From: Escherichia coli
GTDB taxonomy: Bacteria > Pseudomonadota > Gammaproteobacteria > Enterobacterales > Enterobacteriaceae
Reading direction: 5' to 3' (one strand)
Length of the DNA: 64,000 bases
Assembly (NCBI RefSeq): GCF_003334255.1
Contig: NZ_QOWU01000014.1
Shown: positions 1-64,000 of the stretch, one piece after another
How positions within the stretch are numbered: position 1 is the first letter of the stretch
Layout of the letters: each line of letters begins with the position of its first letter
Made by a program: the position numbers and the translations under genes
The notes under the pieces: generated by a model
Told to the model about the DNA's origin: nothing
Database searches by the model: none
The model's input: the letters and a program-made list of their open reading frames with translations, nothing else

Positions 1-22
1 AGCTGATAGAAACAGAAGCCAC
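1..22 (-). CDS. insA: IS1 InsA, first 7 codons only (partial, runs out of window)
   Basis: Minus strand from 22 reads GTG GCT TCT GTT TCT ATC AGC (V/M-A-S-V-S-I-S), the InsA N-terminus. Confidence 0.6.
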
Positions 23-77
23 TGGAGCACCTCAAAAACACCATCATACACTAAATCAGTAAGTTGGCAGCATCACC
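1..77 (-). mobile_element. IS1 insertion sequence, terminal ~77 bp with inverted repeat; the element continues upstream of the window
   Basis: Reverse complement of 1..77 reads GGTGATGCTGCCAACTTACTGATTTAGTGTATGATGGTGTTTTTGAGGTGCTCCAGTGGCTTCTGTTTCTATCAGCT, which I recognise as the canonical IS1 end (terminal IR followed by the insA start). Identification is from memory, not a search. Confidence 0.8.
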
Positions 78-208
78 TTGAACGCAAATTCCAGTTAGCT
101 GAGAACATTCATGTTCGTGGTGCTAACCTGGTAAATGGTTTGCTGTATATCGATCTCGAACGCGTGATTCCGGAAGCGAAAAAACCGCGCCGTATCGAAA
201 TCAACTAA
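78..208 (+). pseudogene. ibpA: Small heat-shock protein IbpA, 3' fragment (last ~43 codons), truncated by IS1
   Basis: In-frame translation from 80 gives [42 protein letters not shown] then stop at 206..208. Sequence upstream of 78 does not encode IbpA in any frame. Confidence 0.8.
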
Positions 209-319
209 TTCCCTAAGGCCGCCTGGCGCGGCCTGACATCTCCATGCTCGCCGTCAGGGAGCATATGCGAATCTTCGGATTTGCAGGTACTTACTCGCTT
301 CTTAGAAGGAGAAATGACT

Positions 320-748
320 ATGCGTAACTTCGATTTATCCCCACTGATGCGTCAATGGATCGGTTTTGACAAACTGGCCAACGCACTGCAAAACGCCGGT
401 GAAAGCCAGAGCTTCCCGCCGTACAACATTGAGAAAAGCGACGATAACCACTACCGCATTACCCTTGCGCTGGCAGGTTTCCGTCAGGAAGATTTAGAGA
501 TTCAACTGGAAGGTACGCGCCTGAGCGTAAAAGGCACGCCGGAGCAGCCAAAAGAAGAGAAAAAATGGCTGCATCAAGGGCTTATGAATCAGCCATTTAG
601 CCTGAGCTTTACGCTGGCTGAAAATATGGAAGTCTCTGGCGCAACCTTCGTAAACGGTTTACTGCATATTGATTTAATTCGTAATGAGCCTGAACCCATC
701 GCAGCGCAGCGTATCGCTATCAGCGAACGTCCCGCGTTAAATAGCTAA
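320..748 (+). CDS. ibpB: Small heat-shock protein IbpB
   Basis: ORF 281..748; product from [24 protein letters not shown] matches IbpB. Start chosen at the ATG giving 142 aa. Confidence 0.9.
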
Positions 749-763
749 CTAGCTATTCTCTTT

Positions 764-791
764 GCCCCGCCATTCTGGTGGGGCTTTTTTT
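764..791 (+). terminator. Intrinsic terminator after ibpB
   Basis: GC hairpin gccccgcc-attctg-gtggggc followed by a T run. Confidence 0.6.
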
Positions 792-943
792 GTCTTACTT
801 ACTCAACAATGCGTTAAATTTCGACTGTTTAAGATATTTCGGCACGTTCTTTCCCGTGATAATGTGCGCTATAAGGCAAATCTGCTTCACCGATTCAGCC
901 ATAATCCGTAGCAATTAAAATGTTATCTCAAGAGAAATGGACG

Positions 944-2605
944 ATGAGTGATATAGCATTAACGGTCAGTATTCTGGCTTTGGTGGCAGTCGTCGGTTTG
1001 TTTATCGGCAACGTCAAATTTCGCGGCATAGGATTAGGTATTGGCGGCGTGCTGTTTGGTGGGATCATCGTCGGCCATTTTGTTTCTCAGGCGGGGATGA
1101 CATTAAGTAGCGATATGCTGCATGTTATTCAGGAATTTGGCCTGATCCTGTTCGTTTATACTATCGGGATTCAGGTAGGGCCGGGCTTCTTTGCCTCATT
1201 GCGCGTCTCCGGATTACGCCTCAACCTGTTTGCTGTTCTGATCGTCATCATCGGTGGTCTGGTTACCGCCATCCTGCATAAACTGTTTGATATTCCACTG
1301 CCGGTAGTGCTGGGGATTTTCTCCGGTGCGGTTACCAATACGCCAGCGCTGGGGGCAGGGCAGCAGATTTTGCGCGACCTGGGTACACCAATGGAAATGG
1401 TCGATCAGATGGGGATGAGTTACGCGATGGCGTATCCATTCGGCATTTGCGGGATTTTGTTCACCATGTGGATGTTGCGGGTTATTTTCCGCGTCAATGT
1501 CGAGACAGAAGCTCAGCAGCACGAGTCTTCACGCACCAATGGCGGCGCGCTGATCAAGACTATCAATATTCGCGTTGAGAACCCTAACCTGCATGATTTA
1601 GCCATTAAAGATGTACCGATTCTCAACGGCGACAAAATTATCTGCTCGCGTCTGAAACGCGAAGAAACCCTAAAAGTTCCTTCGCCAGATACCATTATCC
1701 AACTGGGCGATTTGCTGCATCTGGTGGGTCAGCCAGCGGATTTACATAATGCGCAACTGGTGATTGGTCAGGAGGTCGATACTTCGCTGTCCACGAAAGG
1801 CACTGATTTGCGCGTCGAGCGTGTGGTGGTCACCAATGAAAACGTGCTCGGAAAACGTATTCGCGACCTGCACTTTAAAGAACGCTATGACGTTGTTATC
1901 TCGCGCCTGAACCGTGCCGGGGTCGAACTGGTCGCCAGTGGCGATATCAGCCTGCAGTTCGGCGATATCCTCAATCTGGTGGGGCGTCCGTCCGCAATTG
2001 ATGCCGTTGCCAATGTGCTGGGGAATGCGCAGCAAAAACTGCAACAGGTTCAGATGCTGCCAGTGTTTATTGGCATCGGGCTAGGCGTATTGTTAGGTTC
2101 TATTCCCGTCTTTGTGCCAGGATTCCCGGCCGCGTTGAAACTGGGGCTGGCGGGCGGACCGCTGATTATGGCGTTGATCCTCGGGCGTATCGGCAGTATC
2201 GGCAAGCTGTACTGGTTTATGCCGCCAAGCGCCAACCTCGCGCTGCGGGAGCTGGGGATCGTGCTGTTCCTCTCGGTCGTTGGTCTGAAATCTGGTGGGG
2301 ATTTTGTGAATACCCTGGTCAATGGCGAAGGGCTAAGCTGGATTGGTTATGGTGCCCTGATCACCGCCGTTCCGCTGATTACTGTTGGCATTCTGGCGCG
2401 GATGTTAGCCAAAATGAATTACCTGACCATGTGCGGGATGCTGGCAGGTTCCATGACCGATCCTCCGGCGCTGGCGTTTGCTAATAATCTTCATCCAACC
2501 AGCGGTGCGGCGGCGCTCTCTTACGCCACTGTCTATCCGTTGGTAATGTTCCTGCGCATTATCACCCCCCAATTACTGGCGGTGCTCTTCTGGAGTATCG
2601 GTTAA
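944..2605 (+). CDS. yidE: Putative transport protein YidE (AAE-family-like, two TrkA-C domains)
   Basis: ORF 920..2605; protein from [23 protein letters not shown] recognised as YidE. Start at the internal ATG. Confidence 0.85.
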
Positions 2606-3318
2606 CTCTTTTCCGGGTGGAGTCGCCGTAAATGGTACTCCACCTGGTATTCGCTGGCATTTCTGAACATCACTGAATAATTCAAAAACTCCCCGCTCTC
2701 GCTATATGACAACGAGGTGATCCGCAGCAGTGGCGTGTGTTCCGCTACCTTCATTTGCCGCGCCAGCAGTCTATCGGCGAGCACTGGCGTCAGGCTTTCA
2801 TAATTACCGCCAATCAAAATCCCGCACTCTTGTTCAATATATTCAAACTTCGACCCTTCCAGATGTTGCAGCGAAAGATTACGGAACAGTTTTACCGGCA
2901 TATAGCTGTCTTCCAGCATCAGCGGTTTCCCTTCCACAAAACGAACGCGACGGGAGAAGTAGATCTGCTCGTTGATTTGAATCCGTAACTGGCTGGCAAT
3001 GGCCGGAGGCGCAGGCATGATTTCAAAAATCAGCACCTGGCTGGTGACCGTTTTTCCCTGCCGTTTTAACACCTCCACCAGCCCGGTCAGACTGGCGGTT
3101 TGATGCAGTACATCTTTGCGCACCAGGTAAGTGCCACTACCGTGGCGGCGGACCACCAGCCCCCACGCTACCAGCAGGTCAATGGCTTTACGGATGGTCA
3201 TCCGCGATACCGCAAACTCTTCCGCCAGCTTTTTTTCACCGGGAAGAAGGCTGTTTAGCGTGAAATCTGCGGAGTTAAGTCGAATTCTTAACCGCTCCGC
3301 AATGCTTTTGTAGATCAT
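2602..3318 (-). CDS. yidP: GntR-family transcriptional regulator YidP
   Basis: ORF 2602..3477 minus; N-terminal HTH and UTRA-like C-terminus. Start set at [10 protein letters not shown] (238 aa). Confidence 0.85.
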
Positions 3319-3613
3319 CTCTAGATCTCTTTTTTGCCTGCAAGCCCGGGTAATGCGCACACAAGTTCTGCTTAATCGATTGAAAAAACATCTTTTTTTT
3401 AAAGATGTGTTCGATGCTGTGTACCTGTGCTCACAGAGGTCTACTTTTTCGCGAAAACGTAGATCTCTACCGCCCAACGAAAAGCATGAAAGCGATCACG
3501 AATCCCATTGGGTCGTCATGTTCTGCCGATCGCATCTTCCTATCCTCGCTCCAGGCCTGCCGCATAACCAATCAGGCTTCCTACTTACAGAATTGAGAAA
3601 AGAGGATGTGGAA

Positions 3614-6934
<3,321 letters not shown>

Positions 6935-7100
6935 TTTAATATCCCTCCGGCGAATTATGCTCACAACCTGAACTTAACAGAAAACAATCCGTTCAGGGAT
7001 ACGACGTTTGTATTTTAAGAATCTGACTGCCTGACCCGACGCATTTTACCTCTCCCTATATTCATGCGTCCGGGACATAAACATAAATAAGGGCTATGAG

Positions 7101-8816
7101 ATGAATTCGTTACAAATCTTGAGTTTTGTCGGTTTTACGCTGCTGGTGGCGGTGATCACCTGGTGGAAGGTCCGCAAAACAGATACCGGATCGCAACAAG
7201 GCTATTTTCTTGCCGGACGTTCACTAAAAGCGCCGGTTATTGCCGCTTCGTTAATGCTAACCAACCTTTCCACGGAACAACTGGTCGGCCTTTCCGGGCA
7301 GGCCTACAAAAGCGGCATGTCGGTGATGGGCTGGGAAGTGACTTCAGCGGTGACGCTGATCTTCCTCGCGCTAATCTTTTTACCGCGCTATCTGAAGCGC
7401 GGCATTGCCACCATCCCCGATTTTCTGGAGGAACGTTATGATAAAACGACGCGTATTATCATCGACTTCTGCTTCCTAATTGCCACCGGCGTCTGCTTTC
7501 TGCCGATTGTTCTCTACTCCGGCGCGTTGGCGCTCAACAGCCTGTTTCACGTCGGGGAATCGCTACAGATTTCTCACGGTGCGGCTATCTGGCTACTGGT
7601 AATTTTGCTTGGTCTGGCGGGAATTTTGTATGCGGTGATCGGCGGACTGCGCGCAATGGCAGTGGCGGACTCCATCAACGGTATTGGGCTGGTTATCGGC
7701 GGGTTGATGGTGCCGGTATTTGGCCTGATCGCGATGGGCAAGGGCAGCTTTATGCAGGGCATTGAGCAACTCACCACCGTTCACGCCGAGAAATTAAACT
7801 CAATCGGTGGCCCGACCGATCCCTTGCCGATTGGCGCGGCATTTACCGGTTTGATTCTGGTGAACACCTTTTACTGGTGTACAAATCAGGGCATCGTGCA
7901 ACGCACGCTGGCGTCAAAAAGCCTGGCGGAAGGGCAAAAGGGGGCGCTGTTAACGGCGGTGCTGAAAATGCTCGACCCGCTGGTACTGGTGCTGCCAGGG
8001 TTGATTGCGTTTCATCTGTATCAGGATTTACCGAAAGCCGACATGGCCTACCCGACGCTGGTCAATAACGTTCTGCCAGTGCCAATGGTGGGTTTCTTCG
8101 GCGCGGTGTTATTTGGTGCGGTGATCAGTACCTTCAACGGCTTTCTGAATAGCGCCAGTACGTTATTCAGTATGGGTATTTACCGTCGCATCATTAACCA
8201 GAATGCCGAGCCGCAGCAGCTGGTCACCGTCGGGCGCAAATTTGGTTTCTTTATCGCTATCGTTTCGGTGCTGGTCGCGCCGTGGATCGCCAACGCGCCG
8301 CAGGGGCTGTATAGCTGGATGAAACAGCTCAACGGCATTTACAACGTGCCGCTGGTTACCATCATCATTATGGGCTTTTTCTTCCCGCGCATCCCGGCGC
8401 TGGCGGCAAAAGTAGCGATGGGGATTGGCATAATCAGCTACATCACCATCAACTATCTGGTGAAGTTCGACTTCCATTTCCTCTATGTGCTGGCCTGTAC
8501 GTTCTGCATCAACGTGGTCGTGATGCTGGTGATCGGTTTTATCAAACCGCGCGCCACGCCGTTCACCTTCAAAGATGCGTTTGCGGTGGACATGAAACCG
8601 TGGAAAAACGTCAAGATCGCGTCAATTGGCATCCTGTTCGCGATGATTGGCGTCTATGCCGGGCTGGCTGAATTCGGCGGCTACGGTACGCGCTGGTTAG
8701 CGATGATCAGTTATTTCATTGCCGCCGTAGTGATTGTCTACCTGATTTTTGACAGCTGGCGGCATCGTCACGACCCAGCCGTAACCTTTACTCCCGACGG
8801 GAAGGATAGCCTATGA
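7101..8816 (+). CDS. yidK: Sodium:solute symporter family transporter YidK
   Basis: 571-aa polytopic membrane ORF, SSF-like. Confidence 0.85.
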   Translation: MNSLQILSFVGFTLLVAVITWWKVRKTDTGSQQGYFLAGRSLKAPVIAASLMLTNLSTEQLVGLSGQAYKSGMSVMGWEVTSAVTLIFLALIFLPRYLKRGIATIPDFLEERYDKTTRIIIDFCFLIATGVCFLPIVLYSGALALNSLFHVGESLQISHGAAIWLLVILLGLAGILYAVIGGLRAMAVADSINGIGLVIGGLMVPVFGLIAMGKGSFMQGIEQLTTVHAEKLNSIGGPTDPLPIGAAFTGLILVNTFYWCTNQGIVQRTLASKSLAEGQKGALLTAVLKMLDPLVLVLPGLIAFHLYQDLPKADMAYPTLVNNVLPVPMVGFFGAVLFGAVISTFNGFLNSASTLFSMGIYRRIINQNAEPQQLVTVGRKFGFFIAIVSVLVAPWIANAPQGLYSWMKQLNGIYNVPLVTIIIMGFFFPRIPALAAKVAMGIGIISYITINYLVKFDFHFLYVLACTFCINVVVMLVIGFIKPRATPFTFKDAFAVDMKPWKNVKIASIGILFAMIGVYAGLAEFGGYGTRWLAMISYFIAAVVIVYLIFDSWRHRHDPAVTFTPDGKDSL

Positions 8817-10306
8817 AACGCCCCAATTTTCTGTTCGTCATGACCGATACCCAGGCCACCAATATGGTCGGTTGCTATAGCGGTAAACCGCTGAATACGC
8901 AAAATATTGATAGTCTGGCGGCGGAAGGTATTCGCTTTAATTCCGCCTACACCTGTTCACCGGTTTGTACGCCTGCACGGGCCGGACTATTTACCGGTAT
9001 CTACGCTAACCAGTCCGGCCCGTGGACCAACAACGTCGCGCCAGGCAAAAACATCTCCACTATGGGGCGCTACTTTAAGGATGCCGGCTATCACACCTGT
9101 TACATCGGCAAATGGCATCTCGACGGTCATGACTATTTCGGCACTGGCGAGTGTCCGCCGGAGTGGGACGCTGATTACTGGTTCGATGGGGCGAACTATC
9201 TTAGCGAACTGACGGAAAAAGAGATTAGCCTGTGGCGCAATGGCCTAAACAGCGTCGAAGATTTACAGGCGAACCATATCGACGAAACCTTCACCTGGGC
9301 GCATCGTATCAGCAATCGGGCGGTGGATTTTCTGCAACAGCCTGCGCGCGCAGACGAGCCTTTCCTGATGGTGGTTTCGTATGATGAGCCGCATCACCCG
9401 TTCACCTGTCCGGTGGAGTATTTAGAGAAATACGCTGATTTTTACTACGAGCTGGGCGAGAAAGCACAGGATGACCTGGCTAACAAACCGGAACATCACC
9501 GCTTATGGGCGCAGGCGATGCCATCGCCAGTCGGTGATGACGGGCTTTATCACCATCCGCTCTATTTTGCCTGTAATGACTTTGTTGATGACCAAATCGG
9601 ACGGGTCATCAATGCCTTAACGCCAGAGCAACGTGAAAATACGTGGGTTATTTATACCTCCGATCACGGCGAAATGATGGGCGCACATAAGCTGATCAGT
9701 AAAGGGGCGGCGATGTATGACGACATCACCCGCATTCCGCTGATCATCCGTTCGCCGCAAGGGGAGCGGCGACAGGTCGATACGCCAGTCAGTCATATCG
9801 ATTTACTGCCGACAATGATGGCGCTGGCAGATATTGAAAAACCAGAGATTCTGCCGGGGGAAAATATCCTTGCCGTGAAAGAGCCACGCGGCGTGATGGT
9901 GGAATTTAACCGCTACGAGATTGAGCATGACAGCTTTGGCGGTTTTATTCCGGTGCGTTGCTGGGTGACGGATGACTTTAAACTGGTACTCAACCTCTTC
10001 ACCAGTGATGAACTTTACGATCGCCGTAATGACCCAAATGAAATGCATAACCTGATCGATGATATCCGTTTTGCAGACGTTCGCAGCAAAATGCATGACG
10101 CCTTATTGGATTACATGGACAAAATTCGCGATCCGTTCCGCAGTTACCAATGGAGTCTGCGTCCGTGGCGTAAAGATGCACGGCCGCGCTGGATGGGGGC
10201 GTTTCGTCCACGTCCACAAGATGGCTATTCGCCAGTTGTACGCGACTATGACACCGGCCTACCGACACAAGGGGTGAAGGTGGAGGAGAAAAAACAGAAG
10301 TTCTGA
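8813..10306 (+). CDS. yidJ: Cys-type sulfatase YidJ
   Basis: 497 aa; sulfatase signature C-T-P-A-R visible in YTCSPVCTPARAGLFTG. 4-bp overlap with yidK. Confidence 0.85.
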   Translation: MKRPNFLFVMTDTQATNMVGCYSGKPLNTQNIDSLAAEGIRFNSAYTCSPVCTPARAGLFTGIYANQSGPWTNNVAPGKNISTMGRYFKDAGYHTCYIGKWHLDGHDYFGTGECPPEWDADYWFDGANYLSELTEKEISLWRNGLNSVEDLQANHIDETFTWAHRISNRAVDFLQQPARADEPFLMVVSYDEPHHPFTCPVEYLEKYADFYYELGEKAQDDLANKPEHHRLWAQAMPSPVGDDGLYHHPLYFACNDFVDDQIGRVINALTPEQRENTWVIYTSDHGEMMGAHKLISKGAAMYDDITRIPLIIRSPQGERRQVDTPVSHIDLLPTMMALADIEKPEILPGENILAVKEPRGVMVEFNRYEIEHDSFGGFIPVRCWVTDDFKLVLNLFTSDELYDRRNDPNEMHNLIDDIRFADVRSKMHDALLDYMDKIRDPFRSYQWSLRPWRKDARPRWMGAFRPRPQDGYSPVVRDYDTGLPTQGVKVEEKKQKF

Positions 10307-10309
10307 CGA

Positions 10310-10345
10310 TAATGCCCGCTGATGATCACCCGGCGGGCATTATTC
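10310..10345. terminator. Bidirectional hairpin between convergent yidJ and yidI
   Basis: Inverted repeat aatgcccgc…gcgggcatt. Confidence 0.4.
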
Positions 10346-10352
10346 AGGCTGC

Positions 10353-10802
10353 TTAAACCAGTGAACCGCCGGTCAGGAAGGAAAAGATAAGGAATATCAG
10401 CAAAATGCTGCACACGATGCCGATACCAAAAAGCAAGGTATGGAAAGCCAGCGTCCCGCCGCCAAAAACCAGCGCGCCGCGAATGCCCCAGCGATTTTCC
10501 TTACGCATACCGCCAATAAATGCGCAAAGTAGCGCAGCAATGGCCAGTGCGATACCGCTTTGATTGAGGATTTTATCGACATCTACGTCCTCTTTTTTCT
10601 CCACGGTGGTAATTTTTTCGCCTTTTATTCCGGCGAGAAGACCTCTTTTAATTTCAGCCGTTTTGTCCGCCACGATGCTTTCAAACGTTGGCGGTGGTGC
10701 GGAGAAAGGGCCGAATGAAAAGTGGATAATCCCCATCATTAAAGCGATGGCACCGAACAGCATGCCCAATGAACTGATTTTATTTTGAGCTATGATACCC
10801 AT
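10353..10802 (-). CDS. yidI: Inner membrane protein YidI
   Basis: ORF 10353..10910 minus; hydrophobic 149-aa product from MGIIAQNKISSLGMLFGAIALMMG. Confidence 0.75.
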   Translation of the reverse strand: MGIIAQNKISSLGMLFGAIALMMGIIHFSFGPFSAPPPTFESIVADKTAEIKRGLLAGIKGEKITTVEKKEDVDVDKILNQSGIALAIAALLCAFIGGMRKENRWGIRGALVFGGGTLAFHTLLFGIGIVCSILLIFLIFSFLTGGSLV

Positions 10803-10909
10803 CTGACCTCCTTGTAGCGGATGGCAAAAGCATATCAGGAAACGGGCGGACGAAATTCTTAAAAAAACCGCTAAAGGTAGAGCGTTAGTGAAATTGCAAA
10901 GGAGCAACA

Positions 10910-11257
10910 ATGAAAATTTCCCGCCTCGGAGAAGCGCCTGATTACCGCTTCTCGCTGGCTAATGAGCGTACTTTTCTGGCGTGGATCCGTACTGCACTAG
11001 GATTTCTGGCGGCGGGGGTTGGGCTTGATCAACTTGCGCCAGATTTCGCCACGCCCGTCATTCGCGAACTGCTGGCGTTGTTGTTGTGTCTGTTTTCCGG
11101 CGGGTTAGCGATGTATGGCTACTTGCGCTGGTTACGCAATGAAAAAGCGATGCGTCTGAAAGAGGACCTGCCCTACACCAACAGCTTATTAATCATTAGC
11201 TTAATATTGATGGTCGTGGCGGTGATCGTTATGGGACTGGTGTTGTATGCCGGATAG
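10910..11257 (+). CDS. yidH: Inner membrane protein YidH (DUF202-like)
   Basis: 115-aa ORF, membrane protein. Confidence 0.75.
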   Translation: MKISRLGEAPDYRFSLANERTFLAWIRTALGFLAAGVGLDQLAPDFATPVIRELLALLLCLFSGGLAMYGYLRWLRNEKAMRLKEDLPYTNSLLIISLILMVVAVIVMGLVLYAG

Positions 11258-11609
11258 CCGCAAAGCCAGACGCATTGCCGACCCAGGACTGCAGCCGGAG
11301 CGCACATCACTGGCGTGGTTTCGTACCATGCTGGGCTACGGCGCGTTGATGGCGTTGGCTATCAAACACAACTGGCACCAGGCGGGCATGTTATTCTGGA
11401 TTTCGATTGGCATTCTCGCCATCGTGGCGCTGATCCTCTGGCACTACACCCGTAATCGCAATTTAATGGATGTCACGAATAGCGATTTTTCCCAATTTCA
11501 CGTAGTCCGTGACAAATTTTTGATCTCCCTCGCGGTGTTATCTCTCGCAATACTGTTTGCTGTAACGCATATACATCAACTTATCGTATTTATTGAGAGA
11601 GTCGCATGA
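11247..11609 (+). CDS. yidG: Inner membrane protein YidG
   Basis: 120-aa ORF overlapping the yidH end. Confidence 0.75.
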   Translation: MPDSRKARRIADPGLQPERTSLAWFRTMLGYGALMALAIKHNWHQAGMLFWISIGILAIVALILWHYTRNRNLMDVTNSDFSQFHVVRDKFLISLAVLSLAILFAVTHIHQLIVFIERVA

Positions 11610-12103
11610 CAGGAAGTCAGGTCATTGATGCTGAAGAGGACAGGCATAAACTGGTTGTAGAGTACAAGGATGCTCTGCAACCTGCCGATTTTTATCACAA
11701 TTTCAAACAGCGGGGCATCCGCTCCGTACAGCTCATTCCCTATCTTGAATTTGATGACCGGGGCGATCTGACGGCCGCTTCGGTGACAGCAGAGCTGTGG
11801 GGGAAATTTTTAATTGCCCTGTTCGAGTGTTGGGTGCGGGCAGATATCAGTCGTATCTCGATTGAGCTTTTTGACGCCACCTTACAAAAATGGTGTGGCA
11901 GCGAAAACCCGCAACCGCGCTGTGACTGCCAGGCGTGCGACTGGCATCGCCTGTGCCCGCACGCTCGGCAGGAGACGCCAGACAGCGTGCTTTGTGCGGG
12001 CTATCAGGCGTTTTATTCTTACTCCGCACCGCATATGCGGGTGATGCGTGATCTGATAAAGCAGCATCGTTCTCCCATGGAGCTGATGACGATGCTGCGG
12101 TGA
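11606..12103 (+). CDS. yidF: YidF, Cys-rich protein resembling only the C-terminal part of an anaerobic sulfatase-maturating enzyme
   Basis: 165-aa ORF with Cys cluster CDCQACDWHRLCP; no CxxxCxxC radical-SAM motif. Confidence 0.75.
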   Translation: MTGSQVIDAEEDRHKLVVEYKDALQPADFYHNFKQRGIRSVQLIPYLEFDDRGDLTAASVTAELWGKFLIALFECWVRADISRISIELFDATLQKWCGSENPQPRCDCQACDWHRLCPHARQETPDSVLCAGYQAFYSYSAPHMRVMRDLIKQHRSPMELMTMLR

Positions 12104-12110
12104 CGTGCGC

Positions 12111-13295
12111 TTAAACGGGCTGCCCCTGATGCGACATCCGCGTCGCCAGCGGCAGCCAGCACAGCACGATCAACAATCCCATTAAGGTCATCAACAACCC
12201 CAGGCTGCCCTGACCGGTTTGCGGCAACATCGCAGAGAGCGACGCCAGCACGCCGGAACCAATGTTTTGCAGACCGCCGACCAGCGCGCCAGCCGTGCCC
12301 GCCAGGAAGGGGAACGGCTCCATCGCGCCGCTGGTCGCCAGCGGAAACAGCATCCCGGCACCGAAAAAGAACAGCGCGGCGGGAACGAGCAGCGTCCAGA
12401 CATTCATCACGCCAAACCAGTCGGGGATCCACATCAGCAAGCCAGCCAGCAGGCAGCAGATAACCGACTGCCACATTAACGTGGAGAAGCGTTTATTGGG
12501 ACGTCCGGCAAACCATGCGCCAAAAAACGCTGCCGGAATCGGCAGAATAAACAAAATACTGACCGTCATACTGCTCAGCCCTAACACCGCGCCCATCAGC
12601 ACGCCGGAGCAGGCTTCAAAGGCGGCAATCCCGGCCAGACCGCCAATCAGCATCAGCAAATAACAGTTAAAACCGCTGTTACCGAAAAGCGTTTTATAAC
12701 TGGTAAGCAGGCGCGTGCGCGGTGCATCGACCGGACGCGTTTCCGGCATCCAGCGGGCCATACTGAAGGTCACACCAGCACAAAGAACCAACAAAAAGAG
12801 ATAACAGGCGCGCCAGTTCCACATCGTATCCAGCAGACCGCCGATTAGCGGTGCGAGCAACGGACTGACGAGAATCCCCATGTTTAACAGGCTGTTAGCA
12901 TGGCGCAACTGTGTCCGTTCATATAAATCTCGCGGTAAAGTACGCGCCATTACGCCGCCAACGCCGGTGCCCATCCCCTGCATCGCGCTGGCGGCAATCA
13001 ACACCGTCAAACTGGAGGTCGTGACCGCGACCAGCGTTGCCAGCATAAAAATGGACATTCCGACGAGGATCACCGGTCGGCGGCCCACGCGGTCGGAAAT
13101 CGGGCCATAAAACAGCTGTGAGACACCGTAAGTCAGCAGATAAGCGCCCATTACGCTCTGCACCGCCCCTTCACGGACGTTGAGATCGCGCGCCATATCG
13201 GCAATAGCTGGAATATAAATGGTTTGCGCCATCTGACCGACGGCCACGAGTAATACCAACATCAATAACAAATTGACGTTTCTTTGCCTTTTCAT
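12111..13295 (-). CDS. emrD: MFS multidrug efflux pump EmrD
   Basis: ORF 12111..13301 minus; product from MKRQRNVNLLLMLVLLVAVGQMAQTIYIPAIADMARDL matches EmrD. Confidence 0.9.
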   Translation of the reverse strand: MKRQRNVNLLLMLVLLVAVGQMAQTIYIPAIADMARDLNVREGAVQSVMGAYLLTYGVSQLFYGPISDRVGRRPVILVGMSIFMLATLVAVTTSSLTVLIAASAMQGMGTGVGGVMARTLPRDLYERTQLRHANSLLNMGILVSPLLAPLIGGLLDTMWNWRACYLFLLVLCAGVTFSMARWMPETRPVDAPRTRLLTSYKTLFGNSGFNCYLLMLIGGLAGIAAFEACSGVLMGAVLGLSSMTVSILFILPIPAAFFGAWFAGRPNKRFSTLMWQSVICCLLAGLLMWIPDWFGVMNVWTLLVPAALFFFGAGMLFPLATSGAMEPFPFLAGTAGALVGGLQNIGSGVLASLSAMLPQTGQGSLGLLMTLMGLLIVLCWLPLATRMSHQGQPV

Positions 13296-13470
13296 TATCA
13301 CGGATGCTTTTATAAAAATAATTAGAATAAGTCACTACGCATTCCCATAAATGCGGGAGAGGAATCTATCACATTGATGAATGTTAGCCAGATATACGCC
13401 AGGAATGGGGAATTGTTTAGCGGCAGAATATGTAAACAAAAGCGGCAATAAATGTTGCCGGGAGAGATGG

Positions 13471-13506
13471 TAGGGCGGATAAGATGCGTCAGCATCGCAT
13501 CCGACA
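13471..13506. repeat. REP-like palindromic element
   Basis: tagggcggataagatgcgtcagcatcgcatccgaca resembles the REP consensus. Confidence 0.5.
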
Positions 13507-13530
13507 CCAACCCGCACGCTAAATATAAAA

Positions 13531-13558
13531 GGGGAGCGGTTTCCCGCTCCCCTTTGGT
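13531..13558 (-). terminator. Intrinsic terminator downstream of tisB
   Basis: Hairpin ggggagcgg-tttc-ccgctcccc, followed on the minus strand by a T-rich run. Confidence 0.5.
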
Positions 13559-13574
13559 GCGACTTGAATCTGAA

Positions 13575-13664
13575 TTACTTCAGGTATTTCAGAACAGCAT
13601 CAAGCAGTTGCAGTGCTGCAACAATGAGTTTGAGGATAAGAATGGCGATATCCACCAGGTTCAT
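13575..13664 (-). CDS. tisB: Type I toxin TisB (29-aa membrane peptide)
   Basis: Minus-strand ATGAACCTGGTGGATATCGCC… translates to MNLVDIAILILKLIVAALQLLDAVLKYLK then stop. Too short for the ORF track. Confidence 0.85.
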   Translation of the reverse strand: MNLVDIAILILKLIVAALQLLDAVLKYLK

Positions 13665-13898
13665 ACGCGTCTCCTGTGGTTCAGGAGCACTGCCAGCTGA
13701 CGTACCTTTCCGCTGCCTGTTGCCAGCTGTTGTGCACGCGGTATCTCAAGGAGAAACGTTGTGCTTGTTGACATAACACAGTGTGCTCACGCGGGGTTAA
13801 GGCGCTGACGGCACCACCCGTTTCAGCCAGGACTTAGTGCGCCGGGTAACGATGCGGCCCCCGCATAACACATTGCGTACAGTGATATTATAGAAGTT

Positions 13899-13918
13899 TA
13901 CTGTATAAATAAACAGTA
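13899..13918. promoter_or_regulatory. LexA (SOS) box between divergent tisAB and istR
   Basis: TACTGTATAAATAAACAGTA, a perfect CTGT-N8-ACAG. Confidence 0.8.
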
Positions 13919-14026
13919 ATATTTGGACAAAACGCAAACTGTGATCGATACTCAACTATGCACTAAATACGTCAAAATTCGTGCCGAAATTGCGCGTTCT
14001 GCGCGGAACACGTATACTTTCAGTGT

Positions 14027-14101
14027 TGACATAATACAGTGTGCTTTGCGGTTACCAGCCGCAGGCGACTGACGAAACCTCGCTCCGGCGGGGTTTTTTG
14101 T
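14027..14101 (+). ncRNA. istR: IstR-1 antitoxin sRNA (the longer IstR-2 would start ~65 nt upstream)
   Basis: …gttgacataatacagtgtgctttgcggttaccagccgcaggcgactgacgaaacctcgctccggcggggtttttt matches my recollection of IstR ending in its intrinsic terminator. 5' end is approximate. Confidence 0.65.
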
Positions 14102-14228
14102 TATCTGCAATTCAGTACAAAACGTGATCAACCCCTCAATTTTCCCTTGCTGAAAAATTTTCCATTGTCTCCCCTGTAAAGCTGTGCTTGTATAAATATT
14201 GTTAAACACAAAACCAACAAGGTCCCCA

Positions 14229-14327
14229 ATGACTACTTCCATGCTCAACGCAAAACTACTACCAACTGCGCCATCCGCCGCAGTGGTCGTCGTGCGTGTG
14301 GTGGTGGTCGTCGGCAATGCGCCGTAG
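14229..14327 (+). CDS. ivbL: ilvB operon leader peptide
   Basis: ATG…TAG encodes MTTSMLNAKLLPTAPSAAVVVVRVVVVVGNAP (Val/Leu-rich), directly upstream of an attenuator hairpin. Confidence 0.85.
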   Translation: MTTSMLNAKLLPTAPSAAVVVVRVVVVVGNAP

Positions 14328-14351
14328 GGACTGGAACAACACACGATTCCA

Positions 14352-14388
14352 AAACCCCGCCGGCGCAAACCGGGCGGGGTTTTTCGTT
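14352..14388 (+). terminator. ilvB attenuator terminator
   Basis: aaaccccgccggcgcaaaccgggcggggtttttcgttt: GC hairpin plus U-run between leader and ilvB. Confidence 0.7.
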
Positions 14389-14432
14389 TAAGCACCTCCC
14401 GGAAAGTCGGCCCAGAAGAAAAGGACTGGAGC

Positions 14433-16121
14433 ATGGCAAGTTCGGGCACAACATCGACGCGTAAGCGCTTTACCGGCGCAGAATTTATCGTTCATTTCCT
14501 GGAACAGCAGGGCATTAAGATTGTGACAGGCATTCCGGGCGGTTCTATCCTGCCTGTTTACGATGCCTTAAGCCAAAGCACGCAAATCCGCCATATTCTG
14601 GCCCGTCATGAACAGGGCGCGGGCTTTATCGCTCAGGGAATGGCGCGCACCGACGGTAAACCGGCGGTCTGTATGGCCTGTAGCGGACCGGGTGCGACTA
14701 ACCTGGTGACCGCCATTGCCGATGCGCGGCTGGACTCCATCCCGCTGATTTGCATCACTGGTCAGGTTCCCGCCTCGATGATCGGCACCGACGCCTTCCA
14801 GGAAGTGGACACCTACGGCATCTCTATCCCCATCACCAAACACAACTATCTGGTCAGACATATCGAAGAACTCCCGCAGGTCATGAGCGATGCCTTCCGC
14901 ATTGCGCAATCAGGCCGCCCAGGCCCGGTGTGGATAGACATTCCTAAGGATGTGCAAACGGCAGTTTTTGAGATTGAAACACAGCCCGCTATGGCAGAAA
15001 AAGCCGCCGCCCCCGCCTTTAGCGAAGAAAGCATTCGTGACGCAGCGGCGATGATTAACGCTGCCAAACGCCCGGTGCTTTATCTGGGCGGCGGTGTGAT
15101 CAATGCGCCCGCACGGGTGCGTGAACTGGCGGAGAAAGCGCAACTGCCTACCACCATGACTTTAATGGCGCTGGGCATGTTGCCAAAAGCGCATCCGTTG
15201 TCGCTGGGTATGCTGGGGATGCACGGCGTGCGCAGCACCAACTATATTTTGCAGGAGGCGGATTTGTTGATAGTGCTCGGTGCGCGTTTTGATGACCGGG
15301 CGATTGGCAAAACCGAGCAGTTCTGTCCGAATGCCAAAATCATTCATGTCGATATCGACCGTGCAGAGCTGGGTAAAATCAAGCAGCCGCACGTGGCGAT
15401 TCAGGCGGATGTTGATGACGTGCTGGCGCAGTTGATCCCGCTGGTGGAAGCGCAACCGCGTGCAGAGTGGCACCAGTTGGTAGCGGATTTGCAGCGTGAG
15501 TTTCCGTGTCCAATCCCGAAAGCGTGCGATCCGTTAAGCCATTACGGCCTGATCAACGCCGTTGCCGCCTGTGTCGATGACAATGCAATTATCACCACCG
15601 ACGTTGGTCAGCATCAGATGTGGACCGCGCAAGCTTATCCGCTCAATCGCCCACGCCAGTGGCTGACCTCCGGTGGGCTGGGCACGATGGGTTTTGGCCT
15701 GCCTGCGGCGATTGGCGCTGCGCTGGCGAACCCGGATCGCAAAGTGTTGTGTTTCTCCGGCGACGGCAGCCTGATGATGAATATTCAGGAGATGGCGACC
15801 GCCAGTGAAAATCAGCTGGATGTCAAAATCATTCTGATGAACAACGAAGCGCTGGGGCTGGTGCATCAGCAACAGAGTCTGTTCTACGAGCAAGGCGTTT
15901 TTGCCGCCACCTATCCGGGCAAAATCAACTTTATGCAGATTGCCGCCGGATTCGGCCTCGAAACCTGTGATTTGAATAACGAAGCCGATCCGCAGGCTTC
16001 ATTGCAGGAAATCATCAATCGCCCTGGCCCGGCGCTGATCCATGTGCGCATTGATGCCGAAGAAAAAGTTTACCCGATGGTGCCGCCAGGTGCGGCGAAT
16101 ACTGAAATGGTGGGGGAATAA
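14433..16121 (+). CDS. ilvB: Acetolactate synthase I, large subunit
   Basis: 562-aa ORF with thiamine-pyrophosphate enzyme motifs; starts MASSGTTSTRKRFTGAEFIVHFLEQQGIK. Confidence 0.95.
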   Translation: MASSGTTSTRKRFTGAEFIVHFLEQQGIKIVTGIPGGSILPVYDALSQSTQIRHILARHEQGAGFIAQGMARTDGKPAVCMACSGPGATNLVTAIADARLDSIPLICITGQVPASMIGTDAFQEVDTYGISIPITKHNYLVRHIEELPQVMSDAFRIAQSGRPGPVWIDIPKDVQTAVFEIETQPAMAEKAAAPAFSEESIRDAAAMINAAKRPVLYLGGGVINAPARVRELAEKAQLPTTMTLMALGMLPKAHPLSLGMLGMHGVRSTNYILQEADLLIVLGARFDDRAIGKTEQFCPNAKIIHVDIDRAELGKIKQPHVAIQADVDDVLAQLIPLVEAQPRAEWHQLVADLQREFPCPIPKACDPLSHYGLINAVAACVDDNAIITTDVGQHQMWTAQAYPLNRPRQWLTSGGLGTMGFGLPAAIGAALANPDRKVLCFSGDGSLMMNIQEMATASENQLDVKIILMNNEALGLVHQQQSLFYEQGVFAATYPGKINFMQIAAGFGLETCDLNNEADPQASLQEIINRPGPALIHVRIDAEEKVYPMVPPGAANTEMVGE

Positions 16122-16124
16122 GCC

Positions 16125-16415
16125 ATGCAAAACACAACTCATGACAACGTAATTCTGGAGCTCACCGTTCGCAACCATCCGGGCGTAATGACCCACGTTT
16201 GTGGCCTTTTTGCCCGCCGCGCTTTTAACGTTGAAGGCATTCTTTGTCTGCCGATTCAGGACAGCGACAAAAGCCATATCTGGCTACTGGTCAATGACGA
16301 CCAGCGTCTGGAGCAGATGATAAGCCAAATCGATAAGCTGGAAGATGTCGTGAAAGTGCAGCGTAATCAGTCCGATCCGACGATGTTTAACAAGATCGCG
16401 GTGTTTTTTCAGTAA
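16125..16415 (+). CDS. ilvN: Acetolactate synthase I, small regulatory subunit
   Basis: 96-aa ORF immediately after ilvB. Confidence 0.9.
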
Positions 16416-16438
16416 CCGCTCAAGGCTTGAACAACATC

Positions 16439-16471
16439 GCGCTTATCGTTAAGGTAAGCGCGTATTTTTTT
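16439..16471 (+). terminator. Intrinsic terminator after ilvN
   Basis: gcgcttatcgttaaggtaagcgcg hairpin followed by a T run. Confidence 0.6.
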
Positions 16472-16490
16472 TACCCGCCAGGACAAGACC

Positions 16491-17081
16491 ATGATCACCG
16501 TTGCCCTTATAGACGATCACCTCATCGTCCGCTCCGGCTTTGCGCAGCTGCTGGGGCTGGAACCTGATTTGCAGGTAGTTGCCGAGTTTGGTTCGGGGCG
16601 CGAGGCGCTGGCGGGGCTGCCGGGGCGCGGTGTGCAGGTGTGTATTTGCGATATCTCCATGCCCGATATCTCCGGTCTGGAGCTGCTAAGCCAGCTGCCG
16701 AAAGGTATGGCGACGATTATGCTCTCCGTTCACGACAGTCCTGCGCTGGTTGAGCAGGCGCTTAACGCGGGGGCACGCGGCTTTCTTTCCAAACGCTGTA
16801 GCCCGGATGAACTCATTGCTGCGGTGCATACGGTTGCCACGGGCGGCTGTTATCTGACGCCGGATATTGCCATTAAACTGGCATCCGGTCGTCAGGACCC
16901 GCTAACCAAACGTGAACGCCAGGTGGCGGAAAAACTGGCGCAAGGAATGGCGGTGAAAGAGATTGCCGCCGAACTGGGCTTGTCACCGAAAACGGTACAC
17001 GTCCATCGCGCCAATCTGATGGAAAAACTGGGCGTCAGTAACGACGTAGAGCTGGCGCGCCGCATGTTTGATGGCTGGTGA
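16491..17081 (+). CDS. uhpA: Response regulator UhpA (NarL/FixJ family)
   Basis: 196-aa ORF with receiver domain and C-terminal LuxR-type HTH. Confidence 0.9.
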
Positions 17082-18583
17082 TGAAGACGTTGTTCTCCCG
17101 CTTAATTACCGTTATTGCCTGCTTTTTTATCTTCTCTGCCGCATGGTTTTGCCTGTGGAGTATCAGCCTGCATCTGGTTGAGCGCCCTGATATGGCGGTG
17201 CTGTTATTTCCGTTTGGTCTGCGTCTGGGGCTAATGCTGCAATGCCCGCGCGGATACTGGCCCGTATTGCTGGGCGCGGAGTGGCTGCTGATTTACTGGC
17301 TAACGCAGGCGGTCGGTTTAACCCATTTTCCGTTATTGATGATCGGTAGTTTACTGACGTTACTGCCCGTAGCGCTGATCTCGCGCTATCGCCATCAGCG
17401 TGACTGGCGCACCTTGCTGTTACAGGGGGCGGCGTTAACGGCGGCGGCGTTGTTGCAGTCGCTGCCCTGGCTTTGGCACGGCAAAGAGTCGTGGAATGCG
17501 CTGTTGCTGACTTTAACTGGCGGCCTGACGCTGGCCCCGATATGTCTGGTGTTCTGGCACTATCTCGCCAATAACACCTGGCTGCCGCTCGGTCCGTCAC
17601 TGGTTTCTCAGCCAATCAACTGGCGCGGGCGACATCTGGTCTGGTACTTGCTGCTGTTTGTTATCAGTCTCTGGCTCCAGTTGGGATTGCCGGACGAACT
17701 GTCGCGCTTTACGCCATTCTGTCTGGCGCTGCCGATTATCGCGCTGGCCTGGCACTATGGTTGGCAAGGGGCGCTGATTGCGACGTTGATGAACGCCATC
17801 GCGCTGATCGCCAGTCAAACCTGGCGCGATCATCCGGTGGATTTATTGCTCTCGCTGCTGGTGCAAAGTCTGACAGGGTTGTTGCTTGGCGCTGGCATCC
17901 AGCGGTTGCGTGAACTTAACCAGTCGCTGCAAAAGGAACTGGCGCGCAATCAGCATCTGGCTGAACGGTTGCTGGAAACCGAAGAGAGCGTGCGCCGTGA
18001 TGTGGCGCGTGAGCTGCATGATGATATCGGTCAGACCATCACTGCTATTCGTACTCAGGCGGGCATTGTTCAGCGGCTGGCGGCAGATAACGCCAGCGTG
18101 AAGCAGAGCGGGCAGCTCATCGAACAACTATCGCTGGGCGTTTACGACGCGGTGCGCCGTTTGTTGGGTCGGTTACGTCCGCGCCAGTTGGATGATCTCA
18201 CCCTGGAGCAGGCCATCCGCTCACTGATGCGGGAAATGGAGCTGGAAGGGCGCGGTATTGTCAGCCATCTCGAATGGCGAATCGATGAATCAGCGTTAAG
18301 CGAAAACCAGCGCGTGACGCTGTTTCGTGTCTGCCAGGAAGGGCTGAACAACATTGTGAAACATGCTGATGCCAGCGCGGTCACCCTGCAAGGCTGGCAG
18401 CAGGATGAACGGTTGATGCTGGTTATTGAAGACGATGGCAGCGGTTTGCCGCCGGGTTCCGGGCAACAAGGTTTTGGCCTCACCGGAATGCGCGAGCGCG
18501 TAACGGCGCTGGGTGGCACATTACACATTTCCTGTCTGCACGGCACGCGTGTCAGCGTTTCTCTACCTCAACGCTATGTCTAA
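17081..18583 (+). CDS. uhpB: Sensor histidine kinase UhpB
   Basis: Membrane N-terminus, H-box HDDIGQ, C-terminal ATPase. Overlaps the uhpA stop. Confidence 0.9.
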
Positions 18584-18592
18584 GGTTTGATG

Positions 18593-19912
18593 ATGTTGCC
18601 GTTTCTGAAAGCGCCTGCCGATGCGCCATTAATGACTGATAAATATGAAATTGATGCCCGCTATCGCTACTGGCGTCGGCATATTCTGCTGACCATCTGG
18701 CTGGGTTACGCGCTGTTTTACTTCACGCGGAAAAGTTTTAACGCCGCCGTACCAGAAATCCTTGCTAACGGCGTGCTCAGCCGTAGCGATATCGGCCTGT
18801 TAGCGACCCTGTTTTACATTACCTATGGCGTGTCGAAGTTTGTCTCCGGCATTGTCAGCGATCGCTCAAATGCCCGTTATTTTATGGGGATAGGGCTTAT
18901 CGCCACGGGCATTATCAACATTCTGTTTGGCTTCTCGACGTCGCTATGGGCGTTTGCCGTGCTCTGGGTGCTGAACGCCTTTTTCCAGGGCTGGGGTTCA
19001 CCGGTGTGTGCGCGTCTGTTAACGGCCTGGTATTCACGTACCGAGCGCGGCGGTTGGTGGGCATTATGGAACACGGCGCATAACGTCGGCGGCGCACTCA
19101 TTCCCATTGTGATGGCAGCGGCTGCGCTGCATTACGGCTGGCGTGCCGGGATGATGATTGCTGGTTGTATGGCGATAGTCGTGGGGATTTTTCTCTGCTG
19201 GCGGCTACGCGATCGCCCGCAGGCGTTAGGTTTACCGGCGGTCGGTGAATGGCGACACGACGCGCTGGAAATTGCTCAACAACAAGAAGGGGCAGGGTTG
19301 ACGCGTAAAGAGATCCTCACCAAATATGTGTTGCTGAATCCGTATATCTGGCTGCTTTCGTTTTGCTATGTGCTGGTCTATGTGGTCCGGGCGGCGATCA
19401 ACGACTGGGGCAATTTGTATATGTCCGAGACACTGGGCGTCGATCTGGTCACGGCGAATACGGCAGTGACGATGTTTGAACTGGGCGGATTTATCGGTGC
19501 GCTGGTAGCCGGTTGGGGCTCGGACAAATTGTTTAACGGCAACCGAGGGCCGATGAATTTGATTTTCGCCGCCGGAATTTTGCTTTCAGTCGGCTCCCTG
19601 TGGCTGATGCCATTTGCCAGCTACGTGATGCAGGCAACCTGCTTCTTCACCATTGGTTTTTTTGTCTTTGGCCCACAGATGTTAATCGGTATGGCGGCGG
19701 CAGAGTGTTCCCACAAAGAGGCGGCAGGGGCGGCGACGGGGTTTGTCGGCTTGTTTGCTTATCTGGGGGCGTCGCTTGCTGGTTGGCCGCTGGCGAAAGT
19801 ACTCGATACCTGGCACTGGAGCGGATTTTTTGTGGTTATCTCTATCGCCGCCGGGATTTCCGCACTGCTGTTACTGCCCTTTTTGAACGCCCAGACACCG
19901 CGCGAAGCGTGA
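18593..19912 (+). CDS. uhpC: Glucose-6-phosphate sensor/transporter UhpC (MFS)
   Basis: ORF 18587..19912; MFS protein paralogous to UhpT. Start ambiguous among three consecutive Met codons. Confidence 0.85.
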   Translation: MLPFLKAPADAPLMTDKYEIDARYRYWRRHILLTIWLGYALFYFTRKSFNAAVPEILANGVLSRSDIGLLATLFYITYGVSKFVSGIVSDRSNARYFMGIGLIATGIINILFGFSTSLWAFAVLWVLNAFFQGWGSPVCARLLTAWYSRTERGGWWALWNTAHNVGGALIPIVMAAAALHYGWRAGMMIAGCMAIVVGIFLCWRLRDRPQALGLPAVGEWRHDALEIAQQQEGAGLTRKEILTKYVLLNPYIWLLSFCYVLVYVVRAAINDWGNLYMSETLGVDLVTANTAVTMFELGGFIGALVAGWGSDKLFNGNRGPMNLIFAAGILLSVGSLWLMPFASYVMQATCFFTIGFFVFGPQMLIGMAAAECSHKEAAGAATGFVGLFAYLGASLAGWPLAKVLDTWHWSGFFVVISIAAGISALLLLPFLNAQTPREA

Positions 19913-19956
19913 TGCATCTCACCTTTTCACTTCATATCCGGCAAAACTAAGAAATT

Positions 19957-19975
19957 TTCCAGGTTTTGCCTGGAC
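19957..19975. promoter_or_regulatory. Inverted repeat in the uhpT promoter region, candidate UhpA site
   Basis: ttCCAGGttttgCCTGGa palindrome about 80 bp upstream of the uhpT ATG. Confidence 0.3.
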
Positions 19976-20049
19976 GCTATCTCAGGCCTGATTTGCTGCT
20001 GATTTTTACAATGCATGCCTCACGCAGGTATTCATTTCAGGAGTAACCC

Positions 20050-21441
20050 ATGCTGGCTTTCTTAAACCAGGTTCGCAAGCCGACCCTGGACCTTCCGCTC
20101 GAAGTGCGGCGCAAAATGTGGTTCAAACCGTTCATGCAATCCTACCTGGTGGTCTTTATCGGCTACCTGACGATGTACCTGATTCGCAAGAACTTTAACA
20201 TCGCGCAGAACGATATGATTTCGACCTACGGGTTGAGCATGACGCAGCTGGGGATGATCGGCCTGGGTTTCTCCATCACTTATGGCGTGGGTAAAACGCT
20301 GGTTTCCTACTACGCCGACGGCAAAAACACCAAACAATTCCTGCCGTTCATGCTGATCCTCTCTGCTATTTGTATGCTGGGCTTCAGTGCCAGTATGGGC
20401 AGCGGCTCGGTTAGCCTGTTCCTGATGATTGCCTTCTACGCCTTAAGCGGCTTTTTCCAGAGTACCGGCGGTTCGTGCAGTTACTCCACCATCACCAAAT
20501 GGACGCCGCGTCGTAAACGCGGGACATTCCTCGGTTTCTGGAATATTTCTCACAACCTTGGCGGTGCAGGCGCAGCAGGTGTGGCGCTGTTCGGGGCAAA
20601 TTACCTGTTCGATGGCCATGTCATCGGCATGTTTATCTTCCCGTCGATTATCGCGCTGATTGTCGGTTTTATCGGCCTGCGTTACGGCAGCGACTCCCCG
20701 GAATCTTATGGCCTCGGCAAAGCTGAAGAACTGTTCGGCGAGGAGATCAGCGAAGAGGACAAAGAGACAGAATCTACCGATATGACCAAGTGGCAGATCT
20801 TTGTTGAGTATGTGCTGAAAAACAAAGTGATCTGGCTGCTGTGCTTCGCCAACATTTTCCTCTATGTGGTACGTATTGGTATCGACCAGTGGTCAACCGT
20901 ATACGCGTTCCAGGAACTGAAACTCTCTAAAGCGGTGGCGATTCAGGGCTTTACGCTGTTTGAAGCTGGTGCGCTGGTCGGTACGCTGCTGTGGGGCTGG
21001 CTCTCTGACCTGGCGAACGGTCGCCGTGGCCTGGTGGCCTGCATCGCGCTGGCGCTGATTATCGCCACGCTCGGTGTGTATCAACATGCCAGTAACGAAT
21101 ATATCTATCTGGCTTCTCTCTTTGCGTTGGGTTTCCTGGTCTTTGGCCCGCAATTGTTGATTGGTGTGGCTGCTGTTGGCTTTGTACCTAAAAAAGCGAT
21201 TGGCGCTGCCGATGGTATTAAAGGCACCTTTGCTTACCTGATTGGTGACAGCTTTGCCAAGTTAGGTCTGGGAATGATTGCCGATGGGACGCCGGTATTC
21301 GGCCTTACCGGCTGGGCAGGCACCTTCGCCGCGCTGGATATCGCCGCGATTGGTTGTATCTGCCTGATGGCGATAGTGGCGGTAATGGAAGAACGCAAAA
21401 TCCGCCGCGAGAAAAAAATTCAGCAGTTGACAGTGGCATAA
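20050..21441 (+). CDS. uhpT: Hexose-6-phosphate:phosphate antiporter UhpT
   Basis: 463-aa MFS ORF; starts [33 protein letters not shown]. Confidence 0.9.
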
Positions 21442-21459
21442 ACGTAACTGGTGACTTTT

Positions 21460-21486
21460 GCCCGGCATGACGCCGGGCTTTTTTTA
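21460..21486. terminator. Hairpin terminator between convergent uhpT and ade
   Basis: gcccggcatgacgccgggc followed by a T run. Confidence 0.6.
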
Positions 21487-23253
21487 TTATTCCGTGACTT
21501 CCAGCGTAGTGAAGGCAAACTTCTCGCCATCAAATAGCCCCTGACTGGTTAGTTTTAGCGCGGGGATCACTGGCAGAGAAAGAAACGCCATCTGAATAAA
21601 CGGCTCATCGGGTAACGGACCGCATTCACGGGCGGCGGCTTTCAAGGCGTCAATTTGTTCCGCCAGCGACTGCGCCGTGTCGGTGCTCATCAGCCCGGCA
21701 ATGGGTAACGGCAGATGACTTTGTACCTGGCCGTTACGTACCACGCACAGCCCGCCGCCATCCTGAATCACCTGATTGACCGCCAGCGCCATCTCTTCGG
21801 CACTGCGACCGATCACCACAATATTATGGCTGTCATGGCTGACCGTCGCAGCCAGCGCACCTTCATTCAGTCCAAAGCCGCCAAGCAAACCACAAGCCGG
21901 AGCCAGCCGTTGCCCGTAACGCTCAAGTACGGCAATAAAGCTCACATCATCGCGATCAAAACCATTTTCGCTGTAGACGCTGGAGTGGGAGTGCGTAATC
22001 AATTCGTTATGGATGACGTCAATGACCCGATAGCGTTTTCCGGGCGTAAATTGCAGGGCAAAGTCGCTGGCGGAAACTGGCTGGCGGGCAATGGTGTTGC
22101 CATATGGCGGAGCGGATTGTGCCAGTCTCGCCGACTCTTCCGCCTGTAAGGTTTGCGCATCAATCGGCTCGCCTTTCACCAGTACCTGCTGCACCGTGAC
22201 CTTACGCGCATCGCTCAACAGGACGATATCGGCCTGCTTGCCGGGTGCCAGTAAGCCGAGGTGATTCAGACCAAAGTGGCGCGCCGTCGACCAGCTGGCG
22301 ACGCGATATGCCACATGCAGCGGCACATTGTGTTGTTCGATCAGGCGGCGAATTAAGGCATCGATGTGTCCTTCATGGGCGATCTCCCACGGGTTACGGT
22401 CATCGGTACAGAGCATGCATTGCGGGCTGTTAAATTCGTTGATCAACGGTGCCAGCGCGTTGAGATTGCGGGCAGCGGACCCTTCGCGGATCATCAACGA
22501 CATGCCGAGTTGTAATTTCCGGCGTCCTTCTTCCAGCTGATAACTTTCGTGGCAGTTTTCAATACCCGCAGTAATATAGGCGTTAAGTTCTTTACCACCC
22601 AAACCCGGGCAGTGACCGTCCAGCGTCAGGTGGCGAAATGCATCCAGTTTATCGAGCAGCGCATTCTGCCCGCTAATTACGCCAGGGTAGTCCATCATTT
22701 CTGCAAGGCCGGTAACCTGCGGATGGTCCCGCCAGGCGAGCATCTGTTCAAGGGTAAAACTGGCACCGTTAACATCGCAGCCTTCCAGGGCGGGTACGCA
22801 AGAGCTGACCTGTAAGTACTGGTTTTGCCTTGCCTGTTCGGCACAGCGGGCAAACCAGGCGAATCCGGCTTCGCCCATCACGTTGACGATTTCATGAGGG
22901 TCGCAAATAACGGTCGTCAGGCCGCGCGGCAGGGTAGCGGTTTCAAAAGTGACCGGCGTCATCATGCTGGATTCAATATGCAGGTGAGCATCAATAAACC
23001 CTGGCACCGCCGTTGCGCCGCGAGCATCAATCCGCTGCAAAGCCGGAGCATCAGTGTATTCTGCGCCAACACCGGCAATGTAACGTCCTTTAATCACAAT
23101 TGGGCCGGAAATTTCTCCGCCATTGATCAGGTCGAGAATAGAGACATTATCAATAATATAATCGGCAACAGCGTCGCCACGGGAAACGGCTAACAATTCC
23201 TGGTATTCAGCCCGGCTAATGTGATGAAATTTATGGTTAATAGAATTATTCAT
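21487..23253 (-). CDS. ade: Adenine deaminase
   Basis: 588-aa amidohydrolase-fold ORF (…[14 protein letters not shown]…). Confidence 0.9.
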
Positions 23254-23348
23254 ATTTTTCTCATTTTGATTTTATCAATTTGATTATTATTTATCATAAA
23301 GAAACGTCGCGAGATTATTAAAGAATATCCATTAATGTGCAATTGAAA

Positions 23349-23364
23349 TGTGATAATTATCACT
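23349..23364. promoter_or_regulatory. CRP-like site in the ade/adeQ divergent region
   Basis: TGTGAtaattaTCACt, 9/10 match to TGTGA-N6-TCACA. Confidence 0.35.
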
Positions 23365-23427
23365 GAACCGTTGTTGTCATTTGTTTTACAAAAGCAAGGG
23401 ATTAAATCTCCTCCAATGGACAAAAAA

Positions 23428-24762
23428 ATGAATAATGACAATACCGATTACGTGAGTAATGAATCAGGGACGCTTTCGCGATTATTTAAACTACCTCAGC
23501 ATGGGACCACCGTCCGCACAGAATTGATTGCGGGGATGACCACTTTTTTAACCATGGTGTACATCGTTTTTGTGAACCCGCAAATCCTCGGCGCGGCACA
23601 AATGGACCCGAAAGTGGTGTTTGTTACCACCTGTTTGATTGCCGGTATCGGCAGTATTGCGATGGGGATATTTGCTAACTTACCCGTGGCGCTGGCTCCG
23701 GCAATGGGGCTGAACGCCTTCTTTGCCTTCGTGGTCGTGGGGGCGATGGGCATCTCCTGGCAGACCGGGATGGGCGCAATATTCTGGGGCGCAGTTGGAC
23801 TATTTTTGCTCACGCTGTTTCGTATCCGGTACTGGATGATCTCCAACATTCCCTTAAGTTTACGTATTGGTATCACCAGCGGAATTGGATTATTTATCGC
23901 CTTAATGGGATTAAAAAATACTGGCGTTATTGTCGCCAATAAAGACACGCTGGTGATGATTGGCGATTTAAGTTCTCACGGCGTGTTGTTAGGTATTTTA
24001 GGGTTTTTTATTATAACCGTGTTGTCATCACGTCATTTTCATGCCGCGGTGCTGGTTTCTATTGTGGTGACGTCTTGCTGTGGATTATTTTTCGGTGATG
24101 TTCATTTTAGCGGCGTCTATTCCATTCCGCCTGATATTAGCGGCGTCATTGGTGAAGTAGATTTGAGCGGCGCGTTAACACTTGAACTCGCCGGTATCAT
24201 TTTCTCCTTTATGCTGATCAACCTATTTGATTCATCAGGAACATTAATTGGTGTAACTGATAAAGCGGGCTTAATAGATGGTAACGGTAAATTCCCCAAT
24301 ATGAATAAGGCGCTGTATGTTGATAGCGTCAGTTCGGTGGCGGGTGCGTTTATCGGCACCTCGTCTGTTACTGCCTATATTGAAAGTACTTCTGGTGTGG
24401 CAGTCGGTGGCCGCACGGGGCTGACTGCGGTTGTGGTTGGCGTTATGTTCCTGTTGGTTATGTTCTTCTCACCGCTGGTGGCGATAGTTCCTCCTTACGC
24501 AACCGCCGGAGCGTTAATCTTTGTTGGCGTGCTGATGACTTCGAGCCTGGCGCGCGTTAACTGGGATGATTTTACCGAATCGGTGCCTGCGTTTATTACC
24601 ACGGTGATGATGCCCTTTACTTTCTCGATCACCGAAGGGATTGCACTCGGCTTTATGTCGTACTGCATCATGAAAGTATGCACCGGGCGCTGGCGCGATC
24701 TGAACCTGTGTGTGGTGGTGGTCGCAGCTCTGTTTGCACTGAAGATTATTCTGGTGGATTAG
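23428..24762 (+). CDS. adeQ: Adenine permease (NCS2/AzgA-like)
   Basis: ORF 23350..24762; start at MNNDNTDYVSNESGTLSRLF (444 aa). Confidence 0.85.
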   Translation: MNNDNTDYVSNESGTLSRLFKLPQHGTTVRTELIAGMTTFLTMVYIVFVNPQILGAAQMDPKVVFVTTCLIAGIGSIAMGIFANLPVALAPAMGLNAFFAFVVVGAMGISWQTGMGAIFWGAVGLFLLTLFRIRYWMISNIPLSLRIGITSGIGLFIALMGLKNTGVIVANKDTLVMIGDLSSHGVLLGILGFFIITVLSSRHFHAAVLVSIVVTSCCGLFFGDVHFSGVYSIPPDISGVIGEVDLSGALTLELAGIIFSFMLINLFDSSGTLIGVTDKAGLIDGNGKFPNMNKALYVDSVSSVAGAFIGTSSVTAYIESTSGVAVGGRTGLTAVVVGVMFLLVMFFSPLVAIVPPYATAGALIFVGVLMTSSLARVNWDDFTESVPAFITTVMMPFTFSITEGIALGFMSYCIMKVCTGRWRDLNLCVVVVAALFALKIILVD

Positions 24763-24814
24763 TAACTGGCGAGGGTTTCCAGATATCATGAGTTCTGATT
24801 ACGCAGGAGAACTC

Positions 24815-25267
24815 ATGATCTGGATAATGCTCGCCACGCTGGCGGTAGTGTTTGTGGTTGGTTTTCGGGTGCTGACATCCGGGGCCAGAAAAGCGATTCG
24901 CCGTCTCAGCGATCGGCTGAACATCGATGTCGTACCCGTGGAGTCGATGGTCGATCAAATGGGAAAGTCAGCTGGTGACGAATTTTTACGTTATTTGCAT
25001 CGTCCGGATGAGTCGCACCTGCAAAACGCCGCGCAGGTGTTGCTCATCTGGCAAATTGTCATTGTCGATGGTAGCGAACAGAACCTGCTGCAATGGCATC
25101 GGATTTTACAAAAAGCTCGCCTCGCCGCGCCGATTACCGACGCTCAGGTCAGGCTGGCGCTAGGTTTTCTGCGCGAAACCGAACCTGAAATGCAGGATAT
25201 TAATGCTTTTCAGATGCGCTATAACGCGTTCTTTCAGCCTGCCGAGGGCGTTCACTGGTTGCATTGA
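24815..25267 (+). CDS. yicN: Uncharacterised protein YicN (DUF1198)
   Basis: ORF 24788..25267; start at MIWIMLATLAVVFVVGF (N-terminal membrane anchor). Confidence 0.75.
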   Translation: MIWIMLATLAVVFVVGFRVLTSGARKAIRRLSDRLNIDVVPVESMVDQMGKSAGDEFLRYLHRPDESHLQNAAQVLLIWQIVIVDGSEQNLLQWHRILQKARLAAPITDAQVRLALGFLRETEPEMQDINAFQMRYNAFFQPAEGVHWLH

Positions 25268-25274
25268 AACCGTT

Positions 25275-25344
25275 TCGTCTTATCAGCCTACAGACCGCGC
25301 CTGACCTGTCGGGTGGATAAGACGTTCACGCCGCATCCGGTAAT
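25275..25344. repeat. REP/BIME palindromic repeat pair
   Basis: cgtcttatcagcctacag … gtcgggtggataagacgttcacgccgcatccggtaa: two REP-like units in the yicN-nepI intergenic. Confidence 0.55.
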
Positions 25345-25477
25345 CTTTGCCCTGTTCCGTTTCGATCTTAACTCCAGCTCAAGCAACACCGTAAAAGTTG
25401 CAAAAACGTTAAATGCGTCACACATTTCAATGTTAAAGTGGTCGGCTTTTCCCCTGAAACATGCCACGGGTAACACC

Positions 25478-26668
25478 ATGAGTGAATTTATTGCCGAAAA
25501 CCGCGGCGCGGATGCCATCACCCGACCGAACTGGTCAGCCGTTTTCTCGGTGGCGTTTTGTGTCGCCTGTCTGATTATCGTTGAGTTTTTGCCCGTCAGT
25601 TTGTTGACGCCAATGGCCCAGGATTTAGGCATTTCGGAAGGGGTTGCCGGGCAATCGGTGACCGTGACCGCCTTTGTGGCAATGTTTGCCAGTTTGTTTA
25701 TTACCCAGACAATTCAGGCTACTGACCGCCGCTACGTTGTTATTTTGTTTGCCGTTTTGCTGACGCTCTCCTGCTTGCTGGTTTCCTTTGCTAACTCATT
25801 CAGTTTGCTTTTAATCGGTCGTGCCTGTCTGGGGCTGGCGCTGGGCGGGTTCTGGGCGATGTCGGCGTCGCTGACCATGCGTCTGGTGCCGCCGCGTACG
25901 GTGCCGAAGGCGCTGTCGGTGATCTTCGGCGCGGTTTCTATTGCGCTGGTGATTGCCGCGCCGTTGGGCAGTTTTTTAGGCGAGCTTATCGGTTGGCGCA
26001 ATGTCTTTAATGCGGCGGCGGTGATGGGCGTGCTGTGTATTTTCTGGATTATCAAATCATTGCCTTCACTGCCAGGCGAACCCTCGCATCAGAAACAAAA
26101 TACTTTCCGCTTATTACAACGTCCGGGTGTGATGGCAGGGATGATCGCCATCTTCATGTCTTTCGCCGGGCAGTTTGCTTTCTTCACGTATATTCGCCCG
26201 GTGTATATGAACCTGGCGGGATTCGGCGTGGATGGCTTAACGCTGGTGCTGTTGAGTTTTGGTATCGCCAGCTTTATTGGTACGTCGCTTTCGTCGTTCA
26301 TTCTTAAACGTTCGGTAAAACTGGCCTTAGCAGGCGCGCCGTTAATACTGGCTGTGAGTGCGTTGGTACTGACGTTGTGGGGAAGCGATAAAATCGTTGC
26401 TACCGGCGTGGCGATTATCTGGGGGCTAACTTTTGCATTGGTTCCCGTCGGCTGGTCAACGTGGATCACCCGCTCGCTGGCCGATCAGGCAGAAAAAGCC
26501 GGGTCTATTCAGGTGGCGGTTATTCAGCTTGCTAATACCTGTGGCGCGGCAATCGGCGGTTATGCGCTGGATAATATTGGTCTGACTTCGCCGTTGATGT
26601 TGTCCGGCACATTGATGTTGCTGACTGCATTGTTGGTTACTGCAAAGGTGAAAATGAAGAAATCCTGA
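25478..26668 (+). CDS. nepI: Purine ribonucleoside efflux pump NepI (MFS)
   Basis: ORF 25313..26668; start at [23 protein letters not shown] (396 aa). Confidence 0.85.
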
Positions 26669-26708
26669 TATCAGGTAAAGAAGCGTTGGTCAGTAGTTGT
26701 TGCTGTTC

Positions 26709-27002
26709 TTACATATCCGGGCATTCTACCTTACCCAACGCTTCCCAATAATTGCTCTGATTATTACGTTCCATCGCCACGATGGCCTCGCGTATATGTT
26801 GTTTATTGTTTTCATCTGACAACATTAACTTTTCCCACGCTTCATCTGATAATGACGCCTGTGGCGTGCAAATTTTACGTAAATCTTGTAATACCGTGGT
26901 TTTCTCTTTTGCGGACTGCAGTGAGCTAAAAGGCGACTCGGCGTATACGATGCCTGGCATAGCGAAAAAAGTGAAAATAAGCAGTAGTGTCGTTGGTTTC
27001 AT
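26709..27002 (-). CDS. yicS: Secreted small protein YicS
   Basis: 97 aa with N-terminal signal peptide MKPTTLLLIFTFFAMPGIVYA. Confidence 0.75.
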   Translation of the reverse strand: MKPTTLLLIFTFFAMPGIVYAESPFSSLQSAKEKTTVLQDLRKICTPQASLSDEAWEKLMLSDENNKQHIREAIVAMERNNQSNYWEALGKVECPDM

Positions 27003-27223
27003 GGATTCAACCTTTTACAAATGTGTATCGAATGAAGCATAAGTGTAGTTTGCTTTCATCGCTCTCATCATGCTGTACGAAACGCGCTTGCGTGGTCAGT
27101 AAGAAGTGCCAGACTTTATATTCCACTTTTATTCCTTTTTATTCTTATCGATAGCGTTTCGTTTTTTAAACCGCAGCGACCTTACCGCTATAGTCAGGTA
27201 ATCATTAATAAAAGGATAAAAAA

Positions 27224-28042
27224 ATGAAACTGACAACACATCATCTACGGACAGGGGCCGCATTATTGCTGGCCGGAATTCTGCTGGCAGGTTGCGACCA
27301 GAGTAGCAGCGATGCAAAACACATTAAAGTTGGCGTTATAAATGGCGCAGAACAAGATGTCGCGGAAGTCGCTAAAAAGGTGGCAAAAGAGAAATATGGC
27401 CTCGATGTTGAACTGGTAGGATTTAGCGGTTCGTTGCTACCGAACGATGCGACAAATCATGGCGAACTTGATGCGAATGTCTTCCAGCATCGACCCTTTC
27501 TTGAACAAGATAATCAGGCGCATGGTTATAAACTGGTAGCGGTGGGAAATACGTTTGTCTTCCCTATGGCGGGTTATTCCAAAAAAATCAAAACCGTGGC
27601 GCAAATAAAAGAAGGCGCGACAGTGGCGATCCCCAACGACCCGACCAACCTTGGTCGCGCACTTTTACTGTTGCAAAAAGAGAAGCTAATTACTCTGAAA
27701 GAGGGAAAAGGGTTATTACCTACCGCGCTGGATATAACCGATAATCCTCGTCATTTGCAGATTATGGAACTCGAGGGGGCGCAGCTCCCGCGCGTACTGG
27801 ATGATCCCAAAGTTGATGTAGCGATTATCAGCACCACTTACATTCAGCAGACCGGGCTTTCTCCGGTGCACGACAGCGTATTTATTGAAGATAAGAATTC
27901 GCCGTATGTGAATATTTTGGTGGCACGGGAAGATAATAAGAATGCAGAAAACGTGAAGGAATTTCTGCAATCTTATCAATCACCCGAAGTCGCTAAAGCG
28001 GCAGAAACCATTTTTAACGGTGGCGCGGTGCCTGGCTGGTAA
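27224..28042 (+). CDS. nlpA: Lipoprotein 28 (methionine-binding-like)
   Basis: 272 aa; lipobox LLAGC after the signal peptide. Confidence 0.85.
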   Translation: MKLTTHHLRTGAALLLAGILLAGCDQSSSDAKHIKVGVINGAEQDVAEVAKKVAKEKYGLDVELVGFSGSLLPNDATNHGELDANVFQHRPFLEQDNQAHGYKLVAVGNTFVFPMAGYSKKIKTVAQIKEGATVAIPNDPTNLGRALLLLQKEKLITLKEGKGLLPTALDITDNPRHLQIMELEGAQLPRVLDDPKVDVAIISTTYIQQTGLSPVHDSVFIEDKNSPYVNILVAREDNKNAENVKEFLQSYQSPEVAKAAETIFNGGAVPGW

Positions 28043-28045
28043 TTC

Positions 28046-28969
28046 TCACTTATGCCGCGCCGGACGATTTATTTTTCTGGCGCGGCGACGGGAATCCATT
28101 GAAATCAAAATCACCGATGACAGAATCAGCAGCGTTCCCAGCCAGTCCGGTAATGTGAACGTGATCCCCAGCAACAGCAAAGAGAGTAGCGCGCTACTTA
28201 ATGGTTCTGCACAGCTCAAAATGCTGGCTTTTGGACCGCCAATTAATTGTGCTCCTTTCAGGTACAGACTAAATGTCAGGGACGTACCAATGACCACCAA
28301 ATAAAAAAACGCCAGAATCAAACTGCCGTTAACGACAAAGTTTGTTCCTTGTCTGGCATAAAAAGGCAACAGAATCAGACCGCCAATCAGCATACTCCAG
28401 CCGACGACTGGTAACGTGCCATAGCGGGCAATTAGCGTTGAGGGATAGGTGGTATAGAATGCAGCAGCAAATGCCGAGGCAATGCCCCAGAACAACGCGG
28501 CAGGAGAGATCGATAATGACGTCGGATTACCGTGTGTCACCAATAAAAAAGTCCCGACCAGCGATGTCAAAATAGCGCAGAAAACCAGAATGCCCGGGCG
28601 CGATTTACGCACCAGTGAGAACCAGGCGACGATAATCGTCGGTGAGAGGAATTGCAGCACCGTTGCCGTGGCTGCGTTCGATTTTTCGATGGTTAGCAAA
28701 AAAGTGAGCTGTACAGTTAGCGCGCCAACCACGGAAAAAATCAGCAGGCTAATGGCATCTTTATGATTGTTAATAATAGAAAAGATTTTATCGCCATGAA
28801 CAAATGACAGCGTCAGTAGAATCAAACCGGCGAATATCAAACGCGTCATAGTCAAAAACTGCGACGACATCTGGCTTTGCTCCATGATGTATTGCGCGCA
28901 GACCCCTGAACTTCCCCACAACACGGCGGCAATCAGAACGTTCAGCATCCCCTTTCTGGTGGAACCCAT
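28046..28969 (-). CDS. yicL: EamA/DMT-family inner membrane transporter YicL
   Basis: 307-aa polytopic membrane ORF. Confidence 0.8.
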
Positions 28970-29079
28970 TTTTCCCTCTGCATACTGTTTTGTCGTTTAT
29001 GTATGCAGGCATGATAGCAAAAATGGCGAGGATGGCTCTGTTTGCGCCACGCCGATTTTTCTTAGCCCAGACTGGTGAG

Positions 29080-30264
29080 CTAAATATCTTTAATAAACAG
29101 CAGGCAAATCATCGCAATACCCAACATCCCTATCGCCAGCCAGAACAACGCATGGTAGCTCCAGATTTCAACCATAATTCCGTCAACAGAGCCGGCGATA
29201 ATCCAGCCGACGCGTGAAGTATTTGCATATAACGTTGTCGCAGAGCCTATTTTTTCAGGCATCAAGTCCTGAAAATAAAGCATGCCGATACCACAGAGAA
29301 TACCAAGGAAGATGGCATTAAGAATTTGCAATTCCAGCTCAACCGCCGGAGTCGTCGCCATGAGTACGCTGGCGTAAAAACACATTCCACTCACGATAGC
29401 AATGAGCATTAATAGTCGCTTGCCAATACGTTTCATGTAATAGCCTGCGATTAACATCATCGGAATTTCCAGACCGGCAGCGATACCAATCATTTCTCCA
29501 GCCAGTTTATCGGTTAGATGCAGTTCATCAATAATAAATAGCGGCATATTTATCATGTAGAGATTATTCGCCGCCCACATCATTGAACAGACCACAAAAA
29601 GTAGCCGCGTATCCCGCTTCCTGTGGGTGGAGGGTAAAATTTCTACGGGTTGGGTAACGACAGGAATATTTCTTTGTATTGATGGCAAAAACAACCAGAC
29701 TATCAGTCCGCAAACAACAAATGCGATGGCAGCGGTGAGATACATCACTTTAAAACTAAATCCCATTGCCAGTTCATAAGCGAGCGGTGGCCCGATAACC
29801 CAGGCAAGCGAGATCTGAGCACGTAAAAATGTACTGAACATGACCGTCTCACGGCCTGTTCTGTCGGCGTGTTCACGGGCGAGGGCGAACATTTGCGGGT
29901 TTGCGGTGGAAGCAAAACTACTCAGAAGTACGCCCGTTGAGAGGAGAATGAAGTAGTTGCGATTCCACGCAAAAAGCGTGCAGGCCAGCACTCCAAATAA
30001 GCAACATAGCAGAATCAGTAATTTACGGTCGCCTTGTTTATCGGAGTGCCTTGCCAGAAATTGACTGACCAGAATTCCCATAATAGCGCTACCGGTGAAG
30101 AAAAAACCTACCATTATAGGACGGGCTTTCAGTTCATCTGCGAGGAATATACTTAGGGTAGGAGTCTGAAGAGCGCCCGCAATACCCGTCAGAAAGGCGA
30201 CAAGTAAAAATGCCGCGGCAGTGAGATCAAGTATTTTTGATGGAGTGGTAGCCGTTTTTTGCAT
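29080..30264 (-). CDS. setC: Sugar efflux transporter SetC (MFS)
   Basis: 394-aa MFS ORF. Confidence 0.85.
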   Translation of the reverse strand: MQKTATTPSKILDLTAAAFLLVAFLTGIAGALQTPTLSIFLADELKARPIMVGFFFTGSAIMGILVSQFLARHSDKQGDRKLLILLCCLFGVLACTLFAWNRNYFILLSTGVLLSSFASTANPQMFALAREHADRTGRETVMFSTFLRAQISLAWVIGPPLAYELAMGFSFKVMYLTAAIAFVVCGLIVWLFLPSIQRNIPVVTQPVEILPSTHRKRDTRLLFVVCSMMWAANNLYMINMPLFIIDELHLTDKLAGEMIGIAAGLEIPMMLIAGYYMKRIGKRLLMLIAIVSGMCFYASVLMATTPAVELELQILNAIFLGILCGIGMLYFQDLMPEKIGSATTLYANTSRVGWIIAGSVDGIMVEIWSYHALFWLAIGMLGIAMICLLFIKDI

Positions 30265-30900
30265 TCTTCTGAATCACCGGGCGAAAAAATATAACTGAGT
30301 TACAAATAAGTACCAGTCGAATGAGTATTGTATTAAGAATTTTTGAGTATCGCTGATACAACCAGAAAGCAATGCTAGCGCAATATTATAGGGCCAGCAA
30401 TTGAGATTATTAGTAAAAGCATGTTAAGAATTAATTACCGAATTTATATATTAATTATAGTAAGGCAATGAGCTATTTTTGATAGTAAAAATAAAACAAG
30501 TTGATTTGATATATTAAATGAACAAATTAATCTTGATGGCAGTCTGATTATTGGTGAAGTTTATAGTCAGTTTTTTTCGCCAGCGGTTAAAGAAATAGAA
30601 TAGTCGTATAAAAAAGGGTGTTCTGGGGCGAGTAAAACAACATCTTCACCTTAATGGCGATACAGTTGGCTGAGAGTCAGCAGGGGGGCAAATCACCTGC
30701 AAATAAACACGGCGCATACTGGCGTGAATATCGCGGATGCGTTCGAGGACAGAAGAACCGACAGGCGGATTCTTCAGCCGCTCATCGTCCATCACAAAAC
30801 CTTAGACCAGGTATTCCTGAAGCCGATTGAATATTGAGCAGTAGAAAATATCTGGATTGACAGTATTACAAGGGGTTGGAGAACGTCAGGAGAGGCATTT

Positions 30901-30995
30901 TGGCGGAAGATCACAGGAGTCGAACCTGCCCGGGACCGCTGGCGGCCCCAACTGGATTTGAAGTCCAGCCGCCTCACCGGAGACGACGATCTTCC
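30901..30995 (-). tRNA. selC: tRNA-Sec (selenocysteine, UCA anticodon)
   Basis: Reverse complement of 30901..30995 is GGAAGATCGTCGTCTCCGGTGAGGCGGCTGGACTTCAAATCCAGTTGGGGCCGCCAGCGGTCCCGGGCAGGTTCGACTCCTGTGATCTTCCGCCA, recognised as E. coli selC. Confidence 0.9.
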
Positions 30996-31287
30996 GCGCC
31001 TCGATTGCTACATGGAGGCGGGGCGCATTATAGCTACTTCCTTGAGTTTCTACATCCCCCAGATCAGTTTTTTCCGCCTAATACACGCAGCGTATTATCA
31101 CGAAAGCATTATAGTTCATATAAAACCCATATTTTACAATGATATATGAGCGGAATTAACGCTACCACGATCACATAAAACAAGAATCATAAATTAATAA
31201 CCAGATATCGGAATATTCGCTCTCACAGGGATGGTTTACAAAATGCGTTATCGGTCTCAGCACCCCTATAGCATCAAGGAAAAGCAG

Positions 31288-32670
31288 ATGAAGAGTGAAG
31301 TGTTGTCCGTTAAAGAGAAAATTGGTTATGGCATGGGAGACGCCGCCAGCCACATTATTTTCGATAACGTAATGTTATATATGATGTTCTTTTATACCGA
31401 TATTTTTGGCATTCCTGCCGGTTTTGTCGGAACCATGTTTTTGGTCGCTCGTGCACTGGATGCGATTTCCGATCCTTGCATGGGGTTGTTGGCCGATCGA
31501 ACGCGCTCTCGCTGGGGTAAATTTCGTCCGTGGGTACTGTTTGGCGCACTGCCATTCGGGATCGTCTGTGTACTGGCCTATAGCACGCCAGATCTCAGTA
31601 TGAACGGCAAAATGATCTATGCAGCAATTACTTACACCCTACTTACCTTACTTTATACCGTCGTCAATATCCCTTACTGCGCATTGGGTGGTGTAATCAC
31701 CAATGACCCGACTCAGCGTATCTCGCTGCAATCCTGGCGTTTTGTGCTGGCGACCGCGGGAGGCATGCTTTCTACTGTTCTGATGATGCCACTGGTTAAT
31801 TTAATTGGCGGTGATAATAAACCACTCGGTTTCCAGGGCGGTATCGCGGTCCTTTCCGTGGTGGCATTCATGATGCTGGCATTTTGTTTCTTCACCACTA
31901 AAGAACGCGTTGAAGCACCACCTACAACAACGTCTATGCGGGAAGATTTACGTGATATCTGGCAAAACGACCAGTGGCGGATTGTCGGTTTACTAACCAT
32001 TTTCAATATCCTGGCGGTGTGCGTACGCGGTGGGGCGATGATGTATTACGTCACATGGATTTTGGGCACGCCGGAAGTGTTTGTCGCTTTTCTCACCACT
32101 TATTGCGTGGGTAACCTGATTGGTTCCGCACTGGCAAAACCTCTGACCGACTGGAAATGTAAAGTCACTATCTTCTGGTGGACGAACGCCCTGCTGGCAG
32201 TGATTAGCCTCGCGATGTTCTTTGTTCCCATGCAGGCCAGCATCACTATGTTTGTCTTCATCTTCGTGATTGGTGTGTTGCATCAACTGGTGACACCTAT
32301 CCAGTGGGTAATGATGTCCGATACCGTCGACTACGGCGAGTGGTGCAATGGTAAACGCCTGACCGGGATCAGTTTTGCTGGCACGCTGTTTGTGCTCAAA
32401 CTGGGGTTGGCCTTCGGCGGCGCTCTTATCGGCTGGATGCTGGCTTATGGCGGATATGATGCGGCAGAAAAAGCGCAGAACAGCGCCACGATTAGCATCA
32501 TTATTGCGCTATTCACGATTGTTCCGGCGATCTGTTATTTGCTGAGCGCGATTATCGCTAAACGCTACTACTCACTCACGACGCACAATCTGAAAACCGT
32601 TATGGAACAGCTGGCTCAGGGTAAACGCCGTTGCCAGCAACAATTCACCTCTCAAGAAGTGCAGAACTAA
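31288..32670 (+). CDS. yicJ: GPH-family glycoside/cation symporter YicJ
   Basis: ORF 31231..32670; start at MKSEVLSVKEKIGYGMGDAASH (460 aa). Confidence 0.85.
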   Translation: MKSEVLSVKEKIGYGMGDAASHIIFDNVMLYMMFFYTDIFGIPAGFVGTMFLVARALDAISDPCMGLLADRTRSRWGKFRPWVLFGALPFGIVCVLAYSTPDLSMNGKMIYAAITYTLLTLLYTVVNIPYCALGGVITNDPTQRISLQSWRFVLATAGGMLSTVLMMPLVNLIGGDNKPLGFQGGIAVLSVVAFMMLAFCFFTTKERVEAPPTTTSMREDLRDIWQNDQWRIVGLLTIFNILAVCVRGGAMMYYVTWILGTPEVFVAFLTTYCVGNLIGSALAKPLTDWKCKVTIFWWTNALLAVISLAMFFVPMQASITMFVFIFVIGVLHQLVTPIQWVMMSDTVDYGEWCNGKRLTGISFAGTLFVLKLGLAFGGALIGWMLAYGGYDAAEKAQNSATISIIIALFTIVPAICYLLSAIIAKRYYSLTTHNLKTVMEQLAQGKRRCQQQFTSQEVQN

Positions 32671-32679
32671 GGAACGGCA

Positions 32680-34998
32680 ATGAAAATTAGCGATGGAAAC
32701 TGGTTGATTCAACCTGGCCTCAATTTGATTCACCCGCTTCAGGTGTTCGAGGTTGAACAGCAGGATAATGAAATGGTGGTCTATGCTGCCCCCCGTGATG
32801 TGCGTGAACGTACCTGGCAGCTTGATACGCCTTTATTTACGTTGCGCTTTTTCTCCCCACAGGAAGGTATTGTCGGTGTGCGGATTGAGCATTTTCAGGG
32901 GGCGCTGAATAACGGTCCTCATTATCCGCTCAATATTTTGCAGGACGTGAAGGTCACAATCGAAAACACAGAACGTTATGCTGAGTTTAAAAGTGGCAAC
33001 TTAAGCGCGCGTGTCAGCAAAGGTGAGTTCTGGTCACTGGATTTTCTGCGCAACGGCGAACGTATTACCGGTAGTCAGGTGAAAAATAATGGCTACGTGC
33101 AGGACACGAATAATCAACGCAATTATATGTTTGAGCGGCTTGATCTTGGCGTTGGCGAAACAGTTTACGGTCTGGGAGAGCGCTTTACTGCCCTGGTGCG
33201 CAATGGCCAGACGGTAGAGACCTGGAACCGGGACGGCGGCACAAGTACTGAACAGGCGTATAAAAATATCCCGTTCTACATGACTAACCGTGGTTATGGG
33301 GTACTGGTCAATCATCCCCAGTGTGTCTCTTTTGAAGTGGGATCGGAGAAAGTCTCCAAAGTGCAGTTCAGCGTTGAGAGTGAATATCTCGAATACTTTG
33401 TTATCGACGGCCCGACGCCGAAAGCGGTACTTGATCGTTATACCCGCTTTACTGGTCGTCCGGCGCTGCCGCCCGCGTGGTCCTTCGGCCTGTGGCTAAC
33501 CACTTCATTTACCACCAACTACGACGAAGCGACGGTAAACAGCTTTATCGATGGTATGGCGGAACGCAATCTGCCGCTGCATGTTTTCCACTTTGACTGT
33601 TTCTGGATGAAAGCCTTCCAGTGGTGCGATTTTGAGTGGGACCCGCTGACTTTCCCTGACCCGGAAGGGATGATCCGCCGCCTGAAAGCGAAAGGACTGA
33701 AAATCTGCGTCTGGATTAACCCCTATATCGGTCAAAAATCCCCCGTCTTTAAAGAGTTACAAGAGAAAGGCTATTTACTCAAACGCCCGGACGGTTCGCT
33801 ATGGCAGTGGGATAAATGGCAGCCAGGTCTGGCGATTTATGACTTTACCAATCCGGATGCCTGCAAATGGTACGCCGACAAACTGAAAGGTCTGGTCGCG
33901 ATGGGCGTTGATTGCTTTAAGACCGACTTTGGCGAACGTATCCCAACTGATGTTCAGTGGTTTGACGGTTCCGATCCGCAGAAAATGCATAACCATTATG
34001 CGTACATCTACAACGAACTGGTGTGGAACGTGCTCAAGGACACCGTTGGTGAGGAAGAAGCTGTCTTGTTTGCCCGCTCGGCCTCCGTCGGTGCGCAGAA
34101 ATTCCCGGTACACTGGGGTGGCGATTGTTACGCTAACTACGAATCAATGGCGGAAAGCCTGCGCGGTGGTTTGTCTATTGGCCTTTCAGGTTTTGGCTTC
34201 TGGAGCCACGATATCGGCGGCTTTGAAAATACCGCTCCGGCGCACGTTTACAAACGCTGGTGCGCGTTTGGTTTGCTCTCCAGCCATAGCCGTTTACACG
34301 GTAGCAAATCTTATCGTGTGCCGTGGGCCTACGATGATGAGTCCTGTGATGTGGTGCGCTTCTTCACGCAACTGAAATGCCGCATGATGCCGTATCTGTA
34401 TCGTGAAGCTGCGCGTGCGAACGCGCGGGGTACGCCGATGATGCGGGCCATGATGATGGAGTTCCCGGACGATCCGGCTTGTGATTACCTTGACCGTCAA
34501 TACATGTTAGGCGACAACGTGATGGTTGCGCCGGTGTTCACTGAAGCGGGCGATGTGCAGTTCTACCTGCCGGAAGGTCGCTGGACACACCTGTGGCACA
34601 ACGATGAACTCGACGGTAGTCGCTGGCATAAACAGCAGCACGGCTTCCTGAGTCTGCCCGTTTATGTGCGTGATAACACTCTACTGGCGCTGGGCAACAA
34701 CGATCAACGTCCCGATTACGTGTGGCACGAAGGCACGGCATTCCACCTCTTTAATCTGCAAGACGGGCATGAAGCCGTCTGTGAAGTGCCCGCTGCTGAC
34801 GGATCGGTGATCTTTACTTTAAAAGCAGCACGTACTGGCAACACGATTACTGTGACTGGTGCGGGCGAGGCGAAGAACTGGACACTGTGCCTGCGCAATG
34901 TTGTGAAAGTAAATGGTCTGCAAGACGGTTCGCAGGCTGAAAGTGAGCAGGGGCTGGTGGTGAAGCCTCAAGGGAATGCGCTGACAATTACGTTGTAA
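32680..34998 (+). CDS. yicI: Alpha-xylosidase (GH31)
   Basis: 772-aa ORF, GH31 family (…WINPYI…, …FKTDFGE…). Confidence 0.9.
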
Positions 34999-35050
34999 TC
35001 TATTGATGGAATGCCGGGTACGTCTGAGTCGTACCCGGCGAGATTGATGT

Positions 35051-36760
35051 TTACCGCACCGGCTCCGTCGATGTAACTTCACCGCTGGAAACGATGCCAG
35101 CATTCATGGTTTGAGTCACTTGCTGCTTTGCGGCGTTCACGGCATGCAATTGCCCGCTAACCGTAGGTTTCAACGGGACATTGGCCTGAATATCGCCACT
35201 GGCGGTAAGCTGAATATTGCCGTCGCCAGTCAACGGTAATTCAGGCCATCCCCACTGTTGCAAAATATTCACCGGCACACCGCGTCCATTCAGGCTGATA
35301 TGTGTCTGACGTTGTGGCGTTTGTGAAACACTGGCGGTGGCTTCCAGAATGCCTTTTTCAGTAAATGCACTCAGTTCGCTGATATTCACCGTGCTGCTGT
35401 TGGCGGTCAGCGCCAGCGACGGGCGACGAACATCAACACGATTGAATGTCGCGGCGGCGGCATTCAGATTCGCCGAGCCACTCCAGACGCCCCATTTATG
35501 ATCGGTAACCAGCGTCAGGTTGGCACCGTAACCATCGAGCGCGGTGAGCTGCCACGGGAAGTCAGGGTCGATATCAATGATCAGATTGCGGCTGGCGCTA
35601 AATCTCTTCAGTTGCAGGCTGTTTAACCAACCGGGTGTCGTTTCCATCCACAACTGTTGCCAGTTTTTCGGCAAGGTATATTCCAGCCCGGCAATTGCCG
35701 CATCATCAAGGATCAACGTTTTCCCGTCACGCAGCCAGTTCCCTGACGTTCTGACCATACCCCCTTCCCAGCGGCTGGTGAACTGGCGCAGCGCTACGCC
35801 CTGCGGGGAAAATTCCGTGTTTATAATCGGGTCAAATAAATGCAGCGAACCATAAATGAACTCGCTAGCGTTCATCGACAGTTTGCCTTCCTGTGTCTGC
35901 CAGTCATCTTTACTGAAGGTCATGTTGCGCAAGCTGAGATCGAGGTCGGTCACCGCCCAGTCCGGACCTTGCAAACGAGCATCGATCACTTCCAGGCGAC
36001 CAATCTGCAACGACGGGACAGAGCGTAATGGCGCAAAGAAGTCGGTTAGCGATTTTTCGCTTTGTAGACGTATATCCGCCATGCGCAGGTTTTCCACTTG
36101 CCAGCTGCCGTCGGCGTTACGCTGCGCGTTTCCGGTTAATGTCCCGCGGGCGATGTCGGCACCCAGGTTAGTCAGCGTAACGCGATCGTTATCAATACTG
36201 CCTTCAATCAGTACATTGGTGGCAGGAACATCATTGAGCGAAAGCGATCCGGCACTAAACTGAATCTGCGCCTTCGTACCCAGCACTTTACCGGCTTTTG
36301 GTGACCACGGAACTACGCCGCCATTTACCCGCTGCGCGCTCAGTTTCCATTCGCTATTCGGGCTATTAAACGCCATATCACGCAGTTGCAGACGATCGGC
36401 TTTGAACGGTAGCGGCGCGGTCTGGTCGGTGAGATTCAGCGTCCCGTTTTCCAGCAGGATGGTATCGACATGGCGTGGTTCGGTCAGTTGCCGACTGCTT
36501 AGCGCAATGTCGACACTTTTGGCCACCAGGGTCGCGGGCTGGCCATCACGACCAAACGTGACGTTCTCCAGCACGATATGAGATGGCGCGGAAAAACGGT
36601 GATCCATCGCCCCGAAGGCCAGATGATAGTCGCTATTCTCGGAAACCCATGCGCTGATATGTTCTGCTCCCCAGCGGGTTTGCAGAAGAAAATAGAGGCC
36701 AGCGATCGCCACTAACAGAGCGATGAGAATGTAGAGAAGCAGCTTCCCAATAAATTTCAT
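35051..36760 (-). CDS. yicH: AsmA-family protein YicH
   Basis: ORF 35051..36784 minus; start at MKFIGKLLLYILIALLVAIAGLYFLL (N-terminal anchor). Confidence 0.8.
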   Translation of the reverse strand: MKFIGKLLLYILIALLVAIAGLYFLLQTRWGAEHISAWVSENSDYHLAFGAMDHRFSAPSHIVLENVTFGRDGQPATLVAKSVDIALSSRQLTEPRHVDTILLENGTLNLTDQTAPLPFKADRLQLRDMAFNSPNSEWKLSAQRVNGGVVPWSPKAGKVLGTKAQIQFSAGSLSLNDVPATNVLIEGSIDNDRVTLTNLGADIARGTLTGNAQRNADGSWQVENLRMADIRLQSEKSLTDFFAPLRSVPSLQIGRLEVIDARLQGPDWAVTDLDLSLRNMTFSKDDWQTQEGKLSMNASEFIYGSLHLFDPIINTEFSPQGVALRQFTSRWEGGMVRTSGNWLRDGKTLILDDAAIAGLEYTLPKNWQQLWMETTPGWLNSLQLKRFSASRNLIIDIDPDFPWQLTALDGYGANLTLVTDHKWGVWSGSANLNAAAATFNRVDVRRPSLALTANSSTVNISELSAFTEKGILEATASVSQTPQRQTHISLNGRGVPVNILQQWGWPELPLTGDGNIQLTASGDIQANVPLKPTVSGQLHAVNAAKQQVTQTMNAGIVSSGEVTSTEPVR

Positions 36761-36880
36761 GGTCTTCCATCCCGTGAAATGCACATAAGGGAGTTATGCA
36801 CGATTTACGCGCAATCCTCAAGGCGGGAATGGTTAAAGAGGTGAGACTGCGGCGGTAATTATCTTACCGCCGCCAGTGAA

Positions 36881-38272
36881 TTACTGTTTTTCTGGTGGGA
36901 AAATCAGATTCAGCACGATGGCAGTAATACCGCCCGCGGCGATCCCGGAGGAGAGCAGGTTTTTCAGCCATTCAGGGGCAAACTGCAAAATCAGCGGCTG
37001 CTGAGACACGCCCAGACCAACCGCCAGCGACAGCGCGATAATCAGAATCGCCCGACGGTTCAGCGGCTCACGAGAAACGATACGCACACCGGAGGCGGCG
37101 ATGGTGCCAAACATTACAAGCGTTGCGCCGCCCAGAACCGGTTCTGGAATGTGTTGTACAAAACCGCTCACTGCCGGGAACAGACCCAGCACGATCAACA
37201 TCAGCGCGACGACAAAACCGACATAGCGGCTGGCAACACCAGTCAACTGGATCACTCCGTTGTTTTGCCCGAAGCAGGAGTTCGGGAAGGTGTTAAACAC
37301 CGCCGAAACAAACGAGTTCAGGCCGTTTGCCAGCACGCCGCCTTTCAGGCGTTTCATGTACAGCGGACCGGACACTGGCTGTTCGGAAACGTCAGAGGTC
37401 GCCGTGATATCGCCAATGGTTTCCAGCGAAGTGATCATAAAGACCAGCATCAGCGGCAGCAGCAGACTCCATTCAATGCCAAGACCGTAATAGAGCGGCG
37501 TTGGCACCATAATCAGTTCTTGCGTCATAGGTTCGTTGCTTTCTGGCAACATGCCCATAAACCACGCCAGCGCATATCCGGCCGCCATCGCAATTACCAG
37601 TGAGGCCACGCGTAAGTAAGGGTTACGTTGACGGTTAAGCAGGATAATTAAGGCTAAGACCACGCCTGCCAGCAGCAGATTTTTCGGTGCGCCGAAGGTG
37701 TTATCGCTCATGGCTGCGTAACCGCCGCCAATGGACGTTAACCCAACCTGAATTAGCGACAGGCCGATAATCATCACCACAACGCCAGAAACCAGCGGCG
37801 TAATAATGCGGCGCGCCAGATGCAGAACGCGGGAGATCACCATCTCGGTGCAACTTGCCAGCATCAACGTGCCGAACAAAGCCGCCATCATGGTAGGAAC
37901 ATCAGCACCACCGGTTTTCAGCGCGGTACCGCCCATAATCAGCGGGGCAACAAAGTTGAAGCTGGTGCCCTGAATAGACAACAGCCCGGAGCCAACCGGA
38001 CCCCAGGCCTTAATTTGAATAATCGATGCCACACCGGAGGCAAACAGCGACATACTAATAATGTGTTGCGTGTCTTGTGCCGGTAAACCCAGCGCCTGGC
38101 AGATTAATAGCGCTGGCGTGATCACCGCAACGAACATCGCCAGCAGATGCTGACAGGCGGCAAACAGGGTTTGAGGAAGCGGCGGACGATCTTCAAGACG
38201 GTAAATCAGTTCGCTGTTTTGAGTCTGCGCAACCGGTTGCGCATTTTCTGACTCGAGGGTGGAAACAGACAT
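36881..38272 (-). CDS. xanP: Xanthine permease (NCS2)
   Basis: ORF 36881..38281 minus; NCS2 transporter. Start at [16 protein letters not shown]. Confidence 0.85.
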
Positions 38273-38551
38273 CGAAAACAATCCCGTGGTAGCAAAGCGG
38301 GCATTTTAGCTGACCGAAAGAGAAAAGCAAACGTTTGCCACATCCTCATCTAAATATTTAAATGAGATAAATGCACTTTTTTATATAACTTTTGGTATTT
38401 TTCTGCTTAAAATCCATGCCATTTGTTCATTAACAGCTGAGAATTTGACCCAGGAAAGCATAACTCGATACCCGTCATAGTTCATGAAGTTGCCACTGCG
38501 CGATGAAGTATGACGAGTATGAAAGAGTGATGCGGATACAAAGGAGTAACT

Positions 38552-39757
38552 ATGTTTCATCTCGATACTTTAGCAACGCTTGTTGCCGCAACGCTGACGT
38601 TGCTGCTCGGGCGTAAGTTGGTCCATTCCGTCTCCTTTTTGAAGAAATACACCATACCGGAACCTGTTGCGGGTGGTTTGTTGGTGGCGCTGGCGCTACT
38701 AGTACTGAAAAAAAGCATGGGCTGGGAAGTCAACTTTGATATGTCCCTGCGCGATCCGTTAATGCTGGCTTTCTTCGCCACCATTGGCCTGAACGCCAAC
38801 ATTGCCAGTTTGCGTGCCGGTGGGCGTGTGGTTGGCATCTTCTTGATTGTGGTTGTTGGTCTGTTGGTGATGCAAAATGCCATTGGCATTGGTATGGCTA
38901 GCTTGTTAGGGCTTGATCCGCTGATGGGGCTGTTGGCCGGTTCTATTACGCTTTCCGGCGGTCACGGTACGGGCGCTGCGTGGAGTAAATTGTTCATTGA
39001 ACGTTATGGCTTCACCAATGCGACGGAAGTGGCGATGGCCTGTGCAACGTTCGGTCTGGTGCTGGGCGGCTTGATTGGCGGTCCGGTGGCGCGCTATCTG
39101 GTGAAACACTCCACCACGCCGAACGGTATTCCGGATGACCAGGAAGTCCCGACGGCGTTTGAAAAGCCGGATGTGGGACGCATGATCACCTCGTTGGTGC
39201 TGATTGAAACTATCGCGCTGATTGCTATCTGCCTGACGGTGGGGAAAATTGTTGCGCAACTTTTGGCTGGCACTGCTTTTGAACTGCCGACCTTCGTCTG
39301 TGTACTGTTTGTTGGCGTGATTCTGAGCAACGGTCTGTCAATAATGGGCTTTTACCGCGTCTTTGAGCGTGCGGTATCCGTGCTGGGTAACGTAAGCTTG
39401 TCGTTGTTCCTGGCGATGGCGTTGATGGGGCTGAAACTGTGGGAGCTGGCTTCGCTGGCGCTGCCGATGCTGGCGATTCTGGTGGTACAGACCATCTTCA
39501 TGGCGTTGTATGCCATCTTCGTTACCTGGCGCATGATGGGCAAAAACTACGATGCGGCAGTGCTGGCTGCGGGTCACTGTGGTTTTGGCCTCGGTGCAAC
39601 GCCAACGGCAATCGCCAACATGCAGGCGATCACTGAACGCTTTGGCCCGTCGCACATGGCGTTTTTGGTGGTGCCGATGGTCGGTGCGTTCTTTATCGAT
39701 ATCGTCAATGCGCTGGTAATTAAGTTGTATTTGATGTTGCCGATTTTTGCCGGTTAA
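38552..39757 (+). CDS. gltS: Sodium/glutamate symporter GltS
   Basis: 401-aa ORF. Confidence 0.9.
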   Translation: MFHLDTLATLVAATLTLLLGRKLVHSVSFLKKYTIPEPVAGGLLVALALLVLKKSMGWEVNFDMSLRDPLMLAFFATIGLNANIASLRAGGRVVGIFLIVVVGLLVMQNAIGIGMASLLGLDPLMGLLAGSITLSGGHGTGAAWSKLFIERYGFTNATEVAMACATFGLVLGGLIGGPVARYLVKHSTTPNGIPDDQEVPTAFEKPDVGRMITSLVLIETIALIAICLTVGKIVAQLLAGTAFELPTFVCVLFVGVILSNGLSIMGFYRVFERAVSVLGNVSLSLFLAMALMGLKLWELASLALPMLAILVVQTIFMALYAIFVTWRMMGKNYDAAVLAAGHCGFGLGATPTAIANMQAITERFGPSHMAFLVVPMVGAFFIDIVNALVIKLYLMLPIFAG

Positions 39758-39800
39758 CCGATGAAGCGGCGGTAGAAGTGCCGCCGCAACAAAGACAAAT

Positions 39801-39829
39801 GCCTGATACGCTTCGCTTATCAAGCCTGC
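39801..39829. repeat. Degenerate REP-like element
   Basis: gcctgatacgcttcgcttatcaagcctgc in the gltS-recG intergenic. Confidence 0.4.
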
Positions 39830-39925
39830 GTATTGATTCATAATTTATTGAATTTGTAGGGTGATGAATCGCATCCGGCAGGAAGGTAGGGTAACCTGAA
39901 ATGGCGGTCTTCTCACTGCCGCCTT

Positions 39926-42007
39926 TTACGCATTCGAGTAACGTTCCGTCTCCGGCATCCAGCGTTCTATCAGGGCTTTTGCCTGTTGTGGGTAACGTTC
40001 GTGAATATGGCGTGCCAGGCGCTGAACTTCCGGGATCATCGCCTGATCGCGCAGTAAATCCGCCACTTTAAATTCAGCATTACCCGTCTGACGCGTGCCT
40101 AACAATTCGCCAGGGCCGCGAATCTCCAGATCTTTTTGCGCAATCACAAAACCGTCGTTACTGTCGCGCAGCACTTGCAGGCGAATTTGCGCCGTTTTAG
40201 AAAGCGGCGTTTTGTAGAGCAGCACGCAGTGAGAAGCCACCGCGCCACGACCTACGCGCCCGCGCAGCTGGTGTAACTGCGCCAGACCCAGACGCTCCGG
40301 GTTTTCGATAATCATCAGACTGGCGTTAGGCACATCAACGCCGACTTCAATAACGGTTGTGGCAACCAGCAGGTGTAGCTCACCTTGTTTAAACGACGCC
40401 ATCACCGCCTGTTTCTCGGCAGGTTTCATCCGCCCGTGTACCAGGCCAACGTTCAACTCTGGTAGCGCCAGTTTCAACTCTTCCCAGGTAGCTTCCGCCG
40501 CCTGCGCTTCCAGCAATTCCGACTCTTCAATCAACGTACAAACCCAGTATGCCTGACGACCTTCAGTTATGCAGGCGTGGTGCACGCGGTCAATGATGTC
40601 GGTACGGCGGGTATCAGGAATAGCGACCGTAGTCACTGGCGTGCGGCCTGGCGGCAGCTCATCTATCACCGAGGTATCGAGATCGGCATACGCAGTCATT
40701 GCCAGCGTGCGGGGGATCGGCGTGGCGGTCATGATCAACTGATGCGGATGGAAGCCCTGCTGCTGGCCTTTCTCCCACAATGCCAGACGCTGATGCACGC
40801 CAAAACGATGCTGTTCGTCGATAATCACCAGCGCCAGGCCGTTAAACTGCACCTGTTCCTGGAAGATGGCGTGTGTACCGACAATCATCTGCACCTGACC
40901 GCTGGCGATGGCTTCCTGCTGTGCCAGCCGTGCTTTACCTTTCTGCTTACCGGCGAGCCAGCCCACTTCGATACCGAGCGGTGCAAACCAGTTGCGGAAG
41001 TTATTGGCGTGCTGCTCGGCGAGTAATTCGGTTGGTGCCATCAATGCTACCTGTTTGCCGTGGGCAATCGCACGCAACGCGGCGAGGGCGGCGACCAGCG
41101 TTTTACCGGAACCTACATCGCCCTGCACCAGACGCATCATCGGCACATCCAGCGCCATATCGCGCTCGATCTCCGCCACTACGCGTGCCTGTGCGCCCGT
41201 TGGCTTGAACGGTAAGGCGGCGAGGAGTTTATTTTTCAGCGTGTCATTGGCGCTCAGCGGCTGGGCATGAAAACGCTGTGCTCCGGCACGTAAGGCTAAC
41301 ATGCTGAGGTTGTGCGCCAGCAGTTCTTCCAGAATCAGACGACGTTGCGCCGGATGCTGCCCGGTTTCCAGATCGCTAAGCTGTAGCGTCGGTGGCGGGC
41401 GGTGCAAAGTGCGCAACGCTTCCGGTAGCGTCATCATTCCTTGTGACAGTTCCGGCGGCAGGAGTTCTTCAATGGCGCAGGTGTCGAGCAGATCCAGCGC
41501 CTGGTCGGTTAATTTACGCAGCGTGGCCTGCTTTACGCCTTCCGTTGTTGGATAAACCGGCGTGAGCGTTTCCTGTAATTCTGGCGTGCTGAGATCGCCC
41601 TGCACGCGGTATTCCGGGTGGATCATCTCCGCACCATATTTACCGCGCTTTGCTTCGCCATAAGCCAGTACACGGCGGCCCGCCGCCAGGCTATTTTTCA
41701 TTGCCGCGCTGAAATTGAAAAAGCGCATGGTGAGGATGCCGGAACCGTCGCTGATCTGGCAGGTCATCATCCGCCGACCGCCGAAGGAGATATTGCAGTT
41801 CAGCACTTCGCCTTCCACCGTGGCATAAACGCCCGGCAGTAGTTCTCCGATGGGGTAGAGATGGGTGCGATCTTCGTAGCGCAGGGGAAGGTGTAAGAGT
41901 AGATCCTGCACGGTATGCAGGTTGATTTTCGCCAGTTTGTTACTAAGTGCTGCGCCAACGCCCGTTAGGGAACTGAGTGGGACAGCATCTAACAGGCGAC
42001 CTTTCAT
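39926..42007 (-). CDS. recG: ATP-dependent DNA helicase RecG
   Basis: ORF 39926..42040 minus; Walker A GDVGSGKT, DEQH box. Start at MKGRLLDAVPLSSLTGVG. Confidence 0.9.
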   Translation of the reverse strand: MKGRLLDAVPLSSLTGVGAALSNKLAKINLHTVQDLLLHLPLRYEDRTHLYPIGELLPGVYATVEGEVLNCNISFGGRRMMTCQISDGSGILTMRFFNFSAAMKNSLAAGRRVLAYGEAKRGKYGAEMIHPEYRVQGDLSTPELQETLTPVYPTTEGVKQATLRKLTDQALDLLDTCAIEELLPPELSQGMMTLPEALRTLHRPPPTLQLSDLETGQHPAQRRLILEELLAHNLSMLALRAGAQRFHAQPLSANDTLKNKLLAALPFKPTGAQARVVAEIERDMALDVPMMRLVQGDVGSGKTLVAALAALRAIAHGKQVALMAPTELLAEQHANNFRNWFAPLGIEVGWLAGKQKGKARLAQQEAIASGQVQMIVGTHAIFQEQVQFNGLALVIIDEQHRFGVHQRLALWEKGQQQGFHPHQLIMTATPIPRTLAMTAYADLDTSVIDELPPGRTPVTTVAIPDTRRTDIIDRVHHACITEGRQAYWVCTLIEESELLEAQAAEATWEELKLALPELNVGLVHGRMKPAEKQAVMASFKQGELHLLVATTVIEVGVDVPNASLMIIENPERLGLAQLHQLRGRVGRGAVASHCVLLYKTPLSKTAQIRLQVLRDSNDGFVIAQKDLEIRGPGELLGTRQTGNAEFKVADLLRDQAMIPEVQRLARHIHERYPQQAKALIERWMPETERYSNA

Positions 42008-42012
42008 GGCAC

Positions 42013-42702
42013 TTACCCTGCAGCCTGCATAGTAGCCCACCAGTCGGCATCAGCTTCGATCTCGCCTTGCTGATTGACGTGGGGATAAGGCAGGCCTTTG
42101 CGTTTTGCGACTTTCGCCAGCACCGGATAGCCGCCTTCAAACAACAGGCGTTGTTGCTCTGCTTCCGGCAACATGCTGTTTTCACGCAGGTACATGCCTG
42201 CATTTTGCCGCTGACGCTGGGCTTCGTAAAGAATGAGGGCTGAGGCAACGGAAACATTCAGCGACTGCACCATGCCGATCATCGGAATGATGATGTCCTG
42301 ATCCGCCAGGGCCAATGCTTCCTGCGTGATGCCCGTTTTCTCCTGTCCCATCAAAATGCAGGTCGGGCGAGTGTAATCAATTTCGCGGAAATCGACAGCG
42401 TTATCAGAAAGATGGGTTGCCAGAATCTGCATGCCCTGGCCTTTGAGATGAGCGACGGCATCGCCAATGGTGCGGTGTGTTTTCACCTGTACCCAGCTGT
42501 TACTACCCGCCGCTGCCGAAGCCATGGTGCGCATGCGGCTACCAGGCCAGACGGCGTGAACTTCATGTACGCCAACGGCATCTGCGGTACGAATAATCGC
42601 AGAAACGTTATGAGGTTTGTGGACCTGCTCCATGCAGACGGTCAGATCAGGCTGCCGCCTGGCGAGCATTTCGCAGATGCGTGCATAACGTGTTGGGTTC
42701 AT
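42013..42702 (-). CDS. trmH: tRNA (Gm18) 2'-O-methyltransferase TrmH (SpoU)
   Basis: 229-aa SPOUT methyltransferase ORF. Confidence 0.9.
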   Translation of the reverse strand: MNPTRYARICEMLARRQPDLTVCMEQVHKPHNVSAIIRTADAVGVHEVHAVWPGSRMRTMASAAAGSNSWVQVKTHRTIGDAVAHLKGQGMQILATHLSDNAVDFREIDYTRPTCILMGQEKTGITQEALALADQDIIIPMIGMVQSLNVSVASALILYEAQRQRQNAGMYLRENSMLPEAEQQRLLFEGGYPVLAKVAKRKGLPYPHVNQQGEIEADADWWATMQAAG

Positions 42703-42708
42703 AAAACA

Positions 42709-44817
42709 TTAATTTCGGTTTCGGGTGACTTTAATCACGTCTGGCATCACGCGGATTTTGCGCATGATATTCGCCAGATGCACACGGTCACGAGCGGTCA
42801 GACGAATAAAGGCGCTGTAGACGCGACCATCTTTCTCTTCCGTATTCAAACTTTGAATATTCGAAGTCGTGGTGTTAATTGCCGCCGTCAGGTTTGCCAG
42901 CGCACCCTGATGATTGAACATCTCCACCTTGATTTCGGTGATGAACTCCTGCGCCGTCTCTTTATCCCATTCCACAGCCATAAACTTCTCTGGCTCTTTC
43001 TGGTAGCCACGGATATTACGGCAGGATTCATGGTGGATCACCAGACCTTTACCGGGGCTGACGTGGGCGATAATCGGGTCGCCAGGAATAGGGCGGCAGC
43101 ATTTCGCAAAGGTGATCAGCACGCCATCGGCACCTTTAATGGGCAGATGTCCGTGGCTTTGGGTTGCCGGTGGAATGGAGGCGTCCCCATGTTGCAGATT
43201 TTTCGCGACCACCACGCTCATTGCGTTACCAAGTCCGATTTCTGCCAGCAGATCGTCAAGCGTTGCCAGCTTCATGCGATCCAGCTCGCGCTGAATATTT
43301 TCCTGCGGGATTTCATTCAGCTTACGGCTACCACCCAAAGCATGGTTGAGCAGACGACGGCCCAGGCTTACAGAATCATCACGCTTGAGGTTTTTCAGCA
43401 ACTGACGAATTTTGGCGCGCGCTTTCGAGCTAACGACAAAGTTCAGCCAAGCGGCATTCGGGCGAGCGCCCGGAGCGGTAATGATTTCAACGGTTTGACC
43501 GCTGGTAAGCGGCTGCGACAGCGGGTAAGGCTGGCGGTCAACGCGTGCGCCCACGCAGGCATGACCGATATCGGTATGCACTGCATAAGCGAAGTCGACG
43601 GGCGTTGCACCGGCAGGCAGCTCGACAATGCGCCCTTCCGGTGTGAAAACGTAAATCTCATCCGGGAAGAGATCGGATTTAACGCTCTCGATAAATTCAA
43701 ACGAACTACCGGCGCTCTGTTGCAGCTCCAGCAGGCTTTGCATCCAGCGCTGGGCGCGGATTTGTGCGGTAGTACTGGTTTCGCCGTGCTCTTTATAAGC
43801 CCAGTGCGCGGCAACACCCATCTCCGCCATCTGGTCCATATCTTCGGTACGGATCTGGACCTCAACCGGCACACCGTGCGGGCCGATCATCGAGGTGTGC
43901 AAAGACTGATAGCCGTTCGCTTTTGGAATGGCGATATAGTCTTTCACGCGGCCCGGACGCGGCTTGTACAGGCTGTGCATCTGGCCCAGCACGCGATAAC
44001 AGGTGTCAGAATCATTGACGATCACGCGGAAAGCGTAGATGTCCATGATCGAGTGAAAACGCTGCTCTTTGAGCACCATTTTGCAGTAAATCGAATAAAG
44101 ATGCTTCTCGCGACCACTGACGCGGCACGGTATTCCCGCTTCCTGCAAACGCCCTTCGATTTCAGAAAGAATCTTCTGGATCATCTCTTTACGGTTGCCG
44201 CGCGCGGCTTTCACCACTTCTTTGATTACGCGATAACGGTTGGGATACAGCGCCTCAAAACCCAGCTCTTCGAGTTCGGTTTTAATGTGGTGGATACCTA
44301 AACGGTGCGCCAGCGGGCTATAAATTTCGAGAGTTTCACGGGCGATGCGGCGACGTTTGTCCGGGCGAAGTGAGCCCAGCGTGCGCATGTTGTGGGTACG
44401 GTCGGCAAGTTTGATGAGGATGACGCGGATATCCTGCACCATCGCCATAATCATCTTGCGAAAGTTTTCGGCCTGCGCCTCTTTCTTATCGCGGAACTTG
44501 AGTTTATCAAGTTTCGACACCCCCTCTACCAGCTCGGCGACGCTTTTACCAAAAAGCTGTTCCATATCCTGGTAGGTGGCGGGAGTATCTTCAATCACGT
44601 CATGCAGCAGCGCCGCCATCAGCGTTTCATAGTCGAGTTTCATCTCGGCCAGAATGCAGGCAACCGCTACCGGGTGCGTGATATAGGGTTCACCGCTTGA
44701 ACGTGTTTGCCCCTCGTGAGCATCACGTGCAACGAGATACGCCTGCCGCAGACGCTTGATTTGGTCTTCCGGCAGGTAGGTTTGAATCAGTTGATTCAGG
44801 CTTTCAAACAGATACAA
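42709..44817 (-). CDS. spoT: Bifunctional (p)ppGpp synthetase/hydrolase SpoT
   Basis: 702 aa; HD domain, RelA/SpoT synthetase, TGS and ACT regions. Confidence 0.95.
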   Translation of the reverse strand: MYLFESLNQLIQTYLPEDQIKRLRQAYLVARDAHEGQTRSSGEPYITHPVAVACILAEMKLDYETLMAALLHDVIEDTPATYQDMEQLFGKSVAELVEGVSKLDKLKFRDKKEAQAENFRKMIMAMVQDIRVILIKLADRTHNMRTLGSLRPDKRRRIARETLEIYSPLAHRLGIHHIKTELEELGFEALYPNRYRVIKEVVKAARGNRKEMIQKILSEIEGRLQEAGIPCRVSGREKHLYSIYCKMVLKEQRFHSIMDIYAFRVIVNDSDTCYRVLGQMHSLYKPRPGRVKDYIAIPKANGYQSLHTSMIGPHGVPVEVQIRTEDMDQMAEMGVAAHWAYKEHGETSTTAQIRAQRWMQSLLELQQSAGSSFEFIESVKSDLFPDEIYVFTPEGRIVELPAGATPVDFAYAVHTDIGHACVGARVDRQPYPLSQPLTSGQTVEIITAPGARPNAAWLNFVVSSKARAKIRQLLKNLKRDDSVSLGRRLLNHALGGSRKLNEIPQENIQRELDRMKLATLDDLLAEIGLGNAMSVVVAKNLQHGDASIPPATQSHGHLPIKGADGVLITFAKCCRPIPGDPIIAHVSPGKGLVIHHESCRNIRGYQKEPEKFMAVEWDKETAQEFITEIKVEMFNHQGALANLTAAINTTTSNIQSLNTEEKDGRVYSAFIRLTARDRVHLANIMRKIRVMPDVIKVTRNRN

Positions 44818-44835
44818 GGGCGACCCGCTTTGTGA

Positions 44836-45111
44836 TTAACGACGACCTTCAGCAATAGCGGTAACGGCTTGTAATTCAGCGGCTTCCTGCTCTTGCTGTT
44901 CCTGGCGTTCGCGAACGTCGAGGATCTGGTTGTTGATCAGACCTTCTTCGATTTCGCGCAGCGCGATTACAGTGGTTTTATCGTTTTCTTCCGGTACCAG
45001 CGGATCCTTTCCGCCTACCTGCATCTGACGAGCGCGACGCGCGGCGACCAGTACCAGGTCAAAACGGTTACCAATTTTCTCTACAGCGTCCTGAACAGTT
45101 ACGCGTGCCAT
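44836..45111 (-). CDS. rpoZ: RNA polymerase omega subunit
   Basis: 91-aa [32 protein letters not shown]. Confidence 0.95.
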
Positions 45112-45165
45112 ACTTAAAAAGCTCCACAGGTGAAGAAATGACTGGGCATGATACTGAAATCAGGT

Positions 45166-48343
<3,178 letters not shown>

Positions 48344-48633
48344 GGTTCTCTCCCTAAAAATCTGTCTGGCAGGGTAGCGATTTGTGCGCATTGTCACGAT
48401 TGAGATTTTTTAAGGTGAGGGGAAATTGATAACTTGTAGTTATGTGAAATCGCTATTTTCTGTAGCAGAGATGCATTCTTCTGACTTCTTGTCTGAGAAA
48501 ATGCATAAGAAAAAATAGGTTAAAACTGAGGGGGGAAAAGAAAGGTGCAATATTTAGCCATTGTGTTCACTGCACCTGGACCTTGGCTTACGCATCGGGT
48601 GTCTCAATCAACAAAAAGAGTTTTTAGTTTCTG

Positions 48634-49458
48634 CTATTTCTTCTCTGTAATTTTTACACTGTTTTCCAACTGCTTGATGCTGACCTGCGGGGTCGGCAAC
48701 TCCTCAGGCATGGTTCCGCCAAGTTCCTGAATGGTTTGCCTCACCTTGCGACCCACGTCAAAGTGTGTGGTGTTTGCTTGCTGTTTTGAATTCACGCCAT
48801 CCCGCTTGAGTTTTTCTTCTGTTTGGGTAGCTCGAAAGAGATTAGCCGCCAGTTCTGTTGAACCCATATGATCCAGGATCTTCTGATTCTTTTTCAGCCC
48901 CTTCCGCTGATGAATAGCTTTCTGATCTAATCCACCATACAGCCCCCGGTAACCATGATTCTGAAATATGGCGAAATCGATAGCTGTCGCTCCCCCAGCT
49001 TGCTGCGCTGCCTCAACCAATTGTTTGTTATGTTCTTTCAATTCATTTCTCAGAAAAAGACGCTTTTCGTCTTCACGAAGTTGCCTGAAAGCTTCATCGT
49101 CAGCCAGCTCCTGCCGTCGGGTCTGGATAGCAAAATAAGTTTGCCCTGCCGCAATAACCGGTTTCGCAGGGTCGCCGTTTTGTACTACCAGGTAACAGGC
49201 ATAGCGGGAGAGATGAACATCTTCAAGTTCTCGTTGAGCCCCTGAACCTAATACAACCATTTTGGTGGTTTCAACGAAATGGTCAGATGCAGCTTGATTG
49301 CTGGCTTCGCACGCTTGAGTCGCGCGGGCCAGTACCTTTTGAAAATTGCGCCAGTCCCGATAATCCAGTAACGGTGCCAATTCTCTAGCTGACCAAAATT
49401 CTTGCCCTTCAGTGCCATAATGCCGTATTTCTTCAAAAGGTTGATGATGTTCGTTCAT
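48634..49458 (-). CDS. dinD: DNA-damage-inducible protein D
   Basis: ORF 48634..49470 minus; start at MNEHHQPFEEIRHYGTEGQEFW. LexA box lies upstream. Confidence 0.85.
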   Translation of the reverse strand: MNEHHQPFEEIRHYGTEGQEFWSARELAPLLDYRDWRNFQKVLARATQACEASNQAASDHFVETTKMVVLGSGAQRELEDVHLSRYACYLVVQNGDPAKPVIAAGQTYFAIQTRRQELADDEAFRQLREDEKRLFLRNELKEHNKQLVEAAQQAGGATAIDFAIFQNHGYRGLYGGLDQKAIHQRKGLKKNQKILDHMGSTELAANLFRATQTEEKLKRDGVNSKQQANTTHFDVGRKVRQTIQELGGTMPEELPTPQVSIKQLENSVKITEKK

Positions 49459-49501
49459 TGCCCACTCCATGTGATATCGATTGCAAAGAAAGTAAATCTG
49501 T

Positions 49502-49521
49502 AACTGTATTTATATACAGTT
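49502..49521. promoter_or_regulatory. LexA (SOS) box of dinD
   Basis: AACTGTATTTATATACAGTT, a perfect CTGT-N8-ACAG about 45 bp upstream of the dinD start. Confidence 0.75.
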
Positions 49522-49678
49522 GTGAGTATCTCACGTTCTCAGTGTGCTGGGCAAAAAAACATCGCAAAATCTGGAGCAGGCACGCAAAACAGAATTGAAG
49601 TTGCGGGGAAGAAAAATGCCGCTCTGTTTGAGTGGGCGGCATTTGTGAAGGCTGAAAAGTAAGAATTAGTGTTACGAG

Positions 49679-50542
49679 TTACTCAATATTCTGAATCTGC
49701 TCGCGCATCTGCTCAATCAACACTTTCAGCTCGATGGCGGAGTTTGTCACTTCGGCATTGATAGATTTCGACGCAAGAGTGTTCGACTCGCGGTTGAATT
49801 CCTGCATCATAAAGTCCAGACGACGACCAACGGCTTCTTTTTTCTTCAGAATGTTGTAGGTCTCTTTGACATGCGCTTCCAGGCGGTCCAGTTCTTCGGC
49901 AACGTCAATTCGTTGTGCCAGCAGAACCAACTCCTGCTCCAGACGGTTGTTTTCCAACTGAACCTGAGCATCTTCCAGCTTCGCGACCAGACGCTCACGC
50001 TGCCATTGCAGGATTTCCGGCATATGGGCGCGGACTTTGACCACTTCGGCGGTGACGCCTTCCAGACGCTGCTCGATCAATGCTTTCAGTGCCTGACCTT
50101 CGGTTTCGCGCGCGACAATAAAGTCGTCCAGCGTACCATCCAGCGCCGCGAGAATTTCAGCGGCAATGGCGTCGAGATCCTGCTCCTGGGCTGCCATCAC
50201 GCCCGGCCAGCGCAGAATATCAACCGGGTTGATTTCCCCTTCGTCACTCTGCATTTTTACCCAGTTCGCGGCAGTTACCAGCTGTTTAGCCAGTTTTTCA
50301 TTGAGGATCAGCTCACCTTGTGCGCTAACATCTGGCTCATAGCGCAGGGTACATTCCACTTTACCGCGCGTCAGGCGAGAACGAATACGCTCGCGAACGA
50401 CAGGTTCAAGGCTACGGAACTGCTCCGGCAGACGAAAGTAAGTTTCCAGATAACGCTGGTTTACCGAGCGCATTTCCCAGGTTGCGCTCCCCCATTCACC
50501 CTTGATTTCACGCCGGGCGTAGGCGGTCATACTGCGGATCAT
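49679..50542 (-). CDS. yicC: YicC-family protein (UPF0701; reported endoribonuclease family)
   Basis: 287-aa ORF MIRSMTAYARREIKGEWGSATWEMRSVNQRYLE. Confidence 0.85.
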   Translation of the reverse strand: MIRSMTAYARREIKGEWGSATWEMRSVNQRYLETYFRLPEQFRSLEPVVRERIRSRLTRGKVECTLRYEPDVSAQGELILNEKLAKQLVTAANWVKMQSDEGEINPVDILRWPGVMAAQEQDLDAIAAEILAALDGTLDDFIVARETEGQALKALIEQRLEGVTAEVVKVRAHMPEILQWQRERLVAKLEDAQVQLENNRLEQELVLLAQRIDVAEELDRLEAHVKETYNILKKKEAVGRRLDFMMQEFNRESNTLASKSINAEVTNSAIELKVLIEQMREQIQNIE

Positions 50543-50668
50543 AGACGTTCCTGTTTATAAAAGGAGAGGTGGAAGGATTATAGCCATCGATGCCTTGTCA
50601 GGATAGGAATAACCGCCGGAAGTCCGTATAATGCGCAGCCACATTTGTTTCAAGCCGGAGATTTCAAT

Positions 50669-51385
50669 ATGCGTCCAGCAGGCCGTAGCAATAATCAGGT
50701 GCGTCCCGTTACCCTGACTCGTAACTATACAAAACATGCAGAAGGCTCGGTGCTGGTCGAATTTGGCGATACCAAAGTGTTGTGTACCGCCTCTATTGAA
50801 GAAGGCGTGCCGCGCTTCCTGAAAGGTCAGGACCAGGGCTGGATCACCGCAGAGTACGGCATGCTGCCACGTTCTACCCACACCCGTAACGCTCGTGAAG
50901 CGGCGAAAGGTAAGCAGGGTGGACGCACAATGGAAATCCAGCGTCTGATCGCCCGTGCTCTTCGCGCGGCAGTAGATTTGAAAGCGCTGGGTGAGTTCAC
51001 CATTACGCTGGACTGCGACGTGCTTCAGGCTGATGGTGGCACGCGTACCGCGTCGATTACGGGTGCCTGCGTGGCGCTGGCAGATGCGCTACAGAAGCTG
51101 GTGGAAAACGGCAAGCTGAAAACCAACCCGATGAAAGGGATGGTAGCCGCAGTTTCTGTCGGTATTGTAAACGGTGAAGCAATTTGCGATCTGGAATACG
51201 TTGAAGACTCAGCCGCAGAGACCGACATGAACGTAGTGATGACCGAAGACGGGCGCATCATTGAAGTGCAGGGGACGGCAGAAGGCGAGCCGTTCACCCA
51301 TGAAGAGCTACTCACCTTGTTGGCGCTGGCCCGAGGGGGAATCGAATCCATTGTAGCGACGCAGAAGGCGGCGCTGGCAAACTGA
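50669..51385 (+). CDS. rph: Ribonuclease PH, full length
   Basis: ORF 50645..51385; start at [17 protein letters not shown]-terminus …[20 protein letters not shown] is complete. Confidence 0.9.
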
Positions 51386-51390
51386 TTTTT

Positions 51391-51418
51391 AAGGCGACTG
51401 ATGAGTCGCCTTTTTTTT
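51391..51418 (+). terminator. rph terminator / pyrE attenuator
   Basis: aaggcgactgatgagtcgcc hairpin followed by eight T, between the rph stop and the pyrE start. Confidence 0.7.
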
Positions 51419-51450
51419 GTCTGTAGAAAAGTAAGATGAGGAGCGAAGGC

Positions 51451-52092
51451 ATGAAACCATATCAGCGCCAGTTTATTGAATTTGCGCTTAGCAAGCAGGT
51501 GTTAAAGTTTGGCGAGTTTACGCTGAAATCCGGGCGCAAAAGCCCCTATTTCTTCAACGCCGGGCTGTTTAATACCGGGCGCGACCTGGCACTGTTAGGC
51601 CGTTTTTACGCTGAAGCATTGGTGGATTCTGGCATTGAGTTCGATCTGCTGTTTGGCCCTGCTTACAAAGGGATCCCGATTGCGACCACTACCGCCGTGG
51701 CGCTGGCGGAGCATCATGACCTTGACCTGCCGTACTGCTTTAACCGCAAAGAGGCAAAAGACCACGGTGAAGGCGGCAATCTGGTTGGTAGCGCGTTACA
51801 AGGACGCGTAATGCTGGTAGATGATGTGATCACCGCCGGAACGGCGATTCGCGAATCGATGGAGATTATTCAGGCTAATGGCGCGACGCTTGCTGGCGTA
51901 TTGATTTCGCTTGATCGTCAGGAACGGGGGCGCGGCGAGATTTCGGCGATTCAGGAAGTTGAGCGTGATTACAACTGCAAAGTGATCTCTATCATCACCC
52001 TGAAAGATCTGATTGCCTATCTGGAAGAGAAGCCGGAAATGGCGGAACATCTGGCGGCGGTTAAGGCCTATCGCGAAGAGTTTGGCGTTTAA
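51451..52092 (+). CDS. pyrE: Orotate phosphoribosyltransferase
   Basis: ORF 51436..52092; start at [23 protein letters not shown] (213 aa). Confidence 0.9.
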
Positions 52093-52098
52093 AGAAAC

Positions 52099-52124
52099 TC
52101 GCCGGATGAAAAGTCATCCGGCGT
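52099..52124. terminator. Bidirectional hairpin between convergent pyrE and slmA
   Basis: cgccggatgaaaagtcatccggcg perfect inverted repeat. Confidence 0.5.
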
Positions 52125-52128
52125 CATA

Positions 52129-52725
52129 TTACTGCAACTGCGCGGCAATTAGCGGCCAGCGGGCGTCAAAATCATCCGTCGGGCGGTATTTAAATTCGCT
52201 GCGGACAAAACGTGACAGCATACCTTCACAGAAGGCCAGGATCTGGCTTGCCAGCAGGGTTTCATCGGTGGTGTAACCTTCACCCTCACGCATTCTCTTT
52301 TCACGCAATACCTGACGCAGCTGCGCTTCAATACGCTCGAACAGCTGGTTGATACGCCCTTGCAGGCGATCCTGTTCAAACATCAGCGCATGACCAGTGA
52401 GGATGCGGGTCAGGCCAGGATTACGCTCACCAAAACCGAGAAGCAGCAACACAATCAGACGCAGGCGCGCTGTGGTGTCTTTCTCATCTTTCAGAATCAG
52501 GTTGATGCGAGTAATCAGGCTATCTTCGATAAACTCAATCAGGCTATCGAACATGCGGGTCTTACTGGGGAAGTGGCGATACAGTGCCGCTTCGGAAACG
52601 CCGACAGAGGCGGCCAGTTTTGCCGTCGTGATACGTTGGCTTCCATCGCTGGATTCCAGCATCAGCGCCAGAGACTGAAGTATTTCCTCGCGACGGTTCC
52701 TTTTCGCAGTTTGTTTTTCTGCCAT
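52129..52725 (-). CDS. slmA: Nucleoid occlusion factor SlmA (TetR family)
   Basis: ORF 52129..52767 minus; start at [23 protein letters not shown] with TetR HTH. Confidence 0.85.
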
Positions 52726-52831
52726 GTTACAAAATACCCCTGAAAATAAGCACTTGCCAGGCGGCACCCACGCTATGACCGCAAACGAAATGTTTGCGGC
52801 TATGTTATGACGTTATTCGGATGCGTATGTG

Positions 52832-53290
52832 TTACTGACGACCAGAGTGACCAAAGCCGCCTTCACCGCGGTCGGTGGCGTCGAAATCTTCCACCAGATT
52901 AAATTCAGCCTGTACTACCGGAACAAAAATCATCTGGGCGATGCGTTCGCCAGGTTGAATGGTGAAGCTGTCCTGACCACGGTTCCAAACGGAAATCATC
53001 AACTGGCCCTGATAGTCAGAATCGATCAATCCTACCAGGTTACCAAGCACGATACCGTGCTTATGTCCCAATCCGGAGCGCGGCAGCATCATTGCCGCCA
53101 GTGAAGGATCGGCAATATGAATCGCCAGCCCGGTCGGAACCAGCGTAGTGTCACCCGGAGCCAGTTCTACGGCGTCGTCGAGACAGGCACGCAGGTCAAG
53201 TCCGGCAGAGCCAGAGGTGGCATAAGTCGGGAGCGGAAATTCCTTCCCAACGCGCGGGTCCAGAATCTTAACGTCGATTTTTTTCATCAT
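52832..53290 (-). CDS. dut: dUTP pyrophosphatase
   Basis: 152-aa [38 protein letters not shown]. Confidence 0.9.
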
Positions 53291-54488
53291 AACGGGTCAC
53301 GATCTCGTCGAGTAATAATTGGCCAAGGAGCTCTTTGCGCTCAAGCGGTAAGACTTTATCTCCGTCCTGCCAGAAAAGGTGTAATGCGTTGTTGTCGCTG
53401 TTAAATCCTTGAGTTGGCTGGGAAACATCGTTCGCGCAGATCAGATCAAGGTTTTTACGGATACGTTTTTGCCGGGCGTATTCTTCCACATTATTTGTTT
53501 CGGCGGCAAATCCAACGACGTAGGGTCGATGGTCTTTTAGTGCGGCAACGCCTGCGACGATATCGGGGTTTTTAACCATTTTTATTGTTAATTCATCACC
53601 CTGCGTGGCCTGCTTTTTGATTTTTTCTGGGGCCACGGTAGCTGCGCGATAATCCGCCACGGCGGCGCAACCGATAAAAATATTTTGCTGCTGTACAGAA
53701 GCATTCACGGCGGCTTCCATTTCCAGCGCGGTCATCACATCAACACGTTTAACAAACGGTGGCGTCGGTAGTGAAACCGGACCTGATACCAGCGTGACGT
53801 TCGCGCCACGACGGGCAGCGGCGGCGGCGATAGCAAAACCCATCTTGCCGGAGCTGTGATTAGAGATATAACGCACCGGATCGAGCGGTTCACGCGTCGG
53901 GCCGGCGGTAATCATAATGTTCAGATGTTTCAGGTCGTTGACGGGCGAAAAATGCGCTACCGCCATATCCACAATGGTTAATGGATCGAGCATTCGCCCT
54001 GGGCCGATATCACCACAAGCCTGACTGCCACTGTCTGGCCCCCAGATCAGCAAACCACGGGAAGCAAGCACCTCTAAATTATGCTGCGTGGCAGCGGCAC
54101 GGTACATCTGCTGGTTCATGGCGGGGAGCACGGCTACAGGCGCAGGTGTAGCCAGACAAATCGTCGATACCAGGTCATTCGCCATTCCGGCAGCAACACG
54201 GGCAATCAAATCTGCCGTGGCAGGGGCGAGAATCACTAAATCAGCCCATTTACCCAGCTCAATATGGCCCATAGCGGCTTCGGCTGCCGGGTCCAGCAGA
54301 CTGTCGGAAACGGGATAACCAGAAACCGCCTGCAAGCTAAGTGGGGTGATAAAGGCTTTTGCCGCTTCGGTCATGGCTACGCGGACGTCGGCCCCGCGAT
54401 CGCGCAAACGACGCACCAGTTCAGGGGTTTTATAGGCAGCAATACCGCCGCTAACGCCGAGAACGATTTTTTTACCGGCCAGGCTCAT
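53268..54488 (-). CDS. coaBC: Bifunctional phosphopantothenoylcysteine decarboxylase/synthetase
   Basis: ORF 53268..54560 minus; start at [28 protein letters not shown]. 3' end overlaps dut. Confidence 0.9.
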
Positions 54489-54659
54489 GATGATTTTTCC
54501 TGTTGGGTGACACCAGAAGTTGGCGATTTTATCACAATACTTTTGTTGTCGTGCCTTCACCTGAGATTCACTTTGCGAGGCTCTTTCCAGGATTGAAAAC
54601 TGGCCGTCGATTTAACGGAACGACTATGACAGGATGCGAGCACCACAAAGGAGGTGAAG

Positions 54660-55328
54660 GTGAAAAACAATGCACAGCTGTTGATGCCGCGCGAAAAAAT
54701 GCTGAAGTTTGGTATTAGCGCCTTAACGGATGTCGAGCTGCTGGCGCTATTTCTGCGTACCGGAACGCGCGGTAAAGATGTATTAACCCTGGCAAAAGAG
54801 ATGCTGGAGAATTTCGGCTCTCTTTATGGCTTGTTAACCTCTGAATATGAACAATTTAGTGGTGTTCATGGAATTGGCGTAGCGAAATTTGCCCAGTTAA
54901 AGGGGATTGCTGAACTGGCGCGACGTTACTACAACGTGCGGATGCGTGAAGAAAGCCCTTTACTCAGCCCGGAGATGACGCGGGAATTTTTACAAAGCCA
55001 GCTCACGGGTGAGGAGCGGGAGATCTTTATGGTGATCTTTCTCGACTCCCAACACCGGGTTATAACGCATAGCCGTCTTTTTTCCGGCACGCTAAACCAT
55101 GTTGAAGTCCATCCTCGGGAAATTATCCGCGAAGCGATAAAAATAAACGCCTCGGCGCTGATCCTTGCACATAATCATCCTTCGGGTTGTGCTGAACCCA
55201 GTAAAGCGGATAAACTCATTACTGAACGGATAATAAAGAGTTGTCAGTTCATGGATTTACGCGTGCTCGACCATATCGTGATTGGGCGTGGAGAGTATGT
55301 TTCTTTTGCCGAACGCGGCTGGATTTAA
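54660..55328 (+). CDS. radC: RadC-like JAB-domain protein (YicR)
   Basis: ORF 54654..55328; JAMM motif HNHPSG. GTG start assumed at 54660. Confidence 0.8.
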
Positions 55329-55523
55329 CCCGCTATGCGCGATCCTTCGGGATCTTTGTCTGTTCGGGACTTGAGCACATCGCTGAGTCAGCGTATACTA
55401 CGCCACCTTTGAGAATCTCGGGTTTGGCATTTGGGCCTGGCAATCGAGAGTTCACATAGAACTGCGATGACCGGGCTGTAAAGCCTGACGAGGCGCCAAT
55501 ACCCCATACGAAGCTCGAGCTAA

Positions 55524-55781
<258 letters not shown>

Positions 55782-55798
55782 GTACTTAGAGGAAATAA

Positions 55799-55969
<171 letters not shown>

Positions 55970-55991
55970 TTCTCGCTTTGATGTAACGAAA

Positions 55992-56017
55992 AACCTCGCT
56001 CCGGCGGGGTTTTTTGT
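55992..56017 (+). terminator. Intrinsic terminator after rpmG
   Basis: cctcgc-tccg-gcgggg hairpin followed by six T; the same 33 nt occur at 14076..14108. Confidence 0.65.
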
Positions 56018-56066
56018 TATCTGCTTACCCCCATATTGATTGCATCTGTTCATTCCTGGAGATGCT

Positions 56067-56876
56067 ATGCCTGAATTACCCGAAGTTGAAACCAGCCGCC
56101 GCGGCATAGAACCGCATCTCGTTGGTGCAACCATTCTTCATGCTGTGGTGCGCAACGGACGCTTGCGCTGGCCGGTTTCAGAAGAGATCTACCGATTAAG
56201 CGATCAACCAGTGCTTAGCGTGCAGCGGCGGGCTAAATATCTGCTGCTGGAGCTGCCTGAGGGCTGGATTATCATTCATTTGGGGATGTCTGGCAGCCTG
56301 CGCATCCTTCCAGAAGAACTTCCCCCTGAGAAGCATGACCATGTTGATTTGGTGATGAGCAACGGCAAAGTGCTGCGCTACACCGATCCGCGCCGCTTTG
56401 GTGCCTGGCTGTGGACCAAAGAGCTGGAAGGGCACAACGTGCTGGCCCATCTTGGACCGGAGCCGCTTAGCGACGATTTCAACGGTGAGTACCTGCATCA
56501 GAAGTGCGCGAAGAAAAAAACGGCGATTAAACCGTGGCTGATGGATAACAAGCTGGTGGTAGGGGTAGGTAATATTTATGCCAGCGAATCACTGTTTGCG
56601 GCGGGGATCCATCCGGATCGGCTGGCGTCATCACTGTCGCTGGCAGAGTGTGAATTGTTAGCTCGGGTGATTAAAGCGGTGTTGCTGCGTTCGATTGAGC
56701 AGGGTGGTACAACGCTGAAAGATTTTCTGCAAAGTGATGGTAAACCGGGCTATTTCGCGCAGGAATTGCAGGTTTACGGGCGAAAAGGCGAGCCGTGTCG
56801 GGTGTGCGGTACGCCGATTGTGGCGACTAAACATGCGCAGCGGGCAACGTTTTATTGTCGGCAGTGCCAGAAGTAA
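56067..56876 (+). CDS. mutM: Formamidopyrimidine-DNA glycosylase
   Basis: ORF 56040..56876; start at [13 protein letters not shown]; C-terminal zinc finger CRVCGTPI…CRQCQ. Confidence 0.9.
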
Positions 56877-56914
56877 TTCATGCGCGCCGGATGGCATACC
56901 ATCCGGCATAAACG

Positions 56915-58679
<1,765 letters not shown>

Positions 58680-59050
58680 AGTAAATAGCTGACTTATGGA
58701 TGTGCTGGGGATTCTATGTATTTAGCTGTGGCTTTACCATTACTTTTCCCGTTTTTGACTTAAATAGCAATTTACCCGCCAATTCTTGCTGAACATCTAT
58801 ACTTTTTTTGTATTTTTATGCGATTCATTGATTTCTGCTGTACGTGCAGGAAGGAATCGCAGAGCAACAGTGAAAGAATATGGTTGCTAATGATTTTATT
58901 TGATTGATTTCTTTATTGAAAATCAACAATGTGCTTAAAAATCATTCGGGTCGGATTGCCGCGAAAGAAGTGATACACTAGCGCGTCAATATCAGTGCGG
59001 TATCAGTATTCAGGTAGCTGTTGAGCCTGGGGCGGTAGCGTGCTTTTTCT

Positions 59051-59062
59051 GCTTCACCTTAA
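59051..59062 (+). promoter_or_regulatory. ops element within a JUMPstart-like sequence upstream of waaQ
   Basis: GGCGGTAGCGTG, exact match to the ops motif as I recall it, in the 5' leader of the waaQ operon. Confidence 0.6.
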
Positions 59063-59091
59063 TCGGATAATCTCAACAAAAAGAGTTACTT

Positions 59092-60150
59092 GTGGATAAG
59101 CCATTTCGAAGAATTTTGCTCATTAAGATGCGTTTTCATGGGGATATGTTATTAACTACTCCCGTCATTAGTTCGCTGAAAAAAAATTACCCTGACGCAA
59201 AAATCGATGTGCTGCTTTATCAGGACACCATCCCGATCCTGTCTGAAAATCCAGAGATTAACGCGCTCTACGGCATAAAAAATAAAAAAGCAAAAGCCTC
59301 AGAAAAAATTGCCAACTTTTTTCATCTCATCAAGGTATTACGTGCCAATAAGTATGACCTTATCGTCAATCTTACCGATCAATGGATGGTTGCTATACTG
59401 GTTCGCTTATTAAATGCTCGTGTGAAAATTTCCCAGGATTATCATCATCGGCAGTCTGCTTTTTGGCGTAAAAGTTTCACCCATTTGGTGCCGTTGCAGG
59501 GTGGAAATGTGGTGGAAAGTAACTTATCCGTGCTGACACCATTGGGACTTGATTCGTTGGTGAAGCAGACAACCATGAGTTACCCGCCTGCAAGCTGGAA
59601 ACGTATGCGTCGCGAACTTGATCACGCTGGTGTTGGACAAAATTATGTGGTTATCCAACCTACGGCGCGGCAAATCTTCAAATGCTGGGACAACGCCAAG
59701 TTTTCCGCTGTGATTGATGCCTTACATGCTAGTGGTTATGAAGTCGTTCTGACGTCCGGCCCGGATAAAGACGATCTGGCCTGCGTCAATGAAATTGCGC
59801 AGGGATGCCAGACGCCACCAGTAACGGCGCTGGCTGGAAAGGTGACCTTCCCGGAACTTGGTGCGTTAATCGATCATGCGCAGCTGTTTATTGGCGTTGA
59901 TTCCGCACCGGCGCATATTGCCGCTGCAGTTAATACGCCGCTGATATCGCTGTTTGGTGCGACAGACCATATTTTCTGGCGTCCCTGGTCAAATAACATG
60001 ATTCAATTCTGGGCGGGAGATTACCGGGAAATGCCAACGCGCGATCAGCGTGACCGAAATGAGATGTATCTTTCGGTTATTCCGGCGGCAGATGTCATTG
60101 CTGCTGTCGATAAATTACTGCCCTTCTCCACGACAGGTACGTCGTTATGA
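59092..60150 (+). CDS. waaQ: LPS core heptosyltransferase III (GT9)
   Basis: ORF with non-ATG start at 59092; true start may be 59116 or the ATG at 59128. Product matches WaaQ. Confidence 0.8.
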   Translation: MDKPFRRILLIKMRFHGDMLLTTPVISSLKKNYPDAKIDVLLYQDTIPILSENPEINALYGIKNKKAKASEKIANFFHLIKVLRANKYDLIVNLTDQWMVAILVRLLNARVKISQDYHHRQSAFWRKSFTHLVPLQGGNVVESNLSVLTPLGLDSLVKQTTMSYPPASWKRMRRELDHAGVGQNYVVIQPTARQIFKCWDNAKFSAVIDALHASGYEVVLTSGPDKDDLACVNEIAQGCQTPPVTALAGKVTFPELGALIDHAQLFIGVDSAPAHIAAAVNTPLISLFGATDHIFWRPWSNNMIQFWAGDYREMPTRDQRDRNEMYLSVIPAADVIAAVDKLLPFSTTGTSL

Positions 60151-61271
60151 TCGTTGCTTTTTGTTTATATAAATATTTTCCCTTTGGCGGTTTGCAGCGC
60201 GATTTTATGCGTATTGCTCAGACAGTCGCCGCCCGAGGTCATCATGTTCGGGTTTATACCCAGTCGTGGGAAGGCGAATGCCCTGATGTATTTGAACTGA
60301 TCAAAGTGCCGGTTAAATCGCATACCAATCACGGGCGCAATGCGGAGTATTTTACCTGGGTGCAAAAACATTTACGCGAACATCCCGTCGATAAAGTCGT
60401 TGGATTCAACAAAATGCCGGGGCTGGACGTTTATTATGCCGCTGATGTTTGTTATGCCGAGAAAGTAGCGCAGGAGAAAGGCTTTTTCTATCGCCTGACG
60501 TCACGTTATCGCCATTATGCCGCCTTTGAGCGGGCAACCTTCGAACAGGGCAAGCCGACACAGCTGCTGATGCTGACAGATAAGCAAATCGCCGATTTCC
60601 AGAAACATTATCAGACTGAAGCGGAGCGTTTTCATATTCTGCCACCGGGGATTTATCCTGATCGTAAATATAGCCAGCAGCCAGCCAATAGCCGTGAAAT
60701 CTTCCGTAAGAAGAATGGAATAACCGAACAACAATATTTATTGTTGCAGGTCGGTTCAGACTTCACGCGTAAAGGTGTCGATCGTTCCATTGAAGCACTT
60801 GCTTCTTTACCGGATTCGCTGCGCCACAACACATTGCTATATGTTGTTGGGCAGGATAAACCGCGAAAATTTGAGGCGCTGGCAGAAAAACGCGGCGTGC
60901 GCAGTAATGTTCACTTCTTCTCGGGGCGCAATGATGTCTCGGAATTAATGGCGGCGGCGGATTTATTACTGCATCCTGCCTACCAGGAAGCGGCGGGAAT
61001 TGTGCTGCTGGAAGCGATTACTGCAGGATTACCGGTACTAACAACAGCCGTTTGTGGCTATGCGCCTTATATTGTCGAGGCCAATTGCGGCGAGGCTATT
61101 GCTGAGCCATTCCGCCAGGAAACATTGAATGAGATTTTACGCAAAGCGTTAACGCAATCTTCATTGCGCCAGGCCTGGGCGGAAAATGCGCGACATTATG
61201 CTGATACACAAGATTTATACAGTCTGCCAGAGAAAGCGGCGGATATCATAACGGGTGGTCTGGATGGTTGA
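60147..61271 (+). CDS. waaG: LPS core glucosyltransferase I (GT4)
   Basis: 374-aa [46 protein letters not shown]. Confidence 0.9.
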
Positions 61272-62061
61272 ACTTAAAGAGCCGTTTGCCACGTTATGGC
61301 GCGGTAAAGATCCTTTTGAGGAAGTTAAAACCTTGCAGGGTGAGATATTTCGTGAACTGGAAACTCGCCGTACTCTGCGCTTTGAAATGGCGGGAAAAAG
61401 CTATTTTCTCAAATGGCATCGCGGCACGACCCTGAAAGAGATAATCAAAAATTTACTCTCATTGCGGATGCCAGTATTAGGCGCAGACCGCGAATGGAAT
61501 GCGATTCATCGACTGCGGGATGTCGGCGTTGATACTATGTATGGGGTGGCATTCGGCGAAAAAGGCATGAATCCGCTGACCAGAACCTCGTTTATTATTA
61601 CCGAAGATCTGACACCAACCATAAGTCTGGAAGATTACTGTGCTGACTGGGCGACCAACCCACCAGATGTTCGCGTAAAGCGTATGCTTATTAAGCGTGT
61701 CGCGACGATGGTGCGCGATATGCATGCTGCGGGCATTAATCACCGTGACTGTTATATCTGTCATTTCCTGCTGCACTTGCCTTTTTCCGGTAAGGAAGAG
61801 GAGTTAAAAATTTCGGTAATTGACCTGCACCGGGCGCAGCTTCGCACGCGCGTTCCACGTCGTTGGCGCGATAAAGATCTTATTGGACTTTATTTTTCTT
61901 CGATGAATATTGGCCTGACTCAGCGGGATATCTGGCGGTTTATGAAGGTGTATTTTGCCGCTCCGCTTAAAGACATTCTCAAGCAGGAACAAGGACTGCT
62001 GTTGCAAGCAGAAGCAAAAGCCACAAAAATCAGGGAAAGAACGATTCGAAAATCGTTGTAA
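61264..62061 (+). CDS. waaP: LPS core heptose(I) kinase
   Basis: ORF 61255..62061; start at [20 protein letters not shown]. Confidence 0.85.
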
Positions 62062-62103
62062 CCCGTAACTTATTTTTGCCAAAATTTTGGATACAGAATA
62101 AAT

Positions 62104-63111
62104 ATGTCTCAACTCAATGATAGTGACATCATCCTTTTTGAGTATAATTTTCATTATCAAAATATAAGATCTAAAAATACTCTTGATATAGCATTTGGTA
62201 TTGACAGAAATTTTCTTTTTGGATGTGGTGTAGCCATCGCATCTATTCTATTAAACAATAGAGAAATCTCTTGTGAATTTCATGTTTTCACAGATTATAT
62301 CAGTGATAAAGACAAATTATATTTTTCTGATTTAGCAAAACAATATAATTCAAGAATTAATATTTATGTTATCAATTGTGATAAGCTGAAGTCATTACCA
62401 AGCACGAAAAACTGGACTTACGCAACATATTTTCGATTTATAATTGCAGATTATTTCTATCATAAACATGAAAAAATACTATATCTTGATGCAGATATTG
62501 CTTGCAAGGGTAGTATTAAAGAACTCTTAGATTATCAATTTTCTACTAATGAAATTGCCGCAGTTGTAGCTGAAAGAGATGTTGAATGGTGGCAAAATCG
62601 AGCCTCGGTATTAACTACACCACAGTTAGCTTCTGGATATTTCAATGCTGGTTTTTTACTGATAAATATTGATGAGTGGAATCTAAATAACATTTCGTCA
62701 AAAGCTATTGAAATGTTGCGTGACCCAGATTGGGTAAGTAAAATCACCCACCTTGATCAAGATGTACTGAATGTATTATTGAATGGTAAAGTGAAGTTTA
62801 TTTCGGAGAAATATAATACCCGATATAGTATTAACTATGAATTAAAAGACAAAGTTGATAATCCAGTCAATGATGACACCGTGTTTATACACTATGTGGG
62901 ACCTACAAAACCCTGGCATGAGTGGGCTGACTATCCGGTGTCACGTAGTTTTTTGATCGCCAAAGCAGCTTCTCCGTGGAGTAAAGAAGATTTACTTAAA
63001 CCTGTAAATAGCAATCAGTATCGGTATTGTGCAAAACATAAATTTAAACAAAAGCATTATATGGCAGGCATTTTTAATTATTTAAAGTATTATAAAGAAA
63101 AATGCTTCTAA
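62104..63111 (+). CDS. LPS outer-core alpha-1,3-glycosyltransferase, GT8 family (WaaI/WaaO-like)
   Basis: 335-aa ORF with GT8 N-terminal pattern …LDIAFGIDRNFLFGCGVAIASIL… and DxD region. AT-rich. Confidence 0.7.
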   Translation: MSQLNDSDIILFEYNFHYQNIRSKNTLDIAFGIDRNFLFGCGVAIASILLNNREISCEFHVFTDYISDKDKLYFSDLAKQYNSRINIYVINCDKLKSLPSTKNWTYATYFRFIIADYFYHKHEKILYLDADIACKGSIKELLDYQFSTNEIAAVVAERDVEWWQNRASVLTTPQLASGYFNAGFLLINIDEWNLNNISSKAIEMLRDPDWVSKITHLDQDVLNVLLNGKVKFISEKYNTRYSINYELKDKVDNPVNDDTVFIHYVGPTKPWHEWADYPVSRSFLIAKAASPWSKEDLLKPVNSNQYRYCAKHKFKQKHYMAGIFNYLKYYKEKCF

Positions 63112-63136
63112 AGATTTAAGGTTAAAATAATTCATT

Positions 63137-63844
63137 ATGATATATAATAAAACGATAAATGGGTTGAAAGTTTTCATAAAAGATAATGATCCCTTTTATG
63201 AGCAAGTTCTAAATGACTTTTTAACTTGCAGGGTTAAAACATTAAAAGTTTTTCGTTCTATTGATGATACTAAAGTCATTCTTATTGACACTGCTCGTGG
63301 ACCTCTTGTACTTAAAGTTTATGCGCCAAAGCATAAAATGACCGAACGTTTCTTAAAATCTTGCATAAAAAAAGATTATTATGAAAATTTAATTTATCAA
63401 ACCGATCGGGTACGTGGTGAAGGCATCCAATCAATTAATGACTATTTTTTGCTAGCTGAACGTAAAACATTAAATTTCGCTCATTATTATATTATGCTCA
63501 TTGAGTATATTGAAGGTGTCGGGTTAAATGAGTATTTGGAAATTTCTGAAGATCTGAAGGATCAATTATCAGAATCGATAAAAGAGTTGCATCAGCATGG
63601 AATGGTGTCTGGCGATCCTCATAAAGGAAATTTTATAGTATCCGAAAAAGGTTTAAGACTAATTGACCTTTCAGGTAAAAAAACAACCGCTGTTTTAAAA
63701 GCAAAAGATCGCATTGATCTTGAACGGCACTATAATATAAAAAATGAATTGAAAGACTTTGGCTATACATATCTTATATTCAAAAAGAAAATTAAAAAAG
63801 TAATCAGGGATGTAAAAGTCAAACTAGGATTGAAGAGCAAATAA
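63137..63844 (+). CDS. waaY: LPS core heptose(II) kinase, WaaY-like
   Basis: 235-aa ORF with kinase-like …LHQHGMVSGDPHKGNFIV…IDLSGK… resembling WaaY. AT-rich. Confidence 0.75.
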   Translation: MIYNKTINGLKVFIKDNDPFYEQVLNDFLTCRVKTLKVFRSIDDTKVILIDTARGPLVLKVYAPKHKMTERFLKSCIKKDYYENLIYQTDRVRGEGIQSINDYFLLAERKTLNFAHYYIMLIEYIEGVGLNEYLEISEDLKDQLSESIKELHQHGMVSGDPHKGNFIVSEKGLRLIDLSGKKTTAVLKAKDRIDLERHYNIKNELKDFGYTYLIFKKKIKKVIRDVKVKLGLKSK

Positions 63845-63868
63845 TGATTATGATGAAGGGTAATTAAA

Positions 63869-64000
63869 TTGGATTTTAAACATCTTACTCAATTTAAAGA
63901 TATAATTGAACTGGACAAGCGCCCCGTTAAACTTGATGAACGGGAAACGTTTAATGTCTCATGGGGTATTGATGAGAACTACCAGGTTGGGGCTGCGATT
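63869..64000 (+). CDS. Second GT8-family LPS outer-core glycosyltransferase, 5' part only (runs out of window)
   Basis: Frame from 63869 gives …ETFNVSWGIDENYQVGAAI, a GT8 N-terminal motif. No ATG in frame, so the start is uncertain. Confidence 0.45.
   Translation, partial: MDFKHLTQFKDIIELDKRPVKLDERETFNVSWGIDENYQVGAAI

Follow-up and report, generated by a model that had tools for sequence, protein, structure and literature searches.

The 20-bp palindrome at 49502..49521 of the window, by which we mean the whole stretch of 64,000 nucleotides analyzed, is almost certainly the LexA operator (SOS box) of the Escherichia coli dinD gene. The dinD SOS box has long been known and is already published, and the operator is unchanged here. 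This analysis itself established that the box is there, where it lies and how good it is, which gene follows it, and that the same 20-mer stands before SOS genes elsewhere.

The 20-mer at 49502..49521 is AACTGTATTTATATACAGTT, or AACTGTATATAAATACAGTT when read in the sense of dinD, on the minus strand. An earlier note on this DNA had placed a perfect CTGT-N8-ACAG motif at these same coordinates, and this was confirmed: the inverted CTGT and ACAG arms stand 8 nt apart at 49504..49519 (CTGTATTTATATACAG), and the spacer between them is A/T throughout. Of the 20 positions in the box, 17 agree with the 20-bp LexA consensus TACTGTATATATATACAGTA, and the box, with its A/T-rich spacer, is also close to the consensus when this is written as TACTG(TA)5CAGTA. 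The yicC-dinD intergenic spacer spans exactly 49459..49678. Within it, 43 nt separate the box from the dinD ATG at 49458, in good agreement with the figure of about 45 bp given previously, and 33 nt of leader lie between the box and the GGAG of the ribosome binding site. The features of the locus are as follows.

48634..49458, minus strand: dinD coding sequence, 274 aa, its extent agreeing with the RefSeq annotation of an identical locus
49465..49468, minus strand: Shine-Dalgarno sequence GGAG, 6 nt ahead of the dinD ATG
49502..49521, unstranded: almost certain LexA operator (SOS box) of dinD, called from its sequence, a matrix score of 25.5 bits, an identical published box and a published heterology index of 2.2
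49525..49530, minus strand: putative -10 hexamer GATACT, picked by eye, 4/6 against TATAAT, 3 nt upstream of the LexA box
49549..49554, minus strand: putative -35 hexamer TTGCCC, picked by eye, 4/6 against TTGACA, with an 18-nt spacer to GATACT
49614..49644, minus strand: hairpin followed by a T-rich tract, folding at -12.4 kcal/mol (z = -3.6)
49679..50542, minus strand: yicC, the next gene upstream and co-oriented with dinD, outside the LexA unit, with its TAA at 49681..49679

The gene downstream of the box had been named as dinD, and two observations bear this out. Its product matches the NCBIfam equivalog NF008573 over its full length (residues 1-274), scoring 502 bits where the curated cut-off is 242, and E. 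coli genomes identical at this locus are annotated with dinD there. A Pfam Bro-N domain occupies the N-terminal part of DinD (aa 10-105). The gene order is that of the E. coli yicC-dinD-yicG locus, and a query of 341 bp spanning the box finds many complete E. coli chromosomes with 100% identity. Among 5426 complete E. coli genomes, the dinD promoter region was matched in 4849, with dinD and yicC annotated, and 577 gave no match to it. An alternative dinD start at ATG 49470, obtained by extending the open reading frame, has no Shine-Dalgarno sequence and differs from the annotated start, and was set aside. One paper reportedly placed dinD beside pyrE on the map.

The bare pattern CTGT-N8-ACAG occurs three times in the window where 0.63 occurrences are expected, and three were reached in 4 of 100 shuffled sequences. 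Since the bare pattern is thus weak evidence by itself, a symmetrised weight matrix of 20 positions was built from 16 other E. coli boxes taken from PMC3009722, with the dinD and istR/tisB boxes excluded from its construction. The dinD box scored 25.5 bits on this matrix, above 13 of the 16 training boxes, and the box between tisAB and istR scored 28.1 bits. The third-ranked site in the 64-kb window reached 11.7 bits, which lies within the range of the random maxima of 200 simulated 64-kb sequences (mean 12.0, standard deviation 2.2, largest 18.2 bits), so that the matrix scan of the window returned no third site above background. Matching to the 20-bp consensus with up to three mismatches gave two hits in the window and none in 100 shuffles. 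The CTGT-N8-ACAG match at 59950 was rejected as an SOS box: its spacer is G/C-rich, it sits inside a coding region of 352 aa, and it scores -0.07 bits. From the matrix scores and the rejection of this match, the window holds exactly two credible LexA boxes, which upholds the earlier count of two LexA-controlled loci. Recovery of the dinD box serves as a useful positive control for the scan and matters little otherwise. The second locus comprises these features.

13575..13664, minus strand: TisB open reading frame
13899..13918, unstranded: the other LexA box, TACTGTATAAATAAACAGTA, 28.1 bits, between tisAB and istR
13970..14099, plus strand: istR, Rfam RF01400, 150 bits

Both boxes have the form CTGT-N8-ACAG with a spacer made up entirely of A and T. 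Both are also among the best consensus matches in E. coli, the tisAB/istR box with a heterology index (HI) of 1.8 and 28.1 bits, the dinD box with an HI of 2.2 and 25.5 bits. The yicC-dinD and tisAB/istR loci, 35.6 kb apart, bring two of the top consensus matches of the LexA regulon together in a single window.

The LexA dependence and the damage induction of dinD are taken from the literature. For dinD, PMC3009722 tabulates a LexA motif identical to the 25-mer in the window, ACAACTGTATATAAATACAGTTACA, and in the same study the dependence of dinD on LexA was confirmed with lexA(Def) and lexA(Ind-) strains by RT-qPCR. PMC11228462 treats dinD as a classical SOS gene: AZT induced it 9.8-fold, and RNA-seq with lexA3 showed a 12-fold dependence on LexA cleavage. 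The table of that paper gives dinD an HI of 2.2, bettered only by tisB (1.8) and umuD (2.1), and HI values are said there to correlate with LexA binding in vitro. During a ciprofloxacin time course the dinD transcript rose by up to log2 4.5, and DinD protein increased as well (PMC11002266). A review places dinD under the heading 'known SOS box' (PMC6590174), and promoter fusions of dinD have been made into SOS reporters (PMC3374874). As to function, a passage of PMC4849656 citing Uranga et al. 2011 describes DinD as promoting the removal of RecA filaments.

These experiments were done in K-12, and they apply to the window sequence because the box of K-12-type genomes (L003 and L012) is identical to that of the window. 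The K-12 dinD (pcsA) box shares at least the 25 nt of ACAACTGTATATAAATACAGTTACA, the distance to the start codon and the neighbours yicC and yicG, and no difference in the operator was found between the window and K-12. For the K-12 box, a passage of PMC6590174 cites Lewis et al. 1994 and Fernandez de Henestrosa et al. 2000.

The promoter hexamers, and with them the steric mechanism of repression, were read from the sequence. We infer that the dinD promoter is TTGCCC-18-GATACT, which would be weak by consensus (8/12). A promoter scan of both strands over 49300..49800 at a threshold of 9/12 returned nothing. Candidate -10 elements inside the box (TATATA and TATAAA) were rejected, as no acceptable -35 element stands 16-18 nt upstream of them. 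Farther upstream, the hairpin at 49614..49644 is probably the intrinsic terminator of yicC. A terminator scan of 49300..49800 returned nothing, the hairpin loop of more than 8 nt exceeding the limit of that scan. If real, the terminator would shield dinD from read-through, and with yicC ending in a terminator of its own, dinD would rely on its own promoter.

The SOS regulation scheme, in which LexA binds its operators and undergoes self-cleavage stimulated by RecA, is summarised in PMC6590174, and its application to this locus would run as follows. In the undamaged cell a LexA dimer would sit on the 20-bp palindrome. The palindrome begins 3 nt past the likely -10 hexamer, and a dimer bound there would overlie the transcription start region and block initiation by RNA polymerase. 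As the box is near consensus, with its published HI of 2.2, tight repression is expected. On DNA damage, RecA filaments formed on single-stranded DNA would bring about LexA self-cleavage, the operator would be freed, and dinD would be transcribed.

It is very improbable that the box is a bidirectional operator which also drives an unannotated plus-strand transcript, encoding a small RNA or a peptide, away from dinD. Divergent transcripts, those of tisAB and istR-2, are indeed controlled from the other box, at 13899..13918 (PMC2577331), and a plus-strand open reading frame of 46 codons (49522..49662) begins directly after the dinD box. However, the whole-window Rfam scan at the gathering threshold gave no family at the dinD locus, the promoter scan described above found no promoter-like site on either strand of 49300..49800, and a plus-strand transcript would run into the putative yicC terminator hairpin and then be antisense to yicC. 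The portions of the literature on the locus that we consulted likewise make no mention of such a transcript. The dinD box acts on a single gene on one strand, unlike the tisAB/istR box, which has a transcription unit on either side, the two diverging from it.

The word itself recurs well beyond E. coli. The exact 20-mer AACTGTATATAAAYACAGTT was found in 96 stretches of a 298-Gb collection holding one genome per species, where about one occurrence would be expected by a rough estimate that assumes equal base frequencies. Nearly all of the 96 stretches come from Gamma- or Betaproteobacteria, the groups whose LexA recognises a motif of the CTGT-N8-ACAG type. In at least 42 of them the 20-mer lies no more than 300 nt upstream of an open reading frame of an SOS class, as assigned by BLASTP against one reference open reading frame per class, the references having been identified with NCBIfam. 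The classes found behind the 20-mer are DNA polymerase IV (DinB), UmuD, LexA and ImuA, and further the error-prone DnaE2, a radical SAM protein of the PA0069 type, a YebG-like protein (a weak match) and the integron integrase. Because it stands before SOS genes in other taxa, the same 20-mer is, judging by its placement, used as an SOS operator in other species.

What the dinB, umuD, lexA, imuA-dnaE2 and integron integrase boxes of other Gamma- and Betaproteobacteria share with the dinD box is the identical 20-mer, placed 0-100 nt before the start codon. They differ in the genes regulated, and no DinD homologue was found at these loci except on one contig resembling E. coli contamination (L061). 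The scan of species representatives for the 20-mer returned no Escherichia representative and no orthologous dinD promoter from another species.

It is scarcely credible that the palindrome is an A/T-rich inverted repeat which arose by chance between two genes and regulates nothing. The bare pattern is no more than mildly enriched in the window, and one of its three matches, that at 59950, is clearly accidental and lies within a coding region. The full 20-mer, however, reaches 25.5 bits where the best random sites average 12.0 ± 2.2, its sequence is that of the published dinD operator with LexA-dependent induction, and the same word precedes SOS genes in dozens of other species.

Ten E. coli alleles were alike in both arms, CTGT and ACAG, and in the two putative promoter hexamers, and the sole change in the box is a T to C substitution at spacer position 14, the variant still scoring 23.5 bits. 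Taking the box and the hexamers as a footprint, 1 of 32 positions was variable in these 10 alleles against 19 of 188 elsewhere. The pattern is in keeping with a functional site, but the difference was not significant (Fisher p = 0.32), and no weight is placed on it.

Outside E. coli, two DinD homologues were compared. In Klebsiella pneumoniae, where the homologue has 74% identity and follows ibpB (L006 2001..2560), no site above 7 bits was found in the 500 nt upstream, and the same was true of the 500 nt upstream of a Thiothrix plasmid homologue with 66% identity, which follows parB (L007 2001..2560). Control by LexA does not extend to the DinD family as a whole, and for dinD it seems specific to the Escherichia locus. 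With the Klebsiella and Thiothrix homologues lacking a LexA site, conservation across the family gives no argument for LexA control.

Among the PADLOC models, DinD hits PDC-S13, a candidate defence family, strongly (410 bits), and it also matches the N-terminal part of a model named 'Type I specificity subunit'. Full-length relatives of DinD were found in Streptococcus satellite phages and on plasmids of Zymomonas and Thiothrix. Its best PHROG match is a family of unknown function with weak similarity to the anti-repressor Ant. The DinD family looks mobile and associated with defence.

The slot between yicC and yicG can also hold something other than dinD. E. coli strain MS 16-3 lacks both dinD and its SOS box, and its yicC-yicG slot (L111 27776..40300) is filled by an element of about 12 kb that encodes a tyrosine integrase, a primase and an Icd-like gene in the manner of a P4-like satellite. 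The element is bounded by 19-bp direct repeats, GGTACAGTCTTGGGTACAA.

From the Bro-N domain, the satellite-phage and plasmid relatives, the PDC-S13 match and the P4-like island in the slot of MS 16-3, one might propose that dinD is a gene of mobile-element origin which E. coli brought under one of its tightest LexA operators and used as an SOS-triggered anti-phage or anti-satellite function; the absence of the operator from the Klebsiella and Thiothrix homologues would make it an acquisition specific to Escherichia. We consider this proposal unlikely. If it were true, dinD would fire upon prophage induction, and an anti-phage or anti-satellite role would replace, or add to, the modulation of RecA filaments by DinD.

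Behind the same operator, the window and K-12-type genomes encode different alleles of DinD. DinD of the window has 83% identity to K-12-type DinD; the differences fall almost only in residues 12-85, the Bro-N part, and the C-terminal 190 residues are nearly identical. This distribution suggests that the N-terminal module may have been recombined or may be diversifying. The nearby rph gene of the window (50669..51385, plus strand) is full length, encoding 238 aa and starting MRPAGRS, unlike the rph-1 frameshift allele of common K-12 laboratory strains, so the DNA is not that of a K-12 strain bearing rph-1.

A natural disruption of the operator was seen in strain 005008, where the ISL3-family element ISKox3 splits the dinD LexA box at its centre (L002 2671..2686 and 4001..4016). 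The target-site duplication is the 8-bp spacer of the box, ATTTATAT. The half-sites now lie about 1.3 kb apart, the native promoter is severed from dinD, and the remnant of the box adjoining dinD scores 0.8 bits. At least 226 of the 5426 complete E. coli genomes have this same ISKox3 junction. Operators split by ISKox3 provide a natural experiment on the uncoupling of dinD from LexA.

Two database records from outside E. coli carry parts of the locus. The record L008 (MG065691.1, 'Campylobacter phage A11a', marked UNVERIFIED) runs from the 3' end of yicC to the start of dinD with the box included, and the end of a contig from a 'Lentisphaeria' metagenome-assembled genome (L061 7847..8039) holds the box and 43 DinD residues with 100% identity to E. 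coli. The E. coli dinD sequence in these two records looks like contamination or misassembly.

The two SOS loci of the window are also linked by a short repeat, located as follows.

48667..48682, plus strand: the 16-nt sequence CAACTGCTTGATGCTG, at the 3' end of dinD
13595..13610, minus strand: its inverted copy, in the tisAB unit

Given the inverted copies, the tisAB and dinD mRNAs, both SOS-induced, are complementary there. The tisAB-dinD antisense match has been reported before, with no effect on dinD mRNA (PMC2577331).

Elsewhere in the window, the Rfam models identified, apart from istR, only tRNA-Sec (30905..30995, minus strand) and a JUMPstart element (59004..59042, plus strand), the latter just upstream of the 352-aa open reading frame at 59092. 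In MS 16-3, a second integrase island adjoins tRNA-Sec.

Follow-up and report, generated by a model that had tools for sequence, protein, structure and literature searches.

A probable wild-type rph-pyrE operon with an intact attenuator in a natural, non-K-12 lineage of Escherichia coli

The 64,000-nucleotide stretch of Escherichia coli DNA analyzed here (hereafter, the window) most probably stems from a natural E. coli lineage and carries the rph-pyrE operon in its wild-type (rph+) form. In this reading, to which we assign a probability of about 93% from comparisons of the sequence, rph and pyrE would share a transcript, and the intrinsic terminator within the 65-nt spacer between them would serve as the pyrE attenuator through a translation-coupled, UTP-sensitive mechanism. 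The rph gene immediately precedes pyrE on the same strand, the spacer occupying positions 51386-51450; within the spacer, a G+C-rich hairpin is followed by a run of T, and the in-frame rph stop codon lies within a ribosome footprint of the hairpin (Table 1). The arrangement is already known and represents textbook regulation in its normal state.

Table 1. Features of the rph-pyrE region and their positions in the window
Feature	Position	Strand	Basis
yicC-rph intergenic region, expected site of the rph-pyrE promoter(s)	50543..50668	+	126/126 nt identical to MG1655
rph, full-length RNase PH, 238 aa plus TGA	50669..51385	+	translation, profile matches, RefSeq
rph codon 55, GAC (Asp), GGC (Gly) in nearly all E. 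coli; rare G55D allele	50831..50833	+	exact 61-mer, alignments
G5 run; one G is lost here in rph-1 of K-12 MG1655	51335..51339	+	pairwise alignment, MG1655 translation
TAG triplet, out of frame in the window; in rph-1, read as an early stop 34 nt from the hairpin	51354..51356	+	equivalent TAG closes the MG1655 CDS
TGA stop of rph; 5 nt separate it from the first paired hairpin base downstream	51383..51385	+	sequence, translation
Attenuator hairpin, 9-bp stem (5 G-C pairs), GAUG loop	51391..51412	+	fold, terminator scan, identical to MG1655
T8 run, U-tract of the intrinsic terminator (attenuator)	51411..51418	+	sequence, terminator scan
GAGGAG, likely pyrE Shine-Dalgarno, 7 nt before ATG	51438..51443	+	sequence; function inferred
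pyrE, orotate phosphoribosyltransferase, 213 aa	51451..52092	+	TIGR00336, MG1655 comparison

Direct reading of the sequence places the rph start at ATG 50669-50671 and the stop at TGA 51383-51385, that is, 717 nt encoding 238 aa. The automatic list of open reading frames begins rph upstream of this ATG, at TTG 50645; the ATG start and the stop annotated in RefSeq for strain G1/2, the locus of which is 100% identical, map exactly onto 50669-51385. The product matches the RNase PH equivalog profile TIGR01966 with 378.6 bits (cutoff 141.5), over profile positions 1-235 of 236, and displays the two-domain RNase PH architecture, with Pfam RNase_PH (PF01138; residues 10-140, E = 1.1e-30) followed by RNase_PH_C (PF03725; residues 157-222, E = 1.3e-15). 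Among the solved RNase PH structures, that of P. aeruginosa (1R6L) aligns with the window protein over residues 2-237 (E = 4e-103). The C-terminus is full length, as had been proposed originally along with the C-terminal peptide, which was quoted correctly, and 238 aa is also the length of the product at 103 of 103 other Enterobacterales loci. Phosphorolytic 3'-5' exoribonuclease activity is predicted for this protein, with a small doubt arising from the rare G55D substitution discussed below.

For comparison with K-12, we aligned 911 nt of the window pairwise to the MG1655 reference (NC_000913.3, 3811500-3817500). The sole indel is in the G-run, which reads GGGGG in the window (51335-51339) and GGGG in MG1655 (alignment column 777). 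Because this one G is missing, the MG1655 rph frame shifts after ...ALARG, reads ESNPL and ends at TAG; accordingly, the MG1655 gene is annotated 'truncated RNase PH' and translates to 228 aa ending in ...ARGESNPL, with the stop codon 34 nt from the hairpin vs 5 nt in the window. The window and rph-1 of MG1655, W3110 and EMG2 thus have in common the locus and the G-run in which the mutation arises, and differ in the loss of one G, the length of the product and the distance of the stop from the hairpin. Neither the one-base deletion nor the 228-aa product ending in ...GESNPL, the hallmarks of rph-1, was found in the window, where G5 and the 238-aa product are kept; the alignment to K-12 rph that had been suggested as a check of the original prediction revealed no frameshift near the 3' end of the gene in the window.

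Apart from the G-run, rph differs from its MG1655 counterpart by 12 substitutions that result in four amino acid differences (positions 55, 138, 172 and 216), whereas the gene order, the 126-nt yicC-rph intergenic region, the rph stop codon, the 5-nt spacer, the hairpin, the T8 run, the leader and the PyrE protein are the same, without a single nucleotide difference in the intergenic region, the attenuator and the leader. At two of the four variable positions, it is MG1655 that departs from the rest: V138 of MG1655 is an outlier, with A138 in the window and in 103 of 103 Enterobacterales species loci (MG1655 rph is at 4364-5050, minus strand, of locus L001), and I216 of MG1655 recurs at just 1 of the 103 loci. 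By these sequence comparisons, the K-12 reference appears atypical at rph even apart from rph-1.

In three papers, rph-1 is described as a single-nucleotide frameshift that eliminates the activity of RNase PH and reduces the expression of pyrE, so that MG1655, W3110 and EMG2 are partly starved for pyrimidines (PMC3378859, PMC9997739, PMC5933015). Together with a fourth paper, these trace the effects to Jensen 1993 and Bonekamp 1984 (PMC9997739, PMC2784333, PMC5933015, PMC3378859), and the same four agree with the truncation and the reduced pyrE expression that the original prediction had stated for rph-1. That prediction had further taken the lack of rph-1 to mark the window as non-MG1655. The window is indeed not MG1655, but the absence of the frameshift alone does not exclude K-12 because C600, a K-12 strain, carries rph+ and has served in the transductional repair of rph-1 (PMC3378859); WG1 lacks rph-1 as well (PMC9997739), and strain CM13, one of the sampled full-length matches described below, combines K-12-type flanks with G5. 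What identifies the window as non-K-12, at the level of sequence, is about 30 SNPs (12 in rph and 18 in pyrE) along with a 25-kb match to natural isolates, the last 25 kb of the window being 100% identical to G6/7, G8 and B-1109. The absence of rph-1 from the window is only to be expected because rph-1 is specific to certain K-12 laboratory strains.

The frequency of the two forms was assessed in a database of 5,426 complete E. coli genomes. The exact K-12 rph-1 64-mer was detected in 167 of these, the two shown being K-12 MG1655 and J53. Across a spread sample of the ranking, all 36 of the 36 full-length non-K-12 matches span 65 nt rather than 64 and therefore keep the extra base, and a 91-nt segment encompassing the end of rph, the attenuator and the pyrE ATG is exactly identical in 4,561 of the 5,426 genomes. 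Taken together, these counts indicate that full-length rph followed by the attenuator is the norm of the species. Some variation was observed as well: the attenuator T-run consists of T7, T8 or T9 in different E. coli genomes (loci L123, L124 and L125), in strain 23CRST050, an IS200/IS605 tnpA element has inserted directly after the T-run and separates the attenuator from pyrE, and about 17 E. coli genomes cover the 91-nt query only partly.

Homopolymer runs are error-prone, so the G5 run could be a sequencing or assembly artefact, with the real strain possibly frameshifted. A public assembly with such a defect exists: in Kluyvera genomosp. 3 YDC799 (L070, CP022114.1), G5 is changed to G4 as in rph-1, about 114 nt upstream of pyrE (at 4240), and rph ends with ...ARGESNPL. 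This rph gene contains a second frameshift, near its 5' end, which speaks against a natural recurrence of an rph-1-like frameshift, a possibility that we considered and rejected; because both frameshifts are in the same gene, G4 in this assembly is probably a homopolymer error. For the window, an artefact is contradicted by ten independent complete genomes that are 100% identical to it over 1,541 bp, by the extra base in each of the sampled non-K-12 matches, and by the invariant length of RNase PH in the other species, so that the chance of an erroneous G5 is close to nil.

Turning to the attenuator downstream of this full-length rph, the sequence TTTTT at 51386-51390 separates the rph stop from the hairpin, which consists of the 5' arm AAGGCGACT (51391-51399), a GATG loop and the 3' arm AGTCGCCTT (51404-51412). 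The last two T of the 3' arm are at the same time the start of the T8 run at 51411-51418. The predicted folding energy of the hairpin is -14.2 kcal/mol vs -2.8 +/- 1.8 kcal/mol for shuffled sequences (z = -6.35), a value that none of the 200 shuffles reached, and the terminator scan also reports the hairpin, counting 9 pairs (5 G-C) and noting a T-rich tail. Two further claims made originally, namely, that the rph stop lies 5 nt before a hairpin at 51391..51418 and that the rph-pyrE attenuator is intact, agree with these data: the former is exact on direct reading, and for the latter, the stability of the fold is accompanied by identity to MG1655 at every base. A scan of the whole window with Rfam at gathering thresholds yielded no family at the attenuator; this blank is uninformative because no family appears to be curated for the rph-pyrE attenuator. 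Elsewhere in the window, the same scan identified the istR sRNA (13970-14099, plus strand), tRNA-Sec (selC; 30905-30995, minus strand) and a JUMPstart element (59004-59042, plus strand), the latter within the 25-kb stretch whose annotated genes include waa lipopolysaccharide-core genes.

Because the rph frame is intact, a ribosome can approach the hairpin to 5 nt, which the attenuation mechanism requires. A ribosome that follows the RNA polymerase closely through the end of rph would reach the TGA at 51383-51385 and, when stalled there, would be expected from its general footprint size to cover the 5' arm of the hairpin (51391-51399). If the polymerase is starved for UTP and the ribosome keeps pace with it, the 5' arm would be covered, the terminator could not fold, and transcription would enter pyrE. 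With plentiful UTP, the polymerase would outrun the ribosome, the hairpin and the U-tract would form, and transcription would stop before pyrE. In rph-1 strains, the ribosome would be released 34 nt upstream of the hairpin, which would make termination constitutively high.

The pyrBI attenuator of E. coli also involves UTP-sensitive pausing of the polymerase and a trailing ribosome that blocks the terminator hairpin. The logic is the same, but pyrBI relies on the translation of a dedicated short leader peptide, whereas in rph-pyrE, the upstream translated cistron is a full-size, functional gene. For the rph-pyrE attenuator itself, UTP sensitivity and coupling to translation were reportedly described in K-12 by Bonekamp et al. 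in 1984 and by Andersen, Poulsen and Jensen in 1992.

Four papers tie pyrE attenuation to the translation of the upstream cistron rph (PMC2784333, PMC5933015, PMC9997739, PMC3378859), and as relayed in one of them, read-through in the identical K-12 sequence rises as UTP falls and needs rph translation (via PMC2784333). In evolution experiments with MG1655, recurrent adaptive mutations move the rph stop back toward the hairpin (PMC2784333, PMC5933015). Given that the regulatory region of the window is identical, base for base, to the one studied experimentally in K-12, pyrE attenuation in the window strain is expected to be normal.

To examine the conservation of this arrangement, we collected 120 loci from different Enterobacterales species with a degenerate pattern for the first 12 codons of PyrE. 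One locus (L058) was left out as its upstream sequence was too short, and three further loci lacked an uninterrupted T5 run. An rph-like open reading frame ends just upstream of a hairpin and a T-run in every locus except L058. Over 116 loci, the distance from the rph stop to the first paired base is 2-10 nt, with 4 nt in 59 and 5 nt in 37 loci (96 of 116 at 4-5 nt), although these counts are not independent and the constant spacing partly reflects shared descent because the compared species are related. The stems in these 116 loci consist of 7-11 pairs, and the T-runs are 6-9 nt long, T8 being the commonest (78 of 116). By comparison, the rph-pyrE spacer ranges from 57 to 200 nt, and in the longer spacers that were read, the extra sequence is 3' of the terminator T-run. 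The stop stays close to the hairpin even where the remaining spacer has changed in length, in keeping with the prediction of the ribosome-occlusion model.

Substitutions in the stem were compared in a stem-anchored tabulation, which leans toward structure, instead of a MAFFT alignment because the loops vary between 3 and 6 nt in what are very short sequences. In this tabulation, the first outer stem pair is G-C in 103 loci, A-T in 10 and G-T in 6; the second outer pair is A-T in 92 and G-C in 24; and pair 4, in the core, is A-T in 111, G-T in 6 and G-C in 1. The stem positions are 96-100% paired, with compensatory substitutions across species; the evidence of covariation is limited to three or four pairs because the GCGAC/GTCGC core is nearly invariant. 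In Raoultella, Buttiauxella and Escherichia sp. ESNIH1 (L025, L041, L069, L075, L112 and others), insertions of 50-135 nt were observed downstream of the attenuator T-run, resulting in spacers of 110-200 nt. Some of these insertions start alike (...CGT[CT][AT]TAC/CTTCA...) and could represent a small repeat element or a second regulatory structure.

The hairpin resembles any rho-independent terminator and has no Rfam family, and might accordingly be an ordinary intrinsic terminator of rph, without coupling, with pyrE expressed from a promoter of its own. We consider this very improbable. The promoter consensus scan showed no promoter-like site between the hairpin and pyrE, and the distance between the stop and the hairpin is kept within 2-10 nt while the remaining spacer varies three-fold. 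Furthermore, the hairpin is identical to the K-12 element for which both attenuation and the polarity of rph-1 on pyrE are documented (PMC2784333, PMC9997739, PMC3378859), and the recurrence of mutations that shift the stop toward the hairpin in evolving MG1655 populations (PMC2784333, PMC5933015) argues in the same direction, that is, for translation-coupled attenuation of pyrE.

The pyrE product scores 240.6 bits against TIGR00336 (PyrE; cutoff 106.8) and is identical to MG1655 PyrE at 213 of 213 aa, with the 18 nucleotide differences in the gene all being synonymous. An AGGAG motif precedes pyrE in nearly all loci compared across the Enterobacterales. The divergent gene upstream of rph was identified as yicC by annotation and a profile match, and the order of divergent yicC, rph, pyrE and convergent slmA is the same in MG1655 and G1/2. 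In the yicC-rph intergenic region, a TATAAT hexamer at 50627-50632 might serve as the -10 element of rph-pyrE; the promoter consensus scan upstream of rph found no match with two hexamers and nothing convincing. A further G+C-rich hairpin of 10 bp, CGCCGGATGA...TCATCCGGCG at 52100-52123, is located where pyrE and slmA converge; it receives a terminator score on the minus strand and probably works in both directions as a terminator shared by the two genes.

At codon 55, rph of the window differs from nearly all E. coli by the G55D substitution. An exact 61-mer with this allele was detected in 10 of the 5,426 genomes, the same ten that are 100% identical to the 1,541-nt query, whereas Gly55 is present at all 103 of the loci from other Enterobacterales species as well as in the solved RNase PH of P. 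aeruginosa, B. subtilis, M. tuberculosis and B. anthracis (the four alignments shown). The near-identical relative LR-50 is not among the carriers, which suggests that the substitution is recent. Thus, rph could be full length and its product nonetheless impaired, if G55D weakens the folding, assembly or activity of RNase PH; the description of rph as intact would then be overstated. The rarity of D55, the conservation of Gly55 and the suggested recency of the change are compatible with such impairment. However, reversion of D55 to G adds only 1.8 bits to the TIGR01966 score, so position 55 does not seem to be strongly constrained across the family, and the allele is maintained in human, pig, seawater and wastewater isolates. 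This persistence, together with the dispensability of RNase PH in the laboratory, evident from the growth of rph-1 strains, also weighs against impairment, which we regard as unlikely, if clearly less so than the alternatives considered above. A functional RNase PH defect due to G55D is correspondingly unlikely on the sequence evidence, and the substitution is probably mild.

Whether or not the enzyme is affected, G55D would leave attenuation unchanged because attenuation needs the translation of rph and not the activity of RNase PH. Slightly less probable still than impairment in general is that G55D makes the RNase PH of this lineage a natural hypomorph or a variant with altered assembly. 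If true, RNase PH function would be reduced in a second way, independent of rph-1 and, in contrast to it, without any effect on pyrE attenuation.

The window thus comes from a natural, non-K-12 E. coli in which pyrimidine regulation should be normal. Conceptually, this adds nothing new to the known operon; the comparison of about 116 species provides clean comparative support for the classical ribosome-occlusion model, and the rph-1 defect emerges as an artefact of K-12 laboratory strains rather than a property of the species E. coli.

Follow-up and report, generated by a model that had tools for sequence, protein, structure and literature searches.

Recruitment of the anti-termination factor RfaH to RNA polymerase depends on the ops element, and the 12-nt oligonucleotide of the structural work on RfaH, ops12, reads GGCGGTAGCGTG (PMC5995543). 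The paused polymerase exposes the non-template strand of ops, which forms a small hairpin with T6 flipped out and recruits RfaH; G4, G5, A7 and G8 are essential for this recruitment, and T11-G12 drives the pause (PMC5995543). The element is cited as a model case of the consensus pause (PMC5995543). When set against the consensus elemental pause (G-11 G-10 ... Y-1 G+1), ops gives G1 and G2 at -11/-10 and T11 and G12 at -1/+1, with the RNA 3' end at U11. Unlike in a plain elemental pause, its central bases G4, G5, A7 and G8 are read by RfaH and not by the polymerase, and it is therefore a factor-loading pause, a textbook case of such a site. The operons dependent on RfaH (rfb/O-antigen, kps, hly and tra, covered by the Rfam family RF01707) each carry in their 5' leaders a 39-nt JUMPstart element, which contains a stem-loop of 5 bp and has ops at its 3' end, and the distance from ops to the start codon is 40-67 nt for wzx, kps and rfa (PMC9765446).

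In the uropathogenic strain CFT073, the RfaH ChIP-seq signal extends over the rfa operon downstream of a single ops in the leader, a sigma70 peak lies upstream of this ops, and polymerase occupancy collapses toward the operon end in the delta-rfaH mutant; for K-12 two RfaH-bound operons are cited, rfa included (PMC9765446). According to reviews by its discoverers' laboratory, the 73-nt RNA RirA is located in the K-12 waaQ 5' UTR, carries ops and JUMPstart and shares its start with the waaQ mRNA (PMC6358824, PMC8745692, PMC5736990). Within the same leader a known pause named "rfaQ56U" was detected by NET-seq (PMC11077087), and Term-seq of MG1655 gave strong RNA 3' ends at 3808184 and 3808183 (PMC7815308 supplement 3).

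We analysed a 64,000-nucleotide stretch of the Escherichia coli contig NZ_QOWU01000014.1, here called the window, in which waaA and the beginning of the waa operon are arranged divergently. The Kdo transferase gene waaA occupies 57402..58679 on the minus strand with its ATG at 58679, whereas the heptosyltransferase III gene waaQ, the first gene of the operon, lies at 59092..60150 on the plus strand and starts with GTG. It is followed on the same strand by waaG (60147-61271), waaP (61264-62061), waaO (62104-63111) and waaY (63137-63844), and the operon continues beyond the window end. All these genes were taken from open reading frames together with the annotation of an O157:H7 chromosome (PGAP in the case of waaQ; coordinates shifted by +52679 for waaG to waaY), to which window positions 52680-64000 are collinear with 99.15% identity, no gaps and the same waa gene order. 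The spacer between the start of waaA at 58679 and that of waaQ at 59092 measured 412 bp, in agreement with the divergent control region of about 410 bp given in a preliminary description of this DNA.

The ops 12-mer GGCGGTAGCGTG has a single exact copy in the 64-kb window, at 59031-59042 on the plus strand. It is the same sequence as ops12 (PMC5995543), it agrees with the 12-nt ops sequence GGCGGTAGnnTG, and it lies on the non-template strand, the strand of waaQ. It forms the 3' end of a JUMPstart element of 39 nt at 59004..59042 (plus strand), which matched Rfam RF01707 over its full length (model positions 1-38) with 55.2 bits against a gathering threshold of 35; the corresponding E-value was 2e-11 for a 2-kb region and 6.4e-10 for the whole window. 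The placement of the element is that of a JUMPstart, in sense orientation just upstream of a polysaccharide cluster (waaQ, G, P, O and Y). The preliminary description had named the motif correctly but had located it wrongly at 59051..59062, the true site being 20 nt further left. Its broader interval, 59013-59063, does contain ops but omits the 9 nt at the 5' end of JUMPstart, and the distance of about 30 bp that it gave between ops and waaQ is to be corrected to 49 nt, counted from the ops end at 59042 to the GTG at 59092 (85 nt to 59128, the ATG used in the K-12 record). The motif at 59031-59042 is the known waaQ JUMPstart/ops signal, real and not a product of chance. Both this signal and the rirA counterpart described below are already known, and there is nothing new in their presence.

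Further details of the element could be read directly. The hexamer GGTAGC is doubled within it, at 59013-59018 and 59034-59039, 21 nt apart. A stem-loop at 59011..59029 (plus strand), taken from the Rfam structure line, consists of the arms CAGGT (59011-59015) and GCCTG (59025-59029) around a 9-nt loop, and all five of its five pairs are formed in the window. The first seven nucleotides of the element, CAGTATT, differ from the RF01707 consensus CAGCGCA. A C followed by a run of five T stands directly 3' of ops (59043..59048, plus strand); its role is unproven, and the T run was examined in waaQ leaders. Other Rfam matches near the site, to snoRNA and miRNA families, had E > 1 and were taken as chance, while matches elsewhere in the window, unrelated to ops, were the istR small RNA at 13970-14099 (plus strand, 150 bits) and tRNA-Sec (selC) at 30905-30995 (minus strand, 83.8 bits).

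A motif as short as ops could in principle be a functionless chance word, as words resembling its 8-mer core GGCGGTAG are common in E. coli coding sequence. The window speaks for this to the extent that it holds seven copies of GGCGGTAG against 1.41 expected from shuffles, and the 8-mer alone is undiagnostic because of this excess, which may be caused by codon-level composition bias. The full 12-mer behaves differently, being exact and unique and having no exact copy in any of 100 dinucleotide-preserving shuffles. It also sits within a 39-nt element whose Rfam E-value is 6e-10, and it is kept across genera while its flanks diverge. Among the seven GGCGGTAG sites only the copy within 59031-59042 is intergenic and has TG at positions 11-12. 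Each of the remaining six (window 3467, 24841, 39768, 48131, 51689 and 53957) falls within an open frame of 150 codons or more and has no TG at these positions, and they were rejected as additional ops elements; this agrees with the published lack of RfaH binding at ops-like sites inside genes (PMC9765446). Conservation and the covariance-model score already refute the chance reading, to which we assign a next to negligible probability.

The position of the element within the transcript was derived from K-12. The ncRNA rirA (b4760) is annotated in the MG1655 record at 3808166-3808238 on the waaQ strand, and alignment of this annotation to the window places the RirA counterpart at 58986..59057 (plus strand), with 72 nt against 73 nt in K-12 owing to a T run shorter by one T. 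The 5' end at 3808238 corresponds to 58986, which we take as the equivalent of +1 for both RirA and the waaQ mRNA. It lies 7 nt after a putative extended -10 element of the waaQ/rirA promoter, TGaTACACT, at 58971..58979 (plus strand), to which both sequence and conservation point: TGaTACACT is invariant in four E. coli spacers of different core types, and among 47 aligned leaders from about 20 genera nearly all show TGnTAcAcT at a constant distance. A simple sigma70 and terminator scan of 58600-59200 returned two weak promoter-like hits (58893-58945) and no terminator; being an extended -10 promoter whose -35 is poor, the waaQ promoter escaped it.

Counted from 58986, JUMPstart extends from +19 to +57 and ops from +46 to +57, beginning 45 nt downstream of the start, with U11 at +56. 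The Term-seq ends 3808184 and 3808183 map through the K-12 alignment to G10 and U11 of ops, that is +55/+56; these ends and the pause rfaQ56U, from two independent data sets, both fit a start at 58986 exactly. By identity with K-12 the pause position would therefore be 59040..59041 (plus strand). Between the start equivalent at 58986 and the GTG at 59092, ops falls by K-12 homology in the transcribed, untranslated waaQ leader, where it had been assigned before. A transcription start downstream of the motif, which the preliminary description had named as the finding that would speak against it, is not what the alignment gives, because the K-12 rirA/waaQ 5' end maps upstream of ops. The only open frame in the leader, a GTG at 58996 with 9 codons, was considered as a leader peptide and rejected, as it is interrupted early in other genera.

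The leader was compared with that of K-12. The two have the same 39-nt JUMPstart and the same ops 12-mer, and they agree in the extended -10, the start position, the location of ops at +46 to +57, the presence of the T run, the weak AAGAG and the GTG context. The window leader differs by four substitutions before JUMPstart, at +5, +6, +8 and +15; beyond ops its T run lacks one T, and a single base is substituted close to the 3' end of RirA. Upstream of the promoter, the spacer centre (about 58770-58930) is strongly diverged from K-12, the window carrying the majority version.

The location in a divergent control region also raises the reading of the element as a double-stranded operator, bound by a conventional transcription factor acting on the waaA and waaQ promoters. 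In its favour, MarA binds the kdtA (waaA) regulatory region in vitro, but this binding was without regulatory effect (PMC12052159) and the MarA site has not been mapped to JUMPstart. A box, TCGGATTG, conserved across about 20 genera at 58951-58958 just upstream of the extended -10, points in the same direction and could be a regulator site; as a -35 it is poor (TCGGAT, 17-nt spacing). Against it, the element occupies +19 to +57 of the waaQ transcript, over 320 bp away from waaA. The element also depends on the strand and recurs in the leaders of unrelated polysaccharide operons (median 2, maximum 4 places in an E. coli genome). We regard this reading as very improbable.

Within E. coli the region is almost invariably present. 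The 441-bp spacer region found matches in 5425 of 5426 complete genomes, and the version in the window, at 99% identity or more, accounted for 4408 of 5426 matching records, the K-12 version being a minority. The 39-mer JUMPstart was likewise found at a coverage of at least 80% in 5425 of the 5426 complete genomes; among 5441 matching records the best match reached 99% identity or more in 4908, and JUMPstart-like places numbered a median of 2 and a maximum of 4 per genome. The gene rfaH, which is located outside the window, was present in all 5426.

To look beyond the species, WaaQ protein was scanned for in one genome per species, which yielded 72 loci. Of these, 46 had an exact GGCGGTAG 37-52 nt before the waaQ match, in genera including Escherichia, Citrobacter, Salmonella, Kluyvera, Silvania, Pluralibacter, Pseudocitrobacter, Kosakonia, Cedecea, Buttiauxella, Shimwellia and Leminorella. 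In the 47 aligned leaders the flanks drift but positions 2-11 of ops do not vary, and a T run of at least four follows ops in 35. Leminorella grimontii carries a second ops-like copy, GGCGGTAGCGTT (1110-1121 of its locus record), 32 nt upstream of the canonical ops, so that the two form a tandem pair. The exact ops core was absent from the 500 nt upstream of waaQ in the other 26 of the 72 loci, mainly those of Providencia, Arsenophonus, Moellerella, Brenneria, Siccibacter and Superficieibacter (including L039-L048 and L052-L062). Allowing up to two mismatches in the upstream flank of 25 of these 26 loci recovered only a degenerate AGCGGTAGCGTA, from Kluyvera intermedia, and in the 20 of the 26 that were scanned with Rfam no part of the locus gave a JUMPstart hit. 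Most of the loci without the core nevertheless keep the GTG and AAGAG context; probably waaQ is not operon-proximal there, or a different signal is used. From these loci lacking the exact core, and from the relaxed and Rfam searches, it follows that JUMPstart/ops before waaQ is, as judged from the sequences compared, typical of the Enterobacteriaceae sensu stricto and not universal.

The JUMPstart stem is conserved along with ops. Across the 47 leaders all 229 of 229 cells were paired, whereas a slid-arm control reached at most 62%. One stem pair varies (AU in 32, GU in 13 and GC in 2), and this covariation is thin, only two cells having changed on both sides. RNAalifold recovered the stem-loop independently, and the pairing in the waaQ leaders is consistent with the JUMPstart stem-loop noted by Weinberg et al. 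(PMC2864571). The mechanism of RfaH loading at ops does not account for the 5' two-thirds of JUMPstart with this stem-loop.

A more extensive structure would give the leader a role mainly as RNA, namely as an intrinsic attenuator: a short RNA of the RirA type would be released except where RfaH, loaded at ops, brings about read-through. The proposed hairpin spans +9 to +59, with AGUGCG (58994-58999) pairing with CGUGCU (59039-59044) in the 3' half of ops, the JUMPstart stem at its tip and the U run after it. The minimum-energy fold of the leader is indeed a long imperfect hairpin at 58994-59044, but its stability does not exceed that of shuffled sequence (z = -0.66). The same fold was found independently in 42 of the 47 orthologous leaders, with a T run of at least four right after it in 34 of the 42, and 91.9% of the cells were paired against 28-54% with one arm slid; where UG has become CA in the 5' arm, wobble pairs are replaced by Watson-Crick pairs opposite the invariant ops. 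This agreement is tempered by the derivation of the structure from one of the tested sequences and by the small number of independent substitutions, by eight leaders that retain the arm without a T run, and by RNAalifold, which does not pick the long hairpin.

The transcript ends bear on the same question. A short leader RNA does exist, RirA being annotated in K-12, and the leader 3' end received an intrinsic-terminator score of 6.28 (cutoff 3) from the Term-seq authors (PMC7815308). The measured 3' ends at +55/+56, however, fall inside the proposed 3' arm, at the ops pause, and neither 7-9 nt past the stem nor at +73, and the ops pause is listed as non-hairpin-stabilised (PMC11077087). In view of the z-score, the RNAalifold result and the Term-seq ends inside the stem, the long leader hairpin was rejected as a proven structure. 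The annotated RirA 3' end at +73 (window 59057) does not coincide with the very abundant Term-seq 3' ends at +55/+56, and for this reason both the length given for the short leader RNA and its origin are to be taken as provisional. We therefore hold it unlikely that the leader works mainly as an RNA attenuator. Slightly less likely still is the specific arrangement in which the conserved 5' part of the leader, more than a passive spacer, forms the attenuator with the 3' half of ops and the U run, and the ops pause and RfaH loading choose between RirA-like release and read-through. Were it true, the released RNA would bind RfaH and a self-titrating feedback loop would be contained within JUMPstart itself. 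RirA is reported to bind RfaH and, on over-expression, to dampen its activity.

Downstream of the leader, the translation start of waaQ differs between records, PGAP placing it at the GTG at 59092 and the K-12 record at an ATG 12 codons later (window 59128). A weak Shine-Dalgarno-like AAAGAG lies at 59080..59085 (plus strand), 6 nt before the GTG. Of 71 orthologous waaQ loci, 62 keep both the GTG and the N-terminal peptide V(E/D/K)K.F..IL.IK, and most of the 71 keep AAGAG before the GTG, whereas in Brenneria and Superficieibacter CTC or TTG stands in place of the later ATG. Because the GTG, AAGAG and N-terminal peptide are conserved and the later ATG is not, the annotated K-12 start is probably too short.

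The waaA-waaQ spacer appears as a mosaic. Its first ~90 bp and last ~190 bp are near-identical across E. coli core types, while its AT-rich middle, window 58770-58930, is strongly diverged from K-12, a pattern in the sequences that suggests a recombination boundary of the variable waa region inside the spacer. In E. coli strain E2 an ISVsa5 (IS4-family) transposase gene (L004 196-1404) is found about 250 bp upstream of rfaQ; the insertion replaces the waaA-proximal part of the spacer and leaves the -10 element, JUMPstart and ops intact. Further into the operon, GC content falls to 0.28-0.37 between 62000 and 64000 (waaO, waaY and the gene after them), against 0.51 over the whole window, a low value typical of variable outer-core genes. 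Such an AT-rich downstream operon is as expected for H-NS/Rho-sensitive targets of RfaH.

On the sequence features, we consider it almost certain that 59004-59042 represents the waaQ (rfaQ) leader JUMPstart with ops as the loading site of RfaH, as the preliminary description had proposed; the canonical ops12 on the sense strand, the full JUMPstart and its place in the waaQ leader all argue for this reading, and nothing was found that contradicts it. The pause, the RfaH binding and the RfaH dependence in this strain we infer by analogy with K-12 and CFT073, and the same mechanism is expected here because JUMPstart/ops is identical to that of K-12. Polymerase would start at about 58986 from the extended -10 promoter, transcribe 56 nt and pause with the RNA 3' end at U11 of ops (59041). 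In the paused complex the non-template GGCGGTAGCGTG would be exposed and form its small hairpin, which RfaH would recognise, losing its autoinhibition and binding the polymerase in place of NusG. The modified polymerase would then resist pausing, Rho-dependent termination and H-NS roadblocks, and RfaH would in addition aid ribosome loading on a leader with a weak Shine-Dalgarno, with the result that the long AT-rich waaQGPOY... core-LPS operon would be transcribed to its end.

For this genome the use of the result lies in correct annotation, as the element marks the start of the putative RfaH-dependent waa transcription unit together with a rirA counterpart. The JUMPstart/ops signal, operating as the RfaH loading site, would explain the full-length expression of a long, AT-rich and weakly translated LPS-core operon.

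Follow-up and report, generated by a model that had tools for sequence, protein, structure and literature searches.

We analyzed a window of 64,000 nucleotides from Escherichia coli (contig NZ_QOWU01000014.1, assembly GCF_003334255.1) and found the block at its right end, positions 62104–64000, to belong to the E. coli R3 waa locus: it is the promoter-proximal end of the cassette specific to that core type, with waaI, waaY, and the first codons of waaJ; we put the probability of this reading at about 0.96. The strain is typed as R3 for its lipopolysaccharide (LPS) core, a type it shares with O157:H7, Shigella flexneri 2a, and ~25% of complete E. coli genomes. The locus is already known, its genes are the standard R3 core genes, and it holds no new biology: the block is real but ordinary, as it is identical to the O157:H7 locus and roughly one in four sequenced E. 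coli carries it.

The list of open reading frames contained a complete frame of 335 aa at 62104–63111 (+), right after waaQ-waaG-waaP, a second complete frame of 235 aa at 63137–63844 (+), and a third frame that opens with a TTG at 63869 and is still open where the window stops, with 44 codons (132 nt) visible. A reading made earlier from the sequence only had described a GT8 glycosyltransferase, a WaaY-like kinase, and the start of a second GT8 gene after waaQ-waaG-waaP; the frames lie where it had placed them, and the Pfam domains agree. Farther upstream, waaA is on the minus strand, ahead of the JUMPstart leader and waaQ-waaG-waaP. The features of the region are as follows:

59004–59042, + strand: JUMPstart (ops-containing) leader upstream of waaQ (Rfam RF01707, 55.2 bits against a gathering threshold of 35, E 6.4e-10)
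59092–60150, + strand: waaQ, heptosyltransferase III, R1/R3/R4-type allele (open reading frame; RefSeq rfaQ at the same position in CP53)
60147–61271, + strand: waaG, glucosyltransferase I, adding Glc I (open reading frame, CP53; 4-nt overlap with waaQ, 8-nt overlap with waaP)
61264–62061, + strand: waaP, heptose I kinase (open reading frame, CP53), the last gene of the block common to R1 and R4 strains
62062–62103, no strand: waaP-waaI spacer of 42 nt, with which the type-specific AT-rich cassette begins (blastn breakpoint 62061/62062)
62104–63111, + strand: waaI, GT8 UDP-galactose:(glucosyl) LPS alpha-1,3-galactosyltransferase (identity to the R3 protein; Pfam, NCBIfam)
63137–63844, + strand: waaY, heptose II kinase, R3 allele (Pfam, NCBIfam, identity to O157:H7)
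63869–64000, + strand: waaJ (5' part), the second GT8 gene (44 aa, 100% identical to R3 WaaJ WP_000346017.1)

The waaJ start at 63869 is the RefSeq CDS start mapped from the 100%-identical CP53 record, and a published S. flexneri waaJ deletion primer, starting at 63872, agrees with it. At the waaY-waaJ junction we noted a mini-ORF of seven codons (63844–63871; ATG ATT ATG ATG AAG GGT AAT TAA); its ATG overlaps the waaY stop (TAATG), and its TAA falls 1 nt short of the waaJ TTG. The AAGG within it may act as the ribosome-binding site of waaJ. A scan of 58600–64000 returned fewer sites than shuffled sequence did, with 10 promoter-like sites against a mean of 14.8 and 2 terminator-like sites against a mean of 5.1; it was uninformative and gave no hint that transcription starts or stops inside the region as a separate unit.

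For the comparison of gene order, we fetched one or more examples of each core type, each typed in silico with published primers. The genes following waaP are:

K-12 (MG1655): waaS-waaB-waaO-waaJ-waaY-waaZ-waaU
R2 (ETEC1706): waaS-waaB-waaO-waaJ-waaY-waaZ-waaK
R1 (PBP8, Ec-042-T20, 2015-01-2097): waaO-waaT-waaY-waaW-waaV-waaL
R4 (Z142-2): waaO-waaT-waaY-waaW-waaX (GT25)-waaL
R3 (CP53, O157:H7, G6/7): waaI-waaY-waaJ-waaD, then convergent waaL-waaC-waaF-hldD

Among these examples of the five types, the arrangement waaP-GT8-waaY-GT8, with just one GT8 gene separating waaP from waaY, is confined to R3. The window, with waaP-waaI-waaY-waaJ, carries neither waaS/waaB nor a second GT8 gene ahead of waaY and has the R3 order. 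The sequence-only reading had stated that K-12 carries waaS and waaB after waaP and that the arrangement in the window fits R3; MG1655 does have that order, and since only R3 has one GT8 gene between waaP and waaY, both statements proved correct.

The change in base composition was as sharp as had been noticed, falling at about 62.1 kb from a G+C content of 0.467 in waaQ, 0.484 in waaG, and 0.471 in waaP to 0.313 in 62104–64000, against 0.509 for the whole window. The fall begins at the same point as a break in homology. Over 58600–62061, the DNA is 99.3% identical to an R1 strain and 98.9% to an R4 strain; in blastn alignments this homology stops exactly where waaP does, at the final stop-codon base 62061, and to the right of it no more than three patches align, at 67–72% DNA identity. 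In CP53, the AT-rich segment (G+C 0.31–0.37) extends through waaJ, waaD, and waaL, and waaC is back at 0.50. Because the identity to R1 and R4 collapses at the waaP stop codon, the data support the earlier idea of an exchangeable outer-core cassette of foreign base composition, for which we infer a horizontal origin.

Protein comparisons of the kind that the sequence-only reading had proposed placed the block with R3. WaaI is 100% identical to the proteins of O157:H7 (strain 2571) and CP53, all three being the same RefSeq protein (WP_000080643.1), and the pairwise amino acid alignments give 55% to WaaO of K-12 and 55% to WaaO of R1; the R2 example, in which waaO is frameshifted, was left out of this comparison. 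WaaY is 99.6% identical to its O157:H7 counterpart, 56% to that of K-12, 52% to that of R1, and 58% to that of R2. The first 44 residues of WaaJ match O157:H7 at 100% and K-12 and R2 each at ~41% over 32 aa, the R1 comparison not being meaningful. The R4 example was compared at the DNA level.

At the nucleotide level, 62000–64000 is 100% identical in many E. coli chromosomes, where the genes are annotated as waaO/"lipopolysaccharide 3-alpha-galactosyltransferase," rfaY, and "UDP-glucose--(galactosyl) LPS alpha1,2-glucosyltransferase." The R3 prototype F653 was the basis for three recombineering arms of 80 nt (PMC9927288), which align with 0 mismatches at 62027–62106 (the waaI-up arm), 63091–63170, and 63786–63865; three primers for S. 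flexneri 2457T also match the window perfectly. According to Trofimova et al. 2025 (PMC13293308), R3 is typed by the primers R3-R and R3-F with a product of 1,021 bp. R3-R matches exactly at 63953–63975, within waaJ, while the site of R3-F, in waaD, would fall beyond 64000; in the CP53 locus both primers find their sites, starting at 10954 on one strand and 11955 on the other, a spacing that fits the published product. The F653 arms and the R3-R primer provide two links to R3 that are independent of database annotation.

Family models agree with these identities. The waaI product contains both GT8 domains at full length (Pfam Glyco_transf_8, PF01501, 1.9e-73, residues 29–275; Glyco_transf_8C, PF08437, 7.9e-21, residues 277–333) together with the DxD motif, confirming its GT8 membership, and the waaY product matches the Pfam model WaaY (PF06176, 1.9e-93) over residues 1–229, the full length of the 229-position model, and the NCBIfam equivalog NF007684 with 390.5 bits against a cut-off of 248. 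We dropped NCBIfam NF011718 ("3-alpha-galactosyltransferase") as proof of WaaI identity: WaaI scores 619.6 bits against the cut-off of 461, but the genes annotated as WaaO in K-12 (581.8 bits) and R1 (612 bits), at L002 9040–10059 and L004 7823–8839 in the fetched loci, pass as well, and the MG1655 record names WaaO a glucosyltransferase. RefSeq gives the label "waaO: lipopolysaccharide 3-alpha-galactosyltransferase" alike to R3 WaaI, K-12 WaaO, and R1 WaaO. As the K-12 and R1 proteins pass the cut-off, neither the model nor the RefSeq name fixes the donor sugar, and the donor specificity of WaaI is therefore taken solely from identity to the R3 protein and from published mutants. In R3, the ΔwaaI mutant lost the HexII galactose, and the ΔwaaI and ΔwaaJ mutants together assign the HexII galactose to WaaI and the HexIII glucose to WaaJ (PMC9927288).

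The R3 genes sit in a chromosome that is otherwise close to K-12. Bases 1–77 of the window match, at 100% identity, the 77 nt at the end of the CP53 copy of IS1, and homology to K-12 starts at about base 75–78, inside ibpA (K-12 coordinate 3867142), so that ibpA is apparently interrupted by IS1. From there, bases 78–47000 differ from MG1655 at 7 positions. From ~47351 (ligB/yicG), the differences rise to 3–26 per kb and then up to 217–289 per kb in waaQGP (22–29%); the R3 waa genes thus lie in a non-K-12 tract of at least 16.6 kb on a K-12-like backbone. The small number of differences over 78–47000 had suggested an engineered K-12 derivative with an R3 core. We dropped this explanation, as several natural isolates have exactly the same arrangement, with 100% identity to the window over 40000–64000; G6/7, G8, B-1109, and MB06232 are isolates of this kind, and the sources of such isolates include human feces, pigs, seawater, and sewage.

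Several other features of the window were recorded along the way. At 49201–49500, near dinD/yicC, a hypervariable patch differs from K-12 by ~96 changes in 300 bp, far above its surroundings. The island-integration site at selC (tRNA-Sec, 30905–30995, minus strand; region 30051–30995) is unoccupied, with setC intact at 29080–30264 (minus strand) and the selC/setC region (28217–32000) 99.97% identical to K-12; at the same site, CP53 has IS1 and an integrase remnant, and its setC is truncated. The istR small RNA (13970–14099; Rfam RF01400, 150 bits) adjoins the tisB toxin locus, as it does in K-12.

Other core types were considered for the block. The near identity to MG1655 over 78–47000 could suggest a K-12 or R2 locus. 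In both of these, however, waaP is separated from the first GT8 core gene by waaS and waaB, and the similarity is low even in the shared genes: waaQGP have 76% DNA identity and 73–90% amino acid identity (to K-12, 73% for WaaQ, 89.6% for WaaG, and 83.8% for WaaP). A K-12 waaY primer found no match in the window even with 3 mismatches permitted. Gene order and low identity refute this assignment, and its probability is negligible. An R1 or R4 locus agrees with the left part of the region, where the DNA runs at ~99% identity to 62061 and the WaaQ, WaaG, and WaaP proteins are 98.5–99.4% identical to R1 strains. Gene by gene, WaaQ is 99.4% identical to O157:H7 and to the R1 strain alike, WaaG 98.9–99.2% to O157:H7 and R1 strains, and WaaP 98.5–99.6% to R3 and R1 strains. 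Past waaP, R1 and R4 continue as waaP-waaO-waaT-waaY, with two GT8 genes before waaY where the window has one; the R1 proteins fall to ~55% (WaaO against WaaI) and 52% (WaaY), and the DNA of both types aligns only in the low-identity patches. Order and identity beyond waaP thus refute R1 and R4 as well, and we give them next to no weight.

A further alternative starts from the end of the window at 64000, with the downstream genes beyond it: the R3-type waaI-waaY-waaJ' might be joined to a non-R3 terminal transferase or ligase, making a hitherto undescribed hybrid in a K-12-like backbone. Hybrid waa loci do exist, R2/K-12 hybrids having been reported in 2025, but the passages of that report consulted mention no R3 hybrids (PMC13293308). 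The population data also argue against it. The block is carried by 1364 of 5426 complete E. coli genomes (~25%) at a coverage of at least 80%, and a waaJ-waaD-waaL query taken from CP53 found 1364 genomes, all covering at least 80% of the query and none matching partially; the two counts are equal, although equality is no strict proof that the genome sets are the same. The sequence of strain G6/7 is identical over 40000–64000 and goes on with the standard R3 end, waaJ-waaD followed by convergent waaL-waaC-waaF-hldD. The equal counts and the G6/7 order make a hybrid end very unlikely, though less remote than the other core types.

The preferred reading, a standard R3 locus, extends beyond the window by linkage. 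As waaD and waaL both lie past 64000, the R3 call rests on linkage for these two genes: waaD and the R3-type convergent waaL (hldD-waaF-waaC-waaL operon) are present in CP53, O157:H7, and G6/7, and both are probably present in this genome. The downstream check on waaD and waaL that the sequence-only reading had proposed was thereby answered in genomes identical to the window. For WaaD, annotation and literature are at odds (GlcNAc vs. glucose). RefSeq names the R3 protein (L001 11892–13034, outside the window) "lipopolysaccharide N-acetylglucosaminyltransferase" (subfamily NF012028, 770 bits), and WaaD has been assumed to add GlcNAc (PMC3184986); elsewhere it is described as a glucosyltransferase acting on HexIII, with Kaniuk 2004 cited (PMC9927288).

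Identity to the genetically studied R3 proteins suggests specificities for WaaI, WaaY, and WaaJ and a path by which the locus would build the core. As part of the waaQ operon, the block would be read from the leader at ~59.0 kb, upstream of waaQ, which carries JUMPstart and depends on RfaH. The antiterminator RfaH is recruited at JUMPstart/ops and drives transcription through the long waaQ operon. WaaG would put Glc I on heptose II, after which WaaI would add an alpha-1,3 galactose as the second hexose (HexII) of the R3 outer core and WaaJ an alpha-1,2 glucose as the third backbone hexose (HexIII). This HexIII glucose is reportedly the site of O-antigen attachment, a finding attributed to Kaniuk et al. 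in 2004. WaaD would add a glucose substituent to HexIII, and core completion and O-antigen ligation would fall to waaD and waaL, just past the window. The side branch of the full R3 core, GlcNAc on HexII, is said to have been traced in the same 2004 work of Kaniuk et al. to wabB, encoded outside the waa locus. In the inner core, WaaY would phosphorylate heptose II once WaaP and WaaQ have done their part; the order of heptose-region modification, WaaP, then WaaQ, then WaaY, was reportedly established by Yethon et al. in 1998.

Typing the strain as R3 is useful for predicting core-specific phage receptors, the O-antigen ligation site, and antibody reactivity, and consequences of the core type for phage reception and serum, which the sequence-only reading had also drawn, may be expected. 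With a first 47 kb that is near-K-12 (7 differences) and an R3 core, the strain would offer a natural near-isogenic comparison for the effects of core type.

Among solved structures, the closest to WaaI by sequence is Neisseria LgtC, a GT8 alpha-1,4-galactosyltransferase (PDB 1g9r/1ga8; E 9e-18 for 1g9r). The metal/nucleotide-sugar motif LYLDxD aligns (LYLDADI in WaaI, LYLDIDV in LgtC), as does the C-terminal HYxGxxKPW motif, but LgtC is a distant relative with another acceptor and linkage and without the Glyco_transf_8C tail of the Waa GT8 enzymes. The K-12 and R2 loci share with the window the JUMPstart, waaQ-waaG-waaP, and outer-core genes including waaY, and they have the convergent waaL-waaC-waaF-hldD operon; they differ in having waaS and waaB after waaP, in placing waaY behind two GT8 genes and ahead of waaZ and then waaU or waaK, and in the divergence of waaQGP themselves (73–90% at the amino acid level). 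In the R1 and R4 loci, waaA-waaQ-waaG-waaP is ~99% identical in DNA as far as the end of waaP, and the GT8 and WaaY families are homologous, but in these loci waaY is preceded by waaO and waaT and followed by waaW, then waaV or waaX, and waaL on the same strand, and the R1 homologues are only 52–55% identical to the type-specific proteins of the window. O157:H7 differs in its backbone, that of the window being K-12-like (phylogroup A-like) and not of the O157:H7 lineage. From the R3 locus itself, as known from F653, O157:H7, and Shigella flexneri 2a, we found no difference in the visible part, waaD and waaL lying outside the window, and the order waaQ-waaG-waaP-waaI-waaY-waaJ' is the same.
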